Part shown: piece by piece, positions 1 to 64,000 of the stretch
How positions within the stretch are numbered: position 1 is the first letter of the stretch
Layout: the number at the start of each line of letters is the position of its first letter
NCBI GenBank assembly: GCA_963817895.1
Contig: CAWFQB010000012.1
Location: 1 to 64,000 of the forward strand
Origin: an uncultured Chthonomonadaceae bacterium
GTDB lineage: Bacteria; Armatimonadota; Chthonomonadetes; Chthonomonadales; Chthonomonadaceae
Direction of reading: 5' to 3'
DNA length: 64,000 nucleotides
Program-made: the position numbers and the translations under genes
The notes under the pieces: model-generated
Told to the model about the DNA's origin: nothing
The model's input: only the letters and a program-made list of their open reading frames with translations
Database searches by the model: none

Positions 1-197
1 TTTCGTCATAGTCTTGCACGTACATCATGGTGGCTTTACCCAACTGGTTCATGTTGGACAGACAGGAAGCCTGGCGCGCTTTGGCGCGCGCCTGCGCGAA
101 AACCGGGAACAGAATCGCCGCGAGGATCGCGATAATCGCGATCACGACGAGCAATTCAATCAGGGTAAAACCTTTGCGTGTTGGTGGTTCAAAACAT
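1..197 (-). CDS. Prepilin-type N-terminal cleavage/methylation (DUF1559-like) protein, runs off the window edge
   Basis: Reverse strand reads [56 protein letters not shown] precedes ATG at 197, which is one base out of frame across a T4 run (probable indel error). Confidence 0.9.
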
Positions 198-379
198 TTC
201 TCCTTTGAATGCGGGTAAATCGCAAGTTTGTTAAAGGCGAAATCGTAAAGCAAAAGCGCGAAATTGCGTATTCCATCCGGTGAACTTTCGCTGGAAACGG
301 TTGAAGTGTATCACTGTTTTTAAGGCAGGTTAAGAGAATGTTAAATTTTCATTAATAGAGCAATCTCAATTCCCTATTT

Positions 380-411
380 CCCCTTCTCCCAAGCTTTTTT
401 GGGAGAAGGGG
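380..411. repeat. Palindromic repeat CCCTTCTCCCAA..TTGGGAGAAGGG (second copy near 44283-44313)
   Basis: Hairpin seen directly; near-identical inverted copy downstream of mraY. Confidence 0.8.
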
Positions 412-440
412 TCAGCGGTGAGGGAGACAAGGTAGACGGC

Positions 441-470
441 TTGACGCGAAGACGCGCAAACGCCTATAAT
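441..470 (+). promoter_or_regulatory. Sigma70-type promoter, probably leaderless transcript
   Basis: TTGACG-18-TATAAT, with ATG at 477 six bases after the -10 box. Confidence 0.7.
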
Positions 471-476
471 ACAGGT

Positions 477-2132
477 ATGGACACGCCGACACAACGCGAA
501 AAAGAAAACAGCCACACGATCAGACTCCGCTTTATGACCTCCTTCTGCGCGGCGGAACCGTGCTGGATGGACGGGAACCCCGCACAAACGGCGGATGTTG
601 GGATTGTGGGCGAGCGCATTGTCGCGTGGGCGATTTGAGCGACAGTCGGGCGGCAAAGGTAATCCAGCGGAGGGACTGCGGATTGCGCCCGGATTTATAG
701 ACATTCATACCCATTCCGACATTTCCGCCACCTATGATCCCGGTCAGGCAAGCGCAATCGGCATGGGCGTGACCACGCAGGTTGTCGGCAACTGCGGCCT
801 GTCGCTGGGCATGGCGACGAACGCGGATGTGTTCGCGTTTGAAAAGCGCTGGCTGGCTCCCTATCGCGCCCGCATTACATGGAACGATTTTGCCGAACAT
901 TTGCGCCTTGTCGAAGAACGGGCATCGCCACCAACTACGTGCCCCTTGCCGGACATGGAACCCTGCGCAAGCGCGTGATGGGAATTGAGGAACGCGCGCC
1001 GACCCGTGAAGAACAAACCGAGATGCGGCGCGAACTGGAAGCCGCGATGCGGGCGGGCGCGTGGGGCTTCACGTCAGGGCTGGAATATCCCCCCTCCGCG
1101 TATGCCAACGAAGACGAACTTGCGGATTTGTGCCGGGTAGTGGCCGATTGGGGCGGGTTTTACGCGACGCACCTGCGCAACGAGGGCGACACCCTGATGG
1201 AAGCCGTGCAGGAAGCCCTCAATGTCGCGGAACAGGCCGGTTTGCCCCTGCAATTGTCGCACCACAAAGCGGAGGGCCGCGAGAACTGGGGCAAAGTGCA
1301 GACCACGCTGCAAATGGTGCGCGATGCGAGCAAACGCGGCGTGGACGTGCAGATGGATCAGTATCCGTATCCCGCGTTTATGACCGCGCTGAGTATCCAA
1401 ACTCTGCCGCGCTACGCCCTGAACGGTTCGGGTGAAGACCTGACCGCCCGCCTGACCGATCCCGTTCAGCGCGGCGCAGATTGCCGCAGATATGCGAACC
1501 GCGCACCCGGATTGGGACGATCTTGGCCCGGACTCGCCCTGGCGTCATCTGCAAATCGGCGTGTGCCGCGCCCAGCCCGAAGCGCAGGGCCGGCGCATCT
1601 TCCGATCTGGCGCGGGAAGCGGACCGAAATCCCATTGACTACGTTCTCGATCTGCTGGCGGAAACCGGCGGCATCGTCAGCGCGGTCAATTTTGCCATCG
1701 GTGAAGACGATATTGCCGACGTGCTGCGCTTTCCCCTCACCATGATCGGCTCGGACGGCAGCGGCACACACCCCGACGGCGAAGCCAACGCCACCAACAT
1801 TCACCCTCGCACGTATGGCACATTTCCCCGCGTCTTGAGCCGCTACGTCCGCGAATTGGGCATTCTCACCGAAGCGGAAGCCATCTACAAAATGACCCAT
1901 CTGCCCGCCCGACCGCATGGGAATGGCGCATGAGCGCGGCCAAATAGCCCCCGGCTATTACGCCGACCTTGTAGTATACAACCCGGACACAATTGCCGAT
2001 TGCGCCACCTTCGCGCAGCCCCACCAGTTCGCAACGGGCATCCAAACCGTCCTCGTCAACGGACAGCTCGCCCTGGAAAATGGGCAGCATACGGACGCAA
2101 GAGCGGGCCGCGTCCTACGAAGAAACACATAA
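477..2132 (+). CDS. N-acyl-D-amino-acid deacylase (amidohydrolase), several frameshifts
   Basis: Across frames: YDLLLRGGTVLDG, APGFIDIHTHSD, GVTTQVVGNCG, GFTSGLEYPP, YATHLRNEG, HPRTYGTFPRVL, RGQIAPGYYADLVV. Confidence 0.9.
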
Positions 2133-2273
2133 TTCACCACAGAGACACAGAGACACAGAGGTTTCACAGAGAAATACAAGAATTAGGAAGAGAAATTATT
2201 ATTCTCCTTTTCCTATTGCTCTTCTCCTTTTCTCCTCTGTGAAGCCTCTGTGTCTCTGTGTCTCTGTGGTGAA
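2133..2273. repeat. Inverted-repeat element, family A (CACAGAGA 8-mer arms)
   Basis: TTCACCACAGAGACACAGAGACACAGAGGTTTCACAGAG and its reverse complement flank a purine/pyrimidine-skewed spacer; other copies at 7921, 9257 and 41355. Confidence 0.95.
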
Positions 2274-2295
2274 ACGAATTTATGGAGATTGACTT

Positions 2296-3586
2296 ATGAT
2301 AGATAGATATACGACGCGGAGATGCGTGACCTGTGGAGTCCGCAGCACAAGACGCAACGCTGGCTGGATGTGGAGATTGCGGTTTGTGACGGGCTGGAAC
2401 AGTTCGGGCAGATACCGGCGGGAACCACAGCAAAAATTCGCGCCGGAGCGACGTTCGACCTGGACGCGCATGGCGGAACTGGAAAAAGAGACCCGGCATG
2501 ACGTGATGGCGTTCGTGAAAAATGTGGCGGAAAATCTGGGCGAAGAGGGCCGGTACGTGCATTACGGCGTCACGTCCTATGACATTGTGGATACGGCTCT
2601 GGCATTGCTGTTGCGGGACGCGGCGGATCAGATCATTGCCCGCGCCGAACAATTGAACGAGGTGATACGCCAAAAGGCGCGGGAACATAAGAATACCGTG
2701 ATGATCGGGCGGACGCACGGCATCCACGCGGAACCCATTACGTTCGCGTTCAAACTGGCGACATGGCTGGACGAGATGAACCACAACATCGAGCGGCTGA
2801 AGCAGGCGCGGGATGCCGTAAGCGTGGGCAAGATTTCGGGCGCGGTGGGAACACACGCCAATATCGGACACGATGTAGAAAAGTATGTGTGCGGCAAATT
2901 AGGGCTTGGGCGTGGCGACCATTTCCACACAGATTATCGCCCGTGACCGCCACGCGCAGTTTATGGCGACGCTTGCCATTCTGGCCGCCAGTCTGGAACG
3001 TTTTTCAACCGAAATTCGCAATCTCGCCCGTACCGAAGTGCGCGAAGTGCAGGAGTATTTCGCGCAGGGACAAAAAGGCTCGTCCGCGATGCCGCACAAG
3101 CGCAATCCGTGGAACTCGGAAACGATTACGGGGCTGGCGCGAGTCGTCCGGGGCAATCTCATCCCGATGCTGGAAAGCATGGCGACGTGGCACGAGCGCG
3201 ACCTGACCAACAGCAGCGTGGAACGCATCATATTGCCGGACACGACGACGCTGGTAGACTGGATGCTATGGAAGTTCGCGGACATTCTGAAAGGCCTGAT
3301 TGTCTACCCGGAAAACATGAAGCGCAATCTGGACATGATGGGCGGCCTCGTATTCTCCGAACAGATCATGCTGGCATTGATACAAACCGGGCTGTCGCGC
3401 GAAGAAGCGTATGGCGTGGCGCAGCGCAACGCGGCCAAAGCGTGGTCCGGAGAAGATTTCCGAAGCGCGATAGAGTCCGACCCGATTGTAGCAGAGCGAT
3501 TAACGGCGCAGGATGTCGCCCACGCCTTCGACATGGAATACCATCTCAAAAATTTGCAGCATACGTATGAAGCGTTGGATATTTGA
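2296..3586 (+). CDS. purB: Adenylosuccinate lyase, frameshifted
   Basis: MIDRY, ETRHDVMAF, HYGVTSYDIVDT, GRTHGIHAEPITF, GKISGAVGT, signature GSSAMPHKRNP, HERDLTNSSVER. Confidence 0.96.
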
Positions 3587-3678
3587 CGCCTGAACTACAG
3601 CTTCATGTGACTGCGCGAATTACCATCATAAAGGTAAAGCGGCATCGTTGAAGGAATCGCGCCGCATGGTGTCGAATG

Positions 3679-3725
3679 TGCGGACAGGGGCAACGGAATG
3701 CCGCCCCTGTCCGTAACTTTTGTTA
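3679..3725 (+). terminator. Probable intrinsic terminator after purB
   Basis: Stem GCGGACAGGGGC/GCCCCTGTCCGT followed by a T-rich tract. Confidence 0.6.
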
Positions 3726-3740
3726 TCGCGGCGCGTCTAA
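3712..3740 (+). promoter_or_regulatory. ECF-sigma-like promoter upstream of the MoxR operon
   Basis: CGTAAC-TTTT..(16 nt spacer)-CGTCTAA, matching the AAC-N16/17-CGT ECF consensus. Confidence 0.55.
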
Positions 3741-3816
3741 CCTGCAAATTCCCGGCGCAGGAAGAGGGCCGCCCTCGGCGTGTACCCCTCAATGATGAGA
3801 CAGGCCAGATATGGAA

Positions 3817-3931
3817 GTTGATAGTTGATAGTTGATAGAATTCCTCCTCCATCAACATGTCATCTCTTCTAATTGCGCTATTCCTGCAAGTACAGATTTC
3901 ACTATCAACCAGCAACTATCAACTATCAACT
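3817..3931. repeat. Inverted heptamer repeat element (GTTGATA)n...(TATCAAC)n
   Basis: gttgatagttgatagttgatag on the left, caactatcaactatcaact on the right. Confidence 0.9.
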
Positions 3932-3947
3932 ATGAGGAGAAGCACGA

Positions 3948-7920
<3,973 letters not shown>

Positions 7921-7922
<2 letters not shown>

Positions 7923-8170
7923 GAATTTCCACCACAGAGACACAGAGACACAGAGGTTTCACAGAGATAAAGAAGATGAAAAGTCCCTCTCCTGGCGCGT
8001 TGCGCGGCAAGGAGAGGGGTTGGGGTGAGGTAAAAGGAGATAGGCATTGGAGGAGAATCAAACGCGAACTGAGAATCTATCGAATATGGGCAGAAGAAAA
8101 TTCTTAACCTCTTCTCTCCAGTCCCTCTGTGCAGCCTCTGTGTCTCTGTGTCTCTGTGGTGGAAATTCCT
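7921..8170. repeat. Family A element with a nested CCCTCTCC/GGAGAGGG hairpin element (7984-8034)
   Basis: Arms AGGAATTTCCACCACAGAG... and ...CTCTGTGGTGGAAATTCCT; the inner element recurs at 28156 and 48451. Confidence 0.93.
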
Positions 8171-9237
8171 CCTCTTCTGCCTTTGCAGGCAAGGCCCCGC
8201 CACGTCGTCAGGTCGGTTCCTCATGGGATGTGGAGGCGCGGGAGTATTTGGGAACGCCACAATCGGAAGCCGCCGTGAACCGGGGACTGGCGTATCTCGC
8301 CTCGCATCAGACTTCAGACGGACACTGGCGAAGTCAGGGGTATTCTAATGATGTCGGCATCAACGGCCTGACGCTGATGGCGTTTCTGGCGGCAGGGCAT
8401 CAGCCGGGACGGGGGCGTTATGGCGTCGTGTTGAGCGAAGTGGTAGACTGGCTTTCCAACAGCATTCAGATGAACGGACAGTTTACGCCCAACGGCCTGA
8501 TTCGCGCCACGCAGGGCGGCGGAGCCGGACCGCCCATGTACGGACACGGGTTTGCCCTGCTCGGACTGGCGGAAGTCTACGGCATGACCCGGCGGCGCGA
8601 CCTGAAACCCAAACTGGAAGCCGCCGTCAAACTCATTGAAGATACCCAAAATCAGGACGGGCAGGCCTCCCGTGACGGAGGATGGCGCTATCAGCCGCAG
8701 CAGGGCGACGCGGATTTATCTGTGACTGTCGTACAGGTACTGGGATTGCGCGGATGCCGGAACGCGGGTATCAAAGTGTCGCAGCAGACCATTGACCGCG
8801 CCATCAACTACATGCGGCGGCTGGCGAACAAAGACGGCGGGTTCAGTTACCAATTCGGCATGAACCAGTCGAACCCGGCGCGAACCGGGGCGGGCGTTCT
8901 GTCGCTGTACCTTGCCGGCCTGAAGGATTCGCCGCAGTGTCAGGGAGGGTTGGATTATCTGGTCAAGCATCCGCTTCAAAAGGGCGTGGACTGGATTTAT
9001 CGCGACCACTTCCACTACTCCATCTACTACGTCACGCAGGCCATGTATCAGGCGGGCGGCAACTACTGGAAAACGTGGTATCCCGTTGTTCGAGATCGGC
9101 TTGTCGCCTCGCAGGACGCGGACGGCAGTTGGGGCCGCAGCGACGCCACCTCGGAAGCCGGCCCGGAATACGCGACGGCAATGGCCTGCCTCGTCCTGCA
9201 AGTTCCCGCCGGACTGTTGCCTATCTATCAGAAGTAA
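8047..9237 (+). CDS. Prenyltransferase/squalene oxidase repeat (alpha/alpha toroid) protein with Tat-like signal
   Basis: GRRKFL..AFA signal; QW-like repeats HQTSDGHW, DGGWRYQP, NKDGGFSY, SQDADGSW; PMYGHGFALLGLAE; C-terminal LPIYQK. Confidence 0.88.
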   Translation: MEENQTRTENLSNMGRRKFLTSSLQSLCAASVSLCLCGGNSSSSAFAGKAPPRRQVGSSWDVEAREYLGTPQSEAAVNRGLAYLASHQTSDGHWRSQGYSNDVGINGLTLMAFLAAGHQPGRGRYGVVLSEVVDWLSNSIQMNGQFTPNGLIRATQGGGAGPPMYGHGFALLGLAEVYGMTRRRDLKPKLEAAVKLIEDTQNQDGQASRDGGWRYQPQQGDADLSVTVVQVLGLRGCRNAGIKVSQQTIDRAINYMRRLANKDGGFSYQFGMNQSNPARTGAGVLSLYLAGLKDSPQCQGGLDYLVKHPLQKGVDWIYRDHFHYSIYYVTQAMYQAGGNYWKTWYPVVRDRLVASQDADGSWGRSDATSEAGPEYATAMACLVLQVPAGLLPIYQK

Positions 9238-9256
9238 AAACATTGGGATACAGAAA

Positions 9257-9466
9257 CTTTCACCACAGAGACACAGAGACACAGAGGTTTCACAGAGGGG
9301 TTGGAGAGAAGAGGTCAGAGGGACTTTCCTGTGTCAGTAAAGTCTTGCGCCTGTCGCAGAGAAACGTTGCTCGTTTCAGCAAAATCTCCTTTTCTCCTTT
9401 TCTCCTTTTCTCCTTGTCTTCTCTTCTCTGTGTAACCTCTGTGTCTCTGTGTCTCTGTGGTGAAAG
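9257..9466. repeat. Family A inverted-repeat element
   Basis: Same CACAGAGA arms; the right arm lies in the next gene's N-terminal coding region. Confidence 0.93.
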
Positions 9467-10097
9467 CTCTTCCTCCTCCGCGCAGGGCAAGCCCCCCGCC
9501 GTTGAGAAGATTACCGATAGCGTGTACCGGGTCGGCAAGGTAACGGTTGATTTGGGGGCGCGGACGGTAACATGCGCGGGCAAAATCAACATGGACGCGG
9601 GCGCGATTGAGTATCTGGCGGTTGCGCCAGGTGGCAAAACGCACGAAAGCCTCCTGCTTGTGGACACCCGGCCTTTGCATTTACAGGTGGGATTGCTGCT
9701 GCTTGGCCTTGAACCGAAGAACGTATTGAAATCGCAGGGGGATAAAACCACGCCGCTCGGCGCGCCCGTGCAATTGTGGATACGCTGGAAAGACGCGCAG
9801 GGCAGACCACAGGAAGCGCGGGCCGAAGAACTGGTTTCCGAACTGCCCTCCGGCAAGGTAATGCCCTCACACGATTGGGTATTCACCGGCTCACGGATTA
9901 TCGGGCAGGGGTTCGAGGCCGACCTGCAAAAGTCACTTGTAGCCGTGTGGCATGACCCCGCCGCCATTCTGGACAACCCGCTTCCCGGCGGCGCGAACAA
10001 CGCCTACATTGTCAATTCCAAACGCGCGCCCAAACGGGGTACGCCGATGGAGTTCGTTATCAAAGCGCCTGCCCTGCCGGAAAAACAGGCTAAATGA
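9345..10097 (+). CDS. YdjY-domain-like exported protein (start uncertain)
   Basis: IEYLAVAPGGKTHESLL, LQVGLLLLGL, WVFTGS; hydrophobic N-terminus; TTG at 9345 is in frame. Confidence 0.75.
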   Translation: MRLSQRNVARFSKISFSPFLLFSLSSLLCVTSVSLCLCGESSSSSAQGKPPAVEKITDSVYRVGKVTVDLGARTVTCAGKINMDAGAIEYLAVAPGGKTHESLLLVDTRPLHLQVGLLLLGLEPKNVLKSQGDKTTPLGAPVQLWIRWKDAQGRPQEARAEELVSELPSGKVMPSHDWVFTGSRIIGQGFEADLQKSLVAVWHDPAAILDNPLPGGANNAYIVNSKRAPKRGTPMEFVIKAPALPEKQAK

Positions 10098-10125
10098 TAA
10101 CACCGTTTTCATCCAAAATGCGCTT

Positions 10126-11244
10126 ATGTCTCTTGCTGATAAAAAGTTGAACTGTCCTGAACCTATGAAACTCTCCTGCAACTCCGCCGAACTGTGGGCA
10201 GGTCTGTTTGCGTCGGATGCGGAGGAGCGTCAACAGGCGATAGCGGCTGTTGCGCGGGAAGCGGAGAAAGCCATCCCCTGTCTGATGCAGATTGTTCAGC
10301 GCCCGCTCGGTTACGCGCTCGATTGCTGGCCCGAATGGGAACAGATGCTTCCCGCAGGAGCGATCCTGACACGGTGTATGTTCGGGCGGAAGGCGGCGCT
10401 GGAAGCCATGATTTGCATCGGACGCCCCGCGATTGGCGAACTCACGCGCCTGTTGCACACTGCCGAGCCAAATCTGCGCGAGTATGCGGCGGATGCTTTA
10501 CGGAAAATGGACGCGCCGGAAGCGATTGACGCTCTAAGCGATTCTTTACAACAGGAACTCGTAAGTCACAGGCAAGCGCGGCGTAAATGGAATCGCAACC
10601 GCGCGATGGGCAGCATCGGCGTGGCATTAGCAGTCTTTTTTTTATCGCCGATTTACAGTGGCTATCCGCGTTATGAATTCTTCTATGCGCCTGTTTGTGG
10701 CTTGGTTGTCTGGTTGTTGTTGGGGTTTAAGGATCGGGGGGCAGGTTTGCGGCACACGGCTATTGCCGCCCTGACGGAAAACGGCGACAAGCGGCATATC
10801 GGGATATTGACAAACTGCCTGAATGACCCGAACCATGTTGTACGCCAATCTGTATCGGACGCGCTAACACAATTGCTGCCGCAAGTGCGTATAACGGATA
10901 AGGCCGCTATTTCACACACGGAGCGCATGGCCCTGCTGCGGACTGTGGATGGCGACAACCCCGATCTTGCCGTCGCGGTTCTGGCCGCAATGCGGCATAT
11001 TGGGAATGAGCAGATTCTGCGGCAGGTGGCGTATGTGATTGACAGTCCTGTCCACCATAACGCGGTGCGCGAAGCGGCCCACGAGTGCCTGCCGCATGTG
11101 AAACTGCGCGCGCGGGAAGCGCAGGAAGCGCAAGTTTTACTGCGTTGCGCGTCGAAGCAGAAGGAGGGGGAAACCTGTCTGCTGCGCCCATTGCGCGAAC
11201 AGCCCGCGCTTGACCATGAAGAACAATTGCTGTTGCCACGATAA
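10126..11244 (+). CDS. HEAT-repeat, 2-TM protein with LLR-triple tail (paralogue 1)
   Basis: HEAT units LREYAADALRKMDAPEAIDAL and LNDPNHVVRQSVSDAL; TM hairpin; tail LLRCA..LLRPL..EQLLLPR. Confidence 0.8.
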   Translation: MSLADKKLNCPEPMKLSCNSAELWAGLFASDAEERQQAIAAVAREAEKAIPCLMQIVQRPLGYALDCWPEWEQMLPAGAILTRCMFGRKAALEAMICIGRPAIGELTRLLHTAEPNLREYAADALRKMDAPEAIDALSDSLQQELVSHRQARRKWNRNRAMGSIGVALAVFFLSPIYSGYPRYEFFYAPVCGLVVWLLLGFKDRGAGLRHTAIAALTENGDKRHIGILTNCLNDPNHVVRQSVSDALTQLLPQVRITDKAAISHTERMALLRTVDGDNPDLAVAVLAAMRHIGNEQILRQVAYVIDSPVHHNAVREAAHECLPHVKLRAREAQEAQVLLRCASKQKEGETCLLRPLREQPALDHEEQLLLPR

Positions 11245-11265
11245 CGATAGAGAAAAGGCTTCCTG

Positions 11266-12417
11266 ATGAGTGACTTCAAAGAGACAAATAACATTAACAA
11301 AATTCGTCCCGGCTATTCGCGCCGACGGTTCCTGACGAATGTAGGCGCAGCCGCGTTGATTGGCGGAACTGCGCTGGAAGCGCAGGCCGCGCCCGATGCG
11401 GTTCTTGCCAATGCCCGCCTGTCGGTTGGCAGGGGATTGGACTACCTGCGCCACATACAGGAGAAGGACGGCTCGTGGAGCCACTATCCGGCGATTACAT
11501 CCCTCGCTTTGTGCGCGTTTCTGCGCAACGGCAGAAACGAAGTGAACGAACCCGCTGTCGCCAAAGGGGTCCAATTCCTGTTGCGCGAGGCCAAACCCAA
11601 CGGCGCGATTTTCGACAACCGCGATCCGGCCCGCGCCCTGCCCAACTACAACACCGCGCTCTCCCTGCTCACTCTGTCGCTGACAAAAAATCCGGCCTAC
11701 AAACCAATTATTCTAAAAGCGCAAAAGTACATGGAGCAGTCGCAGTTCGATGAGACCGAGGGGATAGAAGCGTCGAACCCCGTGTACGGTGGCATCGGCT
11801 ACGGCAACGATCCCGACGACCACCCCGACCTGTCAAACCTGTCTATGGCCCTGCAATCGTTGAAAGAATCCGGCGTCCCCTACAACGCGCCCGTGTTCCA
11901 GAAGGCCATCACGTTTTTGCAGCGCGTTCAGAACCGCCGCGTCAGCAACGATCAGGCATGGGCGAAATCCGGGCCGAACGATGGCGGTTTCGCCTATGAT
12001 ACAACCGGAGAAAGCAAGGCGACGGGTTCCGGCGACCATACCTCGATGGGAGCCATGACGTATGTGGGACTGGAAAGCTACATCTACTGCGGCGTATCCA
12101 AAGACGATCCCCGCGCCAAGGCCGCGTGGGACTGGATACGCGCCAATTACACCGTCAAAGAGCATCCGGGGCAGGGCGACGTATCGCTGTACTACTACTA
12201 TCACGCGATGGCGAAAACGCTCAATGTGTACGGCCTGAAGTCGTTCAAGGACGCCAAAGGCAACACCCACGAGTGGGCGCGCGACCTTGCGGGCGCATTA
12301 ATCGCCAGACAAAAACCCGATGGCGCGTGGTTCAACACCAATTCTCGCTACTGGGAAGACCAACCCGCCCTCGTCACCAGTTACACGCTGATCGCGCTGG
12401 CGTATTGTTTAAAATAA
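11266..12417 (+). CDS. Prenyltransferase/squalene oxidase repeat protein with Tat signal
   Basis: SRRRFL..AQA signal; QEKDGSW, YGGIGYG, PDLSN, NDGGFAY, LYYYYH, QKPDGAW. Confidence 0.9.
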   Translation: MSDFKETNNINKIRPGYSRRRFLTNVGAAALIGGTALEAQAAPDAVLANARLSVGRGLDYLRHIQEKDGSWSHYPAITSLALCAFLRNGRNEVNEPAVAKGVQFLLREAKPNGAIFDNRDPARALPNYNTALSLLTLSLTKNPAYKPIILKAQKYMEQSQFDETEGIEASNPVYGGIGYGNDPDDHPDLSNLSMALQSLKESGVPYNAPVFQKAITFLQRVQNRRVSNDQAWAKSGPNDGGFAYDTTGESKATGSGDHTSMGAMTYVGLESYIYCGVSKDDPRAKAAWDWIRANYTVKEHPGQGDVSLYYYYHAMAKTLNVYGLKSFKDAKGNTHEWARDLAGALIARQKPDGAWFNTNSRYWEDQPALVTSYTLIALAYCLK

Positions 12418-12447
12418 CTTTGAAATAATCCTGAAAGGTTCTTCTGA

Positions 12448-13512
12448 ATGACCGTTCCGACTATTGCGACCAACAACTCTGTTTCTCCCGGCGTAGCGCC
12501 CTCCGCTCCTGACGATATGGCGCGTTTGCAGAAATTGCGGGATGCGTTTGATTCCATGCGCCGCGAAATCGGGCAGGTGGTTATCGGGCAGGATGCGGTT
12601 GTGGAAGAATTGCTGATGGCCGTGTTCGCGCGGGGGCATTGTATCCTCGTCGGCGTTCCCGGACTGGCGAAAACCCTGCTTGTCAGCACGGTTTCGCGCG
12701 TTCTGAACCTGTCCTACAAGCGTATTCAGTTTACGCCCGACCTGATGCCCGCCGACATTACAGGCACGGAAATCATACAGGAAGACCAGGTGACGCGGGA
12801 GCGCAAGTTCGTGTTTTTGCGCGGGCCGCTGTTCGCGAATATGATTCTGGCGGACGAAATCAACCGAACCCCGCCCAAAACGCAGGCCGCGTTGCTGGAA
12901 GCCATGCAGGAGCATAAAATCACGGTTGGCGGACAGTCGCACAAACTGGCCGAGCCGTTCTTTGTCCTCGCCACGCAAAACCCCATCGAGCAGGAAGGCA
13001 CGTATCCTCTGCCGGAAGCGCAATTAGACCGCTTCATGTTTATGATTATCGTGGGCTACCCATCGGCGGAAGAGGAAGTGGCGATTATGAAGGCCACAAC
13101 GGGCGGCATGAACGCCGAACTCCGCGCCACGCTGACGGGTGAAGACATTATCGCTTTGCAGGACATTGTGCGGCGTATTCCCGTTGGGGATCATGTTTTC
13201 CGCTACGCCGCGCAGCTTGTGCGTCAAACACGCCCCAATGAACCCGAAGCGCCCGCGTTCATCAAGGACAACATCAGTTGGGGAGCCGGTCCGCGCGCCT
13301 CGCAGTATCTCGTGTTGGGAGCCAAAGCCCGCGCCGCGCTGTACGGACGCAACTACGCCACAACCGAAGACGTTGCCGCCGTCGCCCTGCCCGTCCTGCG
13401 CCACCGCATCGTGACCAACTTCAACGCGGAAGCGGAAGGTTTGACGACAGACAAAATCGTGCAGAAATTGATTGCCTCAACCCCGCGCCCAACCGAACCC
13501 ATCCGAAAGTAA
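12448..13512 (+). CDS. moxR: MoxR-family AAA+ ATPase
   Basis: [67 protein letters not shown]. Confidence 0.97.
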
Positions 13513-13549
13513 CCACGTAGGGCAGGAGCGCGGGACAACAGGTATCGTC

Positions 13550-14506
13550 ATGCAGCAACACCAACAAAGGCCGGAACGAGAAGCATATCAAGCCAATCGT
13601 TGCAACAAAATGGATGCAAACGGCTTGCCGCAAGGGGCGCAGGCCGCTTCCGCCTTTACGCCTGTGTCACTTGATACCATTCTGCGGAACATGAACAGTC
13701 GGAAAGCGAAGGAGCAGCATGAGGCTGTTCGAGCAGTCGGGTTGTTGATAACTTCCGCGCCCGATCAACTGCTGTTGCTTGCGAAAATGGAAGCCCAAAA
13801 CTATCAGCGTCATGCCGCCTCGGGCGCAATCATCAGCCTCGCAATCGTTGCGCTGGTGGGCATGGCATGCGTCCTGTTAAGTAAGAGCAACATCTGGGCA
13901 ATAGATAACGCTTTATACATTTTTGCGGGAACGTGCATCGCGCTGGCCTGCTGGTTAAGTTTGTATCTGCCGCGCCGGGCGCGTCGTAATATGATTGATG
14001 TGTATCATTATCTGGATGATCCGCGCTTTATCGGCCTTGCGCTCAACATGCTTGTACCGGATGGCATTACGGAGTCGCGCCAATCGCCAATGTACACCGG
14101 TTACGTTCAAGCGAGTATGGTAGGTGCGCTGACCAAAATGCTGAAGCGCGTGAATGTGAGTCATAAAACCCTGCTCACATGCGAACAGATGCAAATTTTA
14201 CTGTCCGTGCTACAGCATTCCCGAACGGACAGGGCATTAACACTGGCTATTCTCCGCGCCTTACAGCAAATCGGCGATGAGAGCGCTATTCCCATTGTGG
14301 AGCGCATAGCCCGCTCGACGTTCGACGTTCATTCCGAGGCCGAAGAGTGTCTGGAGTACCTGCGTGGTCAAGCAGATCAGAAACGTCAGGCGCAAACCCT
14401 GTTGCGGGCTTCCGACAGCGTGGTAAGTACCCGACCGGAACACATGCTGCGCCCCGCCAATCCCGAAACCGACGCCGCGCCGGAGCAACTGTTGCGCCCC
14501 TCATAA
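13550..14506 (+). CDS. HEAT-like, 2-TM protein with LLR-triple tail (paralogue 2)
   Basis: TM hairpin; ALQQIGDESAIPIVERI; tail LLRAS..MLRPA..PEQLLRPS. Confidence 0.8.
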   Translation: MQQHQQRPEREAYQANRCNKMDANGLPQGAQAASAFTPVSLDTILRNMNSRKAKEQHEAVRAVGLLITSAPDQLLLLAKMEAQNYQRHAASGAIISLAIVALVGMACVLLSKSNIWAIDNALYIFAGTCIALACWLSLYLPRRARRNMIDVYHYLDDPRFIGLALNMLVPDGITESRQSPMYTGYVQASMVGALTKMLKRVNVSHKTLLTCEQMQILLSVLQHSRTDRALTLAILRALQQIGDESAIPIVERIARSTFDVHSEAEECLEYLRGQADQKRQAQTLLRASDSVVSTRPEHMLRPANPETDAAPEQLLRPS

Positions 14507-14522
14507 GGTAGGTAAAACAACA

Positions 14523-14633
14523 CCGTAGGGACACAACTTGTTGTGTCCTCCTCCGGCAACGTTGTGTTCTGCGGCGTAGAGGCAGGCGCGGACACAACCG
14601 CGCCAATGCGGACACAACAAGTTGTGTCCCTAC
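14523..14633. repeat. GTAG-type REP doublet (REPIN-like)
   Basis: CGTAGGGACACAACTTGTTGTGTCC ... GGACACAACAAGTTGTGTCCCTACG. Confidence 0.88.
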
Positions 14634-14673
14634 GAACGTTTTTCAAAGTAGTCAAAGGGTCGTTAAGAGATAA

Positions 14674-15555
14674 ATGGCGGAAGTTGTTAGAAATAGCGCG
14701 GAAACAACGCTCAAGGGGCTGTACAGCCGAAACCCTGCGATTGCGGAAGCGGCCCGTCATCAGGCGGAGCGGCTGACTACAGAAGAGTTTTTGCGGCTGC
14801 TGCACTTGTTCGAGTCGGAATCGTCACGGACGCAGATAGGTAAGGGAACACGCGCCTTTGTCTTTCTGTTTTTGCTCTGTATGTGCGGAGCATCGGGATA
14901 CGCGACATGGATAGATCAACATTATTGGGGCATGGGGTTTTTCATGACGGCGTTCTGGACGGCGTTGGCGGTCAGTTGTTTCTTCTGGCGTGTTCGCTAT
15001 ACCAACGAGGACAGCGAACAAGTTGAAAGCTGTCTGCGGGGCGTACTGAAAACAATGCAATCGCCCGCCCTCGCGCAGGCGGCAGCGGTTTTGCTCGACA
15101 AACGCCAGCAGCAGGAGCTTGCCAACCACGTTTCGTATGGCAATATCGCGATTATCCATGCCGCATACGCGGCTTTGCTGCTCAACCTGCCAACGCTGCC
15201 AACGGCGCAGGGATGGAACCCGTCAGGCCGTCAGGCGTTGTATGATTTGTTGCAGGACGATACCTATGAACACAAACTCGCGTCGCATATTCTGGATGCC
15301 GCCGCTCGTTGGCGCGATGTGGATGCTCTGCCACAAGTAAGTAAGCTGGCGAAGCGCGAAGATCGTCCTATGCCCCTGCGCCGCCACGCGAACGAGGTAA
15401 TGACTCTTCTGCTGGCGGAACGGCAGAAGCGGCAGTTGGGCGACAGCTTGCTGCGGGCATCCGAGGCTCCGCAGGGGCAAAGCAGGCGGGAACTGCTGCG
15501 TCCCGCAACAGGCCATGCGGAAACGCCGCCCGAACAACTGTTGCGGCCCTCATAA
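14674..15555 (+). CDS. HEAT-like, 2-TM protein with LLR-triple tail (paralogue 3)
   Basis: TM hairpin; ILDAAARWRDVDALPQV; tail LLRAS..LLRPA..PEQLLRPS. Confidence 0.8.
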   Translation: MAEVVRNSAETTLKGLYSRNPAIAEAARHQAERLTTEEFLRLLHLFESESSRTQIGKGTRAFVFLFLLCMCGASGYATWIDQHYWGMGFFMTAFWTALAVSCFFWRVRYTNEDSEQVESCLRGVLKTMQSPALAQAAAVLLDKRQQQELANHVSYGNIAIIHAAYAALLLNLPTLPTAQGWNPSGRQALYDLLQDDTYEHKLASHILDAAARWRDVDALPQVSKLAKREDRPMPLRRHANEVMTLLLAERQKRQLGDSLLRASEAPQGQSRRELLRPATGHAETPPEQLLRPS

Positions 15556-15571
15556 GACAGGTAAGAACAAA

Positions 15572-16456
15572 ATGGCACAGGTCACCCAAAACAGCGCGGA
15601 AGCGATACTCGAAGGACTGTACAGCCAAAATCCTGCGGCTGTGGAAACCGTACGCCATCACGTAAAACATTTGTCTGCCGAGGAGTTGTTACATCTGCTG
15701 AGTTTGCGACACTCGGAAGAGGTACGTACACAGATGGGAAAGCGAACGCGAACCTTTGGCGTTGCGTTTTTTCTCTGTATAAGTGGATTAACCGGGAGCT
15801 TGATACGGGCAGATCAAAGTTTTTTGGCTCTTGCACTTTTAGCGACGCCATTATGGATGGTATTGGCGGTAGTTTTTTTCTTCTGGCGAAGTCGCTATAC
15901 CAAAGAAGATAGCGAACGAGTTGGGTACAGTATACGCTGGGTGCTGAGGGATACCCATTCATCAGCCCTTGCTCAAGTCGCTGCGTTGCAGCGCAACGAA
16001 CGCCAACAGTATGAACTCGTTAATCGAGCTTCGTATGGCGCTATTGGATTTCTGCATGAGGCACCTCAGATATTGCTACGCATCCTGCCTACACTGGAAA
16101 CGGCAAATGGATGGAATGCAAAGAGCCGCCACGCCTTGTTTGAATTGATCCTGGACTACTACGAAGAACCCAAACTTGTTTTCTGCATTCTGGATGCCGC
16201 CGCCCGCTGGCGCGATGTGGACGCCCTGCCGCAACTAAGTGAGTTGACGAGGAGAGAAAATTGTCCACAGCCCCTGCGCCGTCACGCGAACGAGGTCATG
16301 ACTCTGCTGATTGCCGAACGGCAGAAACGACAATTGGGCGAAGGATTGCTGCGGGCGTCCCAGCGTCCTCAAGGGCAAAGCAGGCAGGAACTGCTGCGTC
16401 CGGCTACCCGTCACGCGGAGACGCCGCCTGAACAACTGCTGCGCCCGCAAACCTGA
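15572..16456 (+). CDS. HEAT-like, 2-TM protein with LLR-triple tail (paralogue 4, tandem duplicate of 3)
   Basis: Collinear with paralogue 3; near-identical C-terminal ~85 aa. Confidence 0.82.
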   Translation: MAQVTQNSAEAILEGLYSQNPAAVETVRHHVKHLSAEELLHLLSLRHSEEVRTQMGKRTRTFGVAFFLCISGLTGSLIRADQSFLALALLATPLWMVLAVVFFFWRSRYTKEDSERVGYSIRWVLRDTHSSALAQVAALQRNERQQYELVNRASYGAIGFLHEAPQILLRILPTLETANGWNAKSRHALFELILDYYEEPKLVFCILDAAARWRDVDALPQLSELTRRENCPQPLRRHANEVMTLLIAERQKRQLGEGLLRASQRPQGQSRQELLRPATRHAETPPEQLLRPQT

Positions 16457-16486
16457 CAAACCGCTATTCGCATCGGGAGCGTCAAC

Positions 16487-17386
16487 ATGCAGGCTGAAAT
16501 CGTATCCCCTCAACTGGATAAGGTGGAATGTGAGCGGCACTTACGCGGGCTGAACAGCTATAAACGCGAAACCCGCGAAACCGCCCTGCGGCAGATAGCC
16601 GCGCTGACGCCGGAACATCTGCTGCAACTGATGCGGGAAGGGTCGCGTTTTTACAGAAAGCGCTACCGTCTGAGTTCCTGTGTCGAACGGGCTTTGGTGA
16701 TTTCGTGTTTTCCCATTGGCATGATACTGTATGCTCTCTCTGCCGATGGAGTAGTCTGGTTGGCGCTATTGATAGTGGCGTTCATCGCAATCGGCTGGCG
16801 TTTTCTGACCGTACCCTGGCGTATGTACCGCTCTCTCGTTGGCGTTCTGGAACACACCGAGGATTTGAAGCTGATTGGACCGATGATTACGATGTATGTT
16901 CGCCCGGAAGGGCTGAGATACAAGCTGGATGCGCTGGGAAATATGCTGTGCCGCCTGTTGCCGCAACTGCGTTTCGATCATGCCGGTCTGCTGACTGTCG
17001 AACAGAAGCAGGATATGCTTCGTCTGCTTCCTGTAAGTATTGGCTCTAAAGACGGGAGGTTAAACGTAAGCGCCTTAGACTTGAATATTGCCCTGCAAAC
17101 CTTGAAAGCATTGGAACAAATTGGGGATGAAAGCGCTATTCCCGCCGTGAAACGGCTAACATGGGATTCTTTCAATAATAACAAAACTGTACAGAAAGCC
17201 GCCGAGCAGTGTCTCAAACATTTGCGCTCACATCCCGGTCAGCATAAGGAGATGCAAACCCTGTTACGCGCATCCGCCGTCACAGAATCCGCCTCCGATA
17301 CTCTGCTGCGCCCTGCATCCGGCAACACCGACACCGCCCCTGAACAACTGCTGCGCCCGACAGCGCAAGGCAAAGTCGGAACCTGA
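16487..17386 (+). CDS. HEAT-like, 2-TM protein with LLR-triple tail (paralogue 5)
   Basis: TM hairpin; ALEQIGDESAIPAVKRL; tail LLRAS..LLRPA..PEQLLRPT. Confidence 0.8.
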   Translation: MQAEIVSPQLDKVECERHLRGLNSYKRETRETALRQIAALTPEHLLQLMREGSRFYRKRYRLSSCVERALVISCFPIGMILYALSADGVVWLALLIVAFIAIGWRFLTVPWRMYRSLVGVLEHTEDLKLIGPMITMYVRPEGLRYKLDALGNMLCRLLPQLRFDHAGLLTVEQKQDMLRLLPVSIGSKDGRLNVSALDLNIALQTLKALEQIGDESAIPAVKRLTWDSFNNNKTVQKAAEQCLKHLRSHPGQHKEMQTLLRASAVTESASDTLLRPASGNTDTAPEQLLRPTAQGKVGT

Positions 17387-17414
17387 CAACCTAAGAACCT
17401 ATTTACCTGGACTT

Positions 17415-18323
17415 ATGGAAACACAAACAAAACAACTGGCGGACCCGCAAACGCTGGCCCGCATCGCCAAACTGGAACTACGCGCCCGCGCCGTTGTGGA
17501 GGGCGTCATATCCGGTATGCACAAAAGCCCGCACCGTGGCAGCAGCGTGGAATTCGCGCAGCACCGCGATTATGTGCCGGGGGACGAAATACGGCATATT
17601 GACTGGAAAGTGTACGCCCGCTCGGACCGCTACCAGATCAAGCAGTACGAAGAGGAGACGAACCTCAAAGCCACGCTTGTCGTAGATACCAGTACCAGCA
17701 TGGATTACAAGGGCATCAATTCCGCCCTGTCCAAGCGCGAGTACGCCGCCATTGTCGCTGCCGCCATCGCGTCCCTGCTGATGCGGCAGCGCGACACGGT
17801 TGGCCTGACGACATTTGATGATAATATCCGAACGTTCATTCCCCCGGCAGGCACGAGCGCGCACATGAAACTGCTGTTGGAAATGCTGGAAAAGCGGGAC
17901 ACCGCGCCCAAAACCATGATCGGCAACACGTTTCACGACCTAGCCGAGCGCGTGAAACGTCGGGGAATGTTGGTTGTTCTCAGCGACCTGTTCACCGATC
18001 CTGACGAGATGTTGCGCGGCCTGCAGCACTTCCGGCACCGCAAGCATGAAGTGATTATCTTCCACGTCTTAGACCGGGATGAACTGACGTTTCCCTTCAA
18101 GGATTCCGCCGTGTTTCAGGGCATGGAGGGCGAAGAGCCGCTGATGGCTGAACCCAACGCCCTGCGCCGCGAGTACCTGAACGCTTTCGGCGCGTATGTC
18201 GAAAAACTGAAAAAAGGCTGTCGCGAACTCAATATGGACTACCAGCAGCTTGTCACCGATCAGCCCGTAGACACGTCCATCTCGCGCTATCTCTCGTCAC
18301 GTTCCAATCAAGGCAAACGATAA
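17415..18323 (+). CDS. DUF58 (vWA-like) protein, MoxR partner
   Basis: GMHKSPHRGSSVEFAQHRDYVPGDEIRHIDWK, KQYEEETN, VDTSTSM, VVLSDL. Confidence 0.95.
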   Translation: METQTKQLADPQTLARIAKLELRARAVVEGVISGMHKSPHRGSSVEFAQHRDYVPGDEIRHIDWKVYARSDRYQIKQYEEETNLKATLVVDTSTSMDYKGINSALSKREYAAIVAAAIASLLMRQRDTVGLTTFDDNIRTFIPPAGTSAHMKLLLEMLEKRDTAPKTMIGNTFHDLAERVKRRGMLVVLSDLFTDPDEMLRGLQHFRHRKHEVIIFHVLDRDELTFPFKDSAVFQGMEGEEPLMAEPNALRREYLNAFGAYVEKLKKGCRELNMDYQQLVTDQPVDTSISRYLSSRSNQGKR

Positions 18324-18334
18324 CCTTATTAGCT

Positions 18335-20510
18335 ATGCCACCCTTTCTAAACCCAATCTTTCTTTACGCCGTCGCGTTTGCGGGCGTGCCACTGCTTATT
18401 CACCTGATACGGCGGCGCAAACTCAAGGTCGTCCAGTGGGCAGCGATGGAGTTTTTGCGCCAGTCGCAGAAGAAGCAGCGGCGGCGGATGCGAATCGAAG
18501 AGCTGATTCTGCTCACGCTGCGGACGCTGATTGTGATACTCGCCTGTCTCGCGTTCGCGCGTCCTGTCACGCACACGCTGGGCGCAGCCCTTCTGTCACA
18601 GAATCAGCGCGTGTACGCCGTGCTTGTCGTGGACAATTCCTATAGCATGGGGCAACGGGGGCGGGACGGCAAAAGCAGTCAGGAGCGCGGCGCATACCTA
18701 TGCGTCGCAAATCCTGACCCGCATCCTCAAACCCGGCGACTCGGCCTCCCTCGTGCTGCTGTCCGACAAGCCGGAAGCGCTTATCAACTCGCCCAGTTTT
18801 GACCGCGATTCGATTTTGCGGCGTTTGCGGACGGTTGCGCTTGTGGATCGCCCGACCGATTATCTGGCAACCGCGCAGCTTGTCAACAAACTGCTGAAAG
18901 CGTCCAATGCGCCCGTGAAAGAGGTGTACTGGCTCAGTGACGATCAGGCGACCGCGTGGGCGACGAGCAAGCGCGATAGCGCGCGTCCCGTGTGGCAGGA
19001 GTTGGGCCGGCAGGCGCGGCTGACGTGGGTATCCGTTGGCGCGCCGAACGGGGAGCGGGATAACCTTGTCGTGGAAGCCCCCACTCTGAGCCGGGAACTG
19101 GTCACACCACAACTGCCCGTTCGTATCGAAGCGAAAATAGTGAATTACGGAGCAAAACCCCGCAACGATGTTCTGGTCAACCTGAAAATAGATGGCAAGC
19201 AATCCGACAGCAAGCGCGTGTCCATTGCGCCGGGCGGAAACGTCCTCGTCCGGTTCCCGCAAACGCCCTTTCTGACAACCGGAACGCGCGTCGGGCGGAT
19301 TGAACTGGCGGACGCTTCGCATGTAGACGGACTGGAGCGCGACAACGGCGCGGACTTTGTTGTCCGCTGCCGGGACAGAATCAGAGTTCTGGTACAGGAC
19401 ATGCACCCGTCCGGCGACCCGACCAAAAGCGACAGTTTTTACCTGCTGAACGCGATGGCCCCCAACGGGGCGCAGGAGAGTCTGGCCGCGAAACTGCGCG
19501 AAGGGCCGGGATTGGGCGGCGTGACCCTGCGCGACTACGACGTGGTGATTCTGACGGGCGTAAGCGGCCTGTCTACGGGAGATAAACGCGCCCTGACGGA
19601 GTACGTGAAAGCGGGCGGCGGCCTGATGCTGTTTCCGGGTAATGGCACGGAAGCGAGCCGCGTCAATGCCGATCTTGGCGGTGAGGGGGGCTTGCTGCCC
19701 GCTCGCCTGACAGCGACGAAAACCCTGAGCGACAGCAACGCGATGACGCTCAACCCCGGTTCCGTTACGCATCCCGCTCTGACCATGTTCAAGGACACGT
19801 CGAGCCTGAATGTGGCGAGCGTGCGGTTTACGCGGTATTTCGGTCTGGAACCCGCGCTGGAAGCCAACGATCCAAACGCCGTACAGGTGATGATGCGCTT
19901 CAGCAACGGCGACCCCGCCTTTGTGGAGCGGCATGTGGAACTGGGGCGCGTGATCCTCGCGGCAAGCAGCGCGGGCGCGTCGTGGAACCAGTTGCCGCTC
20001 AAGCCGAGCTACGTTCCCTTAGTGTATCAACTGCTGTTTTATCTGGGACAGGGCGCGGCCTCGCACCGCAATCTCGCGCAGGAAGAACCGCTGTTTCTCG
20101 CCCTGCCGCTTTCCGATGCCAACAAGCCCGTGCGCGTGACCACGCCGGACGGACGGACAACCACGCAGAACAGCGCGTTGGATGCGCGGGGCGTCACATT
20201 CCGCTACGGCGCAACGCAGCAGTCGGGCGTGTACAAAATCGCCGTGCAGGGCAGCCCAACGCAGGACGCTTTTGCCGTCAGCCTGCCCACTGCCGAGTCC
20301 GACCTGACCGCAACCGATCCCGCGCAGGCCGCGACACAGGCCGGTGTTGTCGGCAACCGTTTGAGCGTGGCGAATACGGCGCAGCAATTGCAAACGTCGG
20401 TATCTCGCGCCCGCTACGGCGCAGAAATCTGGCGAACCCTGCTGATGACGGTAATCGGCCTGCTGTTCCTCGAAATCGTCCTCGCGCAACAGTTCGGACG
20501 AAGAGGATAG
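18335..20510 (+). CDS. BatA N-terminal/vWA domain membrane protein, frameshift near 18685
   Basis: FLNP..PLLIHL..WAAMEFL..LAFARP; MIDAS-like VDNSYSM; glutamine-amidotransferase-like segment YDVVILTG..YVKAGGGLMLFPG; C-terminal TM. Confidence 0.9.
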
Positions 20511-20516
20511 GAGGAA

Positions 20517-20626
20517 TTTCACCACCAAGACGCCAAGAAGAACTGAATAAAGAGGAAAGAACATAGTTGGGTACTCTTTTTCTCCTCTTCGTATTTCTTG
20601 GTGTGCTTGGCGTCTTGGTGGTGAAA
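20517..20626. repeat. Inverted-repeat element, family B (CACCAAGA/CGCCAAG arms)
   Basis: TTTCACCACCAAGACGCCAAG ... CTTGGCGTCTTGGTGGTGAAA; solo arm at 28284-28316. Confidence 0.88.
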
Positions 20627-20633
20627 ACACATT

Positions 20634-20969
20634 ATGGATACAGAAAAAAATGGTGGGTTTGCGGAGTTGACGACGGAAGAGGTACTGGCGCGGCGGAAGG
20701 CGAATCCCGATTTGCTGTTGCTGGATGTGCGCTGGCCGGGAGAGTGGGAAACGCATCACATTCCGGGCGCGACGCTGCTGCCGATGCCCGAAGTGTTGCC
20801 GAGCCTGCCGAAGATGGACCCGCAACGCGAAACCATTGTAGTTTGCGAACATGGCGTCCGCAGCCATATAGTCGCGGAATATCTGGCATCACAGGCCGAT
20901 TTTACCAACGTCAGCCACCTGCGCGGCGGCATGAGCGAGTGGACAGGCGAAGTAGAAACCGGCCCATAG
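20634..20969 (+). CDS. Rhodanese-like domain protein
   Basis: LLDVRWPGEWETHHIPGA, VVCEHGVRS, LRGGMSEW. Confidence 0.93.
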   Translation: MDTEKNGGFAELTTEEVLARRKANPDLLLLDVRWPGEWETHHIPGATLLPMPEVLPSLPKMDPQRETIVVCEHGVRSHIVAEYLASQADFTNVSHLRGGMSEWTGEVETGP

Positions 20970-21019
20970 ATCGAATTGGTACTCATTCTGCAATAGTTTT
21001 AAATCCTAATTTACGTGTG

Positions 21020-21040
21020 TTCGCGTTCATTCGCGGCTAA
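21020..21040. repeat. Family C arm (ATTCGCGTTC 10-mer ending GCGGCTA)
   Basis: Copies at 40172-40202, 44326-44357, 63051-63082 and 63159-63180. Confidence 0.85.
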
Positions 21041-21070
21041 TTTTGTATTCTGATGTGGGAGGAACGGTAT

Positions 21071-21373
21071 ATGGGGTTTGTGAAAGTGGCGGAAGCGGCA
21101 AGCGTGAAGGCAGGCGAGGGGCGTGTGGTGGACGCGGGCAGCCGGGAACTGGCGATTTTCAACGTCAATGGCGAGTTTTATTGCATTGACAATACCTGTC
21201 CTCATGCCGAAGGCCCATTGGGTGAGGGCTATGTGGATGGCGCGGAAGTGAGCTGTCCCTGGCACGCCTGGCAGTTCAACGTCAAAACCGGCGAAATGGC
21301 CTATAACCCGCAAATCTGCGTGGCAACCTTCCCCTGCAAAGTGGAAGACGGCGCTGTGCTGGTAGACGTGTAA
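21071..21373 (+). CDS. Rieske [2Fe-2S] ferredoxin
   Basis: CPHAEGPL and CPWHAWQF. Confidence 0.95.
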   Translation: MGFVKVAEAASVKAGEGRVVDAGSRELAIFNVNGEFYCIDNTCPHAEGPLGEGYVDGAEVSCPWHAWQFNVKTGEMAYNPQICVATFPCKVEDGAVLVDV

Positions 21374-21446
21374 CATGCGCGTGGCACATGAAATAGCCGG
21401 GGCATAAACGTATTTCACTCCAGTCCTGTATGCTGCGCCGCAATAT

Positions 21447-22376
21447 ATGTCACACCGCAACACAAATTTTCCTCATCTGCCCGACTCTCTGCGCGAGTGG
21501 TTATCTCGTGGCAACACCAATCAGGATGTTCGCGTCACGCCGCAGTGGGGCGGTATGATAAATACGGCTGCTCGTCTGGAAATGAGCCGGGGCGCAGTGT
21601 TTTTCGCGAAGTGGAAGGAGAATGCGCCAAAAGGGTTCTTCGCCGCCGAAGCGAATGGATTGGAGCGTCTGCGCGCGGCGCGTATTATTCTGACGCCGGG
21701 GGTATATGCGGCTGTGGATTTGGAAGAAGCAGGCCAAACATCATTCCTTGTGCTGAACTACATCGAAACGTTGCCGCCTTCCGACCCGGCTCAATTTGCG
21801 CGGCAATTTGGCAAACTGCTGGCGCGATTACACCGGAAAACCATTGCGCAGGATGGGATGTGCGGACTGGAAGCAGACAACTATATCGGCGTAGTGCCGC
21901 AAATCAACGCGCCCTGCGCCCGTTGGCCGGACTTCTACCGCGAATGTCGCCTGCTGCCGCAGATCGAACTTGCCCGTCAGAACGGTCATTTGCCGGAGCA
22001 ACGTGAACACCTGCTAATGACCGTTGTAGAACGGCTGGACGAACTGCTCAAGGACATGGACGAACCGCCCTGCCTGCTGCATGGCGATTTGTGGCGCGAA
22101 AATTTATTATGCGCGAACGATGAACCCATTCTGATTGACCCCGCAGTTTACTACGGCCCGCGTGAAATGGAAATCGCGTATATGGAGCTATTCAACGGCT
22201 TCGCGCCCGACGTTTTGGAAGCGTACCGCGCCGCCTATCCTCTCGACAGGAGTTATGAACGCCGCCGCCCCCTGCATCAGCTATACCCGCTCCTCAACCA
22301 CCTCAACCACTTCGGAGAAACCTACGGCCCAAAGGTAGACCGCGTTTGCCGAGAACTCACAAACGGTCAGGGATAA
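21447..22376 (+). CDS. Fructosamine kinase family protein
   Basis: FAAEANGL, DNYIG, LLHGDLW, IDPAVYYGPREME, LNHLNHFG. Confidence 0.93.
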   Translation: MSHRNTNFPHLPDSLREWLSRGNTNQDVRVTPQWGGMINTAARLEMSRGAVFFAKWKENAPKGFFAAEANGLERLRAARIILTPGVYAAVDLEEAGQTSFLVLNYIETLPPSDPAQFARQFGKLLARLHRKTIAQDGMCGLEADNYIGVVPQINAPCARWPDFYRECRLLPQIELARQNGHLPEQREHLLMTVVERLDELLKDMDEPPCLLHGDLWRENLLCANDEPILIDPAVYYGPREMEIAYMELFNGFAPDVLEAYRAAYPLDRSYERRRPLHQLYPLLNHLNHFGETYGPKVDRVCRELTNGQG

Positions 22377-22381
22377 ACCGT

Positions 22382-22423
22382 AAAAAGACAATACCGTTCA
22401 GAAGCTGAACGGTATTGTTCTTT
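22382..22423. terminator. Bidirectional terminator between convergent genes
   Basis: Perfect stem ACAATACCGTTCAG/CTGAACGGTATTGT with A-run before and T-rich run after. Confidence 0.8.
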
Positions 22424-22442
22424 AAGCCGATGGCAACAGGAA

Positions 22443-23111
22443 TTAGAGTGGGAAACGCGCCTGTACAGTGGCGATAGAGTTGCCATACCCTTGAAAGTGA
22501 ACCGTGCCTTCCAGTCCAAAGTGAGAAGTGATTTGCCCGCCGATAAACAGTTTGCCGCCTAAGCGAGTCACTTCTCCGAAGTAGGGGCCGATGCCGCCGC
22601 CGACATAAATACCGGCTCCGCCGGGAAGCCGAACGTGGTACACCTGATCGAACGTGAGCGGAACCAGTGTAGTAACACCGCCGAAGTTCGCGGCTGCGAT
22701 CACATCTATATCAACGCGTGTGCTGAACCCTCTGGCAATACTCAGGCCGGGGATGGTCACATCCGCGCCCCCCGCAAATTTCAGCCGGGGCGATAGAGCC
22801 GCGCCCAGACGGAATGCAACCGGGATGGCGCGAGACACAACATCGGCCTGACAGATGGATGGGGCAGCGCGAAATCCGTGTTTAGCCAGAATGCTCTCCG
22901 CATCGAAGTTGCTTTTCAACTCCTGCTTTGTGAGCCGCTCACTCGAAAAGGCCGTTTGTGCCTGCGGCATGGAATTTAGAGTAGAATTTGCAATCGGCTG
23001 GTTTGGTGTGTCAGCGTGTGCAGAAGTGGGGAGATAGCCAGCCATCGAGAGGGCTGTCGCCATCCACAGGGAATGTAAACATAATGCGTGTCGAGTTTGT
23101 TGATTCGTCAT
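22443..23111 (-). CDS. Exported protein, probable small outer-membrane beta-barrel
   Basis: Signal peptide ending AHA; alternating beta strands (IYVGGGIGPYF, FGLEGTVHF, VQARFPL). Confidence 0.6.
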   Translation of the reverse strand: MTNQQTRHALCLHSLWMATALSMAGYLPTSAHADTPNQPIANSTLNSMPQAQTAFSSERLTKQELKSNFDAESILAKHGFRAAPSICQADVVSRAIPVAFRLGAALSPRLKFAGGADVTIPGLSIARGFSTRVDIDVIAAANFGGVTTLVPLTFDQVYHVRLPGGAGIYVGGGIGPYFGEVTRLGGKLFIGGQITSHFGLEGTVHFQGYGNSIATVQARFPL

Positions 23112-23438
23112 GGAATTCAATCCTCAAGTTGAAATTGCGTTCAAATTTACACACGAAAAAGCGCGTGGAAAAATTGCCCTCAACGGTACAAACAGGCATA
23201 TATTTTGCGCTATTCCTATGTGTATAGGAACAGAACTACAACCACTGCATAGAACGCTACACCGGCGCAACAACTATCTATAAGGCGCAATGATTGCTCT
23301 AAGCGAAGCTCTACTGTAACAAGCAATCTATGCTTGTCCTGTGTCTTTTACGAGTAAACCACTTTCCCGTCTGGATTACCGGAAACATCACGAGGAACTG
23401 ACACGTCGTAACCGGCAATGATACACAGGAGGTTGCGA

Positions 23439-24593
23439 GTGAAACAATGGATTGTATTGGCGTGTTTGGGCGCTTTGGCGTTGCCGACAGGGGCGCAGGA
23501 AACCTTGCCCCATCAGCAGTATACGGGAACACCGGAATTGATTGCCACTTTTAACGGCCCGATGCTGACGGGCGTTACCGTGTCGAAGCAGGGGCGTATC
23601 TTCGTCAACTATCCGCGATGGGGAGACAAGGTAGAGCATACAGTCGGGGAACTCAAGGGCGGCAAAACCGTCGCGTATCCGCCCGGAATTGCGCAAAGCG
23701 CGAACGGAACCGGTCAGGAGAACGCGCTTGTATCCGTGCAAAGCGTCGTGGTTGATCCTAAAGATCGCCTGTGGATACTGGATACGGGCAGTCCGATGTT
23801 CATGCCGACAACGCCCGGTGGTCCCAAACTCATCGGCGTGGATTTGAAGACCAACAAGATTTTTAAGAAGATTCTGTTTCCCGCCGATGTCGCCCTCCCG
23901 ACAACCTACCTCAACGACATACGCTTTGACTTGAAGCGCGGCACGGGCGGCATGGCTTTCATCACCGATTCCGCCACCAAAGGCCCGAACGGGATCATTG
24001 TGGTTGATCTGGACACGGGCAAAAGTTACCGCCGCCTGAATGACCACCCTTCTACCAAAGCCGAGCCGAACTTTCTGCCGGTTGTAGAGGGGCAGCCGCT
24101 TATGCAGCGCGAACCGGGCAAGCCGCCACAATATATGACGATGGGTTCGGACGGCATCGCCATCAGCCCGGATTGCAAAACGCTGTACTACTGCCCGCTT
24201 GCTAGTCGGCATCTGTATAGCGTCAGCGTGGACGCGCTTGCCGATCAGAGCCAGCCGGATGAGCAGGTGGCGGCAACCGTGAAGGATGAGGGCGACAAGG
24301 GCGGCGCATCGGATGGTTTGGAAACGGATGCGCAGGGGCGTATCTACGCCACCAACTACGAACACAACGGCATTGTCCGCCGCCGAACGGACGGCACGTA
24401 TGAAACGCTGATTTATGATCCGCGTATTCTGTGGCCGGATACCATGTCGGTTGCGAGTAACGGCTACCTGTACTTTACCAACAACCAGTTGCACCGGCAA
24501 AAGCAGTACCACAACGGCAAAGACCTGCGCATGAAACCCTATTCCCTGTTGCGCATCAAAATCAACAGTAACGCCGTTGCCGCAACAAAGTAA
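23439..24593 (+). CDS. Major royal jelly/yellow family (L-dopachrome tautomerase-related) beta-propeller, exported
   Basis: PMLTGVTVSKQGRIFVNYPRW, SVQSVVVD..LWILDTG, YLNDIRFD, SDGIAIS, LWPDT. Confidence 0.92.
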   Translation: MKQWIVLACLGALALPTGAQETLPHQQYTGTPELIATFNGPMLTGVTVSKQGRIFVNYPRWGDKVEHTVGELKGGKTVAYPPGIAQSANGTGQENALVSVQSVVVDPKDRLWILDTGSPMFMPTTPGGPKLIGVDLKTNKIFKKILFPADVALPTTYLNDIRFDLKRGTGGMAFITDSATKGPNGIIVVDLDTGKSYRRLNDHPSTKAEPNFLPVVEGQPLMQREPGKPPQYMTMGSDGIAISPDCKTLYYCPLASRHLYSVSVDALADQSQPDEQVAATVKDEGDKGGASDGLETDAQGRIYATNYEHNGIVRRRTDGTYETLIYDPRILWPDTMSVASNGYLYFTNNQLHRQKQYHNGKDLRMKPYSLLRIKINSNAVAATK

Positions 24594-24717
24594 AATAATG
24601 GAACATTGGCGACTGATATATCCTCTTACGCATGGTTAACAAATTGCGGAAGGAGATCACGCCGCAATTATTGAGAGGGATAGGGAGAACGGCAGGCATA
24701 GTATCTGCCGTCCCATT

Positions 24718-24751
24718 ACGCGCTGAAGCATTGCGCTTCAGCGCGTTTTTT
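24718..24751 (+). terminator. Intrinsic terminator
   Basis: ACGCGCTGAAGC/GCTTCAGCGCGT stem plus T6. Confidence 0.8.
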
Positions 24752-24912
24752 CGTCTGATCGTATCCGAATTGTTGCTGTTGAGCGGTTGCCGGAACGTTT
24801 TTGTACCTTTTGGCCTAGTGGTGTTGAGAGGGCAGGCGGAACAAGCAGGCGAGTTTGCGCGTCTTGCTTGCAGAACAAACCGGGCATACTGTTGACGGTT
24901 CAGGGGAGCGTT

Positions 24913-25926
24913 ATGAGTAAAAAGGGTGGTTTGCTGGCGTTGGGGTTCGGCGTGGCGGCGTTTGCCGTTGCCCGCGCCAATGCGCGTAACAAACGCGCGA
25001 TGAACTTTCACAATCGAACGGTCGTGATTACCGGCGGTTCGCGGGGGCTTGGGCTGACATTGGCGCGGCAGTTCGCGTCACGGGGCGCAAATCTCGCTCT
25101 TGTCGCCCGAGATGCGGATGAGTTGGAACGCGCCCGCGAAGAACTCAGCGCGTACCATGTCGAAGTTCTTACCATTGCCTGCGATGTGACCGAGCCGGAG
25201 CAGGTCGAGTCCATGATGGCCCGCGTCCGCGATTGCTTTGGCGACATAGACGTGCTGATTAATAACGCGGGAACCATACAGGTCGGGCCGATGGAAGAGA
25301 TGACCGTTCCCGACTATGAAGAGGCGATGCGCCTGCACTTTTACGCGCCCCTGTATACCACGCTTGCCGTCTTGCCCGAAATGCGGAAGCGGCAAAGCGG
25401 GCGTATCGTCAATATCGCGTCCATCGGCGGTAAAATCGCCATTCCCCATCTGCTGCCGTACAGCGCCAGCAAATTCGCGCTTGTCGGCCTGTCGGAAGGC
25501 TTGCGCAGCGAACTCCTCAAGGACAACATCTTTGTCACGACGGTTTGCCCCGGGTTGGTGCGCAGCGGCAGCCATGTCAACGCCCGCTTCAAAGGCCAGA
25601 ACCGGGCGGAATATACGCTGTTTTCCATCGGGAACGCCGCGCCCCTCCTGTCTACGAACGTGGAAAGCGCGGCCACGCAGATTATCAATGCCTGCAAGTT
25701 CGGCGACGCGGAACTGATTTTCTCCGTTCCCACGCATATCGCCGAAAAATTTCACGCGCTGTTCCCCGGCGTCACGGCGGATTTGTTCGGCCTGACCAAC
25801 AAGTTTCTGCCCGGTCCCGGCGGTATTGGAACACAGTCCGCAACAGGGTATGACAGCCAATCCATGCTCGCCCCGTCCATCCTGACGGCAATGAGCGATG
25901 AAGCCGTTGTAGAAAATAATGAATAA
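24913..25926 (+). CDS. Short-chain dehydrogenase/reductase
   Basis: TGGSRGLG, NNAG, YSASK. Confidence 0.95.
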   Translation: MSKKGGLLALGFGVAAFAVARANARNKRAMNFHNRTVVITGGSRGLGLTLARQFASRGANLALVARDADELERAREELSAYHVEVLTIACDVTEPEQVESMMARVRDCFGDIDVLINNAGTIQVGPMEEMTVPDYEEAMRLHFYAPLYTTLAVLPEMRKRQSGRIVNIASIGGKIAIPHLLPYSASKFALVGLSEGLRSELLKDNIFVTTVCPGLVRSGSHVNARFKGQNRAEYTLFSIGNAAPLLSTNVESAATQIINACKFGDAELIFSVPTHIAEKFHALFPGVTADLFGLTNKFLPGPGGIGTQSATGYDSQSMLAPSILTAMSDEAVVENNE

Positions 25927-25938
25927 GGAGACAACATA

Positions 25939-26676
25939 ATGTCAAACACAGGTGTCAATGTAATACCCTACGATGATCGGGAAACCGGCCCGAACTGGCG
26001 CAGCCGTCGCCATACCAATGTCGGTGAGGCGGAGCGGTGGGCGTCCATTTTCGGCGGCGCGGCTTTGGTGATTGCCGGAATGAAGAAGGGGAGCGTACCC
26101 GGCCTGACGATCTCCGCGCTGGGCGGCGGGCTGATGTGGCGCGGGCTGACCGGCCACTGCACCATGTACGACGCGATGGACATCAGCACGGCCGGCACGG
26201 AAGAGAAGGGCCTGCACGTTGTCAAAGCCGTTACTATCAACAAGCCTGCAAGCGAACTGTACGCCTTCTGGCGCAACTTTGAAAACCTGCCGCAGTTTAT
26301 GAAGCATCTGGAATCCGTGCAGGTGGAAGACTCGCTTCATTCCCACTGGGTTGCCAAAGGGCCGGCGGGCAAGTCCGTGCATTGGGACGCGGAAATCATC
26401 AACGAGCGCGAAAACGAGCTAATCGCGTGGCGCTCCACGGAAAACGCGGATGTGGACAACGCCGGTACGGTCAACTTCAAGCCGGCCCCCGGCGACCGGG
26501 GTACAATTGTGAAAGTGACCGTGCAGTATAACCCGCCCGGCGGCATATTGGGCGCGCATATTGCCAAACTGTGGGGCGAAGAACCCTCCATGCAGATCGA
26601 AGACGATCTGATGAACTTCAAGCGCCTGATGGAAACGGGCGAAATTGCCACTACTGAAGGCCAATCACGAGGGTAG
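25939..26676 (+). CDS. SRPBCC (cyclase/dehydrase) protein with N-terminal DUF2892-like segment
   Basis: NVGEAERWAS, RGLTGHC, LYAFWRNFENLPQFM, WDAEII, YNPPGG. Confidence 0.92.
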   Translation: MSNTGVNVIPYDDRETGPNWRSRRHTNVGEAERWASIFGGAALVIAGMKKGSVPGLTISALGGGLMWRGLTGHCTMYDAMDISTAGTEEKGLHVVKAVTINKPASELYAFWRNFENLPQFMKHLESVQVEDSLHSHWVAKGPAGKSVHWDAEIINERENELIAWRSTENADVDNAGTVNFKPAPGDRGTIVKVTVQYNPPGGILGAHIAKLWGEEPSMQIEDDLMNFKRLMETGEIATTEGQSRG

Positions 26677-26686
26677 GGAGAATACT

Positions 26687-26989
26687 ATGTCAGATGAAAA
26701 GAAAAAAGATGGACACCGGACGGAAAAGCAGCATCACGAGATGCACGAGCATGAGAAGCAGATTGAGCATGGGCGCGACGCCCACGCGCACAATCCCGCG
26801 TCCGATGTGGGGCAGGTGACTTCCAGCCATAGCATGCATGAGCATGGCTTGCAGAACAAGGAAGTCAACAAGCAGCACGATAAGGAAGTGGACATACACA
26901 GCGACGACAAGAACGAGCGGCATACGCATGTCCCGAAGGCGGAGCAGATGGAACACGATTTGCAAGCAGAGGAGAGCAAAAAAGGATGA
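26687..26989 (+). CDS. Small His/Glu/Lys-rich hydrophilic protein
   Basis: GGGAG RBS; ATGA overlap with the next gene; strongly charged composition. Confidence 0.75.
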
Positions 26990-28155
26990 AAGCGCTGTGT
27001 TGGTATGGCAAGCATGACGTGCGCGTGACGCAGGTTCCCGATCCGAAAATCCTCAACCCGCGCGACGCCATCATCAAAATCACCGCAACTGCCATTTGCG
27101 GCTCGGATTTGCACCTGTATGACGGCGTAATCCCCACGATGGAGAGCGGCGACATTCTGGGACATGAGTTTATGGGCGAAGTGGTGGAATTGGGCAAGGG
27201 CGTTACCAATCTCAGCATCGGCGATAAAGTGGTTGTGCCGTTTACGATTTCGTGCGGCAGTTGCTTTTTCTGCCAGAAAACTCTCTGGTCGCTGTGCGAC
27301 AACTCCAACCCGAACAAGCGCATGGCGGACTTGATGTACGGACATTCGCCCTCCGGCCTGTTCGGATACTCACACATGCTCGGTGGATACGCGGGCGGGC
27401 AGGCGGAATATGTCCGTGTGCCGTTCGCGGATGTTGGGCCGGTCAAAGTGCCGGACGGGTTGCCGGATGATAAGGTCTTGTTCCTGTCCGACATTTTCCC
27501 GACAGGTTACGAGGCGGCGGAAAATTGCAACATTCAGCCGGGAGATACCGTTGCGGTGTGGGGCTGTGGGCCGGTGGGCCTGTTCGCCATCAAAAGCGCG
27601 TATATGCTGGGAGCGGGGCGGGTCATCGCCATTGACCACTACCCGGAGCGTCTGCAAATGGCTGCCGATTATGCCGGAGCGGAAACACTCAATTACAATC
27701 AGGTGGATATTGGCGTCGCGCTGCGGGATATGACCGGCGGCAACGGCCCGGACGCCTGCATAGACGCCGTAGGCATGGAAGCGCACGGCGCGGCTATGGA
27801 CAACCTCATGGATCGGGGCATGCAGTACGCCAAAATCGGCACGGATCGGGCGCACGTTCTGCGGCAAGCCATTATGGTGTGCCGCAAGGGGGGAACGGTT
27901 TCGCTTCCCGGCGTATATGGCGGCCTGCTCAACGCGATTCCATTCGGCGCGGCCCATGCCAAAAGCCTGACCTTCAAAATGGGCCAAACACACATGCACC
28001 GCTACATGAAGCCGCTGATGGAAAAAATCGAAAAGGGCGAGATTGATCCTTCAGGCATCATCACGCACCGCCTGAAACTCGACGACGCGGCGGAAGGTTA
28101 CAAGATGTTCAAGGCCAAAAACGACAACTGCGTCAAGATTGTTATGACGCCGTAG
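26986..28155 (+). CDS. Zn-dependent alcohol/formaldehyde dehydrogenase-like protein
   Basis: [34 protein letters not shown]. Confidence 0.95.
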
Positions 28156-28316
28156 TTTTACCTCACCCCAACCCCTCTCCTTGCCGCGCAACGCGCTAGG
28201 AGAGGGGCTAATTGATGTTGTAACTCCTCTCTTGGCCGCGCAACACGACGCGAGAGGCTTTTTCTTGTTTATCTTCATCTTGTTCTTCTTGGTGTTCTTT
28301 GCGTCTTGGTGGTTCA
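28156..28316. repeat. Cluster of hairpin elements plus a family B arm between convergent genes
   Basis: TTTTACCTCACCCCAACCCCTCTCC..GGAGAGGGG, a second degenerate hairpin at 28226-28257, and CTTGGTG..CTTGGTGGTTCA. Confidence 0.8.
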
Positions 28317-29471
28317 ATTCCTTTGCAGGCGTTGAACGATTTGGGTCAGGATAGCAGCGGCGCGTTCAAGTTCTTCGGGCGTGGTGTGGCGTCCGAAGGT
28401 GAAGCGGATGCCACTGGACGCGAGTTCATCGGTAAGCCCGATGGCTTTGAGGACGTGCGAGGGTTCGATGCTGCCGGACGAGCAGGCGGAACCACTCGAC
28501 GCGGCCACGCCCTTGCGATCCAGATTCATGAGCAGAGTGGGGCCTTCCACGCCGGGAACGGAAATATTCACGTTGTTGGGCAGGCGCAGAGTAGCGTGTC
28601 CATTCAGGGTAATGTCGGGCAGCGAACTTTGCAGCAGATGAAAAAAATCGTTCCGCATTTGGGTTAAGCGCTGCGCTTCCTGTTCGCGGTTGGACAGTAT
28701 CAACTTTGCCGCCTGACCGAAACCTGCAATGGCGGCAACATTCTCCGTACCCGCCCGCTTTTCCCGCTCTTGTGCGCCGCCGTGCAGAATGGGCGCCACC
28801 TTTGTACCCTGCCGAATGTACAACGCCCCCACGCCCTTCGGCCCGTACATCTTGTGGGCGCACAGCGTCAGCAGATCGCAGCCGAGTTCCTTCACATCAA
28901 TCGGCATCAGTCCCGCCGTTTGTACCGCATCCGTGTGAAAAACCGCGCCGCGCTCGTGAACCAAAGAAGCAATTTTCTGTATGGGTTGAATGGTTCCAAT
29001 CTCGTTGTTGGCATGCATCACGGAAACGAGCGCGGTTTTATCGGTCATAGCGTCGGCAACCGTTTGGGGCGAAACCAACCCGTTCTCATCCACCCCGACA
29101 ATCGTAGCCTCGTACCCATGCGTTTGCAGGAAGTGCGCGGCGTGAAGCACGGCATGGTGTTCAATGGCAGTTGTGACAAGATGGTTCTTGCCGGACGGCG
29201 CGGCGTACAGGGTTCCGATGAGCGCGAGATTGTCCGCCTCGGTTCCACTGCCCGTGAAATATATTTCGCTGTAATCCGCCCCGATGAGCAGAGCAATCGC
29301 TTCCCGCGCCTCGTCAACGGCGGCCCGCGCATCGCGCCCAAAGCGATGTATGCTGCTGGCGTTGCCATACGAACCTGTTCCGGTCAGGTACGGCAGCATG
29401 GCGTCGAGTACGGCAGGATCGAGCGGCGTCGTCGCGGCATGATCCAGATAAACAGGTGTTTCGGTAGTCAT
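28314..29471 (-). CDS. iscS: Cysteine desulfurase (IscS/NifS type)
   Basis: YLDHAATTP, FTGSGTEADN, MHANNEIG, AHKMYGPKG, SSGSACSSG. Confidence 0.95.
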   Translation of the reverse strand: MTTETPVYLDHAATTPLDPAVLDAMLPYLTGTGSYGNASSIHRFGRDARAAVDEAREAIALLIGADYSEIYFTGSGTEADNLALIGTLYAAPSGKNHLVTTAIEHHAVLHAAHFLQTHGYEATIVGVDENGLVSPQTVADAMTDKTALVSVMHANNEIGTIQPIQKIASLVHERGAVFHTDAVQTAGLMPIDVKELGCDLLTLCAHKMYGPKGVGALYIRQGTKVAPILHGGAQEREKRAGTENVAAIAGFGQAAKLILSNREQEAQRLTQMRNDFFHLLQSSLPDITLNGHATLRLPNNVNISVPGVEGPTLLMNLDRKGVAASSGSACSSGSIEPSHVLKAIGLTDELASSGIRFTFGRHTTPEELERAAAILTQIVQRLQRN

Positions 29472-29477
29472 GGAGAT

Positions 29478-29506
29478 AGTATACAGCACGAGGCGGGGAT
29501 TGTCTG
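29478..29506 (-). promoter_or_regulatory. Possible leaderless sigma70 promoter for iscS
   Basis: Minus strand: CAGACA-17-TATACT-6-ATG. Confidence 0.45.
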
Positions 29507-29600
29507 AACCATGATTTCACATGATTTGAGGATTACCATGATTGAGAAGGCGCGTTCATCATGCTAATCCCTCCAATCATGTGAAATCATGGTTCAAACA
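29501..29600. repeat. Inverted-repeat element, family D (TGAACCATGATT arms)
   Basis: TGTCTGAACCATGATTTCACATGATT ... AATCATGTGAAATCATGGTTCAAACA; second copy at 38284-38434. Confidence 0.9.
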
Positions 29601-30442
29601 GTTCTCGCGGTCAATCCGATGAATGCGCCCATGCGTCCACATCCGGGAACAAGGCGGTGGCTAAAGAAGAGGTCGGTGTAGCGATTGGTGCGGTACTGGC
29701 AGACATCAAAATTGAGGGAAGGAACGCCTGCCTGTCGCAGTTGGTGGCAAACGGCGGCGTAAAGGTCAAGCTGCCAGTGACCGGGGCACGTGGGAGTGAA
29801 CACGCCGACAGCCTGCCGGTCTTCGGGCGTAAAGCCATTGTAGACTGTTTCATCCACTTCGTAGCTGTCCGGCCCGATGCCGGGGCCAATGGCAATCAGG
29901 CAATCCTGCGGCTGTGTGCCGAAATGTTGCCGCATGGTTTCCAGTGTGTGAACCGCAATGCGCCCTGCCGTGCCGCGCCAACCGGAATGAGCAAGACCAA
30001 TTGCTTTGTGAATGGGGTCAAGAAAGAAAATGGGCAGGCAATCCGCTATCGTAATGCCGAGCAGAAGTCCGGGCGTATTTGTTACCAGCGCGTCACACTC
30101 AGGAATAGCGGTATCAGGCAAAAGCGCCCCGCGTCCCGCATCGTCTGCGTTTACAACTGCCACATTCGCGCCATGCGTCTGCGCGGGTACAACGAGTTTC
30201 TCCGCTTCAAAACCCAATGCGCGGCAGGCGGCAATCCGTTTATAGCGCACGTCCTCATAATCTTGCGTGACGCTGAACGACAGATTGTTTTCGGTTGCAG
30301 CGCCAGCTCGCAGCGTAACGCCGTGACGAATACGAGGATACGCATGTCTGAGGTTACGGGAACGAGCAAGATAAAGCGGCTGAGTGAGGGATACCTCCCA
30401 GGTATTCTGCTTTTGTGCTGTGATATAGCCCGTATTCGCCAT
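29594..30442 (-). CDS. pgeF: Peptidoglycan editing factor / YfiH-like protein
   Basis: QTHG, CDALVT, ADCLPI, AHSGWRG, IGPGIG, FFSHR. Confidence 0.93.
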   Translation of the reverse strand: MANTGYITAQKQNTWEVSLTQPLYLARSRNLRHAYPRIRHGVTLRAGAATENNLSFSVTQDYEDVRYKRIAACRALGFEAEKLVVPAQTHGANVAVVNADDAGRGALLPDTAIPECDALVTNTPGLLLGITIADCLPIFFLDPIHKAIGLAHSGWRGTAGRIAVHTLETMRQHFGTQPQDCLIAIGPGIGPDSYEVDETVYNGFTPEDRQAVGVFTPTCPGHWQLDLYAAVCHQLRQAGVPSLNFDVCQYRTNRYTDLFFSHRLVPGCGRMGAFIGLTARTV

Positions 30443-30550
30443 AGTGAGCCAATGCTGTAATCTGACAAGTTGGCCGCAGACCTGATTAACCGGCATTTTA
30501 TATGCCGGTTACAGCCCGAAGATTTGCGCCGCAGTGTACTAACCACTCGC

Positions 30551-31825
30551 CTACGGACGGCGGCGCAGGAAGGCGGGAATGTCTATGTCCTCGTTGTTGG
30601 ACTTGCGCTCCGGCTGTGATGGGGACTGAGACGGCGTGGCGGGCGTGTTCGGCTGTGACGCGGGCGTTTCTCCGGCGCGGGTGGGCGCGTTTGCGGCGGG
30701 CGGATTGCCTGAAGCGGGTGGCGTAGAGCGTCCGTTGTTGACCGAGTCGCCGGGTTGATACGGGCGGGTAGACGGGTACGCGCTTGCGTTGCGGGGTGGC
30801 GGTTGCGGGGTTGGCGTGGTTGTTGCTGTCGGCTTGATGATTTCCCCGGCGGCATTTACGCCGCTGAAGCCGGTTGCCAGCACCGTAACGCGCACTTCGC
30901 CCTCCAGACTCGGATCGGCCACCCACCCGAAGATGATGTTGGCGTCGTTCTGGTCGCACAGTTCCTGAATCTGGTTGGCGGCTTCCGTGAACTCCTGTAG
31001 GGTCAGGTCGTTACCGGACGTGACGTTGACAAGGACACGCGACGCGCCGTTGATGCTTGTTTCCAGCAGTTGCGACGAAACCGCATTCTGGGCCGCTTCT
31101 ACTGCCCGATGATCGCCGCTGCCATACCCGATGCCCATCAGGGCGGGACCCGCGTGAGTCATAATCGCCCGCACGTCGGCAAAATCCACGTTGATCATGC
31201 CGGGAATGGTGATGATGTCGGAGATACCCTGTACGCCCTGCCGCAGCACATCATCCGCCATTTTGAAGGCTTCCACCAGAGTCATGCGCCGGTCGCCAAC
31301 GGACAGCAACTTTTCGTTCGGCACAATGATGATGGTATCAACCTTACTTTTCAGTTCTTCGACACCCGCTTCGGCCAATCGCATTCGGCGCGGGCCTTCA
31401 AATGGGAACGGTTTGGTGACGACCGCAACGGTCAACGCGCCCATTTCCGCCGCGATTTCGGCAATCACGGGCGCGGCCCCGGTTCCGGTTCCGCCGCCCA
31501 TGCCTGCCGTGATGAACACCATGTCCGCGCCATCAAGCATCTTCTTGATTTCGCTTTTACTCTCCTCCGCCGCCACGCGCCCGATGCTCGGATCGCCGCC
31601 CGCGCCAAGCCCGCGCGTGGAGTTTTCGCCAAGCTGAAGTTTGCGCGGCGCTTTGGAGATGTTCAACACCTGAACATCCGTGTTCATCGCCAGAAACTCG
31701 ATGCCGCTCAAGCCCGACTCGATCATACGATTGACCGCGTTCGTGCCGCCGCCGCCCGCGCCAATCACTTTGATTCGCGCCGAACCCAATTCCGGCAAAC
31801 TTCCACCAAGAGAATTATTTATCAT
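30551..31825 (-). CDS. ftsZ: Cell division protein FtsZ
   Basis: [35 protein letters not shown]-terminal DIPAFLRR. Confidence 0.99.
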
Positions 31826-31951
31826 CGGACGCCCTTCCCGCAAAAATGTCAAGATTCACTCTAAAATGATAGGATTCATTATATCTAAAAACGCCCTCGG
31901 AATCCAACTAATTCCGGGTTGCTTTCCGTATTCGTTGCTATACATGCGTTT

Positions 31952-33208
31952 TTAGTCTTCGCCGCCGAGCAAACTGTGCCACCACTGCTTTAAGCGTTGC
32001 AGGAACGGCGGCAGATTGGAATGGGAACGTCGGCGCGTATCCCGTTGCGTGTCGCGTTCATGCCGCGCCCCGTACAGCACCAGGCCTACTGCCGTCGCGT
32101 ACATCGGGTGAGTAAGGGCTTCTGGCAGGCTGTTGATGCCATGCGGCTTGCCCACCCGAACGGGCATGCGCAAGACCTGCTGCGCCACTTCCACGCACCC
32201 CTTTAGCTGGCTGCCGCCGCCACTGACGACAAGGCCGGCGGGAACTTTGTTTAAGCAGTCCCCCCGTTCCAGTTCCGCGTGTACCAGTTCAAACAACTCC
32301 TGCATACGCGGTTCAATGATCTGCACAAGGGCGCGGCGGCGCAATCGTCGCGAATCGTCGCGCCCGACCTGCCGCACCTGAATCACATCCTCTTCCCCGA
32401 CCAGTTCCGTCAACGCGCTGCCGCTTTCGGTCTTCAGGCGTTCAGCCTCGTCGTGGCCTACCGTCAATCCATACGCGACGTCATTGGTGACATGGTTGCC
32501 GCCAACCGGAATCACAGCGGAGTAAAAAATCTCGCCATTCACAAACACGGCCATATCCGATGTGCCGCCGCCAATATCAACAAGACACACGCCCAATTCC
32601 CGCTCTGCCGGAAGAAGGACGGCTTCAGCGGTCGCGATAGGTTCCAGCACCTGTTCGATTACGTCCAGATGCGCTTTGGTCACGCACTTGTCAATGTTTT
32701 GCAGGCACGTCGTCGCGCCATGCACGATATGGGTATGGACTTCCAGCCGCTGCCCGCTCATGCCTACAGGCTGGCGAATTCCATTCTGGCTGTCAATGGA
32801 GTAGGAGCGGGGGATGGCATGTATAATCTGCCGATCCGGGGGCAGCACAATGACGCGGGCGGCTTCCAGAACGCGTTCCACATCGCCATGCGTAATTTCG
32901 CGATCAGGATGGGTAATGGCGATTCGCCCGTTGCTGTTGAGCGAGGAGATATGTTCGCCGGTCACGCCAACGTATACGCCCTCCACCTCATGCCCCGCCT
33001 GTTTGGAAGCGCTGTCAATGGCCTCTTCAATGGCGCGGGTCGTGGATTCAATATCCACCACCATGCCCTTTTTCATGCCAAGAGACGGCGCGACGCCGAC
33101 GCCGGTGATGAGCAGTTCTCCATGCTCGGCTACCTCGGCGATGAGCGCGCAAATTTTGGTTGTGCCAATATCCAGACCCGTAATTATATCGTTTCGCGCC
33201 ACGCGCAT
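31952..33208 (-). CDS. ftsA: Cell division protein FtsA
   Basis: GLDIGTTKI, DIGGGTSD, GGNHVTND, YATAVGL. Confidence 0.98.
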   Translation of the reverse strand: MRVARNDIITGLDIGTTKICALIAEVAEHGELLITGVGVAPSLGMKKGMVVDIESTTRAIEEAIDSASKQAGHEVEGVYVGVTGEHISSLNSNGRIAITHPDREITHGDVERVLEAARVIVLPPDRQIIHAIPRSYSIDSQNGIRQPVGMSGQRLEVHTHIVHGATTCLQNIDKCVTKAHLDVIEQVLEPIATAEAVLLPAERELGVCLVDIGGGTSDMAVFVNGEIFYSAVIPVGGNHVTNDVAYGLTVGHDEAERLKTESGSALTELVGEEDVIQVRQVGRDDSRRLRRRALVQIIEPRMQELFELVHAELERGDCLNKVPAGLVVSGGGSQLKGCVEVAQQVLRMPVRVGKPHGINSLPEALTHPMYATAVGLVLYGARHERDTQRDTRRRSHSNLPPFLQRLKQWWHSLLGGED

Positions 33209-33222
33209 TCACCCGTTCACAT

Positions 33223-33302
33223 AGGGAGTAGGGGGTAGGGAACAGGGAGTAGGACATTGCATCTGTCCGCTCCTACTCCCCACTCCCTACTCCCTACTCC
33301 CT
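33223..33302. repeat. Inverted heptamer repeat element (GGGAGTA)n...(TACTCCC)n
   Basis: Seen directly upstream of ftsA. Confidence 0.88.
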
Positions 33303-33309
33303 GTCTTTG

Positions 33310-33738
33310 TTATCCCAGAGGACCCGATGGTCCGGGCAGTCCGGCGAACGCGGCGGCGTTGTCTTCCTGCAAGCGTTTACGCGCCAATGCCACTTTGTTC
33401 AGATAGAAGCGGCGCATCAGCGAGAGATTGTTGAAAATACGCGCCCCCAGCACCAGCACGGCAACCAATCCTAGGTCCGCGCCGATGTGCGTGCCGTACC
33501 ATGTCAGGCCGACCGCGAGCAGGGCATTCAGAATGAAGCCACTGGCAAAAATGTCGTTCTGGAAGCGGCCCTCGATACCGGCGCGGATGCCGCCGAAAAC
33601 CGTATCAATGCCCGCAAGCGCGGCAATAGACAGGTACGGCGCGCCTTCCGGCGGAACCTGCCAGTGAAACCCGTTGAACAGGGCGAACCCCGTGAACAAA
33701 CCCGCTCCCAATCCGACAACAGGCAACAAGGCTTTCAT
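33310..33738 (-). CDS. Small basic protein Sbp / DUF1290
   Basis: YLSIAALAGIDTVFGGIRA, FASGFILNALLA, RIFNNLSLMRR. Confidence 0.9.
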   Translation of the reverse strand: MKALLPVVGLGAGLFTGFALFNGFHWQVPPEGAPYLSIAALAGIDTVFGGIRAGIEGRFQNDIFASGFILNALLAVGLTWYGTHIGADLGLVAVLVLGARIFNNLSLMRRFYLNKVALARKRLQEDNAAAFAGLPGPSGPLG

Positions 33739-34556
33739 TGGGCATTCCCTCCCGCGCTATCGGACGTATCAGACTTTTCGGAGGTGTCCGAACCTTTTTT
33801 ATCGGCATGGGTTTCGTCGGCAGGCTTCACTTCATGCGTGAATTTCATTTGCGTACCGCCGGCAAACGCGGGCAGTACCAGTTTGGCCTTGCGTTCCAGT
33901 TTCGCCATGTCCGGGTCGAACTGCCGCAGCTTGTCCAGTACGCCGTTGGGCAGGTTGATGCCGCCGTACAGCGCGTTCTGGTCGCCGATGGCCTGAATAA
34001 CGAATGGCGGCGCGGCAGGCACATTATTGACATGGACGACCGGGCCGACGCAGCGAATAGACGAAGTGGCGATAATGCGCTCACCGTTCACGGCAATCGC
34101 TTCCGCGCCGGACGCTTTAAGTTCGTTGACGACGAGGGCAATGTCCACGTCATGCACAATGCTGGCGAGACTGAGCGGGTCGTTGAAGGTGTTGCGGCGC
34201 GCGCTGTCTACAAGCGTCACCTGTATTCCCGGTCCGGCAACCTGCGTCAGTCCGGCAAACACGCGGTACTCGCTGAGTTTCTTGTTTTTCTCGCTTTCCG
34301 CGTCCTTGCCTTTCATCAGGCGGTTGTTGTCGCCGTTGAGTTTGTTGATCTCTTTTTCGTACTCGGCGGCTTTTTTGGCGGCAACCTGCACGTCACTGCC
34401 GTACACGAAACCGGCCCGGTTGGTGGCTCCGCCGCTGTGGTTGATTTGGGAGGCGGTCTGCCAGGCCGCCGCCATGAGCAGGCCCAGCACAAAGCACAGA
34501 CTGGTGATTTGCCAGAGAAAGGAACGATGGTTCATGCCCGTGGAAAACACGCTCAT
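33735..34556 (-). CDS. DUF881 domain protein
   Basis: AGLTQVAGPGIQVTLVD, VHDVDI..VNELKASGAEAIAVNGERI, IRCVG. Confidence 0.93.
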   Translation of the reverse strand: MSVFSTGMNHRSFLWQITSLCFVLGLLMAAAWQTASQINHSGGATNRAGFVYGSDVQVAAKKAAEYEKEINKLNGDNNRLMKGKDAESEKNKKLSEYRVFAGLTQVAGPGIQVTLVDSARRNTFNDPLSLASIVHDVDIALVVNELKASGAEAIAVNGERIIATSSIRCVGPVVHVNNVPAAPPFVIQAIGDQNALYGGINLPNGVLDKLRQFDPDMAKLERKAKLVLPAFAGGTQMKFTHEVKPADETHADKKGSDTSEKSDTSDSAGGNAQ

Positions 34557-34699
34557 TTTGTCTTACTGATTTCCTTAAACTCACAGTGGCGCGTCTCCGC
34601 AGGACAGCCGCGCGAACATCCGGGTGGCAGGCGGAACACCCAAATGTTCAGGGCGTGTCACTCTGGTTGCAAGCCTGTGACTGTGCAACACTGGCCCGC

Positions 34700-35653
34700 C
34701 TACGGTATCACGTTCCCGAGCAGCGAGGGCGTTCCCGGTATGAGCGGGGACACCTGAACGGCGCGAGGAGTGCAGGCGGGTGCGGAAGGACTGGACAGAT
34801 TGATGGAAGCGAGCATTTGCCCGATAGCGGGGTCTTTCGCGTAGATGTGTTTCACCAGCGCGACTTTCGCCGTAATGTCATCGGACTGACCGAATTTGAA
34901 CTCCATTCCATCGCGCATATTTAAGCATATATTATCGCTTTGGTCAATGACTATTTTCGCTATCCTAACGCCGTTCTCCTGCATGGACGCGGGAGTATTT
35001 TGCGGCAGCATTTGCAAAACGTGAACCGCGCCCTCCAGAGCGGGATCCTGAACGGCAGAACCCGGCTGTACAATGATTTCCTGATGATAAACAATATGCG
35101 GCAGATGGTTGATAACCGTTGGACGGGCAATCCGAATCGGGACGCGCGCAGTATCCGTCTCATACCATTGCGCACCCACTTTCAGCGCGAAAAAGGGCTG
35201 GCGCGGCGTAACATCAATCGTGACAGTGCGGCCCCAACTGTGCGGAACATGGGCATTGCTCACCCAGGGCAGCGCGTTCGCCTCCTGTCGTAATCGCCGG
35301 AAGGGTACGCGCAGCAGGTTGGTGGCGCGAGGCACATCAAGAGCCTGAAGCGTTTGCGCGCGCTCGGTTTCCGGCAGCGTTTCCAGGCCTCTGACTCGTA
35401 CTTGCTCAACCGTGAGCGCGGGCGACGCGCAAATCGCGACCACAATCTCAACCGCCAGTACAGTGTACAGCAATCGCAGCGTTCGCCGTCGCCGTTTCTT
35501 CTTCTCTGCGGGGCGGACATCCTTGTTAATCACGCCATGCGTTTTCGTCGCCGGAACCGCGCCTTTTCCCGAACGCGGCTTTTGGCCCTGAGACTTATGC
35601 GGCGCATGGCCGTTTGAAGGCGAATATGCGCGTGAAGGTGGCTTGTTATTCAC
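34700..35653 (-). CDS. ftsQ: FtsQ/DivIB-type POTRA protein
   Basis: Basic N-terminus, one TM, POTRA-like VEQVRVRG..LPWVSNAHV..VTPRQP; position between ddl and ftsA. Confidence 0.85.
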   Translation of the reverse strand: MNNKPPSRAYSPSNGHAPHKSQGQKPRSGKGAVPATKTHGVINKDVRPAEKKKRRRRTLRLLYTVLAVEIVVAICASPALTVEQVRVRGLETLPETERAQTLQALDVPRATNLLRVPFRRLRQEANALPWVSNAHVPHSWGRTVTIDVTPRQPFFALKVGAQWYETDTARVPIRIARPTVINHLPHIVYHQEIIVQPGSAVQDPALEGAVHVLQMLPQNTPASMQENGVRIAKIVIDQSDNICLNMRDGMEFKFGQSDDITAKVALVKHIYAKDPAIGQMLASINLSSPSAPACTPRAVQVSPLIPGTPSLLGNVIP

Positions 35654-36780
35654 GAGAACCTCCGGGTGCTTGATTTAATAATCCTATCCAGCAACTCTGC
35701 AAAGGGAATTCCGGCGACGGCGGCGGATTGCGGCAGCAGACTGGTGGGCGTCATGCCCGGAATGGTATTCGTTTCCAGCGCGAACGGGCCGTCCGCAGTG
35801 ACAATGAAATCCGTGCGCGACATGCCCCGGCATCCGAGCAGGTTATGGCACTGCTGCGCCAATTCCTGAACCTGTTGTGTTTGCGACTCGTTCAATCGCG
35901 CCGGGATGATGTGTTCGCTGCCGCCAATCGCGTATTTGCTTTCAAAATCGTAGTGGTCGGATGTGGGCACGATCTCGACAACAGGCAATGCCGTCAGTTC
36001 CTCGCCACAATTTCCCAACACGCCGACTGTGATTTCCATGCCGCGCAGGTATTGCTCGATGAGAATAGTTGTGTCGTACTGAAAAGCGTGACGGACGGCT
36101 TTCCCTAGTTGTTCAGGGGTTTGCGCCAGCGCGCCGCCAACGGTAGAGCCTTCCCGATTGGGCTTGACGAACACGGGAAACCCGCCAATCTGCGCCTGTA
36201 TCCGCGCAATCAAAGTATCCGCATCCGTCGGCAGTTGTGACAGCAGTATCTCGCTGGCAACCGGGATATTCGCGCCTCGGAACAGCCGCTTGGTCATGGC
36301 CTTATCCATCGCCAAAGCGCTTGCCAGTATACCCGAACCGGTATAGGGTATCCCCAATACTTCCAGCATCCCCTGAACCGCCCCATCTTCGCCGCCTCGC
36401 CCGTGCAACGCGATAAATACGAGGTCAGGAGGGTGATTGGTGGTTGGTGGTTGGTGGTTGGTGGCTGGTTCGAAAACGTTATCCGTAGGGACGCAATTTA
36501 TTGCGCCCGTATTGTTGTTCACGTCCGCGATGTTGTTAGATGCGGGCGCAATAAATTGCGCCCCTACGGGTTGGCTGCTTTGCAGTTGCAACAAATCCCG
36601 CGTGTCAATGGCGACAACATCGTATTTGGTTGGATCAAGGCCGCTGACAATTTGACGGCCTGTATTCAGGGAGATTTCGCGTTCGCTGGATGTGCCGCCC
36701 ATGAGAACGGCAACCCGGAGTTTGCGTTCGGCTGAAATTACAACAGTATGTATCGCGGCGTTGTTGGGTAGCGAGGCCAT
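35650..36780 (-). CDS. ddl: D-alanine--D-alanine ligase with an in-frame repeat insertion
   Basis: VAVLMGGTSSEREISL, ALHGRGGEDG, MDKAMTK, VKP, YDFESKY, ETNTIPGMT. Confidence 0.97.
   Translation of the reverse strand: MASLPNNAAIHTVVISAERKLRVAVLMGGTSSEREISLNTGRQIVSGLDPTKYDVVAIDTRDLLQLQSSQPVGAQFIAPASNNIADVNNNTGAINCVPTDNVFEPATNHQPPTTNHPPDLVFIALHGRGGEDGAVQGMLEVLGIPYTGSGILASALAMDKAMTKRLFRGANIPVASEILLSQLPTDADTLIARIQAQIGGFPVFVKPNREGSTVGGALAQTPEQLGKAVRHAFQYDTTILIEQYLRGMEITVGVLGNCGEELTALPVVEIVPTSDHYDFESKYAIGGSEHIIPARLNESQTQQVQELAQQCHNLLGCRGMSRTDFIVTADGPFALETNTIPGMTPTSLLPQSAAVAGIPFAELLDRIIKSSTRRFS
36438..36569. repeat. Intragenic GTAG-type REP doublet plus (TTGGTGG)n tract
   Basis: CCGTAGGGACGCAATTTATTGCGCCC ... 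GGGCGCAATAAATTGCGCCCCTACGG at 36483-36569; heptamer tract at 36438-36470. Confidence 0.9.
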
Positions 36781-38297
36781 CAGGAATTTATCTCCGAAAC
36801 AGAATTCAGCAGAGCGAGAAACCGTTCGCCCTGTTCGCGTATGTCGCCCGCGCCCATAAACACGCACACGTCGCCGGGGCGCGCCAGATACCGCAACATT
36901 GCAGGAATGGATTGTTTATCCGGCGTGAATGTAGACGGCAGGTTCGGGTTTTGCGCAATGGCCTTAAACACAATATCTTTTGCGTCAACGCCGGCAATGG
37001 GCTGTTCGCGGGCGGCGTAAATGCCGGTGACGAACAACGCATCCGCCTGCGCAAGCGCGTCGGCAAAACCGTCCATAAAGTCGCGCGTTCGGCTGTACAA
37101 ATGTGGCTGAAAGATGGCGACCAGACGGCGATTCGGATATGCGCCGCGCAGGGCGTCCAATGTGGCGCGTATTTCCGTGGGATGATGCGCGTAATCGTCC
37201 ATAACCAGTACGGTTTCTGCATCCTCTACGTTCAGTTTGCCTTCGCCAAGCACATCCTGCCGCCGAGTCGCGCCCCGAAACTGTGCCAAGCCTTCAACAA
37301 CAAGTTGTTTTGGCACTCTCAACAACCGGCCCACAATAGCCGCAGCAAACGCATTTTCAAGATTATGCTTTCCGGGCACAGAAAGGGTATAGCATGTATC
37401 GTATTCCGAGTCTGAGTCAGCCCATACAAAAGAAGGACGCGCGCCTGTAGAAAACGATCTGGCATGCATGTTGGCTTCGGGATGTTCCAGCCCATAAGGG
37501 ATCAAGGTAGCCGTAAAAGGTGGCTTCACAGTTCGATACCCGCGCATACGGCGAATGCCTTCATTATCCCAATTGGCAACAATGATGCCGCCGGGTTCTC
37601 CATCTTGACTGCCCGCCGGTACATTGCGGGCAAATTCACGAAACGCTTCAAAAACCCGCTCTTCGGTTCCATAGTGGTCTAAGTGGTCGGCTTCAATGTT
37701 GGTGATTACGGCGATGTCAGGTTTGAGATACAGGAACGAATCGTAGGCTTCGCAGGCTTCGGCGACGAATGGCCCGTCAGGACTGCCGACGCGCACATTG
37801 CCGCCCAATTCCGGCACTTCGCCGCCGACAAAAACGGTCGGGTCCAGTCCCGCGTGTTGCAGCATCACGCCGATCATGCCGGTTGTCGTGGTTTTGCCGT
37901 GCGTACCCGCAACCGCGATTTTCGTCCCCTTATGCGCCGCCATCAACTGCCCCAAAAATTCCGCCCGCGACACAACCGGAATATTCCGCTCGCGCGCCGC
38001 GCGAACTTCCGGGTTGGTATCCCCAACGGCTGCCGACGCGACAACGAGATCAACATCATCCGCCAGATTTTCCGGCTTGTGCGCGGTATACAGTTTCGCG
38101 CCACCTGCCGCAAGCCGCGCCACAGCGGGATTCAGCGCGGGATCGGCGTTCGGGTCGGAACCGGACACCTGAATCCCCCGCGCCTGCGCCAGTTGCGCGA
38201 GGGCGCTGACCCCAATTCCCGCAATTCCTAAAAAATGTATGTGTTGTGACGTTGTCTGCAAAACGATGTTCCGATACTCTACTTTGTCTTGAACCAT
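36780..38297 (-). CDS. murC: UDP-N-acetylmuramate--L-alanine ligase
   Basis: HFLGIAGIGVS, AGTHGKTTTT, EACE, NIEADHLD, DDYAHHPTE, FQPHLYSRT, MGAGD. Confidence 0.97.
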   Translation of the reverse strand: MVQDKVEYRNIVLQTTSQHIHFLGIAGIGVSALAQLAQARGIQVSGSDPNADPALNPAVARLAAGGAKLYTAHKPENLADDVDLVVASAAVGDTNPEVRAARERNIPVVSRAEFLGQLMAAHKGTKIAVAGTHGKTTTTGMIGVMLQHAGLDPTVFVGGEVPELGGNVRVGSPDGPFVAEACEAYDSFLYLKPDIAVITNIEADHLDHYGTEERVFEAFREFARNVPAGSQDGEPGGIIVANWDNEGIRRMRGYRTVKPPFTATLIPYGLEHPEANMHARSFSTGARPSFVWADSDSEYDTCYTLSVPGKHNLENAFAAAIVGRLLRVPKQLVVEGLAQFRGATRRQDVLGEGKLNVEDAETVLVMDDYAHHPTEIRATLDALRGAYPNRRLVAIFQPHLYSRTRDFMDGFADALAQADALFVTGIYAAREQPIAGVDAKDIVFKAIAQNPNLPSTFTPDKQSIPAMLRYLARPGDVCVFMGAGDIREQGERFLALLNSVSEINS

Positions 38298-38434
38298 GAT
38301 TGGGCATGATTTAGATGATTAACATGATGCACTGTCTTGAACGTTGATTTACCTGATTAGAGCAAAATCCCAATGATGCGCCTCCTCAATCATGGTAATC
38401 ATCCTAAATCATGCCTAATCATGGTTCAAGACAA
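38284..38434. repeat. Family D inverted-repeat element
   Basis: TTGTCTTGAACCATGATT ... AATCATGGTTCAAGACAA. Confidence 0.9.
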
Positions 38435-40193
38435 TCAGGGCCGCTCATAAATAACCAATCTCGACGGTATACCGCTCGGTTCCCGGCTGCGATACACAAT
38501 CGGCCATGTCGCCAGTAATTTCCTTACGTCCTCATCTATGTTCGGGTTGCCGTCAAAAGTGCTGTTGACGACCGCAAAGCGTATATCACCTTTTGCCATG
38601 CGCTGCAATCCGTTTTGTCGGGTTCGACCCTGCGGCAGTTCGGCTATTTGCGTTTCCCGTATCGGCAGTTGTTCGCCAACCATCAGATACCAGCGCGGCA
38701 CGACAACCGGCTGCGGCCCAATCACCAGCCGATCTCCCGCTTGCCACTTTTGCGCCAGAAACCGGGCCGCGTCCGGCCAGCGCGAGGTTTGCGCCTCCTC
38801 GTCCGTGATGCGCAATTCCGGGCGAACCTGCCAACGCGCCAGATACGCGCACACGCCGAACATCAGGACAGGAACGAGTACGGGAACAAGCGCATGTCGC
38901 GTTAAGATTGCGCTATTGCGCGCGTTCCGCTTTGCGGTTTTGGATACGTTCTCCAAACTGCGCCAGTTCATAAAAGCAGAAGCCTGTCAGCAGCGTCAGC
39001 GGGGGCAGACAGTGCGCCATGTACTGCGGGCCGAACTCTACCGTAAGATGCGCAACCGCTGTTTCCACAGCCGTAATCACCAGCAAAACGCCCGCGCCGC
39101 GTGAAAGCCGCCGCTTCCCAATCTGCCACAAGACCACGCAACTCCCCAACACATACAGGACAAAATAGGGCTTGTAATCGTGCGAGAACCAGTACAAAAA
39201 CGCCCACTTCGGAATCGGATTGCGCGATACGCCGCCCACAACAGCGGAAATCGTGTTGGCAGGCAAATGCGCGTAGTGCTGAATGTTGCGCCACGCCCCT
39301 CCGAATAATCCTGCCGGCCATAGCAGTAAAACGACAACTAAGAACACCAGACTACCTGCAATGAGTGCCTTGATACGCCATTGTAAGGTTAAGCGTCCGT
39401 GCAATAAATTGCGCGGCTGTGATAACGAAGCCCGCCTTCGCGGACTGAAGGCGTTAGCGTCGTTATCGGTATCATCGGCTTGTTCTATCCTGTCAAATAA
39501 GAACGGCAGGCTTAACAGAACGGCCAACAGAATGGGAAAGAAACTCTCCGTTGTACAGAACAGCCAGCCCAATACGCCGCATGTCCCAATCAGCCAACCC
39601 TTCTGCGCCGTATGGATATATTGCAGTAACGTCCACAAAACCGCCATGATGCCGAGCGAGATTTCCGCCCACGGAATGGCATGGGACGAGGCGCGGATTT
39701 GCAGCGGCGTGACCAGAACAATCACGGCACAGGCCAAACTCACATCTCTACGCCCGCCAAATAGGCGCAACCCGCACAGATATACCAGACACACAACGAG
39801 CGAACCCGCAATGACAAACGGCGTCCGCGATGTCTGCTCATCCTTGCCCCATGTCTGCGCGGAACGCAGCAGGTACGCCGTCATAGGCGGGTGAAAATGC
39901 CGCAGTCGAACCAATCGCAGCGGCTCACTTGCCACGTCCGAGCGATCCCAACGCTGATCGGCAACGGAATGTGTGCTTGCCAGCGCATATTCCGCCTCAT
40001 CCTGCCACAAATCGCCCCGCGTATGCCCCATCCGAACCGCAAACGCGCCCACAAATAGCAGCACAACAATGAGAACATTCAGCCACCAATGCCGAGAAGA
40101 ACGCATTGTTCTGTTTGCATCGTCCACTGTTGCCGATGTGTCTGCTTCCGCTGCGATTGCTTCTTCCGTATATTCGCGTTCATTCGCGTTCAT
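38435..40193 (-). CDS. GT-C fold (ArnT/PMT-like) membrane glycosyltransferase, frameshift near 38950-38975
   Basis: LWQDEAEY, FHPPM, multiple TMs, extracytoplasmic C-terminal domain. Confidence 0.75.
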
Positions 40194-40215
40194 TCGCGGC
40201 TACTTCCGAGTTCTG

Positions 40216-41334
40216 CTACTTCCGAATCAATCGAAACACTTCCTGCGCCACCAGATCGGCGGCCTGCGGGCGGGCTAATTGCAGCATCGCGCCCCGCATC
40301 TTGTCCCGGCGAGCAGCGTCGTCGCGCAGGGCGAGCAGGTCTGCAATTAAGTTCGACGCGGACAACTGGTTTTCCGCGCGCAGCAATCCCGCGCCCGCTG
40401 TTTCCAGTACCAGCGCATTGAACGTCTGATGATCCGCATACGCAGTCGGCAGGGGAACCACAATCGCGGGCAGGCCGTTGACCATCGCTTCCGACAGCGT
40501 TGAAATGCCGCCTCGGCACACCAGCACATCGGCGGCGCGAAGAGCAAGCGGAACCTGCGCCTCGTCTAAAAATGCCGTCGCCAGATAGCCCTGCCGCCCC
40601 CAAATCTGTTTCGCCTGCGCTGCTTCCCGTACCTGCTCTAAATTCTTCGCGCCCGTTTGATGCAAAATCTGTACGCCCGCTTTCAGCAGTTGCGGCGCGG
40701 CTTCCAGTACGATAGTATTAACCGCCCGCGCGCCCTGACTGCCGCCAATCACTACAACCGTAAACGCATCCGGGTTGAGATGGTCAAAGGCGGTTCGCGC
40801 CTGTTCGGGCGTAACATCTAAGGGCGCGACAACGCCTTCCCGCAATGGCAGTCCCGTCAGCACCGTTTTTGCGGCTGGAAAACTGGCCCGCGTCGCCTCG
40901 AACGCGATGCAGATACGACTCGCGTACCGCGCCAGCATCTTATTCGTGCGCCCTGGAACCACGTCCGGCGCGACAATCACGGTCGGCAATCCCAACTTCG
41001 CGCCCGCCAGAACCGCTCCCGCCGCCACATAACCCCCCGTGCCGACAACCGCTTCCGCTCCAAATGTTCGCAGATGTCCCCGCGCTTCCCGATACCCTTT
41101 CCACAACGAGAGCATCACGCCAATCGTAGACGGCGACAACACCTTCCGCAGCTTCTTCGCCGTCACTGCCTGAAACCGAACGCCCCGCGCAGGAACTACC
41201 TGGCACTCCATCCCCGACGCGCCGCCGATATACAGCACTTCTGCATCCGGCTGTAGTTTCACGACGCTCTGCGCCACCGCCACCGCGGGAAATATATGCC
41301 CGCCCGACCCCCCGCCACTCACCACCACGCGCAT
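40216..41334 (-). CDS. murG: Lipid II GlcNAc transferase
   Basis: SGGGSGGHIFPA, GTGGYV, GGSQGA, DHQTFNA. Confidence 0.97.
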   Translation of the reverse strand: MRVVVSGGGSGGHIFPAVAVAQSVVKLQPDAEVLYIGGASGMECQVVPARGVRFQAVTAKKLRKVLSPSTIGVMLSLWKGYREARGHLRTFGAEAVVGTGGYVAAGAVLAGAKLGLPTVIVAPDVVPGRTNKMLARYASRICIAFEATRASFPAAKTVLTGLPLREGVVAPLDVTPEQARTAFDHLNPDAFTVVVIGGSQGARAVNTIVLEAAPQLLKAGVQILHQTGAKNLEQVREAAQAKQIWGRQGYLATAFLDEAQVPLALRAADVLVCRGGISTLSEAMVNGLPAIVVPLPTAYADHQTFNALVLETAGAGLLRAENQLSASNLIADLLALRDDAARRDKMRGAMLQLARPQAADLVAQEVFRLIRK

Positions 41335-41354
41335 AATAAACTCCAATGCGAAAT

Positions 41355-41600
41355 TAACCACCCGCTGCGCTAGAGACACAGAGACACAGAGGAAAAGCCA
41401 ATGCGAGAGAAGATAGGAGATACAAGATACGAGATATGAGAGGGAATAACCACAAGCCTACCCTCTGCAAAATAATCCTGTTCCATCCTGAAAATCTTAT
41501 TAATCCTGTCTATTCTCCCCTCGTATCTCGTATCTCCTATCTCGTATCTTCTCTGTATTCCCTCTCTGTGTCTCTGTGTCTCTAGCGCAGCGGGTGGTTA
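41355..41600. repeat. Triple-nested repeat element
   Basis: Outer family A arms, inner (GATACGA)n arms, innermost AATCCTG arm. Confidence 0.92.
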
Positions 41601-42749
41601 TTTCTTCCTCTTCGGCGTAGTTTGCGCGGGTGGGGTCGGGTGCTGGGCGATGTTGAGCAGGATGCCGACGGAGGCCAACAGCAAAATTAGCGAGGACGAG
41701 CCGTTACTGATGAAGGGCAGGGTCACGCCCGTTGCCGGAATGGAACCCGTCGCCGTGCCAATGTTGACAAGCGCCTGCCAGCTTATCAGGGCCGCGATAC
41801 CTGAAGCGAGCAGGGAGCCGAACGGGTCTTTAGTCTGCTGCGCGATCCGAAAGCCGCGCCAGCTGACCGCGCATTGCAGGCCGAGCATGACCAAAGAGCC
41901 GAACAATCCCAATTCTTCGGCATACGTGGCAAAGATAAAGTCGCTGTTGCCCTGCGGCAGAAAATACTTTTCGCGCCCCTGTCCCAACCCCATGCCCGTA
42001 AATCCGCCCGAACCGATGGCGTAGCGCGAATGAACCAACTGGTAGCCGATGCCGCGCGGGTCTTGTTCCGGGTGCAGAAACGTCGTGATGCGCCCGCCCC
42101 GGTGACTGAACCCGGAAACCATCAGCCAAACCGCTACGCCGCACACGCCCAAAATCAGCGCAATATGCCGTTTACGCGCCCCGGCCAGAAACAATTGCGT
42201 CATAAACGCCAGAAACAAAACCGCTGCGGTTCCCAAATCCGGTTCGCGCTCGATCAGCAGCAGATAGACCACAGCGACGGCAAGCAGGGGCCCCAGCCCT
42301 TTTTCGCTCAAATCGCGTTGGTTGCAGTTCGGGCGCGACAGAAAACTGGCCGCATAAATCATCAGCAGCAGTTTGGCGACTTCGGACGGCTGAAACTTGA
42401 TCGGGCCGAATTTCAGCCAGCGCGCGGCGTTATTTTCGTGAACGCCGATATGGGGCGCGTACACGGCAAGCAGCAGCACAATGCCCGCGAACATCAGGCC
42501 AACCGCGTGTTTTTTGAGGTTCCAGTACCCGGCATGCATGAAACAGAACAGGAAGAACAGGCCCAAAACCGCGCCGCCGGCCTGACGCTTTGCGAAAAAG
42601 TAGGCGTCGTGGTTCATCACCGCGCTGTCCAACGCTTTCGGGTAACTGCTGTCGAACACCATCCACAGCCCGATGACGACGAGCGCGAGGGTGACGACGA
42701 ACAGCGGCACATCTACGGGCATACGCAGGCGGGTTTGCTGCCGACTCAT
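41598..42749 (-). CDS. ftsW: FtsW (SEDS) peptidoglycan polymerase
   Basis: ARWL, FQPSEVAK, EPDLGT, LPQGNSDFIF, TGVTLPFISNGSSS. Confidence 0.96.
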   Translation of the reverse strand: MSRQQTRLRMPVDVPLFVVTLALVVIGLWMVFDSSYPKALDSAVMNHDAYFFAKRQAGGAVLGLFFLFCFMHAGYWNLKKHAVGLMFAGIVLLLAVYAPHIGVHENNAARWLKFGPIKFQPSEVAKLLLMIYAASFLSRPNCNQRDLSEKGLGPLLAVAVVYLLLIEREPDLGTAAVLFLAFMTQLFLAGARKRHIALILGVCGVAVWLMVSGFSHRGGRITTFLHPEQDPRGIGYQLVHSRYAIGSGGFTGMGLGQGREKYFLPQGNSDFIFATYAEELGLFGSLVMLGLQCAVSWRGFRIAQQTKDPFGSLLASGIAALISWQALVNIGTATGSIPATGVTLPFISNGSSSLILLLASVGILLNIAQHPTPPAQTTPKRKK

Positions 42750-44252
42750 AGCGCGGCCTCCTCAACGGCTGAATTCGAGTGTTTGGAAGGCGTAAGCGCG
42801 TGTACGGCTTTGCGGAAAGCGACGCCGCGCGCCTCGAAATCGCGAAACATATCGAAACTCGCGCAGGCGGGCAGCAGCAAAACCGCTTCACCGGAACGGG
42901 CGAGAGAACGCGCAAGATCAACGGCGGCTTCCAGTGTGGAAGCGCGGTAAATAGCCGTGTAGCCGCCCGCCCGAAAAGTTGTTTCCATCTTGTCCGCCAC
43001 CTGCCCGATGAGAACAACGGCTCTAGTCTTTTCCAGCAGCGCGGGTACAAGCGGCGCGTACTCCAATTCCTTGTCCGCGCCGCCCATAATGGCAACCGTA
43101 GGACGATCCATCGCGCGCAAACTGCTGTCGGCTGCCGCCACATTGGTACACATGCTGTTGTTGATGTAGCGAATGTTATCTACCTCCGCAACAAACTCCA
43201 TGCGGTGCGCCACGCCGGGAAACGTCCGAATCGCGTTTGCAATTACTTCAGGCGGCACACCAAGCGCCCGAGTCGCCGCACTGGCAGCGAGTACGTTGTC
43301 TATGCTATGTGCGCCGGGAAGCGTCAGCGGAAGTTCTGAAACCGGAAGGATGGCAATCGGACCGTCCTCGCCCATCTGAATAGAGCCTTTTTTACCCAGA
43401 CGAACGGTAATCATACTATCCTGCACCCACGCGCACATGCCGCCATCCGGGGGCAAACCTCGTTGCGTGAACCAAATACGGTTAGAATGTGTCAGATCCA
43501 GGCCGATGCTGCGCGACGCAGGATCATCGTAGTTGACAACTGCCCAATCAGATTCTGTGTTGGTTGCAAAAAAGCCGCGCTTTGGTTTGTGCATAATCCT
43601 CAAACGAGGAATGGCGATTTAGATGGTCAGGCGTGATATTCGTCAAAATAGCCACATGAGGCCGGAAACGTTCTATCCATTCCAATTGAAAACTACTGAT
43701 TTCCGCGACAATAATCGGGGTACGCAGGATGTTTTGTGCCTTCTCATACAAGCGTAGTTGTTCGGCTTCCCAAGTGGCTTCGACAAGCGTTCGCTTGATC
43801 TCATCCGCGCTGATATTGCCGGCTACAAAGGGTCTTCGGCTAGATGTTTCCAGAATGTGGGCCACAAGTAAGGTCGTTGTGGTTTTGCCATTGGTTCCTG
43901 TGACAGCGATGAGATATGGTGGACTTGTCACACGAAATGCGAGTTCGATTTCCGACCAGATAGGGATACCGCGCTGTACGGCGGCTTGCAGAACGGGTGC
44001 GGTTTTGGGTACGCCGGGACTGGTGACAACGAGTTCGGTTTCGGGCGGCAGGGCAGAATCGGTATCGGCCCCCAACACAAACGGCACATTCAGTTCTTCC
44101 AGTTGCGCGACGCGATCTGTTCCCAACTGCTGCGCCGTTTTGCTGTCGGACAGCAGCGCGTTCGCGCCCAGACGCGCCAGAACCCGTGCCGCCTCCATGC
44201 CGCTATGCGCCGCCCCGATTACGCTGATGTGTTTGTTGGTAAAGTCTTTCAT
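42746..44252 (-). CDS. murD: UDP-MurNAc-L-Ala--D-Glu ligase, frameshift near 43570-43600
   Basis: VTSPGVP, TGTNGKTTTT, EISSFQL, PDHLNRH, HRMEFV, PACASFDMF. Confidence 0.95.
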
Positions 44253-44359
44253 GTTATAGAGGAGAAGCCCTCAACCCCTAACCCCTTCTCCCAAAAAAGC
44301 CTGGGAGAAGGGGAACTGTAGGTATTATTTGCGTTCATTCGCGTTTATTCGCGGCTAAT

Positions 44360-45409
44360 CTATCCTCGTCCCCATAGCAGCGCGAGTGCCGCGCAGACTG
44401 CGCCCGCCAGCCAGAAGCGAATCACAACCTGCGTTTCAGGAACCTCCAATTCCTCAAAATGGTGGTGCAGGGGCGTTCGGCGGAAAACGCGGTGCGATTT
44501 GGCGTACTCTAATCCGTGTTTGCGACGTCGCAGCTTGAACACGCTTACCTGAATCATCACGGAAATTAGTTCGGCCCAACAGACGAGGGACGCGATAATC
44601 AGCGCCACTTCCTGATGACCGAGCATGGCCGCGCCCGCCAGTCCCGCACCGAGGGCAAGGGAAGCCGTATCGCCCATAAACACGCGGGCGGGATGCGCGT
44701 TCCACCACAAAAAGCCGCACAACGCGCCCGCAAGCGCCACGCAAAAGAAGCCGAGCGCGGGCTGAACCGTCCACACAAGCGCGGCAAGGGCGAGAGAGAT
44801 CAGAATGGTCACGCCGCTGGAAAGACCGTCAAGCCCGTCCGTGAAATTGGTGGCGTTGGACAGGCCGACAAGAAACAGCAGGGCCAATGGATAGTACAGC
44901 CACCCGAGCGTAACCGGAAACGGCGCGATGCCCAATGCGTTTGTCACCTGATCCGGCAGGATATGCGCGACGGTTTGTACGCCGTTCGGAGTCGCGTAGC
45001 GCATCCAGACAAGAAACACAATCCCGACGACCCACTGCGCGGCAAACTTTTCGCGCGCCCGCAGTCCGAGGTTTTTGCCCCGTTTCAGGCTGAGATAATC
45101 GTCCAGAGTTCCAATGCCGCCAAAGGCGAGCGTCATCAGCAACAGCGGCAGCAACGTGAAATCCTGATCGGGGTGACGGTGCGCCCCGAACTGCGTTAAA
45201 ACGATGTAGGGCAGGGTGACAGCCGTTAAAGCGAACAGAATCAGGACGCCGCCCATGGTGGGCGTACCCTGCTTTTTGCCGTGCGTGGTGGGCGCGTCGC
45301 TGCTGACGTTCTGCGTGGCTTTCAACTGCTGCAAACGCCCGATGACCCATTTGCCGGGAAGCGCGGCCAGCAGAAACGCGAACACAAAGCCGAGCGCGAG
45401 GTTAAGCAT
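44360..45409 (-). CDS. mraY: Phospho-MurNAc-pentapeptide transferase
   Basis: KQGTPTMGG, LDDY, SNATNFTDGLDGL, PARVFMGDT, PLHHHFE. Confidence 0.98.
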   Translation of the reverse strand: MLNLALGFVFAFLLAALPGKWVIGRLQQLKATQNVSSDAPTTHGKKQGTPTMGGVLILFALTAVTLPYIVLTQFGAHRHPDQDFTLLPLLLMTLAFGGIGTLDDYLSLKRGKNLGLRAREKFAAQWVVGIVFLVWMRYATPNGVQTVAHILPDQVTNALGIAPFPVTLGWLYYPLALLFLVGLSNATNFTDGLDGLSSGVTILISLALAALVWTVQPALGFFCVALAGALCGFLWWNAHPARVFMGDTASLALGAGLAGAAMLGHQEVALIIASLVCWAELISVMIQVSVFKLRRRKHGLEYAKSHRVFRRTPLHHHFEELEVPETQVVIRFWLAGAVCAALALLWGRG

Positions 45410-46826
45410 GGGCGTTGCTATCCGTTTCGCCAGTCAGCGCGTTGACAATCACTTCCATCCCCATCGCCCGCGACCCTTTCACCAGAACCGTATCTCCCGG
45501 CTGTACCAATTCTTTGATATGCTCCGCCGCTTCCTGTGCGTCGTGAAAGCGGACGGCAGGACGTTCTGCGGCGGACAACCCACCCTGATCCGCCTCTTCT
45601 GCAATCCACGCGGCCATTTCCCCGACAGTTACGAGCAGGCGAACACTATAATGAAACGCGATATCATGACCTACTTTTTCATGCGCAATAGACGATTCCC
45701 CGCCCAGTTCACGCATGTCGCCTAATACGGCAACACGCTGACTGCTCATCTGCTTCAGCGTGTTCAGGGCGCTGGACATGCTTTCTGGACTGGCATTATA
45801 GCAGTCGTCTAAAACTGTAATGTCGTTTGGCGCATGGCGTACCATCATGCGGCCTTCCGCTCCCTGCCACTGCGAAAGGGCTTTGGCGGCTTTATCGGTG
45901 GGAACATTCAGCGCGTATCCAACGGCAAGGGCAGGAGAGCATTAGATACCACATGGAAGCCAACGGCCTGCAACTGAATGGATAAAACTTTCTTTGCGCT
46001 GCCAATGCGAACGCGAAACGCCGCCGCTCCCTCCGTATTGACCACAACGCTATTGGGCATAAGTTTTATTTCCGCGTCTCGAACCGGGTCGCCGGTTTGA
46101 ATAAGGCGGGAGCCGGGTGGTCGGGCGGGTTTTATAATCTGCGGAAAGAGAATGTTGCGCGGCATAATCGCAATCCGCTTTCTGAGGCAGACGCGCAAAC
46201 AGTTCCGCTTTTGCCCGCGCAATATTCTGAATGGAACCCAGCAGTTCCACATGCGCAGAGCCGATATTGGTAATCACGCCGATTGTGGGTTCGGCGATTT
46301 CGGCAAGGTAATCAATCTGCCCCAAACCCGCGCATTCCCATTTCCACAACCGCCACCTCGTGCGTTTTGTTCAAGTTGAAAAGGGTGAGCGGAACGCCGA
46401 TTTCGTTGTTATAGTTTTTCTCGTTCGCCAGCGTGTTGTAGGTGGTTCGCAAAACGGCGGCAATCATTTCTTTGGTGGAGGTCTTACCTACGCTGCCGGT
46501 TACGCCGATAATGGGAATCGCGAACTGTCGGCGATAGCGCTGTGCCAGATCGCCGAGGGCGCGCAACGCAGCCGGAACTACGACTTGCGCGCCCCATCCT
46601 CTGTAATGCCTTCCATTTCGCGCTCGACAACGGCAATTGCGCCCGCCCTTAGCGCCTGCGCCACAAACGCATGGCCGTCCGAGTGTTCGCCCTTCAACGC
46701 AAAGAACAACGCGCCCGGTTTGGCCTGCCGCGAGTCAATGCAGACGCTCGTAATTTCGCCTGTAGCGTCGCCAACGATACGCCCGTTCATACCCTCCGCA
46801 GCCCATTGTAAGGTAAAGGGTTCCAT
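45402..46826 (-). CDS. murF: UDP-MurNAc-tripeptide--D-Ala-D-Ala ligase, several frameshifts
   Basis: IDSR..DGHAF, TGSVGKTSTKE, NNEIGVP, EMGM, ITNIGSAH, DCYNASPES, LGDMRELG, KGSR. Confidence 0.93.
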
Positions 46827-48369
46827 TACGCCAGCAACTCCCGCGCCACTTCCCTGTCGTCGAAATGGTGTTTGGTGTCGCCGATGATTTGATAATCCTC
46901 GTGGCCTTTGCCCGCGATTACAATCAGATCGCCGGGGTGGGCAAGGCTGACGGCTAAGGCAATCGCTTTATAGCGGTCGGCTTCAACATGTATGTCGGCG
47001 GTCAGTGCGGCATCGGAAGTTTTGTCCATGCCGGTCAGAATTTCGTCAATGATCGCCTGCGGCTCCTCATGGCGTGGATTGTCCGAAGTGACAATGGCGA
47101 CATCGGCAAGCGTTCCGGCCAATCGGCCCATAATTGGGCGCTTGGTGCGGTCGCGGTTGCCGCCGCAGCCGAATACGCACAGCAGGCGGTTGGGATGCAG
47201 TTCGCGGGCGGAACGCAGAACGTTTTCAAGTCCGTCCGGCGTGTGCGCGTAATCCACGACCACGCTGAAACCGCGATTGTTCGGCACAGCCTCGAAACGA
47301 CCCGGAACAGGAGGCAAATTCGCCAGTCCCCGCGCAATGGTTTCCTTATCAACGCCCAATTTCAGACACGTGCCAATGGCGGCAAGAGCGTTGCCAACCT
47401 GAAACGCGCCGCCAACCGGCAGCGCAATGGGCATTGTCCAACGCGCCGTGCCGATGTCGTAGGAAAGGGTAAACGTTGCGCTTTCCGGGGCGAGTTGTAC
47501 GTCTTTCGCCTGCAAATTCGCGGGGTTGCTTTCACTGGTATAGGTGAGAATGTCGCCCCGCGCCAGCGTGACTAGATTGCGCCCCTCCCACGCGGCGACA
47601 TTGATAATGGAAGCGAACACGGTTTTATCCGGGCGCGGGTACAGAATGGGGTACTCGGCAAACAGGCGGGATTTGGCTTCAAAATAGGCGTCGAGCGTGC
47701 CGTGAAAGTCGAGATGATCCTGCGTCAGATTGGTGAACACGCCGATATTGAAGGCGATGCCGTCCGTGCGATGCTGCGCAAGGGCGTGAGACGACACCTC
47801 CATCACAACCGCGTCCGCGCCCTGTTCCCGCATCTGCGCCAGCAGGTCTTGCAGTTGATCGGATTCCGGCGTGGTATGTTCGCTCGGCAAGTCTACGCCG
47901 TCCATCTCCGCGCCCAACGTGCCAATTGTACCCACTTTGCGCCCTGCTTCTCGCAGTATGGACGCGATCATGCGGGTTGTGGTTGTTTTGCCGTTCGTGC
48001 CGGTCACGCCAACCATTGTCAGCCCGTGGGAAGGGTTGCCATAAATTTCGCAGGCCAGCAGGGGCAGGGCATGGCGCGTGTCTTTCACCGTAATAACAGG
48101 CGTGTCCGGGGCAAGTCAATGCCGGTTTCTTCCAACCCGCCCGCCTGAACTACAAGCGCTGCCGCTCCCTTTTGCAATGCGTCAAGCGCGTACCGATGCC
48201 CATCAAACGCCTGTCCGCGCAGGCAAACGAAAACATCTCCCGATTCCACCAATCGCGAGTCATGCGAAATGCCGGATACAGTCACGGCTTCCAACACGGA
48301 CGTATCCAGCTTGGATTGCGCTTTCGGCAGGCGGGACAGAAGTTGTGCAAGCGAGCAGGCGGGTTTCAC
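46826..48369 (-). CDS. murE: UDP-MurNAc-dipeptide--diaminopimelate ligase, frameshift near 48100
   Basis: HDSR..DGHRY, TGTNGKTT, HTTP, MEVSSH, DHLDFH, DYAHTPD, DNPR (meso-DAP specificity motif), AGKGHE. Confidence 0.96.
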
Positions 48370-48439
48370 GGGTGAGTTCCTGAATAAAGTAGATGCGCTC
48401 TGATATTTGAATGGCGGGACGTGGCGGGAATGTCTGTAT

Positions 48440-48448
48440 AGTATAGCA
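48440..48448 (-). promoter_or_regulatory. Possible internal extended -10 promoter upstream of murE
   Basis: TGCTATACT on the minus strand ~70 nt before the GTG start. Confidence 0.4.
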
Positions 48449-48450
48449 GA

Positions 48451-48568
48451 TTTTACCTCACCCGGCCCCTCTCCTAGCCGCGCAACGCGCCAGGAGAGGG
48501 GAGAGTATGGTTGATTTTTATTCCGCGCAGGCGGAATTCGTTATCACAGCCGAGGAATTTATTCCCCG
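48451..48568. repeat. CCCTCTCC hairpin element followed by a CCGCGCAGGCGG..GTTATCACAGCCG element
   Basis: First part matches 7984 and 28156; second part matches 39397-39450 in inverted orientation. Confidence 0.8.
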
Positions 48569-48756
48569 GAACACCAGTCAGTAGTGTAGAAAAGGTTGAA
48601 GAAAAAAAGGCCGCGCCAAAAATGAAACCGGGCAAACACCCGACGGCACGGCCCCAAACCATACGTGAACCGGAGCATGGCGCGTATGGCGATATTGCAA
48701 AGGATGAAGGAGGAAGGATGAAAAAAGACGGTTATCCTGACCCTGTCTCCTGACCC

Positions 48757-50634
48757 CTAATGATGATGAACCAGCAGTTTTTCCGGGTGCTTGATGCTGT
48801 ATTCGGCGGCTTTGAACTGTGTACAGTTCGGGTCGTCTTCGGGAACATGCCAGTATTGCATCAGGCGCGTGGCAATCGCTTTGAAGGCGGGCGCGGCCAC
48901 TTCCGCGCCGAAGTGCTTTTCGCCGCTCGGCTCATCTACAGCCACCTGAATCACCACGCGCGGCTTCACGTTCGGGCTGGCGGGCAGATAGCCGATGAAG
49001 GACGCGACGTATTTCCCCGGCGTATATTTCTGCGCCGTGCCGGTTTTGCCCGCGAACTGGTAGCCCGGAATGGCGATGGTTTTGGCGGTTCCATTGGACA
49101 CGACGGAGCGCAGCATATCCGTCATTACCGCGCTGGTATGCTGAGAAATCACGCGCCGCTGAACCTCCGGCTCCCACTTCTGCACGGTTTTGCCGTTCGC
49201 GTCCGTCAGGGAGGTAATCAGGCGGGGCTTCATCAGCAGTCCGCCATTGGCGAAAGCCCCATACGCCAGCGCGACATGCAGGGGCGTGGTGGCAATGCTG
49301 TGTCCGAACGCGACGCGGGCGGCTTTGGCTTCCGTATACTGCTTTTCGTTACGGTCGAAAGACCAGCGTCCCGCCGTCGCGCCGGGAACAACCACGTCCA
49401 GTTTGTCCAGCAGTCCGAACTTCTCATCGGCGGCTTTCAGCTTACGGGCGGTCATTCTCATGCCGATTTGCGCGCTGGCGACGTTGCACGAGTGGCGCAG
49501 CACATCCCGCACCGTCTCTTCGCCATGCACTTCGCTGTGCGCTTCCCGAATGGTTTTCTTGTTGACCGTAATCGAGCCGGGGCAATAAAAACCGGTTTCC
49601 GTCGTGATGATGCCCTGATCCAGCGCGGCGGCAATGGTCAGAGCTTTCAGGGTGGAACCGGGTTCGTACAGGTGCGCGATGCAGCGGTCACGGAAATGTT
49701 CCGGCACTTCCTCTTTGGGCAGTTTATTGAGTTCTTTGCGCTTGTCCGGGTTGGGGTCGAACGTGGGCAGGCTGGCAAGCGCGAGAATATCGCCCGTATT
49801 CGGGTCGAGAGCGATAACGGAAACGCCAATGGGATGCGAGTCCGCGACGATCTTTTCCGCTTCTTCGGTAACGATGTGCTGAATGTTGGCGTCCAGCGTG
49901 GTATGCACATCGTAGCCGTCACGGGCGGGAATCATCTTCTGAATCGTATCGGGAATTTCGCGCTTGTGGTCGTCCACTTCGGCAAGGGCAAAGCCGTTCG
50001 CGCCGTCCAGCCATTTGCGGCAGCCCCGCTCCAGTCCCGCCTGCGCGATTCCGTCCGAGCGCGTGAAACCGACGACATGCGCCGCGCTGTCGCCACTGGC
50101 GTACACGCGCTTGCTGCCGTCCTGAATACCAAAGCCGAGGTGAGGACGCGCCTCGCGAATCATCTGCGCCACTTCCAGCGATACGCCCCGTTTCAGGCGG
50201 ACGAACCGAACCGGCTTACGCGGATTGAAATCGCTCCGCGCTTTCTGAATCGTTGCGGCAAGTTCGTTTTCGGGAATTTGAAGAATGGGCGAGGCGTTCT
50301 GAATACTCAGCGCGAGGTCTTGTTCCAGTTTGCGCGCGGTTTTGGCGTCCTTGCCGTCCGTGAGCGCAGCAGTGGGATCGAAGCCCGCTTCCCCCTCATA
50401 CAGGCTGACGGCAAGCGGGCGGCCATTATGATCGTAAATGGTTCCCTTGCGGGCAAGCAGGGGGATTTTCTGTTCCCGTTTTGACTCCGCCGTTTGCCGT
50501 ATCTCCGCGCCATGCAACCCCTGAAGATACAGCAACCTCGCCATCAGGGCAAGGTAACAGGCCAGTATAAACAGAAACGCGATATTGATTCGCCGTTTCT
50601 GAACGCTGCTCCGCTCCAGGCTGCGCACGGCCAT
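48757..50634 (-). CDS. ftsI: Class B penicillin-binding protein (FtsI/SpoVD type)
   Basis: KGTIYDHNG, YEPGSTLK (SxxK), SCN (SxN), GKTGTAQK. Confidence 0.95.
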   Translation of the reverse strand: MAVRSLERSSVQKRRINIAFLFILACYLALMARLLYLQGLHGAEIRQTAESKREQKIPLLARKGTIYDHNGRPLAVSLYEGEAGFDPTAALTDGKDAKTARKLEQDLALSIQNASPILQIPENELAATIQKARSDFNPRKPVRFVRLKRGVSLEVAQMIREARPHLGFGIQDGSKRVYASGDSAAHVVGFTRSDGIAQAGLERGCRKWLDGANGFALAEVDDHKREIPDTIQKMIPARDGYDVHTTLDANIQHIVTEEAEKIVADSHPIGVSVIALDPNTGDILALASLPTFDPNPDKRKELNKLPKEEVPEHFRDRCIAHLYEPGSTLKALTIAAALDQGIITTETGFYCPGSITVNKKTIREAHSEVHGEETVRDVLRHSCNVASAQIGMRMTARKLKAADEKFGLLDKLDVVVPGATAGRWSFDRNEKQYTEAKAARVAFGHSIATTPLHVALAYGAFANGGLLMKPRLITSLTDANGKTVQKWEPEVQRRVISQHTSAVMTDMLRSVVSNGTAKTIAIPGYQFAGKTGTAQKYTPGKYVASFIGYLPASPNVKPRVVIQVAVDEPSGEKHFGAEVAAPAFKAIATRLMQYWHVPEDDPNCTQFKAAEYSIKHPEKLLVHHH

Positions 50635-50653
50635 GTGGGGGTTTCCTTTCGAT

Positions 50654-50759
50654 CAGGTGTTCAGGTACTCAGGTGTTCAGGTGTTCGGTTGACTGCCTTT
50701 ACGCGCGCTGGCAAACGTGTACTACTGTATTTCCTGAACACCTGAATACCTGAATACCT
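50654..50759. repeat. Inverted octamer repeat element (CAGGTGTT)n...(AATACCTG)n
   Basis: Seen directly between the ftsL-like gene and ftsI. Confidence 0.88.
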
Positions 50760-50763
50760 AATC

Positions 50764-51306
50764 TCATTCGGCTATACCGGACTTGTCAGCTGACGGGGAG
50801 GCAAGCGGCGCGGCAACCGGCGACTGGGGCAGAGACGCTTGTATCAGGGATGATTGCAGCAACTGCGCGGGCGTGGTTTCGCCCACCGTCACCATCTGCT
50901 TCTCTTCGGCGGGAACCATGCCCATTGCGCGGGCCTTCTGCTCGATATGCGCCGGGGTATACACGAGAGCGCGCAGATGCTTTGCCTGCTGCCGCTTTTC
51001 CCGCGCCTGTTTGAGCATCCCCATCAATTTGGTATGCCGATAGCCCTCCTGCGTGACCTGCGCATGCCCGGACAGGTACATCATGCCCGCGCTCACGACC
51101 AGCATGGCAAGAATTACCAGCGCGATCAGCCAGAACATCTGAATCGCATGGCGCTGGCGCGGGCGCGATACGGGAACAGGCTGTGACCGGGCGGGCGGGG
51201 CAGGCGCGGGCAGAACCGGGCGGCGGTTCGGAAGGGCGACTGCCCCGGAAGCGTAAGTTTCGGCGCGGTACGCGGCGTTTACAGATTGGCGCGGCAAAGT
51301 GGACAT
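50764..51306 (-). CDS. ftsL: FtsL-like cell division protein
   Basis: Single TM, short coiled coil, TPAHIEQKARAMGM; lies between rsmH and ftsI. Confidence 0.75.
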   Translation of the reverse strand: MSTLPRQSVNAAYRAETYASGAVALPNRRPVLPAPAPPARSQPVPVSRPRQRHAIQMFWLIALVILAMLVVSAGMMYLSGHAQVTQEGYRHTKLMGMLKQAREKRQQAKHLRALVYTPAHIEQKARAMGMVPAEEKQMVTVGETTPAQLLQSSLIQASLPQSPVAAPLASPSADKSGIAE

Positions 51307-51328
51307 GCTGCAACCTCTTGGGTAGGGA

Positions 51329-51419
51329 TGAGATACGAGATACGAGTATGGGAACGCGGGCGAGTTTGTAGATTTGAGTGTCTTTTAACTCGTATCTTGT
51401 ATCTCGTATCTCGTATCTA
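51329..51419. repeat. Inverted heptamer element (GATACGA)n overlapping the rsmH 3' end
   Basis: gagatacgagatacgagt ... actcgtatcttgtatctcgtatctcgtatct. Confidence 0.88.
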
Positions 51420-52434
51420 CTCTCTCGGCTATGCGCAATTTCGCGCTGCGGGCGCGGGGGTTGCGCGTGATTTCGACTTCCGTTGGCACAATGGGTTTGC
51501 GCGTAATCAGGCGCAGAATTGGTTCTTGTATCGGCGTCAGGAACGCGGCGGGGGAAGAACCGGGCGCGGATGCGCCCATGCCCGCCGCTTCGCTGAATAC
51601 GTGTTTCACAATGCGGTCTTCCAGCGAATGGTAACTGATGACGGCTAATCTTCCGCCCGGTTTCAGGCGGTCAATGGCCGCATTCAATCCGGTTTGCAAC
51701 TGTCCCAATTCATCGTTGACGGCGATGCGCAGGGCTTGAAAAACGCGAGTGGCAACGTGGATGTCGCGCGGCCAGGCTTTGCGCGGCACGCTCTGCTCCA
51801 CGATTTGCGCAAGCTGCGCCGTTGTTTCGATGGGCTGTCTGGCGCGGCGTTCCACTATGACCTGCGCGATACGCTTTGCCCATCGCTCCTCGCCATATTC
51901 GTAAAAGATGCGTTCCAATTCCCGCGCCGAAGCGGTTTGGACCAATTCGCCTGCGGATACGCCCCCGCTGCGATCCATACGCATATCTAAATTTTCGTCG
52001 CGCCGGAAACTGAAGCCGCGCGAAGTGTCCAATTGGTGCGAAGATACGCCCAAATCGAACAAAATTCCATCCATTTTTGACTTTTTTGTGGCAATATTTG
52101 TGTCTAATGCCGTCTCCATGTTGCCAAACGGCGTATGTAAGAGTATAATGGAGACAAAGTTCTGTACCGGCGTGAGCCGAATCCGCGCGGCTTCCAGCGC
52201 GTCCGTGTCCCGGTCAAGGCCGATGAGCGTTCCGTCCGGCTGCAATTTTTGCGCTAATGCAAGGCTGTGTCCGCCGCCGCCAAGCGTAGCGTCAAGTATA
52301 ATTTTTCCGGGCTGTGGATCGAGCGCGTCCAGTATTTCGTCCAGCAGGACGGGCGTATGGTAGTTGCTGATTGCCGGTTGCGAGTTGAGAGTTGAGGAAG
52401 CGGGTTCGGACGCTTCCGGTTTTTCAGAGTTCAT
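51385..52434 (-). CDS. rsmH: 16S rRNA m4C1402 methyltransferase
   Basis: HTPVLL, DATLGGGGHS, DLGVSSHQLD, LDMRM, FQALRIAVNDEL, SYHSLEDRIVK, NPRARSAKLR. Confidence 0.98.
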   Translation of the reverse strand: MNSEKPEASEPASSTLNSQPAISNYHTPVLLDEILDALDPQPGKIILDATLGGGGHSLALAQKLQPDGTLIGLDRDTDALEAARIRLTPVQNFVSIILLHTPFGNMETALDTNIATKKSKMDGILFDLGVSSHQLDTSRGFSFRRDENLDMRMDRSGGVSAGELVQTASARELERIFYEYGEERWAKRIAQVIVERRARQPIETTAQLAQIVEQSVPRKAWPRDIHVATRVFQALRIAVNDELGQLQTGLNAAIDRLKPGGRLAVISYHSLEDRIVKHVFSEAAGMGASAPGSSPAAFLTPIQEPILRLITRKPIVPTEVEITRNPRARSAKLRIAERVDTRYEIQDTS

Positions 52435-52467
52435 AGCAGTAACTCAACTATCAACAGGCAATCAACA

Positions 52468-53007
52468 TCAAGCCTCAACTGCAATCTCACTGATAGACAC
52501 CGCAGGAACTTGCGCGGCTTCGACAGTTATTGCCAGTGGCAGCGCGGTGGCTTTGCGGTTGCGGGCGGCTTCGGCGGCATTATCCGGCGTAAATTCCGCC
52601 GTGTGCGCTTCCCATCCGTTGCGGTTCCAGATTTCAAGGCGCGTCCCGTTGCCGATGATAACCGCCGCGTCGCTTTCGCGCAGTTTGGCCCATTCGCGCA
52701 AATGGCGCGGTATGGAAACCCGGTTCTGCTGGTCAGAATTGACGAATTCGCAGCTTCCGAACATGCGCTGTAAAAAAATCAGGTCGGGGTTCAGTTCGTC
52801 ATGAACGTCCACGCTGATAAGCTGTTCTTCCATCGCTTCCCATACGGGCATGGGATAGGCGCGAATGTGGTTACCTGGCCCGATGGTGAGAACGAATTCT
52901 TCACCGAGCTTGTCGCGAAATTTCTGGGGTACAATGACACGGCCTTTGTCATCAAGGCTGTGTTCAAAACGCCCCCACATTCTTTGAGTAGGAGAACTTA
53001 TCGCCAT
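52468..53007 (-). CDS. mraZ: Division/cell wall cluster transcriptional repressor
   Basis: GRFEHSLDDKGRVIVPQKFR, DQQNRVSIP, IGNGTRLEIW. Confidence 0.95.
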   Translation of the reverse strand: MAISSPTQRMWGRFEHSLDDKGRVIVPQKFRDKLGEEFVLTIGPGNHIRAYPMPVWEAMEEQLISVDVHDELNPDLIFLQRMFGSCEFVNSDQQNRVSIPRHLREWAKLRESDAAVIIGNGTRLEIWNRNGWEAHTAEFTPDNAAEAARNRKATALPLAITVEAAQVPAVSISEIAVEA

Positions 53008-53082
53008 GCGATTGCGCTGAACGCTTTCTGCAACAAAAAACAACGGAATCGGGAGAGCAGTACAGTGGAATTGGGAGGGTGT

Positions 53083-53145
53083 TCCTACACTCCCTCCAAC
53101 AAGTTCCCCACAAGTCTCCCCACGCTCACCCCGGAATTGCCCCAT
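53083..53145 (-). promoter_or_regulatory. MraZ-box array
   Basis: About six (G)TGGGG-like boxes at 11-12 bp spacing upstream of mraZ. Confidence 0.75.
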
Positions 53146-53382
53146 TGTACTTGCTTGCCATGCGGAAGTCAAGTGTTTTGGCAGGTATTTCGGCGTCTTT
53201 TTACAACTTTTTTCCTCAGAAAACAGGCGTGTTTACGCCTGTCTACCAGAATCACGGCTTCTGTTCCCGCTTCAACGCTTTTGGTAAGAATGTTGGTGGG
53301 GCAAAGTGGAGTGGCTGCCCATTTTGGACTGCGTTAGTGGAAATGTGGGGGTACAGGGTGGGGGAGTGGAGGAGAATAATTC

Positions 53383-53673
53383 TTGCCTGATCCGTTGCGT
53401 ATCACGTATGTCTGGCCGGGTTCTATTTCCCGCGCCATCAACCCCTCTTCCACGTCGGGACAGTTATTTTATCGCGATGGGCTGCGCCATGCCGCCTATC
53501 TAATCGCCAAACACGAACTGCGCGTCTGGTTCGAGCCGAACTGGCGCAACGCGCGCCTGCTGGCGCGTCAATTTCCGCGTTGTCTTGTCTGCTCCATCCC
53601 CGAAGAGTCCGATACGCCCTCCCTGCACAAAATACCCGGCTGGCGCAAACCTCGCTCAAAAGGCGTAGTGTAA
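53383..53673 (+). CDS. Hypothetical protein, divergent from mraZ
   Basis: GGAGGA RBS before TTG; 96 aa; no family recognised. Confidence 0.5.
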   Translation: MPDPLRITYVWPGSISRAINPSSTSGQLFYRDGLRHAAYLIAKHELRVWFEPNWRNARLLARQFPRCLVCSIPEESDTPSLHKIPGWRKPRSKGVV

Positions 53674-53753
53674 TCCGCAAAGGAATTATCCCGCGCTGTA
53701 TTGAAATAGTCTTCAGTTTTGTTGGAACCTGTGCGTAAGAAGGAACGACGTTA

Positions 53754-54134
53754 ATGCAGTCTCAACTACGCAAAGCCTGCCCCCGCTGCCACACGCAAAC
53801 AGGATTGACCGCCGCCTGCTGTTTGACCTGCGGCCATCAGTATCGCACCCTGTTTGTGCCGCCACAACCGGCAATGGCAACCGTTCAGCCCACGCGCAAA
53901 TTGTACGTTCTTGCGCCCGGTGACAAGGATATGAGCGCGAGGCAGGCGGCTATCGGACTGGCGGCGGTAATCGCGCTTTCCAGCCTGATTGGTCTTGCCT
54001 CCCCCGCCGTGCAGGGACGGGCCAACGAATTCAGCCGAACGGACAAATTGCGCCGGGGAAAACCGGCGCAGCCTGTCCTGCCCACAACTGGTATCAATGC
54101 GCAGCCGCGTATCGCTGAAGTCCCGTCGCGATAG
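53754..54134 (+). CDS. Zinc-ribbon plus TM hypothetical protein
   Basis: CPRC..CLTCGH and one hydrophobic segment. Confidence 0.65.
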   Translation: MQSQLRKACPRCHTQTGLTAACCLTCGHQYRTLFVPPQPAMATVQPTRKLYVLAPGDKDMSARQAAIGLAAVIALSSLIGLASPAVQGRANEFSRTDKLRRGKPAQPVLPTTGINAQPRIAEVPSR

Positions 54135-54146
54135 GAGCCAATCCGT

Positions 54147-54482
54147 ATGCCGACAGACATTGAACCCTCCCCAACTGTTTCCTCCCCCGGCGTTAACAAA
54201 CCCTTCGCGTATTTCCTTGCCGGATTGGCTGTGGGCGCTATCTGCGTTTTGCTGCCGTTTTTATGTATTCTGCCCCTTGCGCTGCATCAGGCGCGCGTCA
54301 GCGACGGTCTGCAACTTCAATTGAACCTGAAGGAGTCGGAACTCGCAAACTATAAGCAGCAACAGATGCAGCATCGCCCGCCTCCGCCGCCCGATTCTCG
54401 CTTTCCGCCTTCCGGCTATCCCCCGCCGCCCCCGCAAGGTTCACCCGAAGGGCCTTTCACTGCCGCGCCCGACATGCCTTGA
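54147..54482 (+). CDS. Small membrane protein with Pro-rich tail
   Basis: AGGAG RBS, TM, short coiled coil, PPPP runs. Confidence 0.65.
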   Translation: MPTDIEPSPTVSSPGVNKPFAYFLAGLAVGAICVLLPFLCILPLALHQARVSDGLQLQLNLKESELANYKQQQMQHRPPPPPDSRFPPSGYPPPPPQGSPEGPFTAAPDMP

Positions 54483-54582
54483 AGACAAACCCAAAATCAA
54501 AGCAACCTTGTGAATCCAGAACCGCCGGAAGCGCAACAAGGGAGCGGAGCCGGAAATCACCGGGCCGAGGAGAAACAAAGCC

Positions 54583-55383
54583 ATGAGTTTGTTGAGCGAG
54601 GCGCAAACGCAATTCTTCCAAACCGAAGGGTATCTGGTGTTCGAGCGGTTCTTCGATGCGGACGAATGCGCCGCATTGAAAGCCGACATTGACGCGCTGA
54701 TGGAGCCTTCACTCCCGAACACGCCCCGACGCTATCCGGTTGAAATGCCCAAACTTGGCCTTCTTATCAGCCATCCCCGCGTGATGGACGTGGTGGCGGA
54801 CGTGATGGGTGCCAGTTTCGCGTTTCACCATCTTCACGCGAGCCGGCAGGAAACCGGAACCCCCGGTGTCCATTGGCATCAGGATTACGAGCAGTTTCCG
54901 CAAACCAATCGTTCCCACGGCATGGTTCACTTCTTCTACTATTTGAACGGCTTGAACGGCGCTATCGGCGACCTGTTGGCCCTGCCCCGCAGCCAGAATA
55001 TGGTTGTCGGCAACGACGCCCTGCGCCTGCTTGGAGAAACTACGCTGCCGGGAGCGGTTGTGATAGATAATCTGCCGCCGGGTTCCGCCGTGCTGGTTCA
55101 TTCCGCGCTCTGGCATGCCCGCCGCGCCAAACCGGGCGGCGAGGAGCATCCCCGTTACTTTGCCGATGCGTCCTATTGTCAGGCCGGTATCCGCTGGCCC
55201 TCCTACGGCAATCCCCGCTGGCGCGAAATTCTAGCCAAAGCCCGCGACCTCAATGTTGCCAACAACCCCGATTGCGCCCACCTGTTCGACGAATCCCACT
55301 TCTTCGACGAGATAAAAGCGCGAACGTTCATCAAATCCAAACCCGGCAGTCTGCTGCTGAATATGACGGATTGGAAAGAGTAG
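54583..55383 (+). CDS. Phytanoyl-CoA dioxygenase (PhyH) family protein
   Basis: FFQTEGYLV, WHQD, PGSAVLVHSALWH. Confidence 0.9.
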   Translation: MSLLSEAQTQFFQTEGYLVFERFFDADECAALKADIDALMEPSLPNTPRRYPVEMPKLGLLISHPRVMDVVADVMGASFAFHHLHASRQETGTPGVHWHQDYEQFPQTNRSHGMVHFFYYLNGLNGAIGDLLALPRSQNMVVGNDALRLLGETTLPGAVVIDNLPPGSAVLVHSALWHARRAKPGGEEHPRYFADASYCQAGIRWPSYGNPRWREILAKARDLNVANNPDCAHLFDESHFFDEIKARTFIKSKPGSLLLNMTDWKE

Positions 55384-55415
55384 CCTTTGCCGTTCCCACA
55401 GACTTGCGGACACTC

Positions 55416-55444
55416 TCGACTGCCGAACGCCTCTGTGGTATAAT
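55416..55444 (+). promoter_or_regulatory. Sigma70 promoter with extended -10
   Basis: TCGACT-17-TATAAT with TG at -15/-14; AGGAGG RBS follows. Confidence 0.65.
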
Positions 55445-55465
55445 CTGTTGAGGAGGAACCATACC

Positions 55466-55744
55466 ATGCCCGTAGAGCGATTTGAAGCCCTGACCCTAGA
55501 AGAGTTCGACAAACGCCTTGAAGCCAGCAATGAACGCAAGCGTCTCGAAATCATTGAACTGGAAGAACGTCAACGGAAAAGGGAAGAGATTATCGCCCGC
55601 AAAGAAGCAATGCTGCAACGCCTCGAACAAACTCTTGCAGAAATTGAGCGGGAAGAAAATGAGATTGCGGCAATGGAAAAAGAACTGCCTCCGTTACGCC
55701 GCAAGGGTCGCCGTCGCCAACCTGCCTCTCCGATGCTGCAATGA
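55466..55744 (+). CDS. Small acidic coiled-coil protein
   Basis: AGGAGG RBS; Glu/Arg-rich helix; ATGA overlap with the next gene. Confidence 0.75.
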   Translation: MPVERFEALTLEEFDKRLEASNERKRLEIIELEERQRKREEIIARKEAMLQRLEQTLAEIEREENEIAAMEKELPPLRRKGRRRQPASPMLQ

Positions 55745-56156
55745 TCACGGCGCATCTGCGCCGCACTGTTCGCGCTCTCTATGCTTTCGCTTGCGGCTAC
55801 TGCGGCGTTGCCGAAACCGAAGTCGGCTCCTCGCTCACCATATATCCTTATCAGCCGGAAGATGCGGGCGGTTCCGATGAGATTGACAATTTGGTGTATG
55901 CGTGTCATGCGTGCAATCTGCACAAGTCTGCCGCGTGGAATCCTCAAATCCGCCCGTTCTCCACCCCCTCCAAACCGATTTGTCACTTCATATCGGTCCC
56001 CTCTCGGCTTCTCGCTCTGTCTGCCCTTCCCACGCTCACTACTGCTCAACTCCCAACACTCCAATCCCTGCGCCGAGCAAAGACACGGTTCCTTTCGATT
56101 CTGATGATAGCAACTACGACGGCTGGACGCTAAGGGGCAACTGTCGGAACACATAG
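55741..56156 (+). pseudogene. Degenerate HNH endonuclease
   Basis: CGYCG..NLVYACHACNLHK. The expected IDH reads IYP, and the family-like continuation VLHP lies in another frame. Confidence 0.7.
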
Positions 56157-56431
56157 CCAGAAAGAAAGTTGTTTATAACGAATATTTCATCTTAATTGCG
56201 CTGATACTGGCTTGTGGAGGCAAAAATAATTGTTGAAAAACTGGTATTTACTGCTAAAATAGAGGTGTAGAAAACGGTTAATCTGCATATACAGGCAAAG
56301 CGGACTGAGAGTACAGTTTATGCGCCTGCCAGTACTCCTTTCAAACGGCATTGTGGCCGTTGACATACCAACGCAGCCAGTGTCGGCGCGCGTTTGCCGC
56401 CGGATGCTGACGTACCGAACACGAGCCTCCA

Positions 56432-57235
56432 ATGCACACACCTCATCGGCGCGGTTTTACCCTGATCGAACTCCTTGTCGTGATCGCCATTATCGCGATT
56501 CTTGCCGCCATTCTCTTTCCCGTATTCGCCAAAGCGCGCGAAAAAGCCCGCCAGACCTCCTGCACTTCCAATCTGAAGCAGATACTGCTCGGCTGGAGCA
56601 TGTACGCGCAGGATTATGACGAGCGACTGCTGCCCTATTCGTTTCCCACCGATATCAACGGAACCTGTGACGGGTCTTCGTGCGGGCTGCCGGTTGCCTG
56701 GCCGCTGACGCTACAGCCGCAAATTAAAAACACGGGTGTTTTTAAGTGTCCGAGCGACACGCATAGTATCAGCTACACCTACAACGCTGAAATTCCCCGC
56801 ATCACCGGCAGTGGCGGAAATCGTCCGCTCGCGGGCGTTCAGGTTGTGGCGCAAACGCCGATCTTCATTGACGCCGCCGGTATCAACAACGTGGTATCGG
56901 GCGGAACCACCTACACGCAGGCGCTTGCCTTTTTCATTGACAAAGGCAACTTTACGCTGGGCGGGCGCAGGCTCAACAATCCCGCGAACTTGAACGCGAC
57001 GCCGGGATGGACCAGCGGCGCGGGTGGCGGCTGCCCCAATTCCGGAGCGCCGGAAGCGCGTCCCGCCGCTGACCGCCACACAGATGGCGCGGTGTACGGC
57101 ATGGTGGACGGACATGTGAAATGGCTGCGCAACGCCACTTCGCCCGTTTGTACGCCGCTTGGGATTGTGCCTGCGCGCGATGGTCTGGATTATAACGGCG
57201 ACGGCATTCTCGGAAATGCGTCTACCATTGATTGA
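56432..57235 (+). CDS. Prepilin-type N-terminal / DUF1559 / H-X9-DG protein
   Basis: [56 protein letters not shown]. Confidence 0.95.
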
Positions 57236-57361
57236 TACCCTGACTGATGCCACTATATGATTTTGGAAGGATTTCTGTACGCCGGGGCGGGCGCTTGCCG
57301 CAGGACGCTCTGCCTTTGCGCCGCCCCGTCGCGTCCTTTTACGAGTTTACGAGGAGTGAAA

Positions 57362-58173
57362 ATGCTATCAAGAAAGCCTCGCGGGTTCACGCTTATTGAA
57401 CTGCTCGTCGTGATCGCCATTATCGCGATTCTCGCGGCGATTCTGTTCCCGGTATTTGCCCAGGCGCGGGAAAAGGCGCGCGCCACCTCGTGCCTGAGCA
57501 ACGCCAAACAAATGGGACTGGCCCTGAACATGTACCTGCAAGATTACGATGAGCGCTTTGTCGCTACCCGCTGGTCGATCCCACCGATGCCTGCGGCGTG
57601 GGCGGAAGCGCCGTCAACGGTTCGCAGTGGAACATGATTATACAGCCGTACATCAAGAACACGCAAATATTCCAGTGTCCCTCCGACAGCACGGCGCCGG
57701 GAACCGGCGTGTCGCAATCGCGTAAGCGCAGTTACATTCTGACATCGGGGCCGCGTGACCGGCTGGATGCGGACTGCTCCGCGCCGGGGGGCATTTCGCA
57801 CACGGACTGGGGCGCGTCCATTGCGGAAATCCCGACTCCGGCCAGCATGGTCGCCTGCTATGAGCGGTGGGAAACCGGCAGCAATATTGACAATCCGTTT
57901 TCGGTGCATCAGGACTTATCGGGTACGCAGGACTGGTGTACCTACCCGGACCCGACGGGAAGCACCTGGCTGCAATACCCCCGCAAATCGCACTGGTTCG
58001 ATTCCAGCCCCAACTTCGATCCGCAACACCAGATGCGCGCCACACTGCTGTTCGCCGACGGCCATGCCAAGCAACTGCTTTACAATCAGACCTGGTCGTC
58101 GAGTGGCGGGCCGGAATGTACCGGCAGCGGCCCCACAACCTGGAGCATGTTCGACAAACGGAAGAACTTCTAA
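57362..58173 (+). CDS. Prepilin-type N-terminal / DUF1559 / H-X9-DG protein, frameshift near 57590
   Basis: [49 protein letters not shown]. Confidence 0.92.
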
Positions 58174-58183
58174 GGAGACATTC

Positions 58184-58771
58184 ATGTCCAAAAATGTCCA
58201 TATCGGGCGCGGGGAAGCCGGTTCCGATGGGGCGAAAGCAACGCCTCCGAAACCTGCCGCGTCCGCAGCCGCGCCCCGGCAACTCCCGCTTGCCAACGTG
58301 CCGCGCCCCGCGCTTATCGGGGGCGGCGTCGCGTTGCTCGTAATTATCCTTGCCGGGTTGTGGTTCATGTTCGGCGTGGGGCCGGAAAACTCGGCCTCGT
58401 TCGCCGCTTCAGCAGGCAAGGAGGCTCCCGCGTCCCCTGCCAGAACCGCCGCTACAGGGGGAACTGCTGCGGCAACCGACACAGGCGCAGGCGGCAATAC
58501 ATCTGCCTCGCCGTCCGCTCCGCCCACGCCCGTAACCAACGCGCCAACCGCTTCCAGCGCGTCGAGCGGTTCGGCGGGAATGTCCGCAGTTCCTTCTCCC
58601 GCGCCTGCCGACGCGGGTTCTGCTGCCGGAGTGCCTGCGGCAGCGGGAACGACGCCTGTAGAAGTGGAGGGTTCTCCCCCCGCAAACAGCCATGCGGGTG
58701 ACGGTTCCACCTGGAAGGCAGGCGACGCCGCAGGCAAAGTTTACCGGCACGGCCCCGCTTCCGATCCGTAA
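58184..58771 (+). CDS. Single-TM protein with Ala/Pro/Ser-rich disordered region
   Basis: AAGGAG RBS directly after the prepilin gene; TM ALIGGGVALLVIILAGLWFMF. Confidence 0.7.
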   Translation: MSKNVHIGRGEAGSDGAKATPPKPAASAAAPRQLPLANVPRPALIGGGVALLVIILAGLWFMFGVGPENSASFAASAGKEAPASPARTAATGGTAAATDTGAGGNTSASPSAPPTPVTNAPTASSASSGSAGMSAVPSPAPADAGSAAGVPAAAGTTPVEVEGSPPANSHAGDGSTWKAGDAAGKVYRHGPASDP

Positions 58772-58991
58772 CGCGGCGGTATCGCCTTGTCCTATATTCT
58801 GCTCATCCAGCCGCGTTGAGTTGGAAACGCATCGAAATAGGGAGGAAGAATCAGGCTTTCGGTCATACTCTAAAAGACCCGGAGGCTTGCGCTTCCTCCC
58901 TTCGTAATGAACGATTTGAAAGTCTTCATGCTCTATTGCCCTCTTTTGACGTATAATAGACGACTTCTTATGCGCAAGAAAGGAAAGAGAA

Positions 58992-59303
58992 ATGAGTTTG
59001 ACGCTGACACGCGAACAGGAAGCAAGATTGCAGCGCAAGGCGGCGCGAATGGGAAAGCCTGCCGAAGTGGTTCTGGATGAACTTTTGGAAGAACAGGAGC
59101 CTCAATCTTTTACCGCCCGCCAGCTTCTCGCCTTACCGAAAGCCGAGCGAACTCGTATCCTTCAGGCACAGGCGGAGCGAGCGGCGTTGGAATACGAAGC
59201 GGACCTTGCCCGTCCGGCAGAGGAACGCGAACTAACCGCGTTTACCGCTCTGGATGGCGAAACATTTAACGACTACCCCGCAGAGGAGACGGCTCATGAC
59301 TGA
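58992..59303 (+). CDS. Small antitoxin-like hypothetical protein
   Basis: RHH-like N-terminus MSLTLTREQEARLQRKAA and an acidic C-terminus. Confidence 0.6.
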   Translation: MSLTLTREQEARLQRKAARMGKPAEVVLDELLEEQEPQSFTARQLLALPKAERTRILQAQAERAALEYEADLARPAEERELTAFTALDGETFNDYPAEETAHD

Positions 59304-59347
59304 GACGCCGCAGCAGGTGAAGTTTCCTGAAAGTGAATAATCAAGCC

Positions 59348-60331
59348 ATGCGACGTATTTTAGTAACGGGGGCTGCGGGGAAAGTCGGACAGGCGTTTAT
59401 CAATCGCTTTTTGTCAGAACGGCAAGACACGCCGACTGTTGTACGCGCTTTGTGCCATAACCGCAAACTGCCGGAGCGCGAGGGGCTAGAAGTGGTTACG
59501 GGCGATATGTCGGTTCAGGCGGATGTGCAGGCGGCAATGGCAGACGTGACGCATGTGCTGCATCTGGCGACCTGCAAAGAGACGCCGGACGCCGTAATGG
59601 ATGTGGCGGTGAAGGGGCTGTTCTGGCTGCTGGAAGCGTGCCGCCAATCGCCAACGTTTTCGCAATTCGTGCTGCTCGGCGGCGACGCGGGGATGGGACA
59701 CTTCTTCTACCGCTTTCCCACGCCAATTGTGGAAACGCAAAAACACTCGGCGTATCCCGGCTGCTACGCCCTCTCGAAAGTGCTGGAAGAGGTAATGCTG
59801 GAGCAATATTATATCCAGTACGGCTTGAACGGCTGCTGTCTGCGCGCCCCCTGGATCATGGAAAAGGACGATTTCAAGGTCACGCTGTCGTTCGGGGATG
59901 ATATATTCGGTGGGCCGCGCTGGAAGGATTTAGTAGCGCCGGAACAAGCGGCAGAGTATGCGCGAACCCAAACCGTTCCCGTGATGCTGGACGCGGACGG
60001 CGAACCGATACAGCGCAATTTTGTTCATCTCGACGATCTTATCACAGCGATTATAGCCGCGCTCGACCATCCCCGCGCCCGACAGCAAACGTTCAACATC
60101 TGCATGGATGAACCTGTCCAGTACCGTAAAGTGGCGGAGTATCTGCATCAAACGCGCGGCCTGCCGTCCGTAGACATTCCCACGCAGTTTCAATCCACCT
60201 GGCTGGACAACACAAAAGCGAAGTTCCTGCTCGGCTGGCGTCCTCTCGTGGATTTACCCGCGTTGATTAACCTCGCCTGGAATTATCAGCGCGGCGCGAA
60301 CGATCCACGCATCATCTATTATCCGGGGTGA
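59348..60331 (+). CDS. NAD-dependent epimerase/dehydratase
   Basis: ILVTGAAGKVG, YALSK, RNFVHLDDL. Confidence 0.92.
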   Translation: MRRILVTGAAGKVGQAFINRFLSERQDTPTVVRALCHNRKLPEREGLEVVTGDMSVQADVQAAMADVTHVLHLATCKETPDAVMDVAVKGLFWLLEACRQSPTFSQFVLLGGDAGMGHFFYRFPTPIVETQKHSAYPGCYALSKVLEEVMLEQYYIQYGLNGCCLRAPWIMEKDDFKVTLSFGDDIFGGPRWKDLVAPEQAAEYARTQTVPVMLDADGEPIQRNFVHLDDLITAIIAALDHPRARQQTFNICMDEPVQYRKVAEYLHQTRGLPSVDIPTQFQSTWLDNTKAKFLLGWRPLVDLPALINLAWNYQRGANDPRIIYYPG

Positions 60332-60364
60332 GGCGAAGGCGCAGGGATGAATAAGTCTGGCTAA

Positions 60365-60466
60365 GAGCCTATCCCAACAGTCGATTGCATTTGCGTCCGA
60401 AGGACGCTTGGCCGCAGGCCACTCAGACGGGTACGTTCTCTGTACCCGGCCTGGTGGGATAGGCTC
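60365..60466. mobile_element. MITE (102 bp) with GAG-initiated TIRs and a TAA target duplication
   Basis: TAA|GAGCCTATCCCAACAG ... CTGGTGGGATAGGCTC|TAA. Confidence 0.8.
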
Positions 60467-61413
60467 TAAGTTGTCGCTTGTCCATGAAACACCAGTGTGT
60501 GTCTATCTATAGGGATGCGCAATCCCCGTAGAAATCCTGATAGAAAATAAAAAAGCCGCTTGACACCCCGCAACCGCCGGACGCGCAAGCAGTCTTGAAG
60601 CGTAAGAACCGCATGCCAGCGCATTCGACCCAACGGAGCCAGTCTCATGCCGGGCGCGCCACTACGGAAGTGCTTGGAGCAAGCGGCGCCCAGAGCCGTG
60701 TAATCGCGCTGGGATAGGTCTTTGCCCTGCTCCCAGGTGCGATACCCATAGTGCAAAACGTGCGCTCTCGACGCGAGATAGACGGAATAGCCTTTCAAAA
60801 GCGCGCGAACCGCGATGTCTGTGTCATCGGCGGAAGGGAACAGCGCTCCCGGCCCAAGCATCGAATCGAAGCCGCCAATATCTTGTATGCACGAACGCCG
60901 CACTGCCATTCCCGCGCCGATCCCTCCAACCCCAACGCCGATTCTGCCATGCTTCTCCGGGGTTAGCGTCTGATCCTGCTCAATGGGATACTCGTGAATG
61001 AACCCATTCGTCTTGTCATAGGGAGCGGCGTAGACGCTGCAATAAACGACGCCGATTGCCGTGTTGGTAGAAAAAACAGTTTCTATCTGACGTAGCCAGT
61101 CGGGGTAAACCTCGCAGTCATCGTCCGTGATTGCCACGATCTCACTTTGCGTTTCCGCAATCGCTAAATTATGCGCTTTGCCCAATCCCTTGCTTGCCGT
61201 ATGAATATAGCGCAGACGCGACTCGGATTGCAGGGGCAGCAACGCCTGTTTTGTTTCGTCATTGTCGCTTTGATCAATGACGACGCACTCGAAATCGGGA
61301 TGTGTGTTCGCGAGAATGCTATGGACGGCCATGAGTAACGTGTCGCCCCGGTTAGCCGTACAGATGATCGCGCTGATTCGGGGGTGTTTCGCTTCGGTAG
61401 AATTATAGTTCAA
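60466..61413 (-). CDS. Glycosyltransferase family 2
   Basis: ISAIICTANR, VIDQS, ITDDDC, IGGFD, DDTDI. Confidence 0.93.
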   Translation of the reverse strand: MNYNSTEAKHPRISAIICTANRGDTLLMAVHSILANTHPDFECVVIDQSDNDETKQALLPLQSESRLRYIHTASKGLGKAHNLAIAETQSEIVAITDDDCEVYPDWLRQIETVFSTNTAIGVVYCSVYAAPYDKTNGFIHEYPIEQDQTLTPEKHGRIGVGVGGIGAGMAVRRSCIQDIGGFDSMLGPGALFPSADDTDIAVRALLKGYSVYLASRAHVLHYGYRTWEQGKDLSQRDYTALGAACSKHFRSGAPGMRLAPLGRMRWHAVLTLQDCLRVRRLRGVKRLFYFLSGFLRGLRIPIDRHTLVFHGQATT

Positions 61414-61544
61414 GTGAAACCCTCCTGTATAATCCTGTCGCGGGAACCTGCCTGGCAGATCAATAATTTCGGGCGAACGCTCTATTATAGCCGGATGCGG
61501 CAGACTTGTAAAGAGTTCTTAATATAGTTTAGGAGCAAGTAAAG

Positions 61545-63041
61545 ATGATGGCAGATTTTATACTCGCGTTGGATCAGGGAACGACGAGTTCGCGTGCGAT
61601 TCTGTTTGACCAATCCGGGCGTGTCTGCGGCGTGGAGCAGCAGGAGTACGCGCAGCGCTACCCGCATCCGGGATGGGTGGAACACGCGCCTGAAGACATC
61701 TGGACTTCGCAGGCGGGCGTTGTCGCCAAACTTTTGCGGGAACAGAATGTCACGGGAGCGGACATAGCCGCCGCAGGCATCACCAATCAGCGCGAAACCA
61801 CCATTCTATGGGAACGCGCGACGGGACGCCCGGTTGCCAACGCCATTGTGTGGCAGGATCGGCGAACTCAGCCTCTGTGCGAACGTCTGCGCGCGGAGGG
61901 ACTGGAACCGCTGTTTCGCGCCCGAACCGGCCTGCCGCTCGACCCCTATTTTTCCGGCACAAAAATAAATTGGCTGCTGGACAACACGCCCGGACTGCGA
62001 ACGCGGGCGGAACGGGGCGAAATCGCGTTCGGAACCGTAGATACGTTTCTCCTCTGGCGGCTGACAAAAGGCGCGGTTCACGCGACTGATGTTTCCAACG
62101 CTTCCCGCACCCTGCTGTTCAATATTCTCACGGGCGAATGGGACGCGGAACTACTCCAACTTTTGAATATCCCCCGCGAATTACTGCCCGAAGTGAAGCC
62201 GAGCAGCCACATCTACGGTGAAACCGCAACCGAACTATTGGGCCGCGCCATTCCCATATCCGGCATTGCGGGCGATCAGCAGGCCGCCACATTCGGGCAA
62301 GCCTGCCACCAACAGGGCATGGTAAAAAACACGTACGGAACCGGCTCCTTCCTTCTGATGAACACCGGCAATCAACCGCAATTCTCCCAACACGGCCTGC
62401 TGACAACAGTAGCATGGCAACTGCCAACCACCAATCACCAATCACCAATCACCTACGCATTAGAGGGCAGCATTTTCGTGACCGGGGCGGCAGTGCAGTG
62501 GCTGCGGGATGAGTTGCAGATTATTCGTTCGGCATCGGAGATAGAAGGGTTGGCGACTTCGGTTCCCGACAGTGGGGGCGTGACGTTTGTGCCGGCGTTT
62601 GTCGGGTTGGGAGCGCCGTACTGGGACGCGGGCGCGAGGGGCGCGATTGTCGGACTGACGCGCGGGACGGGAAGGGCGCACCTGGCGCGGGCGGCTCTGG
62701 AAGCGGTCTGCTTTCAAACCCGCGACGTGCTGGAAGCCATGCGGCAGGACAGCGGTTTGAATATTCCCGAACTGCGCGTGGATGGCGGCATGACTGTCAA
62801 CGATACCCTGATGCAGATGCAGGCGGATTTACTGGGGACAACGGTTGTGCGCCCCGCCGTCACGGAAACAACGGCTCTGGGCGCAGCGTATCTTGCGGGG
62901 TTGGCGGTCGGTTTCTGGCAAACAGCGGAAGAGATTGCCGCGCAGTGGGCTGTAGACAGAACCTTCACGCCGCAAATGAGCATGGACGAGCGCGAAACGC
63001 TGTACACAGGCTGGAAGCAGGCGGTCACGCGAGTGCGTTGA
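61545..63041 (+). CDS. glpK: Glycerol kinase
   Basis: [55 protein letters not shown]. Confidence 0.98.
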
Positions 63042-63050
63042 GAAGAAGAT

Positions 63051-63180
63051 TTAGCCGCGAATGAACGCGAATGAACGCGAATATAATTCAAAATAGACAG
63101 GATTAACAGGTTTTTCAGGATTTGACAGGATTATCGTAGTGCAATCTTGCTCTATTTCATTCGCGTTCATTCGCGGCTAA
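63051..63180. repeat. Family C inverted element with a nested CAGGATT arm
   Basis: TTAGCCGCGAATGAACGCGAAT ... ATTCGCGTTCATTCGCGGCTAA around GACAGGATTAACAGG..CAGGATT..CAGGATT. Confidence 0.9.
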
Positions 63181-63190
63181 ATCTTCTGCG

Positions 63191-64000
63191 TTATGGTGTG
63201 GCGGGCAGGTTTTCGTACCATTTTATGATGTTGCTGCCGCAGCAGATGATGTCGGGGCGTTTGTCGCCGTTGATGTCGGCGATTACCAGACCGGAACCGC
63301 CCATGCCGCCCACGTCGAGGGTGAAGCGTTCCCATTTCGCGCCCTCGGCGTCCACGCAACGGTAGCCATACAGGTTGTGTGTTCCGCCGCGATAACCGGC
63401 GATGATTTCGCTTTGCCCGTCGCCGTCTAGATCAACGCAGCCCAGAGCGTGGCCGTCTTCCAGCGTGGTGTCAATGACATGCCGCTGCCACAAGCCTTTG
63501 CCATTCGAGGGTAGGGTATAAACCACAACCTCATTGCCGTGCCAGGGTTCTATCGTTGCCAGAAACGGGCGCTTGCCTTTCAGCCAGCCCCGGTCTATCT
63601 CGCTGCTGCCCCGTTTGGGCGGCATGTTTTGTTCCCCGCTTGCCAGCAGGGTTTTGCGCCAGGTTCGATTTGCGCCCTTGCCCTCCGGCGCAAACCATGT
63701 CACGCCCTCATAACTGGCAACCAGCAGGTCGTCGCGTCCATCGCCGTCGAAGTCCAGAATCCTCATGCCGTGCGCGACTGTCAGGGAGCGGTCTATGGTA
63801 TAGGTTCGCGCTTTGCCGTTCGCGAACGCATAGCCCGTGATGGCAACCGGAAGGGCATAATTTGGCGGCGTCGCGCCCTCGCCTAAAATTGGAACGACCA
63901 CGAGTTCTTTCTTGCCGTTGCCGTCCCAATCCGCCCATCGCAGGCGGTGCGCGGTGGGAATGTTGGCAAAATCGTGTCCCGTCCATTCCTCGTTTGCGTT
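63191..64000 (-). CDS. FG-GAP/VCBS repeat beta-propeller protein, start beyond the window edge
   Basis: DWDGNGKKEL, DFDGDGRDDL, DLDGDGQSEI, DINGDKRPDI; EPWHG motif. Confidence 0.88.
   Translation of the reverse strand, partial: NANEEWTGHDFANIPTAHRLRWADWDGNGKKELVVVPILGEGATPPNYALPVAITGYAFANGKARTYTIDRSLTVAHGMRILDFDGDGRDDLLVASYEGVTWFAPEGKGANRTWRKTLLASGEQNMPPKRGSSEIDRGWLKGKRPFLATIEPWHGNEVVVYTLPSNGKGLWQRHVIDTTLEDGHALGCVDLDGDGQSEIIAGYRGGTHNLYGYRCVDAEGAKWERFTLDVGGMGGSGLVIADINGDKRPDIICCGSNIIKWYENLPATP

Follow-up and report, generated by a model that had tools for sequence, protein, structure and literature searches.

Five paralogous genes in the window (the whole stretch of 64,000 nucleotides that was analysed) encode proteins with a tail of three leucine/arginine motifs, and this tail is probably a docking tag for one oligomeric or polymeric receptor. 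The tail is portable, occurring on at least six unrelated non-enzymatic bodies.

Five tail genes and their host operon

An earlier note on this DNA had described five co-oriented paralogues with triple-motif tails, four of them between moxR and the DUF58 gene; the genes and their placement were confirmed (Table 1), and all fifteen motifs and their spacers agreed letter for letter with those listed before. The shared body plan held in part: two hydrophobic helices were present in all five proteins, whereas the Pfam HEAT_2 model scored above cut-off only in gene 1, and weakly in genes 2 and 5. The bodies proved as divergent as had been claimed when genes 2–5 were compared with gene 1 (20–28% identity), except that genes 3 and 4 form a closer pair (55%). 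The core of the REP-like element between genes 2 and 3 is present in 281 copies in the genome, and an Rfam scan of the window returned no matches.

Table 1 Tail genes, tails and host-operon genes in the window.
Feature	Position	Strand	Description
Tail gene 1	10126..11244	+	372 aa; extra HEAT repeats at N-terminus, 2-TM hairpin, HEAT domain, degenerate triple tail; slot A subfamily
Tail of gene 1	11137..11241	+	LLRCA 338, LLRPL 352, LLLPR 368 (residues)
Prenyltransferase/squalene-hopene-cyclase-like toroid protein	11266..12417	+	PF13243; host-operon core; adjoins moxR, conserved in family
MoxR AAA+ ATPase	12448..13512	+	PF07726, PF17863; host-operon core
Tail gene 2	13550..14506	+	318 aa; main HEAT/2-TM class; slot B
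Tail of gene 2	14399..14503	+	LLRAS, MLRPA, LLRPS
REP-like palindromic element	14524..14634	.	25-nt perfect inverted arms
Tail gene 3	14674..15555	+	293 aa; divergent HEAT-like/2-TM body; tandem duplicate of gene 4
Tail of gene 3	15448..15552	+	LLRAS, LLRPA, LLRPS
Tail gene 4	15572..16456	+	294 aa; 55% identity to gene 3
Tail of gene 4	16346..16450	+	LLRAS, LLRPA, LLRPQ
Tail gene 5	16487..17386	+	299 aa; main HEAT/2-TM class; helical fold to ~residue 255, then unstructured tail (model)
Tail of gene 5	17261..17362	+	LLRAS, LLRPA, LLRPT
DUF58/vWA protein	17415..18323	+	PF01882; host-operon core
BatA/vWA membrane protein	18335..20510	+	Frameshift splits gene in this assembly; single ORF in relatives

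Distribution of the tail family

A tail-profile search of this genome and its relatives, as the earlier note had proposed, was performed on six-frame ORFs (~66,000 in this genome; E<0.01) and returned 88 ORFs in 57 clusters here, with 0 reversed-ORF decoys; two such motifs 12–18 residues apart near the end were found in 1 of ~7,240 other called genes. The tail marks ~1% of the proteome of this soil-type bacterium, for the most part on membrane proteins. Across the 41 genomes compared (G000, this genome; G001 and higher, its relatives), it was found in 35 of 40 relatives and was confined to two families of the order Chthonomonadales; the motif marks 4,377 protein clusters within this order, and the family has an annotated member in the cultured species Chthonomonas calidirosea. 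All 84 family-level homologues carry the tail, a count that is biased, since the search profile included the tail. Tail number follows genome size across genomes (rho 0.84).

The view that the tail belongs to no named family was borne out: no match above cut-off was obtained in Pfam for 75 tails (best E 0.018, at most 4 members per family) or in NCBIfam (best E 0.014), and none among PDB sequences (best E 0.17). PADLOC gave 5 generic HEAT matches only on 85 proteins, and PHROGs none on 10. The top match in the protein atlas was an uncharacterised Armatimonadota cluster (0.94), with nothing over 0.80 for the small 2-TM class, and neither tail family nor motif was found in open-access titles and abstract openings. 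Tail genes have a co-oriented gene upstream in 75 of 86 cases vs 73% of other genes (p 0.0016). Their 125 nearest neighbours share no partner family, low-copy genomes show no conserved neighbours beyond common families, and no common upstream DNA motif was detected except the ribosome-binding region of the small 2-TM class.

Architecture and conservation of the tail

The tail consensus consists of three copies of [DE]-x-L-[LV]-R-[AP], placed 13–15 and then 15 residues apart on flexible Pro/Ala/Glu-rich linkers; among 76 strong matches, 68 have three motifs, 4 have four and 4 have two. Spacing is 13–15 residues in 69/72 and 14–16 in 65/72, and about half to two thirds of the second and third motifs have the acidic residue two positions before the leucines. 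In 59/72 the C-terminus lies no more than 12 residues beyond the last motif. The remaining 13 of the 72 carry 13–52 further residues (a HEAT pair after some tails) and some tails are internal, in tandem fusions. This placement bears on the reading of the tail as a degron, which would shorten half-life via an AAA+ protease or the proteasome while the bodies do unrelated jobs. Such a degron is unlikely: its usual position, unfolded state and hydrophobic-basic character would suit one, as would the FtsH-, ClpX-, Clp-, Lon- and ARC-like ATPases of the genome (labelled by reading of matches) and the Pup-type ligases of 40/41 genomes, but these extensions and internal copies argue against it, the same proteases are also present in tail-less genomes where tested, and known degrons need less than three copies at fixed spacing.

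Comparison of eight G000–G001 orthologue pairs showed motifs to be 90% identical (pN 0.09, pS 0.52), a value inflated by setting motif positions on the G000 protein, compared with 45% for bodies and 39% for linkers. Leu and Arg codons within the motifs vary as in the genome at large. These substitution patterns indicate that the tail is conserved at the protein level and not at the DNA level, the latter being ruled out by free synonymous change. Body dN/dS is ~0.2, which gives no support for positive selection on the bodies.

Bodies, topology and structure model

The 85 bodies compared fell into groups of 48, 17, 3, 2, 2 and 2, with 11 singletons, and include HEAT solenoids with an inserted 2-TM hairpin, small 2-TM, soluble HEAT, Spo0M-like and DUF1499-like types. 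Pfam on 81 tail proteins identified HEAT, Spo0M and weak DUF1499 domains; the lone enzyme body is a dehydrogenase fusion whose G001 counterpart is a separate gene. The small 2-TM class lies in an island with ankyrin and orphan genes. On 54 hairpins, K/R residues average 3.2 before TM1, 1.0 in the 10-residue loop and 2.6 after TM2, so that both protein ends are predicted to lie inside, with the tail facing the cytoplasm.

AlphaFold2 prediction of gene 5 from an 85-row alignment gave a mean pLDDT of 83.7 and a pTM of 0.77, with tail blocks at 53–60 (single-sequence prediction, at pLDDT 48, was unusable). The main-class body appears as stacked helical hairpins, as in the HEAT-solenoid class; its fold matches are generic solenoids (best Z 9.6), none at E≤0.001. 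In the model the tail is unfolded and neither folds nor docks on its own body. That the tail is structural, folding on the body or self-assembling, or is kept by a DNA-level constraint, for instance as a recombination site, is highly improbable: tail DNA is 60–80% alike between tandem copies, as that reading would allow, but synonymous change is free in the motifs and the tail is also found on bodies without a HEAT domain. The earlier suggestion of a multivalent docking, sorting or degradation tag thus stands as regards an unnamed, protein-level, multivalent, C-terminal motif outside the HEAT solenoid; its tie to the MoxR machine does not.

Relation to the MoxR operon

The earlier note had taken the tail to dock on the MoxR/DUF58/BatA machine, with the tail proteins as its clients or adaptors. 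Tail genes do occupy the MoxR operon in 11 of 21 family loci, and gene 1 clusters with the slot-A genes of five relatives (quick tree with long branches; SH-aLRT 97); the slot-A genes of the six genomes form one clade, which indicates that residence in this operon is old. Gene 2 shares 41% identity with its positional orthologue in G001, and DUF58 lies directly 3' of moxR in 7/21 family loci. Against such a partnership, 83 of the 88 tail ORFs lie outside the MoxR operon and only 5 inside, tail genes come within 5 kb of only one of the five moxR loci of the genome, and the slots of the operon are filled by other small genes in relatives. Tails were found in 0/12 sister-family MoxR operons and 0/66 loci from other lineages, and the selA-selD operon holds tail genes about as often (10/21).

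MoxR and tail also occur apart: MoxR (E≤1e-100) was not found in four tail-bearing genomes (G013, G014, G029 and G036, 96–100% complete, with 33, 9, 4 and 9 tails, respectively), and the tail-less G030, G031 and G037 do have it, a comparison across the 41 genomes that concerns this MoxR, beside which other MoxR paralogues may remain. Consistent co-occurrence of tail and MoxR was thus not observed, and what the earlier note had named as speaking against its proposal, a scattered family unlinked to MoxR loci, is largely what the 57 clusters and the equally occupied selA-selD operon present. MoxR as a dedicated partner was rejected on this distribution and the selA-selD control, and docking on the MoxR/DUF58/BatA machine is very unlikely. 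The tail genes are dispensable lodgers of the operon, which does not seem to be their partner. Contrary to earlier hope, the tail family offers no test of which proteins are MoxR clients.

Effector-associated domains (EADs) of MoxR-vWA ternary systems, in which a second copy on a core component provides homotypic coupling (PMC7159879), resemble the tail as small portable modules on variable proteins with proposed coupling to a core machine in a MoxR context. They differ from it in that the tail is predicted to be unfolded, its bodies are not enzymatic effectors and the operon core genes are without a tail. None of the 88 tail matches is a MoxR, vWA or DUF58 protein, and the fusion to enzymatic or signalling effectors typical of EADs was not seen, 80 of 81 proteins having no enzyme domain. 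The host operon has MoxR, DUF58/vWA and BatA/vWA genes, like the MoxR-proper operons with DUF58/vWA and BatA (PMC3495828, for the MoxR-vWA-transglutaminase type), and departs from them in its lodger tail genes, which the operon does not contain in the sister family or in other phyla.

Candidate receptors

For the docking tag, the likeliest receptor class would be an ATP-driven chaperone or unfoldase, to which we give rather less than an even chance; within this class, Hsp70/DnaJ on one side, and the N-domains of ClpX, ClpC, Lon, ARC or FtsH on the other, are each a minor possibility of about equal weight. Neither neighbouring genes nor presence patterns indicate a receptor.

A special case of the docking-tag explanation is that every motif offers the Hsp70 peptide groove a Leu-rich site, three of them letting several DnaK load near the membrane; a lidless DnaK paralogue (rpoZ-dnaK2-dnaJ-prmA) would then be the specialised reader. 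Overall we regard this as rather unlikely, and the lidless DnaK as a weak candidate. Sixteen family genomes conserve the paralogue (483–503 aa), a lidded orthologue occupies the same locus in several sister-family genomes, and none was found in the three tail-less genomes named above; two tail genes lie 3' of prmA in G000, and family genomes with the lidless DnaK carry 9–91 tails vs 5–17 in those without, although genome size and kinship confound this difference (three independent pairs only, p ~0.5). However, the lidless DnaK was not found in nine tail-bearing genomes, including the single-contig G005, and in relatives 0/13 dnaK2 loci include a tail gene. Compared with canonical DnaK, it has a more variable peptide-binding domain, without a conserved acidic pocket for the invariant Arg, and an acidic residue near the motif leucines is not what DnaK prefers. 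Distribution and gene linkage do not support a dedicated Hsp70 partner of the HscA/IscU type: in contrast to that pair, the specialised Hsp70 here is neither found wherever the tail is nor linked to the tail genes.

Binding to consecutive subunits of a membrane filament or lattice (MreB, PspA/ESCRT-III-like or other), which would sort proteins to a place or to vesicles, is quite unlikely. Fourteen to 15 extended residues span ~45–50 angstrom, close to filament repeats, and PspA is present in 37/41 genomes, but it occurs in tail-less genomes too. Bactofilin (1/41 genomes) and DivIVA (not found in the three genomes richest in tails) were rejected as receptors by absence. Both Pup ligase and PspA are too widespread to discriminate.

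It is extremely unlikely that the tail serves delivered effectors as a signal for export or loading. Secretion typically uses portable C-terminal signals on diverse proteins, the small 2-TM class has its island of ankyrin and orphan genes, and a contractile-injection tube gene is present in G000 and G029; however, no enzymatic toxin body was found in 81 scanned proteins, a search of tail-bearing G005 did not find the tube gene, and neither VipB nor WXG100 was found in any of 5 genomes. T6SS, WXG100 and the contractile tube were rejected as partners, fitting in none of these 5 genomes. Mimicry of the RNA polymerase beta-flap (anti-sigma) was also rejected, given only a weak PDB likeness (E 0.32), no LLR in the genome's own flap tip and motifs without the following hydrophobic pair.

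Likeness to known systems

In adaptors of AAA+ proteases of the SspB/RcdA type, a folded domain for recognition is joined by a flexible linker to a C-terminal docking peptide. The tail proteins resemble them in having a non-enzymatic body and a flexible tail with a short Leu/Arg docking motif, but here the motif comes in three spaced copies, the bodies are membrane-anchored and a genome has up to ~90 paralogues, with no sequence match. Portable C-terminal sorting signals are known as PEP-CTERM, the T9SS CTD and encapsulin cargo peptides; like these, the tail is a single C-terminal module shared by many unrelated proteins within one lineage, and unlike them it is without a membrane anchor or fold, lies on the predicted cytoplasmic side and has three repeats.

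Implications

As a docking tag, the tail would project into the cytoplasm from a wide range of non-enzymatic bodies, and its three motifs would bind three equivalent receptor sites by avidity. The fast-evolving bodies would recognise different targets at or in the membrane, and the proteins may form an expandable adaptor set, or tagged clients, of a single machine. Their genes would spread by duplication, lodge inside housekeeping operons, be inherited for a while and then be lost, the MoxR operon being one such lodging. Docking by short linear motifs is well documented in eukaryotes; to our knowledge such motifs are seldom recorded in bacteria, usually as one motif on one or few proteins. Tentatively, Chthonomonadales may possess a eukaryote-like adaptor repertoire, with tens of fast-diverging membrane/HEAT recognition modules in each genome, wired by one three-site motif to one machine for remodelling or degradation; its logic might, with the same reserve, be like that of ubiquitin-ligase substrate adaptors, possibly with no described bacterial counterpart at this scale. 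Since a member is annotated in cultured C. calidirosea, a receptor test is feasible. If there is one receptor, naming this hub would give function to thousands of hypothetical proteins and would show a bacterial route to an expandable adaptor set.

Tail genes of the window and their host operon

Re-examination of the ORFs and motifs of the five tail genes (10126, 13550, 14674, 15572 and 16487) reproduced the gene order and 15 of 15 motifs of the earlier note. Their host operon encodes a large DUF4175 membrane protein, two prenyltransferase-like toroid proteins, MoxR, DUF58 and BatA/vWA. Several genes of the source genome (G000) have reading-frame breaks but are intact in relatives, so some of the broken tail-family members found elsewhere could stem from sequencing errors; the DUF4175 stop, batA frameshift and purB split are probably assembly errors. 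Patterns related to the four palindromic elements of the window occur 60–280 times in the genome.

Features of the window, the source genome and relatives
Feature	Position	Observation
purB	window 2296-3586	also split
DUF4175 gene	window 3948-7922	in-frame stop; single ORF in relatives
Operon-core gene, no assigned function	window 9279-10097	53–86% identical in family relatives; no Pfam or PHROG match
batA	window 18335-20510	frameshift; single ORF in relatives
Palindromic elements, intergenic or gene-overlapping	window 7921-8170, 9252-9466, 14524-14634, 20517-20626	inverted arms of 21–46 nt
Multi-pass membrane gene ahead of slot A, relatives	L068:5778-6746; L071, L073, L074, L076, L077, L079	no tblastn match in G000
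Second DnaK (lidless)	G000:C14:717393-718842 (L220)	rpoZ-dnaK2-dnaJ-prmA
Atypical Hsp70 genes	G000:C1:1520394-1522802, C9:56262-58166	neighbours presumably GrpE-like or coiled-coil, and dynamin-like
Contractile-injection-type tube genes (PF06841)	G000:C1:285185-294398	
Island of ten small-class tail ORFs (L027)	G000:C4:36664-55243	interspersed with ankyrin and orphan genes
Spo0M-like protein with tail	L037:4007-4981	Pfam assignment
Spo0M-like protein with tail	L108:5015-6229	taken by us as Spo0M-like
Gln-rich starts on a few other membrane proteins	C14:715770, C4:44346	similar to extensions beyond tails

A portable triple motif on unrelated bodies

A strict motif pattern recovered 41 tail ORFs in the source genome, and the iterated profile search suggested earlier, run on this genome and its relatives, found tails in two families, with 88 ORFs at E<0.01 (84 at E<1e-5) in G000, making up 57 clusters, and 0 matches among reversed ORFs used as decoys. 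The motif follows the consensus [DE]-x-L-[LV]-R-[AP], with Arg invariant in motifs 1 and 2 of 75 aligned tails; three motifs were present in 68 of 76 strong matches, spaced by 13–15 (69/72) and 14–16 (65/72) and joined by linkers of E, A, P, T, Q and S. Tail codons vary freely at synonymous sites, and eight orthologue pairs between G000 and its relative G001 were 90% identical in motifs, 45% in bodies and 39% in linkers. Relative to the G002 orthologues, dN was 0.25 for gene 10126 and 0.03 for MoxR, with dN/dS near 0.2.

The 85 bodies compared fell into groups of 48 (HEAT with a two-TM hairpin), 17 (small two-TM proteins lacking HEAT), 3, 2, 2 and 2, plus 11 singletons, the tail alone being common to all. 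Pfam recognized HEAT repeats, Spo0M in one body and, weakly, DUF1499 in another; the sole enzyme is a dehydrogenase fusion, encoded by two separate genes in G001. The tail, a spaced triple motif conserved at the protein level, is portable, and the bodies that carry it are unrelated and non-enzymatic. Across 54 hairpins the distribution of charges places both ends inside, and by the positive-inside rule the tail is predicted to face the cytoplasm. For gene 16487, AlphaFold2 (85 rows) predicted a folded body (blocks mostly 81–97), resembling only generic helical solenoids, and a tail devoid of secondary structure (53–60).

Several loci (L007, L011, L025, L030, L036, L039) carry a Gln/Glu-rich extension beyond the tail, ending in a Q-x-Q-like stretch. 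Soluble HEAT members form adjacent gene pairs in several genomes (L046, L056, L021; also L308 of G023), and the Spo0M-like protein, found with a tail in both families, recalls arrestin adaptors with their motif-bearing tails. Within the L027 island the start and tail modules are conserved and the middles variable, some being non-membrane, as if the two modules captured arbitrary inserts.

Distribution and novelty

Tails were present in 24/24 genomes of the family, 11/14 of the sister family and 0/2 of a third, at 2 to 91 matches per genome; in a phylum sample they occurred in 26 of 251 genomes, all within those two families. The profile matches 4,377 clusters at 50% identity, a count covering any taxon and possibly reaching beyond the phylum. 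Chthonomonas calidirosea is the named source of one member. PMC4959169 describes this organism as cultured, its genes being dispersed and many of its proteins hypothetical; the retrieved parts of that paper hold no passage on the family.

No match to the tail turned up in Pfam, in NCBIfam or among PDB sequences, bearing out the view that no named family covers it, and literature searches, made without supplements, returned nothing on it; the feature is real and apparently undescribed. The available portions of PMC3495828 regard MoxR-vWA operons as membrane-proximal unfolding systems and do not mention genes of this type.

Independence from the operon's MoxR

The earlier note took the tail proteins as clients or adaptors of the MoxR/DUF58/BatA machine, on which the tail would then dock. 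A tail gene occupies slot A (that of gene 10126) or slot B of the operon in 11/21 family loci (ORFs of at least 50 aa; several contigs short), and slot-A genes from six genomes form one clade (SH-aLRT 97, quick tree); however, moxR directly adjoins DUF58 in 7/21 family loci, and in relatives the slots also hold other small genes, which we take to be PIN pairs, XisH/XisI-like genes, an insertion sequence and a methyltransferase. Tail genes were seen in 0/12 sister-family MoxR operons and 0/66 loci from other lineages. Checked for co-occurrence, each was present without the other: the operon MoxR was sought without success in four near-complete genomes that bear tails, and was present in three tail-less ones. 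The decisive control came from other operons: 10/21 family relatives have a tail gene or its body no more than 1.5 kb away from selA, and 4/17 have one equally close to miaB.

Distances between the five moxR loci and the closest tail cluster are 0, 12.9, 18.8, 237 and 261 kb, and a random genome site falls within 20 kb of a cluster 28.5% of the time. Among informative loci, tail positions were shared with G000 at 9/28 in G001, 4/28 in G023 and 2/25 in G013 (background 3.3%; best 30 loci of 71, 40 and 33, respectively); shared positions at selA, miaB and other loci indicate inheritance in place at many unrelated operons. The client proposal is not supported and stays an improbable rival, and the tail is independent of the operon's MoxR.

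Tail genes have unrelated housekeeping genes as nearest neighbours (n = 125), four ankyrin and four transposase/integrase genes among them. A co-oriented gene precedes 75/86 tail genes (tandem copies counted), and 2/10 patterns of palindromic repeats show enrichment next to these genes (8/86 and 5/86), which is no more than a hint of the route by which they arrive.

Search for a receptor

The lidless DnaK (483–503 aa) is conserved in 16 family genomes (also L233-L246, L254); the sister-family orthologue at the same place keeps its helical lid. It was not found in nine tail-bearing genomes, and 13 dnaK2 loci of relatives contained no tail gene. Larger genomes have more tails (rho 0.84). For DnaK2 versus tails, the three independent pairs gave p of about 0.5, a comparison omitting G006, G007, G010, G019, G025 and G027 (no DnaK match, or low completeness and no paralogue). 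The lidless DnaK is a weak candidate. PspA and Pup-type ligases are too widespread to discriminate. Bactofilin, found in 1 of 41 genomes, and DivIVA, sought without success in the three genomes richest in tails, are excluded as receptors; the secretion systems looked for in five genomes do not fit the tail proteins. A likeness of the motif to the polymerase flap tip failed against the genome's own sequence.

Proposed mechanism

The tail belongs to none of the known systems tested. In its working it would resemble docking-tailed protease adaptors and portable C-terminal signals. The tail differs from EADs, as described in the retrieved parts of PMC7159879, in having no copy on any core component. 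We favour, with some reserve, a reading in which the tail would use avidity to dock on a single oligomeric receptor in the cytoplasm and the bodies would provide variable recognition at the membrane; its rivals are a plain degron, attachment to a filament, docking on MoxR, export and a structural role. By analogy, our best guess, tentatively held, is that the receptor could be an ATP-driven chaperone or unfoldase, as the tail's Leu/Arg core, its lack of order and the adaptor-like architecture of the proteins would suggest.

The feature is far larger than the five genes first noticed, and is not tied to MoxR. Chthonomonadales might conceivably, though this is rather unlikely, possess a eukaryote-like adaptor repertoire, in which many modules would be wired by one three-site motif to a single machine.
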